Shown here piece by piece: positions 1-64,000 of a stretch of 64,000 bases of DNA. This stretch comes from Takakia lepidozioides. Its lineage: Eukaryota; Plantae; Bryophyta. The first letter of the stretch is position 1; each line of letters opens with the position of its first letter. The stretch spans positions 22,630,001 to 22,694,000 of the forward strand of contig CM060733.1 of assembly GCA_030704615.1 (NCBI GenBank), written 5' to 3'. A model generated the notes under the pieces. That model was not told where the DNA came from. It saw only the letters and a list, made by a program, of their open reading frames with translations, and searched no databases. The translations under genes and the position numbers were made by a program.

Positions 1-397
1 TTGATACCTTAACAGAGGTATAGTCTGAGGTTGCTAGGGTCCCTTATGTTGATGATACCTTTACAGAGGTATAGTCTGAAAATGAGGGTTCTGTTTGGTA
101 TACTAACAGAGGTATAGTCTGAGCTGATTAGGGTCCACATATGGTGATACCTCAACAGAGGTATAGTAAAAGGGACAAGCTCCTGTTTGGTATACTAACA
201 GAGGTATAGTCTGAGCTGATTATGGTTCACATATGGTGATACCTCAATAGATGTATAGTAAAATGGACAAGCTCCTGTTTGGTATACTAACAGAGGTATA
301 GTCTCACATTAGGGTTCACATATGGTGATACCTCAACAGAGGTATAGTCAAAGGGACAAGCTCCTGTTTGGTATACTAACAGAGGTATAGTCTGAGC
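1..397. repeat. Tandem array, ~92-bp higher-order unit built from two ~45-bp subunits sharing ACAGAGGTATAGT
   Basis: The core ACAGAGGTATAGT recurs near 12, 63, 106, 155, 198, 247 (variant), 290, 336 and 379, with alternating spacers. One subunit contains the hairpin ATACCTC-aaca-GAGGTAT. Confidence 0.9.
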
Positions 398-1693
398 ATA
401 CACTACTAGGGTTTGTAATGAAGAGCTAGAATGCAAGTCCTTGACTTCTATGCTTCTACTCAAGCAAAAATATGGTCTCTAGGTGGTCATAAGAGGCATC
501 TTCTTGCTCTCTTCCACCCCAATGTGCAACCAAGAGTGGTCCAACTCAACTTGCAAGTCATTGTCCACCAAATCAATCCCCCTTCTAGTCCTTGGGATTT
601 GATTGCAAACTACCATATCTCCATTGCCGAGCAATCATGCATTTGTCTCCTCATCACTTGACAATTGCTCCAAATCAACACAAATTATCTCAATGTGTAG
701 GAGCAATGCTTGTCACTTACAATAATGCTCCCAAGCAATCCGCCTTGGATCCCACTCTCATGCCATATGCCTCATTTGGGGTCTTGCACCAATCCATCAT
801 CCATGTGCTCCCCGTGGTCATTTGAATGCATGTTTCATGACCTCTTGGCCTATGTGTTGCTCTCCTTCATCATAACATGAATCAACACCTCTTCACTTCA
901 CACACAAATGGATCTCAAAGGCCTTCACCTCTTGCTAGTTCAAGAGCTCATCTTCTCAAACTTGAACTTACAAACTCAAGCGAGCATGCTCCACACATGC
1001 ACCACTTGCTTGGTCAACTATCCACCACAAAGCTCGCACTACCAAGAGCATGAATAGCCAAGTATTGCCTCCCCCTCTTGTCACATTACATAGTTAGGGT
1101 GAAGCTATGCATACATTGAATGATGATTTCCCTTCAAGGATTTCCCACCACATGTTCTCCAAGCCCTTCCAATGGCACCCTAAGCTTGGCTCCACACCAC
1201 CATGATTGGAAGATTTCTTCACATGCTCCATTTCAAAACCTCTTGAGCTTCTTAGGACTCTCCAAGTGCTTGCCCTTGTTGTCTTCAAGCCCAAGCATAT
1301 ATAGCTCCTTGGCTTCTCTTCCACAACATCCACACTTTGAACTTGCTTAACCCTAGCTTGATAGTGAAATGAGCACTAACAAGCCTTTAGTCACTCTCCA
1401 CAAGCCATGGCGCACACCATCGACTCCATAATGCATACAAAGGATTCTCAAACCCTAGAATCCATGCTTCCACACACACAAGACTTCCTCCTTACAATCC
1501 TTGCAAAATCTTGTGACTCAAGAGCTTTCTTCTCAAGCTCTCCAACTCCTTGGTGCATGCAATACTCGAGCACCTTTCCTTGTAACCCCTTGCAAGCTTT
1601 GTGATACAAGAGCTAAATTCTCCTAGCTCTCAACCTCTTTAAAATACAAGTGCAAAACTAATCCTTACACTCAGCACTCACAAGCATAAGGTG

Positions 1694-1705
1694 ATCTTCT
1701 TGTAG
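1694..1705 (-). promoter_or_regulatory. Putative self-priming PBS (CTACAAGAAGAT)
   Basis: It lies directly after the LTR end, does not start with TGG, and is the exact complement of LTR-internal 1934-1945. Confidence 0.7.
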
Positions 1706-2126
1706 TGATAAGAGATGAGAAATGAGAGAAGTAGAAGACAATGAAAGCTCTCAAAGCATGAAGCAATCACATGAAGAACAAGCCCTAGTCCTTCCAAGTG
1801 AAATCCACTCTATCACATAAACTAAGTCAAGCCAATGACACCTTTGCTAAAGGAATCCACCCTACAAAGCCCTCAACACACTCCCTCTCAATACCTAGAG
1901 CTATGGAGGTGAGAGAAGCTCATGGAGGCTCAACTACAAGAAGATGAGCCTCCTCAACACTCACAAGGGGAAAACCTATCTCCATGTCTCAAGTGAGGCT
2001 TGACACCTCACTTGGCATGTGAGACCAAATAAAGTCCCAACACATAAAATATAAATATAAATATCTAAAATGTCCTAGTTAACTAGAAGTAGGTAATTCT
2101 AGATAACCATGACTAAAACCATGACA
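1706..2126 (-). repeat. 5' LTR (~421 bp), TGTCATGG...CTTATCA
   Basis: TG...CA ends. It shares the TGTCATGGTTTT start with 42601 and has hairpins at 1924-1953 and 1990-2014. Confidence 0.75.
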
Positions 2127-2149
2127 TATTCTTAGGAACGATACCCAGG

Positions 2150-2300
2150 AAAAAAAAAAAAACAAAAAAAAAAAAACCAGAGCAGTGCAGAAGTGATTGT
2201 CAGTGCCGACAATCACTTCTGCTCTGTGTTTTTTTTTTTTTTTTGGTTTTTTTTCCAAAAACAAAAAACAGAGCGGTGCCGACAATCACTTCTGCTCTGT
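2150..2300. repeat. Small foldback/hairpin repeat
   Basis: GCAGAAGTGATTGTC-agtgcc-GACAATCACTTCTGC (2187-2222) is flanked by A-rich and T-rich arms. A partial copy lies at 2268-2299. Confidence 0.75.
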
Positions 2301-2574
2301 TTTATCTTATCTTATTTTATTATTATTATTATTATTTTTTCCCAAAACAAAATTGGGTTAGCCTCAATGGATCTTTATGAGGTTATTTTGTCCTCATTGT
2401 AATTGTTATTGTAAAACTTACAATTGTAATTGCAGAATGTTGTGGAATGTTGTTTTAGGCGTATTTCCCATTTCGGGTATTTTGATGGTATTCTTGATGG
2501 TATTTTGGTTTCATGTTCCCTAAGTTCATCCCACGGTCATAGGACCCTCAGGTATATGCGCTGTATGTTTCGGT

Positions 2575-3070
2575 TGACTCCCCTCACGTCCTTAATGTAC
2601 CCACATTTGGCAAACATGTCCACCAGGGCAGTGTTCAGAATGACATCTGGTACAATTCCAGCTTTGACAATGTCACCATGGACCTCTTTCCCCTTTTCTA
2701 GAGCTCCCAGGCTTGCACACGCATTGCATCCTGCCAACATTTTCCACGTGATCAAAGATCGTTGAGGCATTCTGTTGAACACTTGGTGAGCACCGATGAT
2801 GCTCCCGCACTTAACATACATGTTGACAAGGGTGTTGAGTAGAAAAATATTTGACGTGAATCCACTTTTGGATAAGGTGAGTATGCACGTGCTTTCCAGC
2901 TTCCAGACCCTCCATTGATGCACTTAAGCAAGAGACAAACATACATATCTGAATATGCTGAAATGCCTTGCGATGTGGTTAGGCTTCACCCCTTCCCCCA
3001 TCATTTGCTCATAGGTCTCCAAAGCCTCCATCTCGTGCCTCTGCTGTGCATACCCTGCAAGGCTCATGCC
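2575..3070 (-). pseudogene. Degenerate PLS-class pentatricopeptide repeat (PPR) fragment
   Basis: Motifs LNTLVNMYVKCGSIIGAHQVFNRMPQR, ACASLGALEKGKEVHGDIVKAGIVPDVILNTALVDMFAKCG and GYAQQRHEMEALETYEQMMGEGVKPN. It is frameshifted and internally deleted. Confidence 0.85.
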
Positions 3071-5525
3071 ACGTCACCAGTGTGTGAGCGTACGCTCACA
3101 CGCTTATGCGCGAGGCTCACGCGGTTGCGTCGTTGCAAGCCAGAGGCCGGCGGACGACGGGTGGTACGCTTCAGTTCTCCCCGGAAAGCCCCCGAATATC
3201 TCAACTTGCCAGCTGTATAATCCTTAGATCGATGCAAGAGTGCGAGGCAACGCGGACATGAACAGGGAGATTATATATTGATGAAGACGAAGTGGTCAAC
3301 ATGGTTGAGTCAACATTTCATTTTGGAGGGCCAACAAATGCCTCCATTGACTTTACTTCCCAAGTCCAATATACCGGTGGGGATAGGCTTCTTGCGATGT
3401 CAGACTTTTCTGAGATGACACCCAACCAAGTGGACTTCGTTCTTTCTGCAGACCTTATCACGGGAGGTCTCCCGTACTCCAGGGCTCGGCGGGCGGCACT
3501 GCAACCATGCTTGTCGTCATCTCCTGGTGGAACACCAGTCCCCACCGGCACAATTCCCCATAACCGATGACATCACATTTGCTGGAAACACACAAGATCT
3601 CGTTCGAAACCCTGACACTTTAACGCCGAAGGAATATTCACGGATGGTGTCGTTGATGGGTTGAGGGCAATTGTTGACGGCTATTGTACCCCTTCGACCG
3701 TTGGATTGTCTCCGGAGGATATTGCATCAGATGCTGTGGAGGTTTCTATTGTTAATTCCTCTTCATCAAGGGTGGGCACGGGAGGTCTCCCTTCCTCTTC
3801 TTTTGGGAATACCTCAGCGTCGGGGCAGTTGAACGTTAATGAGGATCGGGTTGAAGACTCTGGAGAGAATGATATCACCGTTGCTGCAGAGGCACTAGTA
3901 AGATATCCTCCGGAGGCTTTTGAGAGAACCCCAGTCAGAGAGAAGGGTTTGTACCTATTTCACCTTGCTCTCCTTACAATTGAATTTAGGCTGCTTTTGT
4001 TCCCTATCTTCGATCCTCATGTATTTGTTTCAAATCAATTGTAGGAGCGCGTGGCGCGGCGTCGAAGAATCTTGTGGAGGTGTGCTCTATCATTACACTT
4101 TCTCACTTTACATCGATTGACATCGTCTTGCTGCCTCTAACGAGACGTCGTTATGTTTCAACGGTGAAGAAGAGACGAGCAAAGCCCGAGGAAGTATCCG
4201 GAGAGAATCACTCGACAGACAAAGCAATGACACAGCAATGGAGAATTCCACCGAGGTGTGCGCTACCATTCCACTTAGTCATTCCAGTTTGTGTTTGCAC
4301 CTGGAAGTCAATTGTATATCATTTTTTATTTTATTCAGTTGAGACTTAACTAATCGTCCTTGTTTGTCAGCAGAGAGAAGGTGGAAGACGAAACCAAGCC
4401 CAAAGATTATTCGGGGATGTGTCCGCCGCCGAAATTGACAAAGAGATATTTGGACGAAAGACCTCCCATCCTTTCCTTCCCACTTACAACATTTGGACTT
4501 ATATTCCGAAGCATAGACTCGGTTTTGTTATCAACCAAAATGGATACCTTAACTACCGAGTAATCAAATATATGCTCATAATACTCGTTCTGCTTTATTT
4601 TTTCATCATTGTGAATGGAAGTGCCACCACAACAACAAGTAGCAGGAGGAGTGCTGGCATCAATCTCCTGCTTTCTAGTATGATGTCAAAATGCAACTCT
4701 ATGCATCAAGACTAGATTCCCGGTAACCAGATTGTTGACACCTGTGCCTAGTATTGTGGCAATTTCAGGCTGTCCCAGATACCTTTGCACAGGGCTGAAA
4801 CCCCATGACCAGCTAGGGGGATGGCTCAATCCTGTGTCTCGGCCAATCGTAGCTGACGTAATAGTTTTCTCTTCTTATTCTATATATAACAGACTATCCG
4901 GGATATTCTCACCAGAGAGGGACCCTCTTCAGGACGATCAAGAACATTGTTTGTTCACCAACTTTAAAAATCTTGAGGCGGGGCCTAAAGCCCTTGCCCT
5001 CCTGGGGTCTAATTTCTGGGCAGCTCACATACCGCAAGTTGATGCTTGTGTGAAGGGCTTTCTACAAAATATCTGGAAAACCTGAACTAATTGTCTTTGT
5101 CAAGCTAAGTCACACCACCAGAGTGAGCCCATCACAAAGGTAGTTTCTTCTCCATTTGGTTCCGCTCGAACTGGGCCCCGTGGGGTCTACGACCACAAGA
5201 CTACATCAACCAACGTCTTATGAGTACATGCTCTAAAACGGATTCCCTTCTTTTCTGGACAAGCTAAGTTTTTCTCTTCTGTGACTGTAGAATTATGCCC
5301 TTCCCTCTCACTCTGCTCCCACATTAAGCTCAATAAACAAGAGATATTGTCTAGCTTGGTTACCAGTATCTGCACAGATTGGCAAATTGGCTGATGCATC
5401 TGAAAGAAACAGGTGTGCAGTAGCTAGTTTTGGCCAGCCAGGAAAGCAAGCCTTCTTTTTCCACTAACAGTAGAAACGCAGACTTCTCAGCTCTGTCTAA
5501 CAAAATATGCTCCAAAGCAACAGAC

Positions 5526-7095
5526 CTTGTTGAGATGAGTGTCTTGAAAGCCCTCCAAATAGTCCAAGATCCCTGCCATGGACAAGCCCATCAATTTATC
5601 TTCTACAATGAGAGATGATACCATGTCCCCAAGTCTAGCGGGTTGAACAAACAGAGCTGCTCCTGGTGGAACCACCCCACATGAAAAGGGGCAGTTTTGA
5701 TGCTGGACAGGAGTGATTGCTTATCTTTAGAAAACACGAGACAAACCATTCATAAAGGATGAGATAGGTAGAAGTTCCCGAGTGTATTCAGTAGCAAGTA
5801 ACAGCAGGGTATCCAAGGCCGCCCCAACCTCATGTGCAATCCCTGACCCAGTATGGGTGATCAGAGAGCCTATGACCCGTTCATGCAAAAGATGGTCATT
5901 GTCATGAAAATCTGCAAAAATGATGCTTAGATCTCCAACTCTCACTAGCCTCCAGGGAATGTACAGAGAAGAGAGAGAAGACTCCGGCAGAAGCCGGCAT
6001 AAGCCACTTCACCTTCCAGAGGTGGGCCCTATACCAACAACATAATAATGCATCTTAGTTTCAGGAATGTGCATAAGAATGTTCTAAGTGTTTTAACTCC
6101 TCCCCAAGAGTATAGATTTTCCAAACTAAGAAAACTGCATCCAACCTTTGAACAAGGCTCATCATAATATGTCTGTGGGCAATGAACCTAAGAGAAACTA
6201 CTACATCCACATCAAAACAAGGAACTTACCTCCTGCCGATGAAAGCTACTGCCAAACTCCTTAAACATAAGCACATATGTATGAGTCCCAAAATGATGTG
6301 CGGCCACCTCATTGGACCTCAAGAGAGATTCACTCACTGTAACCAAAGTCTTGAAGTACTCCTGCTCGTAAGATGTGGGTGGCACAATATTAACACATCA
6401 TGACAGTGCAATTATCAGTAGGCACTAGGTTGTTATGAATGAATGAATGTAAGTTCTGAACTTCCATCAGAAAGCCATACAAGAAGTTGTGACAAAAATA
6501 ATTCAGAATCCTATTAATCCCACATCAGCAGCTACCAGGGCAGGATTGATGCATAGCAGCCAATATTGACAGTGAGGATTATGTTTACTTCTTCTTAATG
6601 GACAATTTAACGTGGTTTACAGATAGACACCTGGCAATTTGCTTGAGTCTGATCATAATGTACGTAGTGTGCATATCTTGAGAGAAATCAGACAGATCTG
6701 GAGACTGATAACCTGACCTCCTTGTATATATTTGCACGAAACCATATGACCGTACATTCGATTAAGCTCCGTTGGATCCTTTTGCTATGCAATGATGCAT
6801 ATTTCATCCACTTGTCCACTTAGGCCTAGTGCAAGAGAAAACATTACCATTTCCAAAGTGAAAAACATCTGTTTGTATTTACCTGATGGGACTCCCCATG
6901 GCCATGTAGACACTGTTGAAGAAGAATCATCTTGATTTCACCACCTACCACTTTCCTCTTGAACAACCTCTCAGAAACCTTGTGGTGCTGGGGCCCATTG
7001 GCATGAATGATGACCAATAGCCAGACATCAACTACCTTGTGGTTTGATTCCCCCTCCAGATTCCGAATCTCTTTCAGAATTGCTTCACAAATTAG
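5526..7095 (-). pseudogene. FANCD2: Four internal exons of a Fanconi anemia group D2 gene (fragment): 6883-7095, 6230-6361, 5747-5876, 5526-5572
   Basis: The spliced peptide ...KVVDVWLLVIIHANG...EYFKTLVTVSESLLRS...FKEFGSSFHRQE/VIGSLITHTGSG...ELLPISSFMNG/ILDYLEGF...LNK resembles plant FANCD2 as I recall it. Exon phases are compatible. The acceptor before exon 3 reads CGG instead of CAG, and no flanking exons are visible. Confidence 0.8.
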
Positions 7096-7319
7096 CTGCA
7101 AGAAGCGGTTCGCTAAAATATGACAACTCAACAGGACAAAGGTGCCAGAAATTCTAGATTAATCTCCTACTTTACTACACATCAATAATATAGCTGCTGA
7201 TAGTCACATCCAAAGCTAACCATCGAATCTTGACAGATGGGTCATGACCATTTTCGAGCGAGCGCGGCAGCAAATCTCTTGCGCCGGAAGACACGAGTGA
7301 CGGCCTCCTCTGGAGGTCA

Positions 7320-7800
7320 AAGAAAGTTAATCATTTTGAGTGTTGTTGGTTTATTGTGCTATAAACCCAAGCCTGTTGGATCACAGAGGTTCCTTGAACA
7401 TTTCCCTCGTGCCAAAATTCCCAACGATTGGGACAATGTCGTCTCTCGTTCGGGTCTTTTGGAATTTCTTGAACTTGCGTTCAACCATTACCATGTGGGT
7501 ATATAGTCCTGTGGAGTTCAACATATGGTTGAGGCTCTTCTTGCATATCTTCTCCTGAAGGATATGGTCAGGAAATTTTGCTTTATCTGGTGTCGGGATA
7601 CTTGCACCAAGCTTCCTGCCTACATTGCCTCAACACAGCCGTTCTACATTAAAGACATTGTTGGTCTTTGGGAACACTTCGGGAGAAGTTCTAAGCCCTA
7701 CGGCCTAAAAGGCCAAATGCTTTTGATTGATGATGAGCCCACCAAAGCCCCGAGGAACCCTTTGAACACTGGTTTTTACCCGAGATCCTTTGATGGCATT
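7320..7800 (+). pseudogene. FCP1/NIF (HAD-superfamily) phosphatase-like domain relic
   Basis: KLIILSVVGLL...RSGLLEFLELAFNHYHVGI*S...FIWCRDTC...KDIVGLW...LLIDDEPTKAPRNPLNT follows the FCP1-homology pattern. The catalytic DxDxT-type motif is lost and there is an in-frame stop at ~7504. Confidence 0.6.
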
Positions 7801-9269
7801 CTAACGCCGATCGTCAAGGAGGGACGAGATTCTTTTGTTGAGGATCAGGCTTTATGGTCATTCTTTTTGTTTTTTATTCATTTCATGTCAAGGCGATGGA
7901 CATCATGGCTGTGCTCTGTGCCCTCTGTGCACTCTTTGTTCTGTTTTGGAATTCATTACTCATGTCGATATGAGAGGTATCACCACGGGAGATCTCCCCT
8001 ACCTGACTATGTGCATGTTTTGGTTTTGTCATCACACCCGTCATACTCTTTTAGACTAGAGAGCGTGAGTAAGGATGGGAGACCTCCCATCCTCTTTGCC
8101 TTTCTATTTGTGCTTGTTCCTATCAGACCCCTCATTCTCTTATGGCTTTGGTGGGTTGTTGTAATTTGTGCATGTTTACCCCTCAATTTAATTTTACTAT
8201 TCCTGATGTGTATCGCTAATTGGGAGGGGAGATCTCCCGTCTATCCTGGTCTGCATGTGTTTGTGCGTGGAGCTATGACTTACATTAATGAAGAATAATC
8301 AGTTCATGGCCTTGCCTGTGACCAATCCGCTAGGTGGTTCTTATTTTATGGATGACGCTCTTGAGGAACCGGTCTGAGACTCGAGGACGATGATAGACAG
8401 AGAAAGACAGTCCTGTCGAAGGGCTGGTGCATTGGAGCCGAACTGTTCGAATGAATTGGCTTCTATAGAGACTATGTTCAGGATTGGTTTGAGTCGAAGA
8501 CTATGGTTTTGGGTCCTATGGGATGGTGATGATTGATTAGTGCCTATAGCTAGGGACCTCAATGGCTCTACAAATTTGGTTTGGTGATGCTCTAATAAAT
8601 TACTTTGGACATTTTGGGACGTCTCTCGACGTCTCTCGACGGGATGTCTTTCTATCTTACCATGTTCTAATCATAGATCGGGAGATCTCCCTTACCTCAG
8701 TGGAGATGTCAAACTTGGGACAGCAGTCATAATTCTCCTGTACTTATGGAGTGACAATGTTTGGCCTTTTTTTGTAGGCTAATATTAAAAAAATGCAGCA
8801 ACTCTGATTGATAGGAGGTCTCCCATGCTGCCCGTGAAACTGTAGAAAACTAGGATTTCAAGTCATATTAGGGATGTGATCAGGGTATGGATTCTCTGGG
8901 AACAGCAATATTTACTAAACATCTACTACAAAAAACTTAATAAAATCATTTAAATTTGTTTTCATATTAATTTGTATTCAATTTAAATAAATAAATAAAT
9001 GTTATTCCGGGACTTTGGAAAGTCTAGATTTACTTAAAATCCAGTTATGGGCTTTACTGGGAAAATGATTGGAGCCTCAACTGGAGATATATCAATAATG
9101 ATAGGATATATTGTTACTCAATAAGTTCTTGGAAAAAATAAATTGGTTTTTTGAATATATGATTGTATATACATATAAATTTCTAACTCTTTCACCAAAT
9201 TCCAATCTCTGAATTACATTACATTGTTGCTCATTTTGTTGTTCACTTAGTATATCGATTTCAATTCTT

Positions 9270-10170
9270 CATACATGGGCCTCGACAGAGGAGACACACT
9301 TGGATACATAGGGGATTGCACTTAGACTTAGATGACACTGGACACTTGGGCCAACGGCACGGACTACCCTAAATAAATTGGGCCTTGACATAGAGACGTA
9401 CTTGGATACATAGGAGATTGCACACTTAGATGGGCCTCTGAGACGCACATGGGAGACGCCCAAGTTGCATAGGAGACGCACTTGGATACATAGGAGATTG
9501 CACTTGGGCTTAGATGACATTGGCTTGGGTCAACGGCGCAGGCTACCGTAGCAAAATAAAATAAAATAAAATAGCAAAGTGGGCTTTCATGGAGCAATGA
9601 TTGGCGCTTCATGTAGAAATATCGAATTTCAAGTATTTTTTGTCATTGAAAATTCGTGAAAAACAACAAAGTGGGCTTTCCTGGGACAATGATTGGATAT
9701 ATCAATATATGAAGCCTCCACAGGAGATATATCAATTTATGAAGCCTCGATAGGAGACACACTTGGATACAAAGGAGATTGCACTTGGACTTAGATGACA
9801 TTGGACACTTGGGCCAATAACCGACCAACAAAATTTGGACCTATGGGCCAAAGAATTATAGAAATATGAACAATTTTGATCGCTGAAAATTCAACTAAAT
9901 TATAAAATTAAGTGTCGGAATGGCACTGCAGGTCGCACTTTGGGCCTCTACATAGGAGAAGAACTTGGATACATAGGAGATTGCACTTGGGCTTAGATGG
10001 GCCTTAATATAGGAGACACACTTGGATACATAGCACTTGGTCTTAGATTTCAATTCTTCACACATGGGCCAACGGCATAGACTACCCTAGAAGATCCTAC
10101 ATAGAAGATCTTACACTTGGGCTTAGATGACACTAGACACTTGGGCCAACAGCAGAGGCTACCCTAGTGT
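9270..10170. repeat. Degenerate repeat cluster, core GAGACACACTTGGATACATAGGAGATTGCACTTGGGCTTAGATG
   Basis: Copies lie near 9290, 9393, 9473, 9754, 9955, 10013 and 10110. Confidence 0.8.
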
Positions 10171-10559
10171 TACCTAAAATAGCACACCTGATTCCCACAA
10201 TAATGAATGCCTGAGATGCATTCTATTTATGAAAGAGATATTTGGGATTCATGGTTTGCCATGACATGGGAAATCATATCCGACAAAGATTCTAAGTTTA
10301 CTAGTTATTTTTGGTCTAACTAGATGTTGAGAACCTATGCTGGGAAGAGACAATTTTCTTGGGAACAATATTTGTACATAGTGGAATTTTCTTACAATAA
10401 GCATTTCCATCTAGTGCCATTAGGATGAATCCCTTTGAGGCTGCAGTGTACAGTGTATGGTCGTGATTGTATGGTTCTTGCTTCCTTGATTTCACCTCCA
10501 TCGAGAGTAGGATACAATAAACGCACTTTGTACTGGACTTGGTGAAACGTAGTATGCAA

Positions 10560-11040
10560 AGTGCACATGAACAAGCAAAGTTTTAATATGCTGATAAGCA
10601 TAGAAGCTTCCGGGGAAATTGCTATCGGTGATATGGTGTTCATGAAGGTTGCACCTAAAAGAAGCAATGTGAGGTTGGGGAAGTGTTATAAGCTATTTCT
10701 AAGATTTTGTGGTCCATTCCAGATTATGAAACGCCATTGATCATGGGTCTATGGCTTATGAATTGGGCTTCCCTTCTGTTTGAAAGATCCACAATGTTTT
10801 TCATGTTACCCTTCTAAAAAAATACATACAAGATCCAACCCACATTTTGCCTACATTGCCTATGATTGTATCATATGGACAAATGTTGGCAAAACCTAAA
10901 CGGGTTTTGGAAACCCGTATAAGTGTTTGCGATACAAATCTTATCGTGAACATCTGATCAAGTGGTTACACTATTCAGAAACATAAGCCACTTGGGAACA
11001 AGAAGAAGATTTAAAGTTGAATTTTCCTTCTTTCTCTATC
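10560..11040 (+). mobile_element. Decayed Ty3/gypsy integrase C-terminus plus chromodomain relic
   Basis: YADKHRSFREIAIGDMVFMKV...RFCGPFQI...IHNVFHVTLLKKYIQDP...HLIKW...ATWEQEEDL, read across frameshifts. Confidence 0.75.
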
Positions 11041-12672
11041 ACTGAGGTCAATGAATCCAACGAGGATGAGGCGGTCAACAGCGGCAAGTGAAGCTGCTCA
11101 GTGAGCAGCTACTGTCAGACCAAGGACTTGCAGGTGGTATAGGTAGCGCTGAGGTTGCAACGGCGACCGTATGACCGAATGACCGCATGATGTGGATCTG
11201 AAGATGAGAAGCTCGAATGGGTTTTTTGACTTGAGTATAGCAAGGGCTAGATCGCTTGACGAAGGCTGATAAGAGATTGTACAGACCGTTGCCAAAGATC
11301 TGATCGATACACAGAAGAAATATTGATGCATGGGTGTGGCGATTGGGTGGCCCAGGAAGATGGCGTGAGACTGTGCATCTGGTAGAGGTCAGTGAGTGAA
11401 GAGATAAGATTGTACAGAGGCTCTCTCTGTAACTAAACCTCGTGTGGGGAATTTTCGAATTGAAGCTTCATCGTCGGTGACAGGTGACAGATATGACAAT
11501 TGCTCACTCCTAGTTGCTTGTGACAGGGAGTCAATGAATAGAGTCTGGATATGTTCACTACATTCTTGTGTGAACAGAGGGGGAAAATGGTAGGGCCACT
11601 GGGGGGCCACTGTTGTTATGTCTGTGGTAAATCTCTTGGGGAAGGTGGTACGCGTCTCGTACGCGTTTGGAGGTGTGGTGTTAAGCGTATTTACCACCGA
11701 AACTCTAACACTAGGTGTGCACAGAAAAGATTATGTGGTGATTTTGTACATTAGCATGTAGATTACAATTGATTACTCTGGAATTTGCCAAGGGATGTAT
11801 ACTACATATATGTACCAGTGTTAATTGACATAAAATACATCTTTAGATGTTGGTGTTGTCAAGTTTGCGATACCTCCAATTTCCAATGATACGCTATTTC
11901 TGAATCTTCACCGTTTATTTGTAGGGACTCATAAAATGATCTGTGATTGCGAGAGTCTCGGTCTTTGGTTGCGCTGTCTGGAGGAGGTTTAAGATAGGTC
12001 TGGGAACATGATTTTGTCATCTGTCGGAACAAAGCTAACAGCAAGTATTCTCTAAAGGATCCTGGGACCAAGACACCGAACAAAAATTGCAGTACATAAG
12101 AGTTGCAGGGACGAGCAAGACTGGTCATGGAACTGCCTTGATTATAATATCAACAGATATTAATTCTGTTGTTTTACTCTTCGTCCAAGTGTAGCAAGTT
12201 ACCGATTTTATATCCAGAGACAGAGGGGTTACCGATTTGTACAACCAGTCAAGCACGTCTTCCTACCCGGTCAATGACGTTTTAAATCGGGAGGCTAAAA
12301 GAGGGTCACGGGTTAACGTGTGCATCAAGTGTGCTCTGATCCAATGGGATAGAGCCACGTCATCAAAATGCCGGCAGACATCATTTGTCATCATCGAAGT
12401 CTCTTGGGAACAGGCATAGCGTTACTAAAAGGCCTTGAAGATCAGAGCTTCCGATTCTCATCTTCTAGTCAGTGCATAGCTTCGGGTACTTCGGAAACGC
12501 CGCTCATCGCAGCTGAGCAGGTGACTACATACTTGACTGAGATTGACCTCGGCTTATTGCGAGATGTACTATACCAGTTCTAACTAACTAGTACTACACC
12601 CATTCTATCCGACATTATATTATATTTCGAAGTAAAGTCCATTGAGGGATGAGGCATCCTACTAACTGGAGT

Positions 12673-15114
12673 TTAGTGTAGTGAGCTATTTTTGCGCGGC
12701 TGTCGCCAACAGGTGCGCGCTCGGACGATTTCGCTATCCTCTCCCTGCGTGCGCAGTAAGTGAGTAAACTGGGGCGGAGTCGCCGTCAGGTCCCAGAAGG
12801 ACTTCTCTCCATGGCTGCCATTTATGCCCGAGAGCTCGGACCCAGAGGTCGCATTTCCATTGATGTTGGTTTCCATGGTGTCTGTTGCCTCGGGGGCTGT
12901 GAAAGACTCCACAACATCAGAGCCGGTGCATTCCCTTCGGTATTCAAGTGTTATGCTGGCCAGTTCACGGGTCTCGATGGTTTGTGGTGGGACACTCTGC
13001 AAGGTCAAATCCGTTGGTAATTAGCATTTTAATGAAAATTGGCACAACAGCGTTAAAACACCAACACCAAGGATGCATATCGAACAGATGACTCCTGCTC
13101 GTGGGTTGTGTATGTGGAACATGATAATCGCAAAGCCAGAATAGCGACTCGTAGTCTAGCATAAGATACCTCTAGCACCCAGCTGAGATACTTGAGGTTG
13201 CTCACATGCTCGTTCAGGTCCAGATCTTTTCTGCAAGGCTACAGCCAGCCAACGAGCACAATTTCCATGAGAGAAGTGCAACTGCTTCAAACACCATGAT
13301 AGAAGTTTGTAACGGTGTATTAAAAGACAGTTATGACTAATGATTTTGTGAGTCTGAGAGGGGAATCAGACGTCTCCCAACATCATGAGGAGATTCCTGC
13401 TATTAACATTGCCGGTTCAGAGTATCTGTATAAAATAACTTACTGTGAGGTTACAGCTTGAGAATTGGGCTCTGTCGGCAGTCAATTTGTCAATCTTCGG
13501 GATAACTTTGGACGGAGAAAAGGCCCAGCGGTCGACATAGCATGGTTCAAGCTCGGCTTTAACTTCGTCAGGAAGCTTCGACATGCGACGGGTGTCTCTG
13601 TTCATCATTACCCATGTACTGCATTGATTACCATGACAAAAGGCGATGTGAGTACCCAATGGGCGCGCAGATACAAATTTGGTAAAGCTAGAATCCCCAT
13701 TTACGTTAAGTGCTTTGAGCTTCCAAAACAAGTATAACTTGGACAACATAATCTATGGAGCCAAGTTTATAGCACCACATGATGAGCAGCATATACCTGG
13801 TTGATCGGGCAAGGACCTCGCCTGTTTGATAGCTTCGCATCACCCAGTCGCGACGATTTTTATTCTTGCCACAGGGTGCTGTCCAAGTGTCTATCTCCAC
13901 TACTTCAGGCCTGGACAATGTTCAGCAAGACTTTTCAGAGTGCAATAGAAACAAAACCATCGCAATTGTTTCAGACTCTTATTTAACACAAAAAACACAT
14001 GGGCCTAATGTTAGACAGTGTGTTGATCAATCGTTACTCGAAAAAAATGTAGAGACATTTTACAAGCTTACCAAGCAGGGTAGCGCTCAACTTCCACATG
14101 CATTTGGGTCACCACCCAGATCAGCCGGCAACGAGTCATGGCGTGCGTTGCGCCAAACCCATCCCGGCCGCTTATGCCCAAGAGCTGTACATGACAAAGT
14201 GCCATTTCCTGCAGACCACAGCAACTGGTCGGCCAAGACTTCTCCAGAAACTAACTTAGCAACTACATTCTCTAAATCTGATGCATTCTACTTCCTGTCT
14301 AGAAGAAAATATATTGGTACGTTTGAAGCAGTACATTAAGAGATTCAGGAGCTAGTACAGAACTAGGAGTAAGATTTTCTAACAAAAGACCCAACGGTCA
14401 TAAATTCCTAGAGGTTTTTGTATGCACTCCTAAGCCGTTCCCTTTGGATTATCAATTGATCTTTATCAAGGGCTAGAAATTGGACTTCCACCAGGCTAAT
14501 TGAAGCGTTGAAGTTCTTGCATAATTACAGCTTCATTACACCTTCAAGTTCAGCACGATCCTTACTGTCCCACTCACCTGAAATAGGCTCAACAGAGTTT
14601 CCATTGAGGCTGTCCTGTCTGAGCCGACTTCATAAGACCGAATCACGAATATCTGTCTGTATATCAAGCAAGATTCCACAAAACCTCCTTGGCGCAATTT
14701 GTGCAAGGGGAAGGTCTGTGTGCTCCTTCTGTCTTCAATACGCTCCAGCGTTCTTGACTTGTGTTGAGGTGTGGGAGTTTTTCCTTGGACGCTCTCCAAG
14801 AAGACTAAAGACAGGCTTTCAGACTGAGGGGGAGCAGAACTGCTTGAGCCTGTATTGAGCCGGCGTGCAGCGTAATTCAATTCATCGGAAAGACTTGCAG
14901 ATTCCAACAGTGCAGTTTCAAACTGCTTTGGTGGCAATTGTAGAGTCGCGTTAACGCTTTGATGTTTCGGTTTCGAATGCTGTGACCATGCCGACGCTAG
15001 CCTCTCTGAGGTTCTCAGGGAATGTTTTCCTTCAGAAGAGGAAAGCGTCCCTACTGGTATGGAGACTCCAGAAAAAGACTTCCGAGAAGCCAAGGAGTTC
15101 AAGAGAGCCTCCAT
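12673..15114 (-). CDS. FATB: Plastid acyl-ACP thioesterase (FatB-like), 6 exons: 14578-15114, 14072-14208, 13797-13910, 13444-13618, 13170-13238, 12673-12996; 451 aa
   Basis: All introns are GT-AG and in phase (1356 nt CDS). Motifs: RQIFVIRSYEVGSDRTASMETL, DGFGAT..M....LIWVV, YPAW, WVMMN..TRRMSKLPDEV, DLDLNEHVSNLKY..W.LE, LEYRREC. The N-terminus is Ser-rich and transit-peptide-like. FatA versus FatB is tentative. Confidence 0.92.
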
Positions 15115-16794
15115 TTTCAGGTTATCTAATCAGCTCGGTCAGAAGACTGGAATCGCTTGCTGTAGTTCAATGAAATCTTCCGTTTAAGCTCCCTATTGCA
15201 GACTCATTCAATCCGCTGGACTTGGGCTTTTCTTGGTTGCCTTCACGACACTATACGCAACTTAATCTGTAACCCGTACAGGCCTCCGCGTCTCTGACAG
15301 TCAGTGCCGTGCTTGGTGCTCTTTTCCTTTTGAATTCTCTAGCTCTCGCTCGCTCGCTGCAGTATCTTCCAGCTCAGTGGCCAAGGCCTTGCAAGTCTAG
15401 TTCTCTCACTCTGGCTGACTGCACTCTATGTCTACTAAATATTGCTTCTCCTTCTGCACCCATACTGTAGAGGTGGACTTACAAAGGAGGGCCCACCGGT
15501 TTTGTCGGAGAGACCCGTGGAAATTAAGCCCTTTCATGTTTGTCGCGGCACTCTAGTTAGCCAACTTGTCCGGTTAATTTTATGGGGCCGCCAAGTCTGT
15601 TTTGTTGTTATGCAGCCAATCTCCGCTCTTACATGCTACTGTACGAGACTACAGTCGGTTCACGAATCCTCCCCGTATTTCAGTTGCTTTGGATGGCACG
15701 TCACCTCTGAAAGGCCTGATAGAGGTCTCCGGCCGATACCACCTTCATTCACTTCAAACTAAAATCTAACAGCTCGTCAACCATGTATATTCCATTGGAT
15801 ACCCCGCTCGCCTCCATTATAATACCCAGAGAGCTTGGGTCTCGAAGAACTGTTTGCCCCACTGTTGGCCTTTTGTATAAGGGAAGGGAAGCTGACGAGG
15901 CCCTTGCGCCGTGCAGAAGGGCCAAGCCTACTGCCGTGCATCTTATGAATTTTACAAGGCCTTATTAGGTGTCTTACTTACCGCCCTCGGCGTCATGCCC
16001 TTAAATCCGGGAATGCCCTCCACTAAGGGTGCCACTCTGAGTAGGGAAATGCCAAAAAGTTAAGAAAAAATCTAATGGACAATGCATTTTGCATTTTTGA
16101 GTGCACTCGATGGAGAGTCTGGGCCATGAATGGGTCTGGGCCATGGATGGGACGAAGGCGATGGAATGCACCTTGATGAATTCTGCTTTTAACGGCACGG
16201 TAAATACAAACAAATTATTTTTTACAGTACTTTACGCCTGACTGAAGGTGCATCCTCCTGTTAGGATGAAAACTTTCAGATAAGGGGCTCAGTATTCTGG
16301 GAAATATTCAACTACAATGGAATATTCTAGACCTAGTAGATAGACTGATCCTGGAATCATTCTGATGGAAAATAAAAATTGCCTAATAAATCTGGAAATG
16401 TTCAGCTGCAACAGGATATTCTAGACCGACTGCTCCTGGAATCACTCCGACAAAAAACAATAATAATATACGCCACCTCCCCAAGGAAGCCAAAACCATG
16501 GTATCTCTTGACCCCAAAGGGGCAGGAAGTTGGACACCTCTGTGAATCCAATCAGTAGATTGACCCCACAACCACTTCTGAGGTGGTGTGCACCCCATAC
16601 CACTAGGCTACAACTCTTGGTTAGCAGGTTGACATTACCAAGAACAAACGCCACAAGCCATCCAAAGTTGGGCAGGAGGAACCGCAAGAAACATACTATA
16701 CCAAAATAGCAGTTGTTCCTCTGACTATTTATATTTTGTTTTGAAACCCCAGCACAAATCATGCCCCTTAATTGTAGTTCGAGGAGAAGATAAC

Positions 16795-18002
16795 CAGTGT
16801 TGTGAGGGTCTGGTTTTGAGGATGGGCCAGGGTCCGGTTTCCTGCACCCGGACCCGTGCTATAACCAAAAACCCGGACCCATCCGGATCCGCCAGCCAGG
16901 TCCAGAACCCCTTAAACCGGCTACCCAGGGCCAGTATAGCAGGTCAGGGTCCAGGTTATATATATATATAGTTATAAAAAAATTACAAATTGACATTTAT
17001 CTGATATTTATTTACTTGAATGTGACAGAAAAAAATTATTTCTAATTAATATCATTTTTCTAATATATTTAATCAATTAAATAGGATCCGGATCCAACCC
17101 ATGAACCCGTTTATTTTTTCCAGCAACTACCCCAACCCGGACCCAACTCCGTGTTCAAAAACCGGGACCGAATACGTGTACAAAAACCCGGACCTGCAGC
17201 TGGACCCGGATTTTCCAAATTTCAAAAATCCGGATCCGAACCCCTGGACTAGGCTCCAAAAAAGTACCCGAACCTGGACCAGTGTTGTGCGGGTGTGCCT
17301 TTTTAAGGAACCGCCGGGTCTAGGTTCGGGTATGTGTTTGGAGCCTAGTCCCAGTTCCGATCCGAGTTTTTGAAATTTGGAAAATCCGGTTCCGGCTTGG
17401 GGTCCCGGTTTCTGAACACGGAGTCCGGTCGGGGTCCGGGTAGCTGCTGGAAAAAAACCAAGAGTCAGTAGCTCAGTTGGTAAAGTGCACTGTGTCCCAT
17501 CCGGATGACCCTGGGGTCAAATCTTGCTACTTGACGGGTGTGGTACGCTCTTCTCCCCCTTCCCTGCGCGGTGTCGCATCTGAAAGCCTTACGGCGAGGT
17601 TACTGAGAGGTTATTTTCTCCTCTCTCTATCTGTCGCTCCCAGGTGTTTCCCTCAGAAAGAAAAAAAAAAAAAAAAAAAAAAAAAACGAGTTCAAGGGTT
17701 CAGATCTAGGTCCTATTTAATTGATTAAATATATTTGAAAAATGAGATTAACTACAAAAAAAAATTTGGTCACATTTAAGTAAATAAATATCAGATAAAT
17801 GTCAATTTTTTATTAAAAAATTAACAATTTTTACATGTATATATTTATTTATCTATTAAAATTAAAACCCGGACCCTGACCCGCTATACTGGACCGCAGG
17901 TAACAGGTTTAATAGGTTCTGGACCTGACAGGCAAGTCGGTATCCGGGTCCGGCCCTAACCCGCCCGGTACCCGAGGTCAAAACAAGACCCGCACAACAT
18001 TG
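16795..18002. mobile_element. Composite of two opposite-orientation hAT-type MITE copies (16795-17279 truncated; 17280-18002 complete)
   Basis: Termini CAGTGTTGTG(A/C)GGGT...ACCCGCACAACATTG. The two internal sequences are reverse complements of each other. The 8-bp flanks are AAGATAAC and AAAATAAC. Confidence 0.75.
17460..17686 (+). mobile_element. tRNA-derived SINE
   Basis: Box A TAGCTCAGTTGG (17469-17480), box B-like GGGTCAAATC (~17514), and a poly-A tail. It interrupts the MITE at an A-tract and is absent from the sister MITE copy. Confidence 0.8.
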
Positions 18003-18254
18003 AAAATAACCAGTGTTGTTAACCGGACTGACCCCGGTCAACCGGCGGGTCAGGTTCCGGTTAATAAGAACCAAGGAATCAGTTGGGAGGCCCGGAACCG
18101 GGGCCAAGATTTTTTATTTAATGGAAACCAGAACCGCCGGTTCCTAGTGGGGTCCTACCGCCATTAACTGGAACTTGGAGCAGGGAAATAGACATGACGC
18201 CACTAACCGAACCGCCTACCTACTCCTGTATGCGGGACCGCCAGACCTGGGCAA

Positions 18255-20455
18255 TATGTCCCAAGCCCTTTTAGGATAGTGCAGCGGGCAGGGCTCCTGT
18301 CCTCATGCCCGGGCTGGGCTGCTGGCTGCCCTGTTGCCAAGTACCTCCTCCTAAGGACGGGCTCCCATGCGCTCTTGCTGGCCTCTCCCTGCCACGTCGC
18401 CTCTTCCCATCAGGCGCTACCACGTCGCCTCCTCCTGCCACGTGCCAATTTTCCACCATACAGTAATTGGTATAGGGTATGGGGAATCCGGCAGTCACCA
18501 CACAGTGAACTAATTACGGTATGGCGACCCACAGGATTCCAGGATGGATGAAAAATTTCATGGATGGATGGATAATGATATTAAAAATGGATGTAATCCA
18601 TATTAGGTCCGTCTCCAGTTCATCGTGTTTGTCTTCGACGTTTTTCTTCTTCTGCGGGGAAGTTCTTCAGCCCGTCTCTTTGGTGAAGTTCTTGGTCTAC
18701 AAGTTGAGGTATGGCTTCCTTAACTGTTTCTTGGTGCTTATGATCTTTGTGCTTTGCATTTCTTTTTTTTGTGCTCCAATGCTTTATTTTTTTCATTTTT
18801 TTCCTTTGATTTTCAATTTCTTCACTTGATCGTGATTTCTAACTCGAAACAATTGCATGAATATATGAATTCATGTTGCAATGCTAATATAGTATGTCAT
18901 ATGACACTCAAATCAAATCCACAAATGTTTGAATGTATAATGCAATATATTTATGTCTTACATGGTTGTACATAAGTATATCTATATATGTATAATTATA
19001 TGATTACCCAATGATTACACATTCTGCCATATACATAAGAAAAAATGTATATAAATTAGTTTGGAAAGTGTGGTATAACTTAGTTAATATTGTCTCAAGC
19101 TTCCATAATTTGGATCATAGACACTTACACTTGCTTGATTACACATCCCACCATACACATAAGAAAAAATGTGTACAAACTAGTTTGGGAGTTTGGGAGT
19201 GTTGTGTAAGTTAGGCAGTATTGTCTCAAGCCTCCATAATTTGGATCATATTTACAAACGTGTATGGTTCCTCTTCATATTCATTGGCCCTTACAATTGC
19301 ACTCATCTTCAGATATATGGATTATTTAGCTTGGATATGACATTTTAATGGACCCATACATACATTTTCCATCCATAATGGTTCGTATTTTTATAAATAT
19401 ATGGCCCACATGAACAACTATTGAGTTCTATATATATAAGATGTACAAACAAAAATGTGCAAGGCAAAATCTTAATCATATTTAGATGGTCATTTCTTGC
19501 GAGTTGTCATACATTTCATATTGAACATCAACATATAATGAAGTGCAAAGAACAATGTCACTTCAAAGATGTGAGCACATAACATTTGCAAGAACACTAA
19601 ATGAAAGTGTAGTCATGTTTATTTCACCGGTAAAGTGAAGTCACAATTTCGACATGATACAGCCACATCGTCCTTTTCAACAAAGAGACAAAAGAACATA
19701 CAAAAGAAAAGTAGGGTTTTAGCTTTGGGATTAGAACAACAACTAACATTGAGATGACAAGCACTTAGAAGAAAGAAGCAAAACAACACAGGAGTTCATA
19801 TGGAGATTAGGTTACACATGTATGAACTTCATCCAAATCAAATGTATGGATCACAATTTGAAAGAAAAGCTTGTAATATCATATGTTAATTTTTAAAATA
19901 TTTATATGTTTTTTTAAATTATATTTCTACATATTTTAGTCATCATAGTTGGTAATGTATTTTTACATAAACACAAAATTAAAACTTCACCTAACAAGTA
20001 CATACTCTAAATGTATGAAAAAATAGTTCATGAGGAAAAAAAACATAAGATGGTGTCTTTATACATATATGTATGTATATAAAGGACAGAGGCCCTTTTA
20101 ATCAAATTAAATTAAATTAAGTTCATATAAAGGTGGAAAAAATAACCACCGGGGAGGCCCTAAAGGCTAACTGAGGGGGAACATCCCCAGAACCAAAGCA
20201 TTTATATTACAAAATGGAATAGGGCATGTTCCAGTCGACAAAGTACACGATTGGTGTATGGCAACCCACTGGATTTCCATACATTGATCATTGCATTCTA
20301 GCCATACACTATACTGATTAGTGTATGGGAGGTGGCAGCAACGTGGCAACCCTCCATGGTGGGGCGATGTGGCAGGGAGCTAGGAACAAGCCAGTCCGGG
20401 CATGAGGACGGGAGCCCGGCCAAGGCACTATCGTGTGAAAGGCTTGGGACATAGT
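18255..20455. mobile_element. Possible Mutator-like element with long degenerate terminal inverted repeats
   Basis: 18255-18485 and 20300-20455 are imperfect reverse complements (ATGTCCCAAGCC / GGCTTGGGACAT; GTCCTCATGCCCGG / CCGGGCATGAGGAC). The exact ends and TSD are not resolved. Confidence 0.45.
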
Positions 20456-20533
20456 TTGGAGACCCACCAGCCAGCCGCCACATTAAGGTCGGGCTTGCGC
20501 ATGAGGCATGAGCAGGTACGCCCTAAAGTTAAA

Positions 20534-20687
20534 GTATGATGCCTCCTGAAGGGAGCATAACTTATGGTGTCACTTCACCACAAGTGCTAAGGTGGACACC
20601 TTCATGACACACCAGACCATGGTTTGAACCCACAACCACATCCAACCTGGTATGTGCCCATTACCACTGGGCTACATGCTGGTTGTC
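20534..20687 (-). mobile_element. Short tRNA-derived SINE-like element
   Basis: Minus-strand box A TAGCCCAGTGG (20664-20674) and box B GGTTCAAACC (20621-20630). It is flanked by degenerate direct repeats at 20515-20533 and 20688-20706. No poly-A tail. Confidence 0.55.
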
Positions 20688-22119
20688 GGTATGCCCTGTA
20701 CTTAAATAGGATTTGTCTTTTATTCTTTATTGCTATTTTTGTCCCTCCTTCAACTTGGTATTTGTGCGTTGCCTGTGTGCCTTAGTGATCCTAACCACAC
20801 ATAACGTTTGCCTCCGTTGGCAGGACGCACGTCGGAGACCGCGTCTTTGCAACGGCAGGACGTAAGTCGGAGAACGGGCGTCTTCCCAAGGTTGCAAGGG
20901 GAGGAGCACACAAGCCCCATCCTTGACAGCAGGGATTGGTTGCTAAGATCCAACAAGGCAAAGGGTGACATCAGTACAACGTTATTTCCTCTTTTTCTTG
21001 CTCTCATGGCGCCTTCCCCCATTGGTGGCGCCCTACTACAGGTTGCAGCTTTCAAGGAACGTACTTCCATCTGCATTACGCAGGTTCTCCTGCGTCAGAA
21101 AACTACGTCGAGCGGACGCCCTCCGGGCGTTTAGGAACGGCCTGACACCGTTGCGCACCAAGGTCTTGCTTTATAGGAACTGCATTGAGGCTTTGCATCC
21201 GTCGTGTATGGCCTGGGTATGAGTGATCCTAGGTTCATCCTTCAACATGTGCCTTCAGCTGTCCATTCTCCATTGGCCCCTTGATGGGCTATGTGTTGAG
21301 CAGTCACCTGCCATAGCAAATGTCTATTTTATATAAAAACATACTAATATTTATTTGACCAATAGGACATTAGACTCTAAATTTCCCAGAGAAAATTTGG
21401 TTTTTAATTCCTTTAATAAAATAAAACAATTCCTTTTTAAGAATTTAATTATGTAGGTCCGGAACCGGCAACTTTTTCCAGCAAATAATCGGAACCGGAA
21501 CCATCCTAATGTTGAAGAACTGGAATGGAACCGGAACTGTTTCATCCCGAATAACCACCCTGGAACCGGAATTTAAACCCCACCCTAAAACTGGAACCAG
21601 AGGTTTTTGAAAAAGGCAAGAACTGCCCACCACTGAAAAGAACCTCTGAATTCAAAGTAACCTCGCCGACTCCAAGTGCAACTGGTGTTGTCGTTCAGCA
21701 AAGACTTGGGGTCCTTGTGAATATGCTGTCGGTGCAATGCATAAGGAAACAAGAAAAGAATAAATAAAAGGAAGGTGCCATGCATCAGGAAACAAGAAAA
21801 CACCACTATCGCTGAGTCGGTGTGCGGAGGACAATCAGAAAGCCAGGAGGATTCAGAGTCCGCATGTGCAACGAGTATCTCTAGGTTGGAAATCCGGAAG
21901 CTAGCTCTGTCTGGAGTGTACTCTAGAGACTCCCTTTCCTAAAAATATCTTTTACTCTTTCAGTCCCACATTTGTGGGGCGAGTTCTTCGAAGTTAAGGG
22001 GTATTCCCATTTCATCTATGTCGCGTCCCACACACAATTTTGAGTCGCGCATCCTACTTGTCCTGGGTTTTCTTGTACCCATACTAGTGCACAAAGTACA
22101 AAAGCAAGGATATTGTAAA

Positions 22120-22211
22120 TTCCATGTGACATTATACGATATCGACATGGTTCCATGTGACATTATACGACATCGACATGGTTCCATGTGACTTTATACG
22201 ATATCGACATT
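22120..22211. repeat. 31-bp minisatellite, three copies
   Basis: TTCCATGTGACATTATACGATATCGACATGG is repeated three times. Confidence 0.9.
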
Positions 22212-25169
22212 GGTAATTAAAGACCTCTTGACTTTTTCGATTTGGCTACATATATCAGCTTCCCGGACAGGATTACAAGTTATTGGCCAAGGGCATAGGG
22301 CTATAATCGCAGATTATGGAATCTTGCCCCTAGCCTCGGACAGGTGTCAGCTATCCATACATTGTCTTTTCGCACGGTGGAATCCTGGCCCTAGGTCTTT
22401 CTTCCCTGGCGCGGGGCTCCGCACCCGTGACAGTCGCCTCGAGTTCTGTAAGTCGTCGGGGCCACAACTTTACTTCTTCACATTGTATAGCACGGTTGGA
22501 TTGTTCATTTTGCTAATACATGAGTATCCTACAGTCTACTCCATTAATTCGGGCCGAATGGTCAGAAGAGAATGAAATTGCCTTCATATAGGCATGGATA
22601 GGCATGGATTTCACATGGCAGAATAAGATCGCTCCAATAAGAAATATTTACACCTAAAATAATTTTTCTCTTCTTATAAGGCATTATTTGTCCTGTGTGG
22701 GAAATGTAATTTGGGACCCATCCCAAGTTGTTTCTTGATTTTTGGAGTAGTTGCGAATTAGTTATAAATTTTTACCTGATCAGAACTAGACTCGCCTATT
22801 CATGTTAATAGGCTCAAATATTCACGTCAACAGACTCACCCATTCCCATTCTCGTCATCCATCTATGATTCTTCATCCAATGGTGTCTAAACATGTGTTC
22901 TGTGTGAACCCCTGGGACGCCGTGATCTAACGGATTTGCAAGGCTTTGATGTTGGAAATGACCATTTAGTAGGGTGTTGGAATTGGGCCTTCCACTACGT
23001 TTCGACTAGTCCAAGACACTTTGTGTAAGGTGATGGTCCTACTTGCGGCCTTTCACGACTTGGATCCAAAAGTCCAATTATGAAACAGGAATAGATTGCG
23101 AGATTTGTTTTATACCAGCAGGTGATTCCAAACAATCCATCTTGCAGATAAAACAATTTGAAAACGTTTAACTGCTGAAATTCTTGTATTTGAGTGATCT
23201 AAGCCTTATATCAAACCTTGACCGACGACGTTATTCTTGCTTAATATGTGGCAGTTGAGAATATAGAAATATATAGACTGTGCTTGTTGGAGACAGAGCT
23301 GAGGAGCTGAGGCCCCCTTAGGGCCCACTTACGTGATCTATGAACACATCAAGGACTCTACTTGGTGTTGGCGTGCCAATGCGTAAAGAACTGCCCAGAA
23401 TTTTCCTATATGATTCAAGGTCCCTCTATGACGGGAATATGCCTCGAAATACTCCCGCTCAAATTGGAGGAACATTCTGCAGATTTTTGCAGGATATGCG
23501 GTGTCGACATTTCTTTTATATTATTTCTTTATATCACTTCTTTTCAGGAGGGTTTTCTTTTTCTTTTGAGGGGCTTTCTTCTTTTCCTTCAAGCAACCCA
23601 TTTGTGTTATTTTCTCTGTTGCGCTTTTTCCTTTTCTGGAAAGGCTATGACAGGCCTATGACAAGGGCAATAACGTGAAAATTACTTTTTGTCCCCAATT
23701 TGAAATAGAGACAGAGGGTATCCTCTTTTTAGAGCCGCAGTTGCTGTGAAGTGTGTGTTTTCTAGTGCGCACACACATGGTCAGAGATTGTGTCAGAGTG
23801 TTGCACTGCAGTTGTGAGCTCAACTGCGAGGCTTAGATTAAGTTGCTTTTGAATTTTCTGCTTTTAGAGGGCCTATTTTGTTACCTGATTGGTGAACGTG
23901 AACATGCACGAAGAAAGCTATGTCTGAAGTAAAACTTTGGAAAGAAAGGGTAAAGAGAGATGATGTGGCAAAAAGTGGATGAAAATTCTGAGCCGTCCTT
24001 CACGTTCGGGAAGGCCCCTGCCTGCGGGCATTCCACGATTTTCAGGCTGCCTGCTGGGGCAGCGGCCTTCCCCTACACAAAAATCTTTGGACCGTCAAGT
24101 AGTGTTTTGTGGCTCGGAAAGTTCACAAATGTAAATAACGATAACTCTTGATGCAAATTACTTGGAGCCGACTCCCTACTATAATTTTGGGATTTAAAAC
24201 GTATTGTAATACAAGTTTTTAATATTTTATTAACACTTTGAGTTTTCCAAAATACTGTTTACCAATTCATTGACGGAACGTTTAAAACAAAAGTATTTTC
24301 AACACATAACGAATTTTCTAGGAACATGTTGATTCTGTATACATTCTGAAAGGGGAACTAATTTGGTTTCAAATTTTTTGCATCTTCATTCTTTCCTAGA
24401 ATGTTTGTTTATTTTGTTCTTGATTTCTTAGCATACAGTTACAAAAACTGTTTTCTTATCCACATTTCTGCTACATGTTTGTTCGTCGGTTATTTATCTT
24501 TGCAGTAGCATTTTTATTGATAGCTTCTGGACTTGTATTATTAATTTTATATCATTTATTTATGTTTCTAATGACCATGGTAAGTCTTAAGTATTTTATT
24601 AACAGTGATGTTTGTTCATCACTTATTTCTCATCGCAGTAGCATTTTACTGAGAGCTTTTGGACACCAATAGTCACACTTTTATTATTAATTTTATTGTG
24701 TTTCTTTAATTACCATGGTATAATAAGTATTAAATATTTTCATAACACAGATAATATTGTTTTTTCATCACATTGCAATAGCATTTTGACTGATAGTTTT
24801 TGGATACCAATAGTCACATTTTATTATTAATTTTATATTATTTACTTGTGTTCTAATTGGCAATGGTATAATAAGTCTTAAATATTTTCTTTAACATTAA
24901 TAATCATGCTATGAATAACCATTTCTTTTTATTTTACTTACAGTAATAACATATTTCTATTAATCGATCTTAACAACTTACAATAATAACTCATATATTA
25001 TTTTTAATTTCTTATTTACGTACTGATTACATTTTCATTTACGAACATTCACATGTATTTTTAATCACATTTTTATTCACTATTTGTAACTATTGAGCTA
25101 CATTACTTATTCAAGTATTGTTTACATTACTCATTATGTTATAGTATAGAAAGTTATATTGTTTATTCA

Positions 25170-25960
25170 TTTTGGACCTTGGTAGTCACCACTTTATAAA
25201 GTTTTTACCTGTACTGCACCGGCAAAATTTGGCCCTTGGTCAAAGTCTTTTACAAACATTGGAGCCTCTCCGCAATCTCCCCTCTAGACCTGCTCCTCAA
25301 CTACAACAGGTCCACCGGGGCAAGATCCTTCCCTTGCCAAGTCTTCGAAACTCTCATAGCTTCAACCCTGTGGCATTTATGGCGTGCTAGATGCAAGAAA
25401 ACTTTCAGTAATGAAACGAGTTCTACCTCAGGTTTACTGTCATTGGTTTACAGTGACCTGCTAACAGAATAAAAAAAATCTTGGGCGAAATGTATTACAG
25501 ATTGCGAGAAGGGCCCCAGGCAAGCGCCCACAATCCTCGCCACTTTTACATCAACGTGGGCCTGCCATGGCGTCATTTGCCAAAGCGACGAGCAAGATCT
25601 CTCTGTTTGGAACACTCTCCCCCCTCACCGCTGGAGAAACCTCTGAGCTCCACTCCACGGCCCCGCCAGAATTTGAGAGAGACGTCAACTAGAAGCACGT
25701 CAAGTACTTCCAGGCTCAATTTTCGCTAGTATGATTTGTCGTAGATTAGCTCCTCGATAATCTTTGCTTCATACAGCGCTGTTTTTTTGGAGGTCTCTCA
25801 TTGTTAAGGCTTTGGCTTCTTAAGGTTTGCCCACTTCAATACTGTACTTTTCTGTGCAGGGTCCCTCCACACTGACTACGGTGTGTAACCCTTATGGTGT
25901 CACTTGGGGTTTTATTTTTTTCCCCGATTTTATGATATAAAATGAGATTTGTTTTTTAAA
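25170..25960 (+). mobile_element. 5'-truncated LINE (ORF2 C-terminus plus 3' UTR)
   Basis: TLIASTLWHLWRARCKKTFSNE...W...F..TW resembles the C-terminus of L1-like ORF2. It is a GC-richer island in AT-rich DNA. Confidence 0.55.
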
Positions 25961-28548
25961 AAAGTTTTTTGTTTTTTGTTTTTTTTTCGTTAATCATTCT
26001 ATTACTAACCACTTTTAGTGATTGACATCTCAAGCAGCTTAATCCCACAATCTGCTCCACCATAATGCCTTATTCACAACTTCTAGTATAGAACAATTAT
26101 ATCGATTACTCATTACTATTGATCTTTTAAAGAAATTGTGATTTATGTTGTTTGCTGAGCATTCCGGGCAACTTCCCAATGAAATATTTGTCAAAGATTA
26201 CCCTAGCACGGAGTCTTTATTGTTTGAGCTCAATTTTTGCTTATGTTGTAGGGTAAGTTTACATATTATCAGAAAATATGGAACAATGAACATTAATTCG
26301 CCTCAGATTAATGCTTTAAAGTAATGGATGTAACATGCAAATGTCCAGAGTTAGTTGGGCCAATGAGGATGCTTTTGTGCACCCCTAAGCATTTGATCAA
26401 ACACATGGGCGGTATTGCTTTGAAGCATTTGAGCAATGCCAATCTTCGGCTCAACGTGGAACAGGTGTAAAACTCATAACATTCTCGAACTAAGAGCATC
26501 TCTGCCCTTCAAACGTTATATACCTTGGGTACAGGGGTGACGGTAGTGTTTACAAGGACTCCTTGCTTGACACTCCACGGTTGGCACGGTAGGAGACACA
26601 GAGACAAGCCCCGAGGCAGGCCTGCCGCCCATTCACAATCTTGGCGCGTTGTCCAAGGACATAATATCTCGTGAACTCACGAATTTAATGTGCAGTGGTT
26701 GGCGGGTCCCAGTATGATTGGCCAAAGTGCCAGGGCTGGAGGCAAATTTAAGGCGGGGCAGGCCGAAAAACTACCGGCCTGAGTCAACCATGGCTAGGCC
26801 CACTTTTTTGGACCCCACGCCCGTAGATTGTCGTTTTTGGGCAAATGCCGTGGCACCGTGGAGATGCTCTAACTTAAGAGAATCTCGTATTTTTCTTTAT
26901 GATAGTGTAGTATAATGAGGGTTAGTAGCAAATCGTTGTAGACTTGGGCATTGTTTAGTCTTGGACGGATAAAAATCGGCTCTAAACTCTAAAAACATTA
27001 AACATGATAATTAATGTCTAAGACTGATGGCTTTTAAGTAAACAAGAGTGTATCATTAGCAACCACCATTCGCCATGGATGATGCCAAACGATACATCGT
27101 TGCCTTGTGGCCATTGACCTCCCTCAGCTTGAACGAAACAAAAAGGGACATAAACTACATTGTCAAACTTCTTTTGTGAGGGGCTGATGTAGCATGATTA
27201 CAAAACACCATTACTATCTAACCTAAAGTGTGTGTATAAAAAGTTGGGTCATAATGAATTTTTGGCGTACATGTGCAATTTTAATCCTACGTAATTATAA
27301 TGTTTGACTTCACACTTGGATGACCGACTATAGCCGGTCCAATATTTTGAAAAAATGTATCTCGGAAAAATAGATGAATGTAAATAACATCCATTATACC
27401 ATGATACATTTTTTGATGAGACTATTTAGGGAGTCTTATAGAGTTGAGTCAAAATATTAGAAACCGCAAATGGTCCTAGAGATTGCTAATTTGTGATAAA
27501 TCGGGCATTTTCTTTCCAGTAAGAAGATGAAAGTTAGACTTTGGTAGGCACAGTAGATGTTGAAAAATTCCGTCAAAGATTTTTTTCGTTGTTATTTAGG
27601 GATAATTGTCCAACAAAACTTTGACTATCTCATGTAAGATGACGAAACTAGTGTGGGGGAGATCTAGAATCATGAGGATATCAACCTGGATATCAATGTA
27701 TCCGGACCTGGAATCGGCATTTTTTAGTATCCAGTTTAGATGCATAACCGGCGGATATGAAAATATGGAAAAAGAAAAAAAGAAAAAAAAAGATACCCCA
27801 CGTAATACTCGGCGGATATCTGGCCAATACCCGTCAATACTTGGCGCATCTCAGCCCTAAATTCTCGGGGAACTCACTCCTTATATAGTTTAGGGAATCA
27901 CGTGTGATAAAGAGGTATTTTACATGGGGGTATTATTTTTTCTTTTTCTTTTTTCATCCACCCTATACTTATCTAATTATGTAATATGCACAATTACCTG
28001 GCAGGCTATTTTTTTTTACATTTGACTGTAATCACCAAATATTTGACACCCTATAGTAACATAAAAATAAAACAAAAATTTCTTAGAGTGCAAAATATTT
28101 TATTGCACAATGCTCTAATGTACCTATCAAACGAATGAGAACAACTCTTCATATTTTCAGTGCTGTGAAAAAAATACTCCTTAGGTGAGAGAGCAAAAAC
28201 CTTACAACAAGTGATTAAACCAGAGCTTCCAACAACACTTGTCATGTTGGTAATACTTGGAACCGGCGGATATTAAAAAAAAATTAACCTCCATCCAACA
28301 CTGGATGAAACCCTGTGGAATTTTATTTACAAACTGACATGAGGCGACTATACAAAGGATGAGAAGAAAATGTGTAAAAATAAACGAATGAAAAAAGAAA
28401 TATGTGAAGCTAATCAAGCTGAACGATCATCCCATCCTGATCTTACATATGGATGAGCAATTTCATCCATCTACCTAATAGTCTCGTGTTATTGCTAGGT
28501 TATTTGTAATCTATGATTAGCTCCAAAGAGACCTTGTCCCTACAAGGT

Positions 28549-28685
28549 AGGGCCCATTAATGAAACATTAAAGACATTGTGTTAATGCGAAGAGCCACGC
28601 CAAACTCTAGGGCCACTTGTCATTTCCCTTGCCACACCCCCTTCCCAGTAGCCGCCATGCTCCATGCTCCATTGCCATGTTAGTT
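28549..28685 (+). repeat. Long-TIR-like repeat; partner at 38973-39120
   Basis: AGG(G/A)CCCATTAATGAAACATTAAA is followed by ~110 bp of weaker similarity at both sites. Confidence 0.55.
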
Positions 28686-29419
28686 ATTCATAGATGAGTT
28701 TAAGGCATGAGTTTAAGGATGAATTTAGGATGGATAAGGTTAGAGATGAGGTTAGGGATGAGGTTAGGCTCATTAGGGTGGCGATTGTTTAACCATTGCC
28801 TATCTGGGCTCCCAAAGCAAGCAGCAGTGTTTTATGGATTAGTGGACCATAATTATGAATAGATTAGTGAGTTGAGCTTGTGGATCACTAAACAAGATGT
28901 GAATTGTTGGATGCATGACGCTTACGAGATTGCATGAAGGAGCTGAAGCAGGTAAAGAAGCTTATAGTTTGAGATAATGGACAAGACCATAGATTATATG
29001 AAAAATATTCTAGCAAGTAAGATTATGCTTATGCAAACGACATTTGTTATTTACATTTGTTTTTCTGTTGTTTGCATGATTTTTCTTTCATAACAGGGGT
29101 ATCCCAATGGAGAGAGCAACCATGTGCTCTGAAGCACAATTTCTTAGGACATGGAAACCCTCAATGCGGTTTTATCCATTGGAGAATGTTTTTATTTTGG
29201 TTGAAACTTGAAAATTTCAATAATGGTTCATATAGTAGGCCATACGATAGAGGATCGGACTAATTAAAAAAATTCCTGAATGCATATTAGGGTTTTGTGA
29301 TGAAAATCAATCATGAAGGAACTGGAGAATTTGAAGCCCTACAAAAAAAAATCCATTTGATGCAAATGACTTGGTATGGCTGTCACACATCATAAAAGAA
29401 ATATGATCAGCAATTGTTA

Positions 29420-29815
29420 GAGGACTCCGCAGTCGAGGTTTCATTTGGGCATTAACTACATATATACAATACGCATATCATGATCATGCATCACTTAAAT
29501 GCTATCTAGTGGAAACCATGGTCGCGGTTTCGCTAGAGCATACATTACCTCAATTGTTGGTGGAAAACACTGGTGAGGTTTCCATTAAGCATGAACCTTA
29601 TGTATGCATATCATGATAATGCACACTTAAATGAGCTAGTGGAAACTGAGATCGATGTTTTTCTGAAATGCATCATTTCAATTAAGTGAAAACCTGGTCA
29701 ACGTTTCCCGAAACTTGCACCATTTCAATTACTTACAACATTTAATGGAAACTGCGATCGAGATGCATCACTTCTATTATAAATATAGGGTGGAAACCGC
29801 AGTCAAGGTTTTCAT
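29420..29815. repeat. Degenerate array of spaced palindromes GGAAAC-N~10-GTTT(C)C
   Basis: About seven copies occur at ~50-80 bp spacing, e.g. near 29510, 29561, 29640, 29686, 29746 and 29791. Confidence 0.6.
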
Positions 29816-30029
29816 GAGCACACCACTTAAATTGTACAGTTGTTGTCACAGTTTTTCAGCACACCGCCATTGATACATTGATACAATGAAAGCGATGGCA
29901 GGTAAAATTAAAACTAGATTCTCTTTACTACTGCAGATAATACTTGTAAAAACTACATGTATACTCAAAACATTATGTATCTTTTCGAATATGCACGTTC
30001 GAAACATGTTCAAATTATAGCAGCATAAA

Positions 30030-30746
30030 TGTCGCGCACCTCACTTCGGTAAGCTCCCCTTCAAGTCATAATTACTCGTTTTAGCCTAACTCCCAAACTG
30101 GCCGCCGGACCAACTCAGAGCTTCGGCTGCTCACCGGGACATAACGGTCCCCTTTTACTCCTCCACAAGATCATCTCTCAATTTGGGCCTAGTGGAAATT
30201 CTCTTTGGTTGTTGGCAGTCTGGAACAGCTCCCCACACCTTGGTCACTTTTCGGCTCGCACGCTTACTCATTAGTTTTTGGTCACCAACGGGCTTGCACC
30301 GTTCTCGGGGTTACGACTCCCTATATATACTGCTGTGACTGTCCGCGGGGTTTTACAAACAACCCAATCATTTTATGGCGAACCACCACAAAAACCCTCG
30401 ATTCCCGGTGATGAGTCGCAGTGAGTCTTGGCCCACCCACCACGGCCCCATTGGACCATGATGAGTCCCAAGACTCCCCACGACTCCCACCACAAGGTCT
30501 CCGCCCCATGATGAGTCTTATGCCACCCCCACTAAGTCCCACTAAGCTACCACCACCCCTCGTGGAACCACCCCCACCGCAACCCGGTGTGCGGGGCTCC
30601 ACCTAGTGAGCGCCTCCGCCTGCTTGAGTGCCTTGGGCATTTAAGGGTGCTTCAGCCCCCGTATCTATTGTTGCCACTGCCCCCACCACAGGGGCAGCCC
30701 CTCTTGTGTCCCGACCCCCCTGCCTTCAAGGCAAAGGACCGTGACA
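30030..30746 (-). repeat. 3' LTR of chromovirus copy A
   Basis: TGTCAC...GCGACA on the minus strand, homologous to the LTRs at 39235 and 48355. It is preceded by a purine-rich PPT (GGTAGGGGTGTG, 30747-30758). Confidence 0.92.
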
Positions 30747-32231
30747 CACACCCCTACCAACAGGGAGTCGATATCCTCATCGACTTGTCCATTTTGTAGA
30801 AACAACATCCAAGTTGTGGCGTCCAACATCAAGGAGTTTGTTTCCGTACCATGGCGTCCCATGGCAAAGAACCAAACCCCCACTTGACTTAACTCTCCAT
30901 TAGCTAGTTCGGCCGACTTTCTCCAAGTCCCGGCCAAGGGTGGAGCCTCTCAAGCTCCACCCAGTGCACTCTTCTTGGCCCACTTCAAGGCCAAGGAATG
31001 ATCCTCCCCGAGGATCGAATTGCCTTACTGCAACAACATTGCTAACGACCGCTCATGATGCCGCTTTTGGCATCACCTTGAGCAAGGGTTCACCTTGAAC
31101 CTTTTTTTACTAAGAAGATAATCTTGAACCAACTGTGCACCCCAATCATTACAATTGGGTCCGCATTGGAATGCTGGCCTGAGGTACGGGAACACGCCGA
31201 AGCCGCACTCAAGTTGCCTCCACTTGATGATAGCCCTTCCACTTCACGAGATGCTCCATTTCTCGATTCTTGAACCTCTTCGACTTAAACACTGCCTCCA
31301 CCTCGTACTCAGGTTCATTTTTATGATCCAACAGCACGGGTGGCGGACGTAACACTTGATGCCGATTCAGACGCGCTTCATATTTGAAGTAAGGCTTAAA
31401 AAGGGAAACGTGGAATACCGGATGCACCTTGCTGTTTGCCGGCAGCTCCAAATTCATACACATCCTCATTCATAACCTTCCGGATGCGAAAAAACCCCGC
31501 ATACGGAGGTACGAACTTCGGACTCATTTCCGGAGGTAGTCGAAAATTCTTGATGTTCAACCAGACCTCCGTGCCTGCCTCAAACTTAACTTCCCTCCGT
31601 TTCTGATTCGCCTGCCGTTCATACCATTTCCTAGCTTTGGCAATGTTGTACTTTGCGAGCTTTAACAAACGCTCGCGTTCGTCCAGCACCACTGCTGCTA
31701 CCGGTTCCTCAACGTCCTGGGCGACCCAACTTGTCGGCACCAAATGTGCTTTTCCATAGACCAATACGAAATGGGGCACTCCCGTTGCGGAGTGTTTTGT
31801 GTTATTATAACATAACTCTGCCGCATCCAAGTGCTCCACCTAGTCTGTTGGTCTGCCGACACATAATTCCGCAAGATCTGCTTCACCATGGAATTCACTC
31901 TTTCCGTTTGGCCGTCCGTCGTAGGTCGGAAGGCAATGCTCATCTTGAGCCTCGTCCCCATTTTCTTCCAAAGTGCCCTCCAAAATTTACTTGTAAACTT
32001 TGGATCGCGGTCCGAGACAATATCGTTTGGGAGTCCATGATGCTTGAAAACGTGGGTGACGTAATGTCGCCCCGTCTCCTACGCCGTTACTGTCTCCTTG
32101 GTGGGAATGAAATGACCCATTTTACTGAACCTATCCATCACCACCATGATTGCATCGAATCCTTTTGACAGCGGCATAATAGTCATGAAATCCATCGAGA
32201 CACTTTCCCAAGACCCCTCTGGAATCTGCAA

Positions 32232-35200
32232 CACTACAACAGATTCCGGCTTTAACGTCTGTCACATTTGCCCAGTCGTAACATATATGTCTACAAAATG
32301 CAAGGGGGCAGTCCTAGTTGCCATTTGTGACCAGCAGGAGTCGTATATGTCACCTTGTACCTCCGCCACGTCAGGATTTGCGGTCAAACACGTTTGACCA
32401 GATAGGGGAAGATGGTAGATACGACTAGGATTCATGGACAAAACTGCAACAGGATAACGTGGGCATGGGAATGTATGACTGCCAGTATTCACAACTACAC
32501 GTGGTGATTGCCGGTTGCCCAAGGAGTGTCTACGTGGACGATGCAAACATAAATGGATGAAACATATGCATGATGTGATTACAAATGACGACGTGTCAAC
32601 ATATCATTGCTCGTGGGTACTAAGCCACACCCTGTGAATGAATGAATGGATGAATGAATGAGTATGATGAATTAGGATGAGTAAATAAGGATGACTTAGG
32701 ATGAATGTGCTCGAATTTAGGGTTGTTAGGTCGCGTTAAGTATGAGGATAATAAGTAGTAAAAATATTTAACTATTGTTTCACTGACCCAGCAGATTAAC
32801 AGTAAAACTAATCGATTGTTGGTTAAGGTTAGTGAAACAAAACAACTGTATTATCTCAACGAATGATACACAAATGTCTTGCTGGCAACTATTGGATGAA
32901 CGTATCAAACATAACTTTTGTGCACTGGATGAACGTATGAACGAATGATACAACAAACGCCTTACTGGCAACTATTGGATGAACGTATGAACGAATGATA
33001 GTGCAAACGTTGAGCTGACAGCAATTGGATGAACTGACAGTGAAACTCATTTAAAGATTTATTTTGGATGAATGGATAATGGTTCGCCATAAAATAACTG
33101 GGTTGTTGGTGAAACCCGTGCGGACAGTCACAGAAGTATATATAGGGAGTAGTAACCTCGAGAACGGTGCAAGCCCGTTGGTAAAATGGCAAAAAAATGA
33201 AAAAACAAATGAATGGATGGATGTATTGATGGAAAACCCAAAATCCATCCATCTATCGAGGATCTAATTTACATTAGAAAAATTCTATAGATTTTTGGTC
33301 AGGTCCAAAAAACTAAAACTGGTCTATATAAGTAGATTTCCCCTTTCTGCAGCTATCCCCCCCAAAACTGCGTCAAACGGAGCTCATTTGACAAAGATAT
33401 GACCAACCAGGCTCTTTAAACATAACACCCTTTAAAAAAAATTAAAAAAAATACAAGGGAAAATCTATTTTCAATAACTTGTCTTGGTTCCCTATTCCCT
33501 GGCTTCCTAAGAATTCCCTGGACTCATGCCTGGCTCATATCTGAAAAATAACAGTCAAAGCTGAAATTGTACTAGTTGTCATTCTGAACACTGCCCTGGT
33601 GGACATGTATGCCAAATGTGGGTGCAGCAAGCCTGATGCGAAGGGAGAGTTCGACAACATGGCTAAATGAGATGTGGTGTTGTGGAGTGCCATGATTGCA
33701 AGGTATGTGCAGCATGGGTGTGGGATTAAGGCTTTGAAAACCTAAGAGCAAATGATGTGGGAAAGGATGAAGCCAGACCAGGTCATGTTCATTTGTGTTT
33801 GTAATATGCATATGCGAGCCTAGAAGCCTTGGGAAGGGGCCAAGAGGTTCATGGTGACATCGTCAAAGTTGGAATTGTACCTGATGTCATTATGAACATT
33901 CCCTTGGTGTACATGTATGTCAAATGCGAGCCTGGTAGCCCTGGAAATGACGCAACGGTCCATGGTGACATTGTCAAAGCTGGAATTGTACCACTAGATG
34001 TCTCTAAACACTGCCTTGGTGGATATGTATGTCAAATGCAAGCCTGGTAGCCCTGAAGAATGGTGCAGAGGTCCACGGTAATATCGTCAAAGCTAGTATT
34101 GTACCTGATGTGATTCTGAATGTTGTCGTAGTGGACATGTATGCCAAGTTTGGGTAGAACTACAAGGATACAAATGGCATGCAGTTTGATAATATGGTTG
34201 AATGAGATGTGGTATCAGCCTAGCCCATAATTGCACTTAACTAGAGTAGGCAATGAGTGAAGACGGGGTTCGCGGTGACATCGTCCAAGCTGGAATTGAA
34301 TTGATGTCGTTCTGAAATATGCCCTTGTGGTGAGGGCGTGCAGAGCAAGAGCGCGGGATGGGGCTTTGGAGACCTGAAAGCAAATGATGGGGGAAGGGGT
34401 GAAGCTCGACCACATCATGTTTGTGTGCGTTTGCAGTGCGTGTGCAAGCCTGACAGCCCTGGAAAGCACATGCAAAGAGGTACATGGTTGCATCACCAAA
34501 GCTGGAATTGTACCAGATGTGATTCTGAACAATACCCTCATGGGCATGGATAGCTGAAGGAGCAGGGATAGAGTGTGGGCGTAGATTCATCCAAGAGGGC
34601 CGGATTTTCAAGCTCCATATTACCTATGATTCATTGTGGAAGTATAGCTAGAAGAAACCTGCATGGGTAGATGGTCAACTGGAAGCCGCAGCAACAACGA
34701 CACAATTGATAAAATCAGGCACTGCTAATGAAGGTAGTGGATTGCTGAAGTTCGAGAGATGTCAGTGTATGCATCTTCTGCTCAAGCATTTGGAAGTCTA
34801 CATAGACTTTGCAGCTTTGTGCATTTTTGTAGCAGCACCGGATTAGATTATGGAACGGATCTTTGAACATTAAGACACGTTGTATTTGAATCGATGTTCC
34901 AATTTCAAATGTGCTTTCATGTTTCAATGTTGCTAGAGTTAGGCCCATGACTACGGTCATATACACGACTACCTCCCATCCACAGAGCCTCCGCCACGTG
35001 CCATTTTCACCCCTCGTGTTCGCCCATACTCGTGTCACGTGCAGTATCTAGAGTGCGCCATGGAAGTCATTGCTCCAGTCATAACAACCACCCCCATCCT
35101 GCATAATTTGATTCCACGTGTCATGTTTTGTCTTCTCCACGTGTTGTCCTGGGGTTAATCTGCGGAAGTCATATATGTCAGTCGTAAAGACCCTGTCGCC

Positions 35201-35473
35201 TTCTCTTTGACGTGACACGTGGCATATCCCTTCCGTTCCACGTGAAGCTGACATGGATTCGCAGTCATTTACTACGGACTTATCAATGACTATGATTAGG
35301 CGTCCCCGTTGCCACATCAACAGTGAGGTCCACGACTGGCAGATGCAACTCTATGGCGCTTACGACTCATTTGTCACAACTGACTGGGTTTATCTGACTA
35401 GGCAGTCATGCAGTCATAAAAGGCTGATACGACTGGAAAATAGCAGACGTAAAAGCTGGATTTTCTACTAGTG
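32232..35473. mobile_element. Non-autonomous CACTA element (3242 bp) carrying captured fragments
   Basis: CACTA...TAGTG termini with ~30-bp imperfect TIRs and a 3-bp TSD, CAA (32229-32231 / 35474-35476). Removing it restores the integrase sequence. Confidence 0.9.
33575..34550 (+). pseudogene. Degenerate PLS-class PPR fragments inside the CACTA element
   Basis: Repeated LNTALVDMYAKCG and G.EVHGDIVKAGIVPDV motifs, with the L-type motif tandemly re-duplicated. Very similar to 2575-3070. Confidence 0.85.
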
Positions 35474-36080
35474 CAAGGGTTGTAACAGCCCCGCTTGCTT
35501 TTTGTATTTGCTCCGGTTTTGTTGGCATGTGGTGCATGTCTTGACATACTCCTCGGCCTCATCCCTCAGTATGGGCCAGAAATACTCTTTCTTCAAGAGT
35601 GTCGCGGTGCGCTTGGCTCCGCCGTGGCCCACAAACGGGCCATCGTGGCATTCTCTCAAGAGACTATCTCTGATCCCTCCCTTCGGCACGTAGAGACGCT
35701 TTTGCTTGTACCGGAGCAGTCCATTGTGCAAGTGGAACTGTGATTTAACCCCCATCATCAAGTCCGGCATCACGGACTTTGCCATCTCATCCTTTCGGTA
35801 AGTCTTCCGGATCTTCCTTTGGAGCGCCGTCTCGCCCATGTACACCAATATGAGCTGCTGCTTTCTACTTAAAGCATCGGCCACCACATTGTCCCGTCCC
35901 GGTTTGTACTAGATATCCACGTCGAACACTGCCAAAGTGTCTTGCCACCTAAGTTGTTTTGGGGACAACTTTAGGCTGCGTGGCAAAATACTTCACCGTG
36001 ACATTGTCCGTGAACACCTTCACCGGGTTGGAACCAACATAGTGGCGCCAAAGCTCAAGGCAATGCACCACCGCCTTCAT

Positions 36081-36895
36081 CGGTACCCTTTGCCAATGAT
36101 CGACAACCACTTCGATCGGTTGGCAGGAGCGAAGTATTTCAGCCGGATCGATTTGCACTCCAGCTACCATCAAATCCGAGTGGTGGCAGGATATGAGGAG
36201 AAAACCGCGTGCAAGACAAGATATGGTTCTTACGAGTTCTTAGTGATGCCTTTTGGGCTCACCAACGCACCCGCGACCTTTAGCACACTAATGAACAGCA
36301 TTTTCCAGGAGTGGTTGGATGACTTTGTGATCGTGTACATTGATGACATCTTGGTGTACTCGAAAACGAAGGAAGAGCACTTGGAGCACCTCAAAAGGGT
36401 GTTCCAGAAATTGCGGGAAGGGAAGCTGTATACCAAAGCTTCAAAGTGCGAATTCGGGGTCACAAAAGTGGAGTTCCTAGGGCATGTGATTACACAGGAT
36501 GGGATCAAAATGGATTGACAGAAAAGTGAGGGCGATATTGGACTGGGAGCCTCCGACTTCGGTCCCGGGAGTGCGATCCTTCCTAGGACTCGCCTCCTAT
36601 TACTGAAAGTATGTGAGAATTTCGCTAAGATCACGGGGCCACTGTCAGACCTTCTGTATAAGTCTAAGGTATGGGTATGGAACATCTTTTGTGGCCAAGC
36701 TTTTGCTGAGTTGAAGTAGCAGATGGCGGAAGCTCCAGTCCTGAAAATCCCGGAATTCGACCGTCCATTTGAGATTCATACAGATACGTCGGACTTTGCA
36801 ATTGGGGGTGTACTCATGCAGGATGGACGTCCAGTGGCTTACGAAAGTAAGAAACTGAATGAAGTGGAGCGACGGTGGTCTACGCATGAGAAAGA
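36081..36895 (+). other. Inverted RT-RNaseH segment of chromovirus copy A
   Basis: Plus-strand RYPLP.ID...YIDD...TDTSDFAIGGVL...THEK lies between minus-strand flanks that are contiguous with it in copy B. Confidence 0.9.
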
Positions 36896-37517
36896 TTTAT
36901 TGATTGACTCTATTTTGGTTTTTTATAGTCACCTTATTCAAAGCCATGTAATCGACACACATCCGCAACGTCCCATCCTTTTTGTCTGCGAATAGCACCG
37001 GGGCTCCGTAGGGTGACTTACTCGGCCGGATGTAACCCTTTGACATTAGATCATGGAGCTGAGCCTTCAGCTCGACCTACTCTTTGTGGCTCAACCGGTA
37101 GGCGCCTTGGCAGGCGGCTCCGATCCCGGTATCAACTCAATCTTGTGGTCAACTCATCTTCGCGGTGGCAAACTGCTTGGTAAATCCTCCGGCATCACGT
37201 CCTGGTATTTCTCCAAGATCCCCTTGATCCAATCTGGGCTCGGCTCCCTATCGCCTTCTTCTTCCACTTGTCTTACGTAAGGCAAAAACTGGGGCTCGTG
37301 AGCTCCTCTACGGCCCACTCCTTTGCTGTCAGCAGGTTTATTTGCCCTCCCACTCGGTTGGGCATTTCCGACACCCGTAACACTTCGCCACCATTCCCAC
37401 ATGGTAGCGTGACTATTCTCTTGCGGCCATTCATGACCACTCCAGATTTGCTCAAAAATGTCATCCCAAAATGAGATCCACTCCATCGATCTCGCAAATG
37501 GTGAAGTTCTCACGTAC

Positions 37518-38230
37518 GGTTTGGGTTTAAGGTACAAATGGACAAACAAATATGGAAGACTCACACTCGCAAAAACTTGCTGTGTGTTAGTAGGATATAA
37601 AATAAAAATAAAAATGGAGAAACAAATATAATTATGGAAGAGTCATTGGCCGGACAAATATTTAAATTGAAGATTCGTCCTTGGAACCTGGTATTAAGAT
37701 ACATATAAAGCACACTATGCAAAGGTAAATACATGTCAATCCAAAACAAAGGAGAAAACTAGTGCAAAAATGGAGGGAGAAAACATTTGGATAACCATAA
37801 TGGTTATGGTTATGGTATGGATAATTCATTCCCATTTGTATGGGAAGGGTAAGGGTTTAGACGTAATAATGGCTTAACGGCAAAGGTTTAGGGTTTACGG
37901 TGAGGGATTAGGGAAATGGTTTAGGGTTTGGGTTTAAGGTACAAATGGTGAACAAACATGGAAGACCCGCACTCGCTCTATATTTAGTGTGGGTTAGTAA
38001 GATACAAAATGAAAAATTGGATAACGAAGAGATTTGGATAACCATAATGGTTATGGTTATGGTATGGATAGTTGATTCCCATTTGCAAAGTGAAGGGTAA
38101 GGGTTCTAGGGTAATGGGTTAAGGGTAAGGGTTTAGGGTTTTATAGTAAGGGTTTAGGGTAGGTGTTTAGGATTTTTGTTTAAGGTACAAAATAGACAAA
38201 CACTTATAGAAGACTCGAGTCGCTACAACT
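37518..38230 (+). repeat. Degenerate tandem repeat with telomere-like GGTTTAGGG runs; opposite-strand copy at ~41172-41545
   Basis: The unit marker GTTTAAGGTACAAA recurs near 37525, 37932 and 38178, and its reverse complement lies at ~41395-41425. Confidence 0.7.
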
Positions 38231-39234
38231 TAGTGTTGTTAGTAGGGTAGTAAGCAAAATAAAAATGAAAAATGAAAAAGAAAAATTGAACAACGGAAGA
38301 AAACATGTGAAACAATGAAAGAAAATCAGAGCCAAAGATGAGAAGTATGAAAAGAAATGAAAATTTGGTGCAGAAAAGTCGTAGAGCTAAGAGGGAAAAT
38401 GGAGGAAAACCTCAGAGATAAAACTTCACGACTGGCAAATTGAAAAGTATGTCAAGAACGATTGGGTAAGGGTTCTCTTAGTGGGAGACTTCAGTGGGAG
38501 ACTTGGTTATGCGAAAAGCAAGTGCAATCATTGAGAGAAGGACAATAGTTATATTAAAACCTATCTAATTTGTCAGCCTTGTGAACTTTGAACAGATGAA
38601 ATCCATTCAAAATTCATCATATAGAGATGAAAATATCCTTAAGTGTATGGTCATATAGGTCAACATACCCTATTGGAGTGATTAGAGGGAGTGACGTGAG
38701 AGGAGAGAGGCTGCGAGGAATTTGCGCACGTTCATCCAGTGCATGATTTGCCTATGTGTGTGGTCATGGTGGACGTCCATCCTACATCCGTTAGGTCCTA
38801 CCTGGCTCATCAGCCTTGACCGTACCCTCATGTGTGCACTACTTGAGATCTTGGGTTTGAACCATATGAAAGTTGGCCCTTTTCAAGGTGTCTTATTTTA
38901 CACAAGTTCTGCAACGCCTCGTGTTATTTGTAGTTTTGATTAGCCCCAAGGGAGGACTTGTCATTAATGAGAGGACCCATTAATGAAACATTAAAAACAC
39001 TGTGCCAGTAGCGGTAAAGGCGTACGGCCCATGCCGACCCACTTGCCTTGTTTCCCCCCCTGCCCACCTGCTTTAGCCTTCGCTATGCCCCATGTGCCTC
39101 CCCATGGTCCATGGTCCATGTTTTATGGTTTTTAGGGCGGCGGCTAGTTAAGGGTTTAGGCTGTTTAGGGCGGCTAGCTTTTGAATCTATGCTTTGAATC
39201 AAGTTAGAGACAAAGTTTGTGGACTTTGATTTAT

Positions 39235-39792
39235 TGTCGCGGCCCTTTGCCTTGAGGGCAGGGGGGTCGGGACACAAGAGGGGCTGCCCCTGTGGTGGGG
39301 GCAGTGGCAACAATAGATACGGGGGCTGAAGCACCCTTGAGTGCCCAAGGCACTCAAGAAGGCGGAGGCGCTCACTAGGTGGAGCCCCGCACACCGGGTT
39401 GCGGTGGGGGTGGTTCCACGAGGGGTGGTGGTAGCTTAGTGGGACTTAGTGGGGGTGGCATAGGACTCACCATGGGGCAGAGACCTTGTAGTGGGAGTCG
39501 TGGGGAGTCTTGGGACTCATCACGGTCCAATGGGGCCGTGGTGGGTGGGCCAAGACTCACCGCGACTCATCACCGGGAATCGAGGATTTTCCGGACTGCC
39601 AACAACCAAAGGGAATTTCCACTAGGCCCAAATTGAGAGAGGGTCTTGTGGAGGAGTAAGGGGGGACCGTTATGTCCCGGTGAGCAGCCGAAGCTCCGAG
39701 TTGGCCCGGCGGCCAGTTTGGGAGTTAGGCGCGCGCGTCAAAGCGAGTAACTATGACTTGAAGGGGAGCTTACCGCAGTGAGGTGCACGACA
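39235..39792 (+). repeat. 5' LTR of chromovirus copy A (internal deletion removes the TATA-containing block)
   Basis: TGTCGC...ACGACA, followed by a PBS. It is about 150 bp shorter than the other two LTRs. Confidence 0.92.
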
Positions 39793-39794
39793 CT

Positions 39795-39806
39795 TGGTAT
39801 CAGAGC
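39795..39806 (+). promoter_or_regulatory. Primer-binding site for initiator tRNA-Met
   Basis: TGGTATCAGAGC lies 2 nt after the LTR end. Confidence 0.92.
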
Positions 39807-39847
39807 CTAGAGTTCAGTACGCGATCGTCCTTGAGATCGGCCTTATC

Positions 39848-41170
39848 ATAGGGTCGGGCAAGCCAAAGCGAAAGCGGAACGGTCCGAAAGATGATGATCC
39901 TGGTAAGCCCGGTGGAGGCGACGTGTCACCGAAGCGGCAATTTGAGGAGGCGATTCATGCTTATGAAAGCGAGGCCGCTCAAGAACGGGAGGAATCTGGG
40001 GAGTCGGAGCCCGGGGACTTCCCGGAGGCTCCGGCAGACCAACAGATGCCTCCCATGCCAGCAGCCTTTTGGGAAGGGTTGTTGGCGCAGTTTGGTGGGA
40101 CGTTGAAAGATGTGTTGAGGGCGGCTAATACCACTTCTACTAAGGCAAAGTTTAAGGTGAAGCCTAAGAAACCCGGCCTCTTCGAGGGCGTCCGAAATCG
40201 GAAGGCACTCAACACCTGGCTCTTGGAGCTGGAGCAGTACTTTCGAGCGGCCAAATTGAATGACGAGGATCGGGTGGAAGTGGCTTCCACCTATTTGAGG
40301 GGCTATGACAATGGTGGCAAAAACGCCTTCATGACCAAGGTCCAAACCCAGAAACCTTGAGCTGGAGTGGGTTCAATGAACTTATGAAAAGACAGTTTGT
40401 GCCCCTCAACGCGTCCTGGCTCGCCCGGGACAAGATGAGGAATTTGAAGCAAACGGATGACATTCAGGGATATGTTCAGGCCTTCAATGTGTTATTGCTC
40501 GAAGTTGCGGATATGGCTGAACCAGAAATGTCTTCAACTTTGTGGCGAGAGTGGCCCCATGGGCCAGACGGAAGTTGGAGGAGAAGCCACCTAAGACTTT
40601 GAACGAGGCAATTGAAAGGGCTGAATGTTTCTCGGATTTCCCTAGGAGCAAAAAACAAGGCCGTACGGAGCTGAACGACAAGAAGACCCAACGGGAGGGT
40701 GATTCCTTCCGACCGGAAAAAAAGTGGGATAGGCCACGCGGCGACAATGGCACATGGAAATCGAAGGAAGGGCCTTCACAGGTCAAGGCGGCACCCAGTG
40801 CTCCGAAAAGAAAATCAGGTGCGGCTGCTTATGGCGGACACAAGACGACCTTTGATAGAGTGTGCTTTAATTGCGGGGAGCCCGGGCACATGACCAAGAA
40901 GTGCGCAAAACCCCAACAATTGAACATGACTCGGGCGACCACGGAGCTGTCCGAAGATTCCATCAGCCGCTTGGTGGAAGCGGTGGTTGCCAAGACTTGC
41001 AAGGTAGACAACTACTCTTGTGAATTATGTCAGGAGACTGGCCCCTTGCGTAAAGGGAGTCAGTTAATGTTCGTGAGTGGGATAATTTCCGGAACTAACG
41101 TGTCGTTGTTGGTGGACACAGGAGCGTCGCACTCCTTCATGACACCGGCAACGGCACGAAAGTTGGGGCT
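39848..41170 (+). pseudogene. gag plus N-terminal protease of chromovirus copy A (frameshifted)
   Basis: KPKKPGLFEG...WLLELEQYF, zinc knuckle CFNCGEPGHMTKKC, protease LLVDTGASHSF. Confidence 0.9.
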
Positions 41171-42600
41171 CCCCCTACCTTTACTATCACCCCTAAACCA
41201 TTACTCTTACCATAAACCAAAAACTTTAGTGTACTACACTCCAAACCTTATTGTACTACCATGTTATATCTTCTTAATGTTTCATGCTCTTTTAATATTT
41301 TCTTTTGTTGGATAAGGTATCATAGAATGATTACAGGGATATCAAATTCCTCAACTATTTCTTAATTCTACCGAGTGTGAGTCCATCATATTTGTTTGTC
41401 CATTTGTACCCTAAATCCAAACCCTAACCTTACCCTTACTGTAAACCCAAACCTTATTGCACTTCTCTCTAGTTACACCCCAAACCTTATTGTACTACCC
41501 TAGTACCTCTTTCGAATGTTTCATGCTATTTTAATATTTTACTGCCCTTGTCATATCCAAAACATGATTCATTCCAATGGCGTGGTATGAGAACATTGTG
41601 CTTGATATGAAGATTCAATCAATAAAATTAGTAGCAAGTTGTATCGAGTATGGTAGAGTAGGAGTCTGCCCCATGTTCGATGCGACCCATTTTGTTTCTT
41701 GTGATTACATAATGGAATATTACATTATTCGATTTCCAAATGGACGTTCAATGAATTGTTTAGTATTGCTACTTCACAAGCACTTCAATGTCAAATGGAC
41801 CTTTTATATGACACATTCTGAAACAAGTATGACATCACCTATAATTTCACAAAGTTCAATCACAAATTACACCATGATATTATTAATATTTTAATTAATT
41901 TTAATTCAAATATATATTAAGTTTGGTCCGGATTAAAGCCAAAAATCCAGAATTAATTAAAATAGTGTTGAGTACGAAGATCACAGGTGTGAAGAAAGCG
42001 GTCTATCGGCATTTTACGAAGAAGAAGAGGGATCGAGATTTGGAACACTCCAGAAAAAATATGAAAAATCTTACTTTGGAGGAAGTCCGATCCGTGAGCC
42101 GTAAACTTGCTGCAGACTTCACTGCTACCAATATTTCGATTGGAAAAAACCTTGGTTATCCGTACTTCGTTTTGGAGATCCACTTTCAATGAGAGGAGAG
42201 AACATGGACTAGATGTTTCAAAATGACTTCACATGCTGGAAGGGACCTCTCGCAGGGCATACATTACGATAGAGGGTGTAGATGTTTGTGAGACTACGTG
42301 TTGGACAATTTACGGAATTGGGAGGTCCACATACATTGAGTACAAAAAGTTGAGTAAACAGGGTTGATTGTCAAGTCTCCATGGAAACCGAGGAGTGAAG
42401 AGGCCACGCCCTTAGATGCTATAGGTAGAGGGGTAACATTATGTCCATTATCAACGGAAATACTGACCTCATGCCCCATAAGACAAGATGCATCGGGGAG
42501 AGAATGAGGGATACTTTGAGAGTCTTACCACCTGATATGAACTAGAAGCAAATACGAGAAGAGTCCAACGAGGTAAAAAATCTTCCTCCTTCGATTTTTT

Positions 42601-42948
42601 TGTCATGGTTTTTGTTTGTGATTAGTTAGAAATAATTATTCTAGCTAATTATGACATTATACATTTATATTTGTATTTTGTTGGCATTGGGACTTCATTT
42701 GGTTCTATGTGCCAAGTGAGGTGGCGAACCTCACTTGAAACGTGGAGAGGTTATCTCCACGTGAGACGTAGGCAGGCTCGTCTTCTTCTAGTCGAGCCTC
42801 CCGAGGCCTCTCTCGCCGCCAAAGCTCTAGTATTTGAGATGGAGAGTGGGTGAGGTCTGTATGGTGGAGTCCTTTAGCAAAGGTGCCATTGGCTTAACTT
42901 ATATAACGTGATAGAGTGGTTTCTCCTCTTTTCACCATTTCTGTATTA
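42601..42948 (+). repeat. 5' LTR of the sister element (~348 bp)
   Basis: It starts TGTCATGG and ends TATTA (likely a decayed TATCA). It is homologous to 1706-2126 and 54113-54554. Confidence 0.7.
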
Positions 42949-42960
42949 CTAGAAGAAGAC
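42949..42960 (+). promoter_or_regulatory. Putative self-priming PBS (CTAGAAGAAGAC)
   Basis: Exact complement of LTR-internal GTCTTCTTCTAG (42780-42791). Confidence 0.7.
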
Positions 42961-43794
42961 TTGCTTATATCTATCAGTGCAAGGTGTTAGCATAGTTAGC
43001 ACTTGTGTGTGGATAAGAGCTTGGGAGATAGTTCTTGCGTTACAAGGTGTTGCAGGGTTTGCAAAAGGAAAGCCTTGTGTTGTTTATGTTCAAGAGGAGG
43101 TCTTCAAGGAGAGCCCCATTGAAAAATTTGAGAGCTTGTGAAGAAACTCTTGTTCTGCAAGTGTTGCAGGGTTTGAGGAGTTCAAGAAGAGCTCGGGTGT
43201 TAAGAGAGCAAATGGTGCATGTGTGGAGCATGGTTTCAACTTGTGGGAGTCTTCAACTTCAAGCTTAGGAGAGCTATGAGTGGAGGTAGACATCTGATTT
43301 CTCTTTGGGGCAGAATAGTGTATTTGTAGAGCATGCTTTGAGTTGGGGTTTTAATCCCAAGCTTGGGAAGAGCATGTTTATGAAAGTGGCAAGTGCAGGG
43401 CTGGATTAGGAGCTCTAAGAGGTGTAGTATGGCCATGGAAGGAAGCACTATGAGTGCATGCGATGGCTAGAAGAGGGTATGCCATAGAAAGCTCAATAGC
43501 TTGTTCTATGTTTGTTTCAATAAGTTCCATAGAGAAAGAGAGTTTGTTGTATGGGAAATAGCTTGCTCAGGGAGTTAGAAGCACTCTTGGTGGTCTATTC
43601 ATACTCAAGAAACCAGGAACAACACCTCTGGTTGCTCCATAGAAGCCATAGCTCGTTGCAGCAATCGCAAAGGTAAAGCGGCGCAAACCCTAGCTTGGGA
43701 ACGCGAGGGAACGTTGGGAATTCTTGGGAACTCTTGGGAACATGTAGGAACGCGTAGGAACATTGCCCCGGGGTTGGGAGCACCACCATTGTCC

Positions 43795-44180
43795 CATCGG
43801 ATGAACTATTGAGCCAGTGGATGAAAATTGGCACTCCTGGATGAGAATCGGTTGCAGTGAGTGACATCTGCACTAGTGGATGAAATCTCGTCAATGGATG
43901 AACTATCGTGCCATCGGATGAAAAATTGTGGCGATGGATGAAACCGCGTCAGCAGATGAACTATCCTGCCATCGGATGAAAAATCGCAGCAACGGATGAA
44001 ATCGTGGTAGCGGATGAACTATCGTGCCATTGGATGAAAATCACAACGACGGATGAAATCGTGCCAGTGGATGAAATATCGCACCAATGGATGAACTATC
44101 GAGATGGATGAAATATCGGACATACGGATGAGAAATCGCGGTTTTGGATGAAAGTTGGTCAATGACGGATGAAAAACTTG
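43795..44180 (+). repeat. ~20-bp GGATGAA-core minisatellite
   Basis: More than 15 units resembling TCGTGCCATCGGATGAAAAA. Confidence 0.85.
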
Positions 44181-44204
44181 ACTGACTGTGGATATTTTTG
44201 TAGC

Positions 44205-44795
44205 ATTCTGGGGGCTTGTTTGAGGACTATTTGGGGTCTATTGAGGCCAATATCTAGCAGGTATTGGGGCCTGCTTTGAGGACTATTTGGGGTCTATTGA
44301 GGCCCATATCTAACAAGTATTGGGGCCTGCTTTGAGAACTATTTGGGGTCTGTTGAAGCCTATTGCAGGCTTGTGGAGCCTGCTTGGGGCTGTTTGAAGG
44401 ACTATTTGGGGTCCTTTGAGGCCAATGTTTGGCAGGCCTGTGGAGCCTTGTGAGGGCTGGTTGAGGACGATTGGAGGTCCTTGGAGGCCCATATTGGGCA
44501 GGCTTATGGAGCTTTGTAAGAGCTCTTTGGAGGACTGTTGGAGGTCATTGGAGGCCAATACTTAGCAAATTTGAGGAGCTTCTTAAGGGTTGTTTGGAGG
44601 ACTCTTGGAGGTCTTTGGAGGCCAATATTTGGCACATTTGTGGAACTTCTTAAGGGCTGTTTGGAGGATTCTTGGAGGTCCTTAGAGGCTATATTGGGCA
44701 GGCTTGTGGAGCCATTGTGAGGGCTGGTTGGAGACCTTGGAGGCCCACTATTTGGCGGGTGCTTAGGGTCTTTTGGTGGACTGTTTGGAGTCCAA
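44205..44795 (+). repeat. Degenerate ~55-65-bp tandem array (GAGGACTATTTGGGGTC...GAGGCCAATA)
   Basis: About ten successive units are visible. Confidence 0.85.
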
Positions 44796-45671
44796 ATTTG
44801 CGGACTTCTTGAGCCTCGGTGGGTCTATGATTGAGGGCAGATTTCAGAAGTTCATGATAATAATTTGAGAGCTCTTGAGAGTTATTTGAGAGGTTCTTTA
44901 ATAATCATCTTGTTTATTGCTCAAGCAAGAGTGAGTGTGAAGATAGGGGAGTAATGGGATGAGAGCATTCTGGGCTTAGAGATTGCTTTAGCTTCTCTTC
45001 TCTATAGTCTTCCATCATTCTTGTAGGCCAAAGCTTTTCCGGAAGCGGAGGCAGAGCTAGTTTGGATAGAGACTTGACCATCTTGCAGGTTTATTGGAAC
45101 CGCAAAGAGATCGATTGATTTAAGGTGTGGGAGGTGTTGTTGTTTGAGTTTCCTGTATTTGGATCCTCCTCCCACACATGCATAGACTTTGCGCCATGCT
45201 AGTTTGGTTTGGGCGCTTACTTTTATAGGTGGTTGTGCCGAAAATATTGTGGACGGCCAACCTCGAGCGTGCTGTCGGTGATGAGGCTGGGGTGATGACT
45301 AACAAACCATCATTGTTTCTCTTATGGTGAGGCTGGGTTGATGACCAGCAGACCATAGGAGTGCTTGCGGTGGATACAGATGCAGGTTCAGGTTATGAAC
45401 ATAGTATTCCAAACCATAAGCCGCAACAGGTTCTCTACCCGGTTACCTTGTGGAAAGAGGGATTAGAGACAAATTGATAGCTAGTTTGAGTGTGAGTTTT
45501 CATCGCGGAGGTGCCACCAGTTGCTGAGGAGAGTGCCGGTACGAGCACCAGCGATACTAGTGGTTTAGGCCACCTTCACCTTCAGTGTCTTCTGAGGAAG
45601 GTTCGGATTCGGAGTCAGGAAGATTCTTGCCGAGGGTGTAAGCCATTTCCGTGCCATTGTGGTAGGATACA

Positions 45672-48354
45672 ATGGAGGAAATGTATGGAGCTACTAAGGG
45701 GCCACGTTGATACTCTGGAACTGTGGGCACCATCGAGCTCGATGATTTCATACATGAGTTTGATAGTTGGTGTGATTTGCAGCAGATGCGCAATCCACAA
45801 CTACTTACGCCTTTTATGGCGTGGAAGAGGCTGTTTCAGCACCTTGAAAGGCCGCCTATGGATGACTACCATGAGTTTAGGCGGGGAAATGAGGTGGAGA
45901 TTGAGGAGTGGCGACAATATTGGTCACCTGACTATGTCTCCATCACTAGAGGCACAAGGGTAGCGGCGACACCAGCAGCTACACCAACATCCCCAACTGC
46001 AAGCACTAGTAGTGGGACAAATAAAGATGAAGCTGGGAAATCCACTCAAGCTCCTGCTACAGCACCAGCACCCGTGCCTACCTTTAATCCAGTTGTGGAG
46101 TTCTTCGAGGAGTTGAGGAGAAACTACCAAGGAATAAGGACGGAGAAATTGCGGAGATTGCAAGAGTTCCAGCGCAAGCCTACTGAGAGTTTGAGGGAGG
46201 CTTACACGTGCATGAGATGATTGATAAATGTAACCCAAGGGGTTACGGAAGCTCAAGCAGTCCAATTCTGGTATGGGATATTGGACAAGGAGCTGAGGAG
46301 AAGGGTGCGGGATGCAACTCTCCTACAAGTGGCCCAACCCACCTTAGCAAACGTGTTTTTGCTGGCAGAGTGGATAGAGCTCAATATGATGGAGGAGCGA
46401 GTGGTCATGGTGGGGTTTGGTAAGGAGACACAACGGAGTGGGTCTCCTAGCCAACAACAACCACTACCCCAACGTGCTCAAGGCAACAAGGGGGCTCAGG
46501 CAAAGCCCAGGGAAGGACAGATAGGATCTCAATTGCAGAGGTCACTTCCTTCATTCTCAGGCCAACAACAGTCGGGTGTGACATGTTGGGATTGTGGAGG
46601 ACCCCATGTTGAGAGAGATTGCCCGGAGAAAGCCAAAGGGCCGGCACAAGCACAGCCTACACAACTACAGTGTGGGCATTGTGGCAAGTATGAGCATGAG
46701 GAGACCCATTGTTATGACTTGCATCCTGAACTACGGCCAAGCCAGTTCCAAGGGGACAATGGTGGCCGAGGACGAGGCAATGTAGTCCAGAGAGGTAGAG
46801 GAGGCAGAGATCGCAGTAGAGGTCATAACCAAACCCAAGGAGCACAAGGTCAAGATCAAGGTCATGACCAAGGCATGGTGGATAGGCTTGCCCAGCTAGA
46901 GTAACGTCTTGCTACCATGGCCACTACTCATGTTGTGCCAGCTCCAAGGCCTGAGGTTCAAGCCCCACTTGCACAACCTCGTATGCCTAAGGAAGACCAG
47001 ATTGGTATGGGCTTCATGTGTGGAGCCGCACTTGCAAGACCATTGCATGTGGACTCTGCAGCTACTTTCACTCAAGCAGCAACGCGTGCTCCTGAGCCAA
47101 GAGAAGCAGATGTGGATTTTGATCCACAAAAAGAGGAAGCAAGTTGACAGACAAGGCTTTCGCAGTCTTACACATTGGCTGCGACAGTACCAACTACGCC
47201 ATCGATGGCACCCGCTCGCCCAAGTGTGTCAGAGGTAGAGCCATGAGTATCATTGGGAAGAGTTGGTGTAACTCGGGAAATATCAGTGGCTGGTGCTGCA
47301 AAGCAAGGTGCAGCCAATACATTGTTGGGGGCGGCTACGGCAATTTGCCAAGCTCCATTTTTTTCTGCTACGACAATTGCAATGCCGGGGATGCGGCCAG
47401 CTGCAGTGTTTAGACTGGCAGCTACACTCTGTGAGAGTGGTGATGCATCGGCACTATCTGCGGGGATAGCGGATAAGGTGCAATGCATGGATACCCTGGA
47501 TTCAAAGATGAAGACAGCCACAGCTACGCCATGGCAAGCGGCAGCTGCGAGGTTGCAGGAGTTGCCAGCTAGGCCAGCCATTGAGCGCAGTATGGTGACT
47601 CCTGGGATAGTCCTGGTCGAAAATCAGGATGGTGTGTTTTAGTTGGGTGGCCCAGCCGGGAGGAGGTATAGGCCACTGCGGGTCTTGTTGGACTCGGGAG
47701 CACAGCCATTGATGTTGGGAAGAGCAGCAATTACAAGCTTGGGCCTTACAGAGGCGGATTTGGAACCTTGCCTTTTTCAAATTCAAACATCTTTGGGCGG
47801 TTCAGAGAAGGCACAAGGGATTACACTTCAGAGCTCTTCATTCGATTACAGCCGGATCATCCTACGAACGGCTCAGTCATGAGAGCTAAAGCCATTGTTA
47901 CGGACACAATGTCTTATGATGTGCTTGTTGGTGGGGCGGTGTTATACCCCATGGGATTCACTCTAGACTTTTGGGAGGAAACAACATCCTATAGGCCGGA
48001 ATGGCAATCAGGAGATGGCTGACGTGCACCGCTCCCAGTGCGGTTTATTGGGAATGTAGCAGTGGATCATAAGAACATGATGCCCACATTGGCTGCATTT
48101 TAAAGGGTGGTGGCTTGGGGTGGTATGCTCTTGGAGAGCAATATCCATGCAGATGATAGGCCATCACCTGATGAGGACAAACAATTGGCATACAAGGCTG
48201 ATTAGCTTCCTCATGTGCCTGTGCATATTCCACTCAGGGGTAAGGTTGGGAATTTGCATCGAGTAGTAGGCGAGTGTGTGAACCAAGCATGACAAGAGGC
48301 CTTTCCATTGATGAGTGAGGGGAGTTCGGTGACATCACCTGGACCTCCTCAGTT
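45672..48354 (+). pseudogene. gag-protease-linker pseudogene of the sister element
   Basis: ORF fragments 45723-46220, 46221-46904, 46917-47147, 47253-47642 and 47643-48022 run in series, broken by stops. Confidence 0.9.
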
Positions 48355-51300
48355 TGTCGTGGCCCTTTGCCTTGAGGGCGGGGGGTCGGGATACAAGAGG
48401 GGCCGCCCCTATGGTGGGGGCAGTGGCAACAATAGATATGGGGGCTGAAGCACCCTTGAGTGCCCAAGGCACTCAAGGAGGCGGAGGCGCTCACTAGGTG
48501 GAGCCCCGCACACCGGGTTGCGGTGGGGGTGGTTCTACGAGGGATGGTGGTAGCTTAGTGGGACTTAGTGAGGGTGGCATATGACTCACCATGGGGCGGA
48601 GACCTTGTGGTGGGAGTCGTGGGGAGTCTTGGGACTCATCATGGTCCAATGGGGCCGTGGTGGGTGCGCCAAGACTCACCGCGACTCACCACTGGGAATC
48701 GAGGATTTTCGTGGTGGTTCGCCATAAAATGACTGTGTTGTTTGTGAAACCCCGCAGACAGTCATAGAAGTATATATAGGGAGTAGTAACCCCGAGAACG
48801 GTGCAAGCCCGTTGGTGACCAAAAACTAGTGAGTAAACGTGCGAGCCGGAAAGCGACCAAGGTGTGGGGAGCTGTTCCGGACTGCCAACAACCAAAGGGA
48901 ATTTCCACTAGGCCCAAATTGAGAGAGGGTCTTGTGGAGGAATAAAGGGGGACCGTTATGTCTCGGTGAGCAGCCGAAACTTCGAGTTTGGGAGTTAGAC
49001 GCGTACATCAAAGCGAGTAACTATGACTTGAAGGGGAACTTACCGAAGTGAGGTGCGCGACACTTGGTATCAGAGCTTAGAGTTCAGTACCCGATCGTCC
49101 TTGAGATCGGCCTCATCATGGGGTCGGGCAAGCCAAAGCGAAAGCGGAACGGCCCGAAAGATGATGATCCTGGTAAGCCCGGTGGAGGCGACGTGTCACC
49201 AAAGCGGCAATTTGAGGAGGCGATTCATGCTTTTGAAAGCAAGGCCGCTCAAGAACGGGAGGAATCTGGGGAGTCGGAGCCCGAGGACTTCCCGGAGGCT
49301 CCGGCAGACCAACAAATGTCTCCTATGCCAGCAGCATTTTGGGAAGGGTTGTTGGCGCAGTTTGGCGGGACGTTGAAAGACGTGTTGAGGGCGGCTAATG
49401 CCACTTATACTAAGGCAAAGTTTAAGGTGAAGCCTAAGGAACCCGACACCTTCGAAGGCGTCCAAAATCGGAAGACACTCAACATCTGGCTCTTGGAGCT
49501 GGAGCAGTATTTCCGGGCGGCCAAGTTGAGTGACGAGGATCGGGTGGAAGTGGCTCCCACCTATTTGAGGGGCTATGACCAACAATGGAGGCAGAAACGC
49601 CTTGATGACCAAGGTCCAAACCAAGAAACCTTGAGCTAGAGTGGGTTCAAGGAACTTATGAAAAGACAGTTTGTGCCCCTCAACGCGTCCTGGCTCGCCC
49701 GGACAAGATGAGGAATTTGAAGCAAACGGATGATATTCGGGGATATGTTCAGGCTTTCAATGTGCTGTTGCTCGAAGTCGCGGATATGGCTGAACTAGAA
49801 ATGGTCTTCAACTTTGTGGCGGGATGGGCCCCATGGGCCAGACGGAAGTTGGAGGAGAAGCCACCTAAGACTTTGAACGAGGCCATTGAAAGGGCTGAAT
49901 GTTTTTCGGATGTCCCTAGGGGTGAAAAACAAGGTCGTACGGAGCAACACCACAAGAAGACCCGGCGGCAGGGTGGTTCCTTCTGACTAGAAAAGAAGTG
50001 GGATATGCCTCACGGCGACAATGGCACATGGAAATTGAAGGGAGGGCTTTCACACGTCAAGGCGGCACCGGGTGCTCCGAAAGGAAAATCAAGTACGGCG
50101 GCTTACGGCGGACAGAATGCGACCTTCGATGGAGTGTGTTTAATTGCGGGGAGCTCGGATACATGGCCAAGAAGTGCGCGAAACCCCGACAATTGAACAT
50201 GACTCGGGCGACCACGGAGCTGCCCGAAGATTCCATCAGCCGCTTGGTGGAAGCGGTGGTCGCCAAGACTTGCAAGGTAGGCAACTACTCTTGTGAGTTG
50301 TATGAGGAGACTTCGATGTTCCTCTTCAGCTGGGGAGTTGGGAGGAACGTAAGAACTTCACCATTTGCGAGATCGATGGAGTGGATCTCATTTTGGGGAT
50401 GACATTTTTAAGCAAATCCGGAGCGGTCATAGATGGCCGCAAGAAAGTAGTCACGCTACTGGTGGCGAAGTTTTACGAGTGTCGGAAACGCCCAACCCAG
50501 TGGGAGGGCGAATAAACCTGCTGTCAGCAAAGAAGTGGGCCGTGGAGGAGCCACATCCCCAGTTTTTCACTACAGGAAAAAGTAGGGGTTTGCGACGCCG
50601 CGGCGTCGTAAAACAACCCTTTTCGGGCAGGGGGAAAAACCCAAATTTGCGACGTCCGGGCGTCGCAAGCCCGTCACTAATTTGCGACAATTGGGGGTCG
50701 CAAATAGACAAAACCGCAATTTGCGACACCGACGCGATTTGCGAGCCAAAAAAAAAAAAAAAAAAAACCTACTCTGCAATGCAGAATTAACACCGTCTGG
50801 GGGTCGCAACATGCGACGCCCGGACGTCACAATTTAAAGGGGTAAATTTGAATTTAGGCGGGAAAATTTGAATTTGAAATTTGAATCTCAAAAACTTGTT
50901 GACCATTGACTCCGGTTCTGTCTAATGGCGATATGTTCATTGTGCTACATATCTGATGCAATGCATACTTGAACCTAAGACCTCCACGCTATAACATTTC
51001 TAAGACACTACAAACTAACCAACACACCTACGCTACATCTATGTATCACAAAAATAATCTAAAAATATATATATATATACATATATAAAGATTTCCTTCA
51101 AGAGCCTTCAAGTTCATTCTAAGGGGGTTTCTCTTGTGACGCCGGGGAGTTGCAACCTCCACAGCCTTAATGCCCAGCCCCAGCCCCAGCCCCAGCATCG
51201 TCACCGTTGTTGCACCCCCCCCCACCGCTTGGTGCCTTAAGCAACGTCCTTGTGATGACCTAAGTTGACCACAACACCATTGCGACCTCCTGTGGCGACG

Positions 51301-54026
51301 CTGTAGCGACCCCCTGGCGTCGCAACGTTGGGCGTCCCAACGCCGAGCGCCCCAGCGACGCTTTTGTGAAGTTGAGCGCCGCAAAGCCTTTAAAAAAAAA
51401 ATTCCCACTATGGTGATGCTTTTTTGATGCCCTGACATCGCAGAGGCTCCCTTAGTGATGCTTTTGCGACGCCCTGGCGTCGTAACGTCCCCGAAAAAAA
51501 TAAAAAAATAAAAAAATCTGGGATTTCCGACGCCGTGGCGTCGCAAGAAAAAAAATCCGTCGCAACGAGGGCCCTCTTTCCCCCTTCATGCCACCTTACG
51601 ACGGCTGGGCGTCGTAACGGTGTCACAGCGGGGGATTGCGACGCCGGGGCGTCGCAACAAAACGCCGCGGGCTCGGCGTCGCAGGCTCAGCGCCGCGCGG
51701 GCCGTTGAGGCGCGGCTGGCGTCGCAAACCCCCCTCATTTACTGTAGTGTTTGCTTTACGTAAGACAAGTGGAGGGAGAAGGCGATAGGGAGCCGAGCCC
51801 AGATTGGATCAAGGGGATCTTGGAGAAATACCATGATGTGATGCCGGAGGATTTACCGAGCGACTTGCCACCGCGAAGAGGAGTTGACCACAAGATTGAG
51901 GTGATACCGGGATTTGAGCCGCCTGCCAAGGCGCCCTACCGATTGAGCCACAGAGAGTTGGTCGAACTGAAGGCTCAGCTCAAGGATCTAATGTCAAAGG
52001 GGTATATCCGACCGAGTAAGTCACCCTACGGAGCCCCGGTACTATTCGCAGACAAGAAGGATGGGACGTTGCGGATGTGTGTCGATTATAGGGCTCTAAA
52101 TAACATGACTATAAAAAACCGGTACCATTTGTCAAGGATCGACAACCTCTTCGATCGGTTGGCAGGAGCGAAGTATTTCAGCCGGATCGATTTGCGCTCC
52201 GGCTACCATCAAATCCGAGTGGCGGAAGGAGATGAGGAGAAGACCGGTCACCGCGTGCAAGACAAGATATGGTTCGTATGAGTTCTTGGTGATGCCTTTT
52301 GGGCTCACCAATGCACCCGTGATCTTTAGCACGCTAATGAACAGCCTTTTCCAGGAGTGGTTGGATGACTTTGTGATCGTGTACATCGACGACATCTTGG
52401 TGTACTCGAAAACAAAAGAAGAGCACCTGGAGCACCTCAAAAGGGTGTTCCAGAAATTGCGGGAAAGGAAGTTGTATGCCAAAGCTTCAAAGTGCGAATT
52501 CGGGGTCACAAAAGTGGAGTTCCTGGGGCATGTGATTACACAAGATGGGATCAGAATGGATGACATAAAGGTGAGGGAAATCTTGGACTGGGAGCCTCTG
52601 ACTTCGGTCCCGGGAGTGCGATCCTTCCTAGGACTCGCCTCCTATTACCAAAAGTATGTGAGAAATTTCACCAAGATCGCGGGGCCGCTATCGGACCTTC
52701 TGTGTAAGTCTAAGATATGGGTATGGAATACCTTTTGTGGCCAAGCTTTTACCGAGTTGAAGTAGCGGATGGCGAAAGCTCCAGTCCTGAAAATCCCGGA
52801 GTTCGACCGTCCATTTGAGATTCATACAGATGCGTCGGACTTCGCAATTGGGGGTGTACTCATGCAGGATGGACGTCCACTGGATTACGAAAGTAAGAAA
52901 TTGAATGAAGTGGAGCGACGGTGGCCTACGCACAAGAAAGAAATGAAGGCGGTGGTGCATTGCCTTGAGCTTTGGCGCCACTATGTTGGTTCCAACCCGG
53001 TGAAGGTGTTCACGGACAATGTCACGATGAAATATTTTGCCACGCAACCTAAGTTGTCCCTAAAACAACTTAGGAGTCAAGACACTTTGGCGGTGTTCGA
53101 CGTGGATATCCAGTACAAACCGGGACGAGACAATGTGGTGGCCGATGTTTTAAGTAGAAAGCAGCAGCTCATGTTGGTGTACAGGGGCGAGACGGCGCTC
53201 CAAAGGAAGATCCGGAAGGCTTATCGGAAGGATGAGATGGCGAAGTCCGTGATGCGGGACTTGAAGATAGGGATTAAATCACAGCTCCACTTGCACAATG
53301 GACTGCTTCGGGAGCTAAAGCGCATCACGACACTCTTGAAGAAAGAGTATTTCTGACCCAAACTGAGGGAGGAGGCCGAGGAGTATGTCAAGACATGCAC
53401 CATATGCCAACAAAACTGGAGCGAGTACAAAAAGCAAGCGGAGCTGTTACAACCCTTGCCGATTCCAGAGGGGTCTTGGGAAAATGTCTTGATGGATTTC
53501 ATGACTGCTATGTCGTTGTCAAAATAATTCGATGCAATCATGGTGGTGGTGTATAGGTTCAGTAAAATGGGCCATTTCATTCCTACCAAAGAGACGATAA
53601 CAGCACAAGAGACGGGGCGACTTTACTTCGTCCACGTCTTCAAGCATCATGGACTCCCGAAGGATATTGTCTTCGACCGCGATCCAAAATTTAAAAGTAA
53701 ATTTTGGAGAGCACTTTGGAAGAAAATGGGGACGAGGCTCAAGATGAGTACCGCCTTCCGACCTACGACGGACGGCCAAACGGAAAGAGTGAATTCCGTG
53801 GTGAAGCAAATCTTGCGGGATGTGTCGGCACACCAATCAGACTGGGTAGAGCACTTGGATGCGGCAGAGTTCTATTATAATAACGCAAAACACTCCGCAA
53901 CGAGAGTGTCCCCTTTCGTATTGGTCTATAGAAAAGCACCTCTGGTGCCGATAAGTTGGGCCGTCCAGGACGTTAAGGAACCGGCAGCGGCGGCAGTGCT
54001 AGAAGAACGCGAACGTTTGTTGAAGC
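48355..54026 (+). mobile_element. Galadriel-like chromovirus copy B (5' LTR 48355-49062, PBS 49065-49076, degenerate gag-pol), truncated within the integrase
   Basis: LTR TGTCGT...GCGACA plus TGGTATCAGAGC. Gag, RT (YIDD), RH (TDASDFAIGGVL) and INT (DRDPKF, DGQTERVN) are present. The protease active-site region is deleted at ~50312 relative to copy A. Confidence 0.92.
50568..51749. mobile_element. Non-autonomous CACTA element (1182 bp)
   Basis: CACTACAG...CTGTAGTG TIRs, TSD TTT, and many TGCGACGCC/GGCGTCGCA subterminal repeats. Removing it restores pol. Confidence 0.92.
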
Positions 54027-54112
54027 TGTCGTGCGCATACATATCGCTACACAACTACATCGCTGTCCAAACCACACCACACATATATGCACAATAAAGT
54101 AGTCTGCCACAA

Positions 54113-54554
54113 TGATAAGAAAACTAGAAAACACACTGCTCACACCAGAAACAACATGAATCCATCGCTATCACTCTTTAAAACAGAAGTCGAGCCAGGG
54201 GCACCCCAAGCTATGGGGACTCCACCCCACAACAACCTACACTCCCATCATAAGCACACTCAAATCTAAACGCATGAAGGAGCTCGGTCGCGCAGGCTCA
54301 ACTCGAGAAAGATGAGCCGCGCGACTGCCGCTCTCGTGAAGATAAGACGGACCAGGTGTCAAACTAAACTTGACACCTGATTTAACACTTGACCTAAATC
54401 CAAGTGTTAAATACAAATAACTAGTTTTATTCTAGCTGTTTTCACACTGTGCTTATTTAACTTGACAGCTGTCGTGCGCATACATATCGCTACACAACTA
54501 CATCGCTGTCCAAACCACACCACACATATATGCACAATAAAATAGTCTGCCACA
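54113..54554 (-). repeat. 3' LTR (~442 bp) TGTGGCAG...CTTATCA, followed by a partial second copy (54024-54111)
   Basis: It is preceded by the PPT AGGGGGGCGAT (54555-54565). 54024-54111 repeats 54467-54554. Confidence 0.8.
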
Positions 54555-54814
54555 ATCGCCCCCCTAGCTGGTGGATAGGTCCCTCTACCTCCAGATAGCT
54601 ACAAGATGTAATAGCCACAGCCGTACTAAGTCCTCTATCACTGTCCCTATTGTACTCAAACTCTATAGACCAAGAGGCCGGGTACAAGAGTAGCCCCATC
54701 GTTAGTCGCCATCTTGCAATCTGTGAACTTGAGCCAGGACCTCGTGTGTTCAAGGTCTCCTAGTAGCTGGGCCTTGCGTTTTTTGTTAGCCTTCCATGGT
54801 TGTATCCACTCCCA

Positions 54815-55010
54815 CTATCCAATGCAATGTGGACATAACCAATCCCCATCCGGAACCATCTCAAGAGGTGGAGTCAAGCATCCCATATGCCAACCTCTAG
54901 AGCATCGATCACACACCAGCATGGTGGCTGCCCCTTTAGCAGACCCACACAACATGCACCTCAAACCTGCAGATACCACTGCCAGGTTTGGGTCAATCCT
55001 GCCATCACAT
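54815..55010 (-). CDS. PHD finger (C4-H-C3); C-terminus of the polyprotein after a 1-nt frameshift
   Basis: CMLCGS...MLVCDRCSRGWHMGCLTPPLEMVPDGDWLCPHC. Confidence 0.9.
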
Positions 55011-57948
55011 TCGGAAGGTGACATGGCGCACAATTACGCACATGGTCCTTCCAAGTTATGCCATCCCGACCCTCCAAGACCAAGACGCCTGAGGGCAAGA
55101 CCTCTCGAACCCTCAAAATAACACGTCCTGCAGTCACATCCAGGGTCGTAGGAGCAGTCTGCTGCAGATAGACATAGTCACCAGGGTTGAATCTCCGAAC
55201 CCCAGGACGATAGCCCCCACCACGTATGGTAGCATACCTCAACGTATCACGGTGTTGTGCAATGGCAAGGTTCTCGAAAGCCATGGGCATGACTCTCTTG
55301 AACAACTCTGCACGCTGCTCACATGCACGTGCCCACACGTCCGGATCGTCAAGGTTAAGAACTGTAGCAGCTTCTCTGCGAATGGATGTAGGCAAATCCG
55401 GCTCTCGGCCAAAGAGAAGAAAGTATGGTGAGAAGGAGGCAAGTGATGCTTGCTTGCTGAACCTGTAGCCCATGGCTAACCAGGGTAACTGAAGGTCCCA
55501 ATCTCCTAGGTGTCCCTTCTGCAAGCCATACTTGCGCAAACCCCTCTTTACTGTCTGAACAACTCTCTCTGCCAAGCCATCGGCTTCAGGATGATCCCGA
55601 GAAGTGGTGCGGTGGTCTATCAAGGCCTTGTCACACAAAGCCTGAAACTCCCCCAAGAACTCTCTCCCTTGGTCCGTGAGTACCTCAGCTGGAGCACCGA
55701 ATCGGCTAAGCACACAATCCAGGAATGCATACGCAGCTCCCTCACTAGCCTTATCAGGCAATGGAACCAATTCAATCCACTTGGAGAAGTGCTCCACCAT
55801 CACCAACACGTACTTGTTGTGGCGCATGGTCAGTGGCAACGGCCCTGCGAAGTCAAGACTCCACCTGTAGCCCAATCCCATGATCGGAAGAGGGTGCAAT
55901 TGTGGAGTAGGGGCGTTGAATGAAGCACGCACCCTGTCACACACCATGCACCTAGCCACAAATTGTTGCACCTCTGTGTGCATACCACGCCACCAATACT
56001 GCCCCTGCAGTAGACTATGAGTGCGTCGCACCCCAAAATGCCCCAACTCCTCATGGGCATGCCGCACTAACCGTGCCCGCTGTGTTGGGTGAGGCACAAT
56101 CCTCACTCGACCATCCTCCCACACTCGGAGCAGGTGTGTCCCCTCCCACCTGAACCTCTTGGCTCGTTGTAGGATCCGATCCCTCTCCTTGGCAGTCATA
56201 GTGGCTGCCGTGTCTCCACTGCGGAGGTAGTCCAACACAACTGAATCCTCATGTATATCTTTGGCGCCACCCTGCTCATTGCTGGCCTCAGGGTCCTCAG
56301 ACACTTGATCTACAGTCATCCCTGTTGTAGGTCCAACCTGGCCTTCCGCTGCCAAGATACACAGAAATGCAGATGCATGCCATCCGGGCACCATCTCCTC
56401 GTCCGTCTCACCATGCCACCGAGCTCCAGTGTCATCCTGCTGGCTCGTGCATGGATTGCGACTCAACCCATCTGCATTTCGATTGACCAAACCCGGTCGA
56501 TGCACCACCTGAAAGTCATACTCTTGAAGGATGAGTGCCCACCGTGCAAGCTTCCCCGTAAGCTTGTCTGACTCCATCAACCACTTGAGTGGTTGGTGAT
56601 CCGTGACAAGGGTGAAGAGATTGCCGTATAGATAGCACCTGAAGTGTGCCACGGCCCACACTGCAGCTAAGCATTCTCCCTCATATGAGCTATACTTAGA
56701 CTCTGCAGCATTGTTCGAGCGGCTAGCATAAGCCACTACGAACTCTCTTCCCTCATCATCCACCTGTGTGAGCACCGCTCCAAGCCCCAGCATGCTCCAA
56801 TCTGTATGCAGCTGAAAAGGACGCCCCCTGATAGGTCGTCTCAAGATGGGCGCCGAGGTCAACCTCGCCTTGAGCTCTTGAAAAGCTTGTTCTTGCTCAT
56901 CTTCCCACTGCCACTCCTGGTCCACCTTGGTCAGCTTGGTTAGAGCCTTTGCAATGGCACTAAATCCCTTAACAAACCGTCTGTAATAGTTTGCTAACCC
57001 CATGAAAGCTCGAACTCGGCTCACATCCGTGGGGCGTGGAACCTGTGCAATGGACTCTACCTTAGTCTGCTGTACCCCCAATCCTCCAGGATATATCATG
57101 TGACCCAGATACTCAATCTGGTTGTGGAAAAACTTGCACTTGCCCGGATGTAACTTCAATCCGTGCGTCCTCAAGCGCTCAAATACCCCCTGAAGGTGTC
57201 TCTCATGCTCCTCCACCGTAGCACTAAAGATGATGATGTCATCTATGTAGCACCGAGCAAACTCCACCCCTGCTAGAATCCTGTCCATGACTCTTTGAAA
57301 CTCAGCGGGAGCGTTTTTAAGCCCAAATGGTAAGAACCGCCACTGGTATAGGCAATCCTTCCCGTGCTCATTGATCCCCCAGAATGCCGTCTTTTGCTTA
57401 TCCGCCTCCTTGATCGGCAACTGGTGATATCCGGATCGTAAATCCAACGTGCTAAAGACCTTGGAATGCCCAATGGCATCAAAGATCTCCTCTGGTGTTG
57501 GCATGGCATACCTATCGGACTTGGTCTGACGATTTACAGGCCGGTAATCACCGCACATACGTCTCTCCGTCCAATTGCCATAGACATCCTTCTTAGCTGG
57601 CATCACTGTGGCTGAAGCATACTCTCCACCAGAGAGCTCCACCAAACCTGCCTCCCAGAGATCTTGAGTCCTCATCTGAATCAAAGACCTCTCCATGTCA
57701 CTGTATCTATAGGGTCTCCGAAAGATTGGCGTGTCAGTGGCCAACTCAATACGGATCTCTTGACCCTTCAGTGCTCCCAAGTCCTTCAAACTGAAGGCAA
57801 AGCAATTCCTGTAAGCCCTCAGGAACCGCCGTATACGTCGTCTCTCTCCTCCGGTGACAATGGGTCCAATGTCAGGCTCCCAATTGTCCTCCGTAACTGC
57901 AACCTTAAGTCCAGTGGGCTTAGAGGTAGAGGACGCGTCCCGTGGTTG
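54961..57948 (-). CDS. pol: reverse transcriptase, RNase H, integrase (frame open from 57948; the ORF track starts it at TTG 57789)
   Basis: [22 protein letters not shown]; TDWS...YEGECLA...TDH; HEELGH..C..C, WSLDFAGP, LTDQG, GLAER. No stops over ~990 codons. Confidence 0.95.
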   Translation of the reverse strand, partial: QPRDASSTSKPTGLKVAVTEDNWEPDIGPIVTGGERRRIRRFLRAYRNCFAFSLKDLGALKGQEIRIELATDTPIFRRPYRYSDMERSLIQMRTQDLWEAGLVELSGGEYASATVMPAKKDVYGNWTERRMCGDYRPVNRQTKSDRYAMPTPEEIFDAIGHSKVFSTLDLRSGYHQLPIKEADKQKTAFWGINEHGKDCLYQWRFLPFGLKNAPAEFQRVMDRILAGVEFARCYIDDIIIFSATVEEHERHLQGVFERLRTHGLKLHPGKCKFFHNQIEYLGHMIYPGGLGVQQTKVESIAQVPRPTDVSRVRAFMGLANYYRRFVKGFSAIAKALTKLTKVDQEWQWEDEQEQAFQELKARLTSAPILRRPIRGRPFQLHTDWSMLGLGAVLTQVDDEGREFVVAYASRSNNAAESKYSSYEGECLAAVWAVAHFRCYLYGNLFTLVTDHQPLKWLMESDKLTGKLARWALILQEYDFQVVHRPGLVNRNADGLSRNPCTSQQDDTGARWHGETDEEMVPGWHASAFLCILAAEGQVGPTTGMTVDQVSEDPEASNEQGGAKDIHEDSVVLDYLRSGDTAATMTAKERDRILQRAKRFRWEGTHLLRVWEDGRVRIVPHPTQRARLVRHAHEELGHFGVRRTHSLLQGQYWWRGMHTEVQQFVARCMVCDRVRASFNAPTPQLHPLPIMGLGYRWSLDFAGPLPLTMRHNKYVLVMVEHFSKWIELVPLPDKASEGAAYAFLDCVLSRFGAPAEVLTDQGREFLGEFQALCDKALIDHRTTSRDHPEADGLAERVVQTVKRGLRKYGLQKGHLGDWDLQLPWLAMGYRFSKQASLASFSPYFLLFGREPDLPTSIRREAATVLNLDDPDVWARACEQRAELFKRVMPMAFENLAIAQHRDTLRYATIRGGGYRPGVRRFNPGDYVYLQQTAPTTLDVTAGRVILRVREVLPSGVLVLEGRDGITWKDHVRNCAPCHLPNVMAGLTQTWQWYLQV

Positions 57949-60900
57949 CTATGCTGCAACCTCTTGAGCAGTACCCCTTCCTGCTCAGTCAATGACAAGG
58001 CCTCATCCTGCCCCATCATCTCATCATTGAGAACCTCCTCATCCCGAGAAGAATCCCCAACCTCATCCATCACAGCTGCCTTCGCTGCCAACTCCCTCTG
58101 AACCTCGAGCACCTCCCACGTGTGCCATGGATGTCTACACCTCGTGGTCCTCACCGGCTCGCCCCCACTCGCTGCCTGTACCGTCTCGGTAGGCAGAGAG
58201 ACCGTCAAGGGAAGTGCACTCCGCACTCTACGTTGCTCAGCCATAGCCAAGCTGACAATCCAGGTCAAGCAATTGAGATCCATTGCTTGCCCCAACACCT
58301 GACGACGTGATGCCTCAGAAAGAGAAGGCACCGCCGTGGTCCCAGTGGAAAACCCCATAGCCCGCTCTCGCTCGTCGGCATTAGGCTCCACTAACTGCTG
58401 CAACTGAGCATCCCACAGGAGGCCAGGTCCACCATCCCGAAAAGCATGGGATCCTGGGAAGCTGAGCAGTGTAGGTAATGCTGCTCGTGGTTGACCCACC
58501 CTGTTGACCACTGCCAAAGGCGAACGGTCATCGTGTCTCACACGTTGAGACTGCCTTCCTGTGTCCAAAATGCCATCCACGGTGAGGTGTGCTGGCCGCT
58601 GCACCCCATCAAATGCACGCTTGAGCAGTGCGGGTGGCATCAAGTTAGTCCACCATAGTCGTGGACGATGAGCCCGTGACCCCACTGCAGCTGCATCCAG
58701 CAACACTGCTGACCCAAGCCACGACCGGACTTGATGCACACTGGCCATCACCCTGGCCCGAGAATCACCCATCAGTGGTACATTCTCCAAGATGTATGCT
58801 GGAGATACAGCTTGATGAAGCTGCAAGCAGCGCAAAATCCGCACCATCTCCCAAAACAGACCCGTCCTCGAGTCTCGCAATCCATTGCCATGCCCGGCTG
58901 ATGAATGCCCTTGGCAGGGCCAACCTGCCACTATCAGATCAATGGAGCCAACCTGCTCCAAATCTTGCGCCCCCAACAAGGAAATGTCTGCTGGCAAGGC
59001 TTGTTGGTATCCACGAACTGCAGACACAGGCAACAAGTCAGGGTACTGCTGTACCAACTGAGCCACATGGCGCAGTGAGACGCGTCGTGCAGTCTCATCC
59101 CTCTCCACATACAGGTAACGCCTTACCCGCACACCTGCCTGTAGCACAGCAGCCAATCCGGTGCTGATCCCGCCAAACAAGTCCAGAAGGCAAATGCCTT
59201 CATCCGGCCGCTGCCACACAAGAGGTGTGGTGTCCAATGGCGACAACTGAGGTGGCCCTGGTGCAATCACCGCACTCTCCTCCTCTCCTGACGGTACAAA
59301 AGCTTCTACCCAAGCTTGTTGCACCCGTCCATCAGCAGCTTGCTGCAAATCCTTGCTCGTACCCCACAACGGAGTGTGAGCAACCATGGCAGGCAACTCC
59401 GCCGTACCATGCATGTCATCCTGCTCTGCTGGAGGTGGCACATCCTCTGCATGGGCATTGCCTTCCAGCAACTCTCCAGGCCAACTAACTGCAGCTGTGA
59501 AGGCGGCTAGTGTTGGCATCTTGCCCCGCTGGGCAGCTGCAATACCCCCAATGAATGTCACAGGGAGCTGTGCACGGCGACCATCCCCTGACTGCCATCC
59601 AGGCCTGTAGGATGCTGACTCCTCCCAGAAATCCAGGGTGAAGCCCATGGGGTATAACACTGCCCCACCAACGAGGACATCGTAAGAGACCGCGTCTGTC
59701 ACAATGGCCTTGGCTCGCATCACTGAGCCATCTACAGGATGATCCGGCTGCAGTCTAATAGCCAACTGATGCCGTGTCATGCCGCGAGCCTGCTCTGATC
59801 CTCCCAGAGATGTCTGTATCTGGAAAGGACAAGGCTCCATATCCGCCTCCATGAGGCCCAAACCTGCAATAGCAGCTCTGCCCAACATCAGTGGCTGAGC
59901 TCCTGAGTCCAACAAGACCCGCAGTGGCCGGTACTTCTTGCCTGCCGGTCCACTCAAAGTGAAAATGCCTCCCTGGTTGTCTAACAAGACAACTCCAGGT
60001 GTCACCATGGCGCGCTCAATGGCTGGCCTAGCTGGCAGCTCCGTCAACCTGGCAGCTGCAACTTGCCATGGCGCAGCCGTGGCAGTCTTGACCCTCAAAT
60101 CCGAGGATCCCTCTGCCACTATACCTTCCACTAACTCCGCAGAAGATGAAGTGACCTCCCCACTCTCACAGAGTGTTGCTGCTAGTCTGAACACTGCAGC
60201 TGGTCTCACCCCCGGCGTCGCAATCATGGTTGCCGAGAACAGTGGGGCTTGACACACAGAGGTGGCTGCCCCCAATAACACACCGGCTGCACTAGCCTTG
60301 GTAGCAGGTGTCAGTGCTGCACGTGTAGCTCTCCCCAATGGCATAGTAACCTCCGCCTCGGTAACAGTCGGGCGAGAACTAGGTGCCATGGATGGCGTTG
60401 ACACTGTCTCCGCCAAGGTGAATGACTGAGGCAGCCTCGCCTGACGGCTTGCCTCCCCACGTTGTGGATCCAACTCCACCTCTGCACCTCGTGGCTCAGG
60501 AACTCGTGCTGCTCCTCGAGTCACGGCTGCAGCAGACTCCACCTGCTCTAGTGGTAGTGCTGCTCCGCACATGAATCCCATGCCTCCCATATCTCCTCCC
60601 TCAGGAGCAGGAGGTGGACCATCCCGCCTGGGAGCCGGTACCGCCTGAGCTATAGCCATGGCAGCGAGCCTCTGCTCTAGCTGCTGAAGCCGATTGGCCA
60701 TGCCTTGGTCAACACCCTGACCTCCGCGTCCTTGGCCATGTGGAGCTTGCCCTTGGCCTGCACCTCGTGCCCGACCACCTCGTCCTCTTTGGGCTGGTCC
60801 ACCTCGCCCCCGGCCACCATTGTTCCCTTGGAACTGGCCTGGGCGCAACTCAGGATGCAAGTCATAACACTGGGCATCTCCATGCCCATACTTGCCACAA

Positions 60901-61270
60901 TGCCCACACTGCAACTGTGCAGGCTGTGCTTGTGCCGGCCTTCTGCCACTCTCTGGGCAATCTCTTTTGACATGGGGTCCTCCACATGTCCAACATATCA
61001 CCCCTGGTTGCTGTTGGCCTGCAAAAGATGCCACGGGCCTCTGCACCTGAGGTCCCCTGTAAGCTCCATGGAACTTGGGCTGGGCAACCTTGCCCCCCTG
61101 ACCACGCTGTTGGGCAGTCCCTTGTGCCTGTGGGCTGACAGCTGTGCCCCGTGCAGGCATGTCCTTGCCAAATCCAATTGTAACAACTCGCTCCTCCACC
61201 ATGTTGAGCTCAATCCGCTCAGCCAGCAGAAACACATCTGCTAATGTGGGTTGGGCTGCTTGTAACAGGT
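57819..61270 (-). CDS. gag C-terminus (two zinc knuckles), aspartic protease and C5 cytosine DNA methyltransferase (domain ~58240-59195)
   Basis: CWTCGGPHVKRDC, CGHCGKYGHGDAQC and LLDSGA. DNMT motifs: I (LDLFGGISTG), IV (GWPCQ), VI (ENV), VIII (HRPRLWW), IX (ERERAMGF), X (LGQAM). Confidence 0.95.
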
Positions 61271-61966
61271 TGCATCTCGCACCCTTCTCTTGAGCTCCTT
61301 GTCCAGAATTCCATACCAAAACTGGATTGCCTGAGCTTCAGTAACCCCTTGGGTCACACTTATCAAGCGCCTCATACGAGTGTACGCCTCTCGCAGGCTC
61401 TCACTGGGTTTGCGCTGGAAGTCTTGCAAACTTCGCAGCTTCTCTGTCCGTACACCTTGGTAGTTCCTCCGCAACTCCTGGAAGAACTCCACCACCGGGT
61501 TGAATCTAGGCACATGTGTTGTAGTCGTGGCAGGAGGAGTAGTAGCACCTTTTGAACTGGTACCACCTACAGAAGTACCAGCACTACTTGCTCCACTACT
61601 AGTGCTGGCAGTGGGAGCTATTGGTACTGATGCAGCTACTGGTCGCGTCGTGCCTCGAGTAATGGAGACGTAGTCAGGTGACCAATACATCCTCCACTCC
61701 TCAATCTCTGCTTCATGTCCTCGCCTGAACTCGTGGTAATCGTCCATCGGCGGGCCTTCCAAATGCTGGAACAGTCCCTTCCACGCCATGAATGGGGTGA
61801 ATAGCTGTGGATTGCGCATCTGCTGCAAATCACACCAGCTGTCGAACTCCTGGATAAAGTCATCCAACTCGATTGTGCCCACAGCTCCAGAGTACCTACG
61901 AGGCCCCTTGGTAGCTCCATACATCTCCTCCATGTCGTCCCACAACAATGGCGAATGAAAGTGCAC
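61241..61966 (-). CDS. gag N-terminal/capsid part (first ATG at 61933); joins the next ORF across a 1-nt frameshift near 61268
   Basis: MHR-like FQRKPSESLREAYTRMRRL. The sister copy reads RDATLLQ continuously across the junction. Confidence 0.88.
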   Translation of the reverse strand: MHFHSPLLWDDMEEMYGATKGPRRYSGAVGTIELDDFIQEFDSWCDLQQMRNPQLFTPFMAWKGLFQHLEGPPMDDYHEFRRGHEAEIEEWRMYWSPDYVSITRGTTRPVAASVPIAPTASTSSGASSAGTSVGGTSSKGATTPPATTTTHVPRFNPVVEFFQELRRNYQGVRTEKLRSLQDFQRKPSESLREAYTRMRRLISVTQGVTEAQAIQFWYGILDKELKRRVRDATCYKQPNPH

Positions 61967-62667
61967 ACCAGTTGATGAAGCCTCCGAGTCTGTGTCTGAC
62001 TCTACAGTAATTGAGGGTGGCGGTGAAGGTGGTCTGAACCGAATACCTCGTCTTGTGAACCCACTCTCACTGTTATGCCTGTAGCCGTACTCCCCTCAAA
62101 ACCCTTGGGTAACTCCGTAATGACACTCACAATGTGCACCTCCTCCACGTGACACTATAAGGCTCTAGTACTAATCTAATAGTGACACGGGTGGGCACCT
62201 GTTGCAGTTTAAGGGTCATATCCCAATGGCTCAGGGCACCTGCACCTGCATCCACCGCAAGAACTCCTATGGTTGGCTGGTCATCAACCCAGCCTCACCA
62301 TAGAAGAAACACTGGTGGTCTTGCTGGTCATCACTCCAGCCTCACCACCGACAGCATACTCTAGGATTGACCGGTGATCAAATCCGGCCTAATCCCTATG
62401 AAAGCAAGCGCCCACACAAAACCAACATGGCGCACAGTCAAGCATGCAGGTGTTGGGGGGGATCCAAACACAAGAAATCAAAACATCAACACCCCCACAC
62501 CAAAATCCAGCTGCAATGCTGATCCTGCAGAATAGCCCAGCCCAAAACCCCGGACTGACTGACCTCCACCAAGAGAGGCTTTGGCAACTACAAGTACAAG
62601 GTAATAAAAATAGTACAGAGATGGAGGGGAAGAATAGAAGCCCGACCAAGCAAGATCTAATCCTGAT

Positions 62668-63417
62668 CTATGCTATCAACTGCCAGACTTCTCTCAAAGT
62701 GCCTCGCTCTGCATGATGGTAAGGTGTAGGAGGTATATCTATGTCCAGAAACCTGCCACTAACCTTGTCCCAAGCTACAGTAGCTCGCTCTAACCAACCC
62801 TCCTCCTCTTTCTGCCAGGTAGAGACAAAGCAATACTCCCCTATCTCCCGCTCACTGAATACTAAAGAAAACAAAGGTAGGGTCTGATAGTCTCTCAACT
62901 CGAAAGCTTTGAGACGGTTGCGGGTGTCCTCATTGCGAATGACTGCATCTCCTTCACGCACAACAAACATGTCATTGCTGATGAACCCCCGCTCGTGGTT
63001 GCCCTGTGCAGAGCGTATCCGGCTGCAACCATGTCTGATTGCACAAACTTGTGTAGCTCCTGCTCCTCTGCTCCAGTACACCACGGCCTTGTGGCTGAAC
63101 ACCTTGGTCCCCGGGGCTGTCTTTGGCTGTGTTCCAAGCCTAGCTTTCACCCACTTTGGTATTTCACCTACAGCTGCAGAACTGCTGGCTCCAACAGAGT
63201 TCTGACTGTCCAAGGCGATATTGAGGCCCTCAATGCCAACTACAGCAGTCTGTTGTCTACTGCTAATGCCTGACTCCCAGTATGCAATCAACTCGTCCAA
63301 CTGTTCTCCACTCAAATCAGTCTGAGTTCCTTGGGAAACATAAATCCTGTCCCCTTGTGTGCACAGGCTAAGAGAAGAGACCTGCCCTTCAATTACGTCC
63401 TCATTTCCCCCAGCCAT
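62668..63417 (-). CDS. 249-aa ORF of unknown function upstream of gag
   Basis: ATG-initiated, uninterrupted, protein-like composition, same strand as gag-pol. I recognise no motif. Confidence 0.55.
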   Translation of the reverse strand: MAGGNEDVIEGQVSSLSLCTQGDRIYVSQGTQTDLSGEQLDELIAYWESGISSRQQTAVVGIEGLNIALDSQNSVGASSSAAVGEIPKWVKARLGTQPKTAPGTKVFSHKAVVYWSRGAGATQVCAIRHGCSRIRSAQGNHERGFISNDMFVVREGDAVIRNEDTRNRLKAFELRDYQTLPLFSLVFSEREIGEYCFVSTWQKEEEGWLERATVAWDKVSGRFLDIDIPPTPYHHAERGTLREVWQLIA

Positions 63418-64000
63418 GCAAGGAGTACATCCACAGATTTGTCTCTCATATAGACCAGCACAGGTTCTAGAGACAGGATTGTGGATCTTTTATGGCACAC
63501 TCACACTCTAAAAATTCCATAGATTTTTAGCAGAGTCCCAAAAACAGAAACCAGGTCTAGGTAGGTAGATTTCCCCTTTCTGCAGCTATCCTCCCAAAAA
63601 CTGAGTCAAACGGAGTCCATCTGACAAAGTTATGACCAGTTAGGCTCTAAATCATTTAAATTAGATCAAAAGGTTTTTTTTTTTTTTAACACCAAAACGT
63701 TCTCGCCATTACAACCTGTTCCCAGGTTATCTATGGGTTCCCGAGGCCGTTCCCCTCCAGGCTTCTCCAGGCACCAAGAACTCTCCAACTCCAAGACTCG
63801 ACCTCAGTTATGGATGGGGTATCACACCCTGGAGCAGCAGGCGTGCGATAACGGATTGCCCTGCATCACCGAATTGGGGACAACGGCAGAGCTCGAGCGC
63901 CTGGGCTTAAGCGCATCCGAGATTGATGATCTCCGACACAGTCTCAAGGCATTTCCACATGCCTTTCAGCTCTACATCAGCGGCAGATTTTGAGAAGTCA

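Follow-up and report, generated by a model that had tools for sequence, protein, structure and literature searches.

A Gypsy-DNMT3 retrotransposon in Takakia lepidozioides, with a candidate readthrough stop between its methyltransferase domain and its reverse transcriptase

Hosts rely above all on cytosine methylation to combat transposons, so it is paradoxical for a transposon to bring along a de novo methyltransferase. A locus in Takakia lepidozioides raises this question. An earlier note, made from the DNA letters alone, had described a Ty3/gypsy retrotransposon with a complete DNMT3-like cytosine methyltransferase (DNMT) domain between the protease and the reverse transcriptase (RT). What is this element, and how might it make and use such an enzyme? 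We analyzed a stretch of 64,000 nucleotides around the locus (contig CM060733.1), which we will call the window. The domain order and the motifs agree with the earlier description. From 54020 to beyond 64000, the minus strand of the window is almost certainly a Ty3/gypsy-type element of the Gypsy-DNMT3 kind, one copy from a very abundant family, with the anatomy given below. The plan of the element is A1 - leader - Gag-knuckles-protease-DNMT3-like domain - UAG - RT-RNase H-integrase-PHD - B1-A2-B2, where A1 and A2 are copies of a long split direct repeat and B1 and B2 are copies of a short one. We think it quite likely that this description (anatomy, domain, selection, decay, and intact relatives) and the readthrough model that we propose for the stop codon are jointly correct. 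All of the features described here are on the minus strand.

The gag (capsid) open frame has 284 codons (61244..62095; Pfam Retrotrans_gag, E = 2.4e-4) and is 56–71% identical to the gag of a second copy in the window, of Marchantia, and of Calypogeia. It is followed by an open frame of 1172 codons without an internal stop (57822..61337), which encodes two knuckles (CWTCGG at 60978-60995 and CGHCGKYGH at 60882-60908), the protease (motif LLDSGA at 59898-59915), and the DNMT domain. In relatives, Pfam assigns the segments homologous to this protease to Asp_protease_2. The next open frame, with 995 codons (54964..57948), encodes RT, RNase H, and integrase (Pfam RVT_1, 2e-32; RT_RNaseH, 7e-36; Integrase_H2C2, 3.5e-16; and rve, 6e-14) and is 80% identical to its counterpart at the Marchantia locus L001. 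By Pfam and by motifs, the element has a gag with CCHC knuckles and the Ty3/gypsy pol order (protease, RT, RNase H, DDE integrase). Using tblastn with the C terminus of Marchantia ORF2, we also found a PHD finger at the C terminus of the integrase (54824..55006). It is out of frame in this copy: two abutting matches share base 55006, with 72% identity across the PHD. The orthologous Marchantia ORF matches Pfam PHD with E = 1e-10. The earlier note had put the DNMT in one frame with the knuckles and the protease, just before RT. The knuckles, protease, and DNMT do share a frame (61337 to 57822); the RT frame (57948 to 54964) is offset by -1 in this copy. An open frame of 273 codons upstream of gag (62671-63489) has no counterpart at any related locus, so we left it out of the coding plan. 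The ratio of observed to expected CpG is 0.51 in the element and 0.58–0.67 in the rest of the window, which is too unspecific to bear on self-methylation.

The element works like a gypsy element, yet it departs from the canonical LTR layout. We sought a canonical pair of identical long terminal repeats within the window and found none, because the repeats are split direct repeats and A1 should lie beyond the end of the window (>64000), as should the 5' end and the primer-binding site. A search for A1 across the 64-kb window did not find it. At its 3' end, the element has the terminal short repeat, B2 (54020..54113), which ends in ...CGACA and is followed by flanking DNA; homology with a neighbouring element in the window ends at ~54027. 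B2 is 98–99% identical to the internal copy, B1 (54462..54556). A2, the second copy of the long repeat, was placed by its position between B1 and B2 (54114..54461). The B1|A2 junction is a palindrome, GACAGCTGTC, and B1 is closely preceded by a purine run (AGGGGGG, 54565-54559). Marchantia L001 has the same TAGGGGGGCG-B1 and the same junction (...CGACAG-C-TGTCATG...). Furthermore, Marchantia copies show the complete A1...B1-A2-B2 layout, with 10.4–12.3 kb between A1 and A2. Despite this layout, integration is of the integrase type: the ends are TGTC...GACA and come with 4-bp target duplications (GGTT and CCGG in the Marchantia copies).

The DNMT3-like C5 cytosine methyltransferase domain is 331 amino acids long (58245..59237). 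All nine of the motifs that had been quoted from it are at the positions given, on the minus strand (no strand had been named). These include motif I, ICLLDLFGGISTG (59157-59195); YVERD (59097-59111); DLIVAGWPCQGHS (58902-58940), which contains the codon for the catalytic cysteine (58914-58916); GLFWEMVRIL (58833-58862); ILENV (58779-58793); LDAAAVGSRAHRPRLWWTNL (58641-58700); ERERAMGF (58350-58373); and RRQVLGQAM (58281-58307). Motifs I, IV (PC), VI (ENV), VIII (RxR), IX, and X follow one another in the canonical order, without permutation; the sequence of motif X (LGQAMD) is atypical. Among 104 family members, the glycine of motif I, GW-CQ--S, EN, HRxR, and ERE--G are each kept in at least 90% of the sequences.

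The proposal that the domain is DNMT3-like and not permuted held up by sequence, by profile, and by predicted fold. The domain matches Pfam DNA_methylase (PF00145, E = 1e-12). As a single sequence, it also matches human DNMT3A (phmmer, E = 6e-11), in an alignment that covers motifs I–VIII and IX–X in order. When a profile of the family was compared to PDB, DNMT3A was the best match (4e-27), ahead of DNMT3B/3C, DRM (3e-15), M.HhaI (4e-9), and DNMT2 (1.5e-7). An AlphaFold model of the domain has a pLDDT of 96, and the 50 best PDB matches to the model (by Foldseek) are all DNMT3A/B/C, with TM scores of up to 0.84. Matches of this strength are far from what chance would produce. The predicted DNMT3 type is a ranking by similarity (E-values against PDB, and fold) rather than a phylogeny. 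A feature search of the ESM Atlas with the domain returned generic C5-methylase clusters only. Although the order of the motifs is the same as in DNMT3A, the two are only ~20% identical, and the element's domain is ~25 amino acids longer between motifs VIII and IX. Also, unlike animal DNMT3 proteins, it has no PWWP or ADD domain and is embedded in a polyprotein. The DRM proteins of plants are circularly permuted and match the element's domain over motifs I–IV or so only.

The earlier note had raised the concern that the domain might be present in only this copy or might evolve neutrally. Instead, it has many relatives, and we found that the DNMT domain is under purifying selection in the family, which is a new finding. 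Between the Marchantia copies L001 and L003, dN/dS is 0.16 (dS = 0.29) across 325 DNMT codons. Reads show an excess of synonymous variants among copies: of the 40 differences with the best support, 26 are synonymous. In comparisons between species, the DNMT has a dN of 0.21, which lies between the values for RT (0.13) and for the protease (0.38).

The copy in the window is itself decayed. A 1-nt deletion at 61267 splits gag from the frame for the knuckles, protease, and DNMT (GCAAC-CTG, versus GCAACTCTx in the second copy in the window, in Marchantia, and in Calypogeia). RT is out of the DNMT frame because of another 1-nt deletion, at 57973..57974, where other copies have one more base; without that base, the DNMT frame no longer lines up with the UAG and RT, and restoring it turns frame 2 into frame 1 (as derived from the reading frames). 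A third 1-nt deletion, at ~55006, puts the PHD out of frame. With three deletions, this copy cannot make the full polyprotein. Near-identical copies that lack the first two deletions are present in public runs from the same organism. In Logan contigs, the extra base at ~61267 was found in all of runs X6 and X8, 37% of X5, and 28% of X1, and the extra base at ~57973 was found in all contigs of X6 and X8, half of X5, and about 13% of X1 (the contigs of X1 are short and gap-rich, so its depths are unreliable). In X1, 57,404 contigs matched a 6-kb stretch at 95% identity or above; these are contigs, not copies, and contig depth is not copy number. A contig of 2173 nt from X6 bridges the C terminus of the DNMT, the UAG, and RT. 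(We guess that X6 is RNA; Logan contigs cannot demonstrate transcription.) Fully intact relatives are found in metagenomes and in Marchantia polymorpha, where a fully intact copy on chromosome 4 (AP019869.1, 10.22 Mb) has repeats that are 99–100% identical and a target duplication. In liverworts, the Gypsy-DNMT3 lineage is abundant and has been active recently, and given the intact copy in M. polymorpha, the role of the enzyme can be studied in a land plant that is amenable to genetics.

Between the DNMT and RT lies a conserved stop codon, which, with its context UAG-CAA-CCA (57943..57951), is a candidate site for programmed readthrough. The RT frame opens right behind the TAG (57951-57949). 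TAG-CAA is present at the homologous column in two families of Marchantia, in Calypogeia, in the ENA contig L005, and in L008. The longer context is UAG CAA CCA in this element, in L003/L004, in L005, and in L008, and it is UAG CAA UCA in L002. This context is conserved inside a linker that is otherwise variable. Other loci differ (CAA-CAA after the stop in Marchantia L001, UGA-CAA-UUC in Klebsormidium nitens, and UAG-GAU-GAG in Closterium), so the full hexamer is not universal, and one clade (P0041, P0066, and P0268-270) has no stop whatever between the DNMT and RT. The consensus for type I readthrough is UAG_CAR_YYA (PMC3542737). UAG-CAA-CCA fits the hexamer exactly, and as with the type I readthrough of tobamoviruses (Skuzeski 1991, as summarized in the review PMC3542737), the host is a plant. 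In contrast to the viral signal, the element's stop belongs to a retrotransposon, where it separates a methyltransferase from RT, and it is known from its sequence context. On that basis, we lean towards programmed readthrough at UAG-CAA-CCA. That the stop after the DNMT appears to be the type I readthrough motif of plant viruses is new. Since the conserved UAG-CAA-CCA comes after the DNMT, the domain would be grouped with Gag and the protease, ahead of a leaky stop.

We propose that in functional copies, the ribosome would mostly halt at the UAG, with Gag-PR-DNMT as the abundant product, and that occasional readthrough at the type I signal would add RT-RH-IN-PHD. If Gag-PR-DNMT is most of what is made, then the DNMT would be made in Gag-like amounts. 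It would enter the particle, would probably be released by the protease, and might then methylate cytosines in the element's own cDNA or at the integration site. This last step, which we predict from the sequence, is possible but somewhat doubtful. A bolder version seems rather unlikely as a whole. Because a conserved and apparently leaky UAG directly follows the methyltransferase, the DNMT might be a Gag-stoichiometric component of the VLP (hundreds of copies) instead of a rare Pol enzyme; it might methylate the nascent cDNA inside the particle or on leaving it, so that insertions would arrive with 5mC, as camouflage that looks like host methylation or as built-in self-restraint, while the PHD of the integrase would pick the chromatin. 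If true, the element would set its own epigenetic state before it integrates, and the idea would be genetically accessible via the intact copies of M. polymorpha. In any case, the conserved UAG-CAA-CCA provides a concrete and testable model of expression, under which particles should contain much DNMT.

The precedent that the earlier note had cited is the right one: the element belongs to the lineage of KnitGypsy-Dnmt3 from K. nitens (de Mendoza et al. 2018, Nat Commun 9:1341; PMC5890265). The DNMT of KFL_013780020 (P0122) from K. nitens is 39–40% identical to the element's (E = 1.7e-55), and the K. nitens locus L009 (DF238327.1) has a DNMT, one in-frame stop, and then RT-RH-IN. Both elements have a Ty3/gypsy-type pol in which an unpermuted DNMT3-like domain comes after the knuckles and the protease and is separated from RT-RH-IN by a single in-frame stop. 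The split direct repeats A1...B1-A2-B2 that we see here and in Marchantia fit the DIRS-like repeats that a figure legend in PMC5890265 describes for the K. nitens element, for which the contig is 7.5 kb. Both domains are under purifying selection, with Ka/Ks < 0.2 for K. nitens (PMC5890265) and 0.16 in Marchantia. However, the element's host is a land plant and its copy number is very high, whereas K. nitens has few copies; the contexts of the stop differ (UAG-CAA-CCA versus UGA-CAA-UUC); the element has a PHD finger after its integrase, in a region that the K. nitens contig does not reach; and the individual copy that we studied is broken. The novelty that had been suggested for a land-plant element is partial. 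Among the papers that we could search, we found none that explicitly describes land-plant members of Gypsy-DNMT3, but the lineage is known, gene models are public, and a 2026 preprint refers to "streptophytes (Gypsy-DNMT3)." A retrotransposon-borne DNMT3-like domain under purifying selection is also found in SymbioDIRS-Dnmt3 of Symbiodinium, and it methylated CG de novo in yeast, so a DNMT3 from a transposon can be active (PMC5890265). We liken the two by description only: SymbioDIRS, a DIRS element that relies on a tyrosine recombinase, comes from an unrelated host lineage, and its DNMT was acquired independently, according to the authors.

We also considered other explanations. Selection could have kept the domain for something besides methylating DNA, such as m5C methylation of RNA, or as a module of the Gag-PR precursor that binds nucleic acids or oligomerizes. 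In the one activity test published for this kind of element, the KnitGypsy-Dnmt3 domain gave no DNA methylation in yeast even though the protein was made, and RNA methylation was raised as an option for another transposon-borne DNMT (PMC5890265). The domain is on the Gag (RNA-packaging) side of the stop. Its motif X is atypical, and conservation of this motif is poor among the K. nitens members (supplement of PMC5890265). However, the negative result in yeast, which the authors call inconclusive, says little, since human DNMT3B failed in that assay too (PMC5890265). A non-DNA role also seems at odds with the near-invariance of the catalytic cysteine, the glutamate of ENV, and HRxR in the 104 members, and with a fold and a profile that are nearest to the DNA-acting DNMT3A/B/C, with the RNA enzyme DNMT2 far behind (4e-27 versus 1.5e-7). 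We consider such a role to be unlikely. As for expression, the changes of frame on either side of the DNMT frame (gag to knuckles, and DNMT to RT) could have been programmed -1 frameshifts, as in gag-pro-pol retroviruses. Both changes are indeed -1, with overlaps of 94 and 127 nt between long frames without internal stops, and the extra bases are absent from most of the k-mer depth in X1, the likely source run. But neither overlap contains a slippery X_XXY_YYZ heptamer; the second copy in the window, Marchantia, and Calypogeia are in frame at the gag site with one more base; and contigs from three other runs have the extra base at both sites, whereas the depths of X1 are the unreliable ones. 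Furthermore, the extra base makes the DNMT frame meet the conserved UAG exactly as it does in nine related loci. With no slippery heptamers and with indels that are specific to copies, we reject programmed frameshifting, which we regard as extremely improbable.

Did land-plant elements take their DNMT from a host DNMT3 separately from the charophyte element? The 2018 paper placed the acquisition "in the K. nitens lineage," and liverworts were not sampled there (PMC5890265). Also, the DNMT is at two different places in related polyproteins, and the domain must therefore have moved or been captured more than once. Nevertheless, a separate capture is very improbable. The element's domain is about twice as similar to that of K. 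nitens as to human DNMT3A (39–40% versus ~20% identity), and the two elements have in common the domain order and the single in-frame stop after the DNMT. The split repeats here and in Marchantia have their counterpart in the DIRS-like repeats of the K. nitens element (legend, PMC5890265), and Closterium, another charophyte, has the same plan.

This kind of element had been described from one green alga, and we find it to be widespread in liverworts and in other green plants. With the DNMT domain as the query, 265 clusters were found at E < 1e-30, mostly polyproteins of 1000–3400 amino acids; the best 150 matches listed from an exhaustive search were all of the transposon type, and word-indexed protein searches found transposon-borne relatives only. 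The hosts that could be named are Marchantia, Calypogeia, Sphagnum, Scenedesmus, Klebsormidium, Closterium, and Cymbomonas, and the nearest relatives of the element are from liverworts (74–76% identity in the DNMT). In a second architecture, RT-RH-DNMT-IN-PHD, the DNMT follows RNase H, and its members form one clade. The second architecture is a new finding, as are the hosts Marchantia, Calypogeia, Sphagnum, Closterium, and Scenedesmus. The existence of two architectures (PR-DNMT-RT and RT-RH-DNMT-IN-PHD) and the range of hosts, from chlorophytes to bryophytes, show that the strategy is old and successful in green plants and goes beyond one alga. Dozens of gene models for these elements, from Marchantia, Calypogeia, and Sphagnum, stand in public databases as "hypothetical proteins."

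This copy of the element has three long consecutive open frames on the minus strand. The first (62095->61244) matches the Pfam model Retrotrans_gag. In the second (61337->57822, 1172 codons), a pair of zinc knuckles (60978-60995 and 60882-60908) is followed by the aspartic-protease motif LLDSGA (59898-59915) and, from about residue 700 onward, by the methyltransferase motifs, including the catalytic Pro-Cys (Cys codon 58914-58916); Pfam's DNA_methylase (PF00145) matches this frame with E = 1e-12. The third (57948->54964, 995 codons) has matches to RVT_1, two RNase H models, Integrase_H2C2 and rve. The earlier note had placed a methyltransferase in one frame with the knuckles and the protease, just before the reverse transcriptase (RT). 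All of the motifs that it quoted are exactly where it stated and in frame with the knuckles and protease, and the DNA_methylase match that it asked for was obtained; the sole correction is that RT has a separate frame in this copy. A PHD finger follows the integrase (54824-55006, minus strand; C-x2-C...C-x2-C-x4-H-x2-C...C-x2-C, ending in CLTPPLEMVPDGDWLCPHC). It resembles PHD fingers that read unmodified H3K4, and its position is that of the chromodomain in chromoviruses. The leader 5' of gag includes a 249-aa ORF that begins with ATG (62668-63417, minus strand), for which we found no counterpart in the Marchantia, Calypogeia, Sphagnum or metagenome copies; conservation of the leader is limited to the ~400 nt nearest gag. 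Two intact metagenome and assembly contigs of the family have tandem arrays of 24-26-nt units at their 5' edge, 5' of gag (L005, 1-137; L008, 83-258).

Among all PDB sequences, the closest to the methyltransferase domain is human DNMT3A (E = 6e-11), followed by DNMT3B/C, DRM and M.HhaI. A profile of 104 family members gave a sharper ranking than the single sequence: DNMT3A (4e-27), DNMT3B/C (~1e-24), DRM (3e-15), M.HhaI (4e-9) and DNMT2 (~1e-7). An AlphaFold model built on the 104-member alignment has a mean pLDDT of 96, and its best 50 Foldseek matches in PDB are all catalytic domains of DNMT3A/B/C (TM at most 0.84 on target length). The glycine of motif I, GW-CQ--S (motif IV, with the catalytic cysteine), the EN of ENV, HRxR and ERE--G are each kept in all, or at least 90%, of the 104 members. 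As the earlier note stated, the motifs are in canonical order, unlike those of the permuted DRM. We classify the domain as DNMT3-like from the similarity ranking and the predicted fold, not from phylogeny.

A word-indexed protein search found 58 related proteins. Many are "hypothetical proteins" of Marchantia polymorpha whose DNMT domains are 60-74% identical to this one; identity is 75% for Calypogeia fissa and 49% for Sphagnum fallax. An exhaustive search of 1.84 billion representatives found 265 clusters at E < 1e-30, mostly of 1000-3400 aa, and further named members are a Scenedesmus "pol", Closterium and Cymbomonas. In the charophyte Klebsormidium nitens, KFL_013780020 (P0122) is 40% identical (E = 1.7e-55), and the locus DF238327.1 has a 1118-codon frame that ends in DNMT, one in-frame stop, and RT, RNase H (RH) and integrase (IN) in the same frame. 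For KnitGypsy-Dnmt3 from K. nitens, the authors described an unpermuted Dnmt3-like domain within a gypsy pol, a Ka/Ks below 0.2 and an arrangement of repeats "as in DIRS" (de Mendoza 2018, PMC5890265), and this description fits our element point by point. Our element is of this already known Gypsy-DNMT3 kind, as a new member with a land-plant host. Liverworts were outside the sampling of that study, which placed the acquisition in the K. nitens lineage (PMC5890265). The earlier note asked for the novelty of a land-plant element to be checked. A full-text literature search found no paper describing land-plant members; the kind itself was published from K. nitens, and a 2026 preprint refers to "streptophytes (Gypsy-DNMT3)". 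An apparently fully intact element in M. polymorpha (L001, 6845-17657; AP019869.1, chr4 ~10.23 Mb, gene Mp_4g09160) has frames of 1362 and 1045 codons split by TAG alone. Its A repeats are 99% identical and its B repeats 100%, and the 4-bp target duplication is GGTT. L001 could serve in experiments as a candidate active copy.

In nine related loci, a single stop codon separates DNMT from RT within one frame. The stop and its context are TAG CAA CAA in L001; TAG CAA CCA in two other Marchantia loci (L003 and L004), in the fully intact metagenome contig L005 (1357 + 1047 codons) and in the intact L008 (1456 + 1043 codons); TAG CAA TCA in Calypogeia (L002); TAA CAA CCC in a decayed Sphagnum locus (L006); TGA CAA TTC in K. 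nitens (L009); and TAG GAT GAG in Closterium (L010). This copy has TAG CAA CCA (TAG at 57951-57949, minus strand). When the linkers are aligned, TAGCAAC(C/A)A stands out as identical among surroundings that are otherwise poorly conserved and rich in indels (mean column identity 46%). Tobamoviruses and other plant viruses use UAG_CAR_YYA as their type I readthrough signal (PMC3542737), and UAG CAA CCA matches this consensus. We infer programmed readthrough at the UAG after DNMT. The main product would be Gag-PR-DNMT (PR, protease), with Gag-PR-DNMT-RT-RH-IN-PHD as a minor readthrough product, so that DNMT would lie on the same side of the recoding site as the structural, high-dose products. In one clade (P0041, P0066 and P0268-P0270), there is no stop between DNMT and RT.

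The plan of the family is a single frame with one stop, and this copy is slightly broken. The loss of one nucleotide accounts for its gag-to-knuckle frame change (GCAAC-CTG, versus GCAACTCTx in Marchantia, Calypogeia and a second copy within the window), and no slippery heptamer occurs in either frame overlap. We placed contigs from four public runs of the same organism on 55350-61349. All contigs from runs X6 and X8 have one additional base at each of two sites, 61267 and 57973/57974. At 61267, the extra base accounts for 37% of the depth in X5 and 28% in X1; at 57973/57974, it accounts for about half and ~13%, respectively. Restoring the base at 57973 puts the DNMT frame in register with the TAG, with the RT frame directly after. 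A third 1-nt loss, at ~55006, puts the PHD finger out of frame; the Marchantia PHD finger is in frame (Pfam E = 1e-10). Contigs from X1, from which the assembly probably derives, are short and gap-rich, so some of the three deletions may be consensus errors. Gap-free X5 contigs also have the deleted forms, so both forms are present among the copies. We found no premature stop across ~2,400 codons, so this copy is young. It is a well-preserved Gypsy-DNMT3 copy but a non-functional one. Run X6 is RNA by our guess (49 M letters of contigs, with 59% of the sampled words). A 2173-nt X6 contig (56151-58322) spans RT, the UAG and the C-terminus of DNMT and has the frame-restoring base. With this contig, an independent data set backs the linkage of DNMT to RT; the contig also hints that intact copies are transcribed.

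The second related copy (45124-48355, plus strand) comprises a leader, gag (45564-46340) and knuckles-protease (46317-48355), with 63-71% amino acid identity. Its gag and knuckles share one frame, and it ends at the residue just ahead of the expected start of DNMT. We found no second DNMT in the 64-kb window.

We sorted all retrieved proteins by domain order; ~68 have PR-DNMT-(RT) and ~103 have RT-RH-DNMT-IN-PHD (examples were confirmed with Pfam). A quick maximum-likelihood analysis of DNMT domains gave a tree (unrooted, drawn at the midpoint) in which 61/61 of the RT-RH-DNMT-IN-PHD type group in one clade with four of unknown type (SH-aLRT 96). The remainder is of the PR-DNMT-(RT) type, including this copy, liverworts, K. 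nitens and Closterium. The single clade implies one change of position of DNMT within related elements, or one transfer between them. The sister architecture, with DNMT between RNase H and integrase, is seen in P0045 (locus L007), P0075 (Scenedesmus KAF8056149.1) and ~100 others, and its hosts include a chlorophyte.

Marchantia copies have a complete A1...B1-A2-B2 layout of long (A) and short (B) split repeats, 96-100% identical, which differs from canonical two-LTR elements. This copy has B1 (54556-54462), A2 (54461-54114) and B2 (54113-54020, the end of the element), all on the minus strand; A1 must lie beyond position 64000. The Marchantia copies end in TGTC...GACA and have 4-bp target duplications (GGTT and CCGG), so integration is integrase-like. 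B1 and A2 meet internally in a palindrome, GACAGCTGTC, that looks like joined ends. A purine run, TAGGGGGGCG, is immediately 5' of B1 in both Takakia and Marchantia. Another gypsy-type element (51808-54097, plus strand; integrase ORF 53540-54097) has RT/RH that is 33-36% identical to that of the DNMT element. Its homology to other copies in the window ends at ~54027, where B2 ends. This element and the DNMT element meet tail to tail, so that insertion of one into the other is probable.

The earlier note raised single-copy status or neutral evolution as objections, and we found neither. Relatives exist, and across 325 DNMT codons of L001 and L003, dS = 0.29 and dN = 0.047 (dN/dS = 0.16). Synonymous sites are saturated when this copy is compared with Marchantia, and dN is 0.21 for DNMT, 0.38 for protease, 0.37 for the knuckle region, 0.13 for RT, 0.08 for RNase H and 0.08 for integrase. 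Among near-identical copies in the reads, 26/40 of the best-supported single-base differences are synonymous, as are 8/15 in DNMT, where most replacements are conservative (I/V, T/S, A/T). Together, these values argue that the DNMT domain is not neutral. Differences from other copies in the reads (55350-61349, plus strand) are asymmetric: 22 sites have T here and C elsewhere and 6 have A here and G elsewhere, which is a G-to-A excess on the coding strand. This could reflect deamination of minus-strand cDNA, RT bias or lineage history. In 54824-62095, CpG observed/expected is 0.51 and the TpG/CpA excess is 1.44. The intact Marchantia copy has a CpG value of 0.74 and that of K. nitens 1.17, which suggests that histories of CG methylation and deamination differ among the three hosts.
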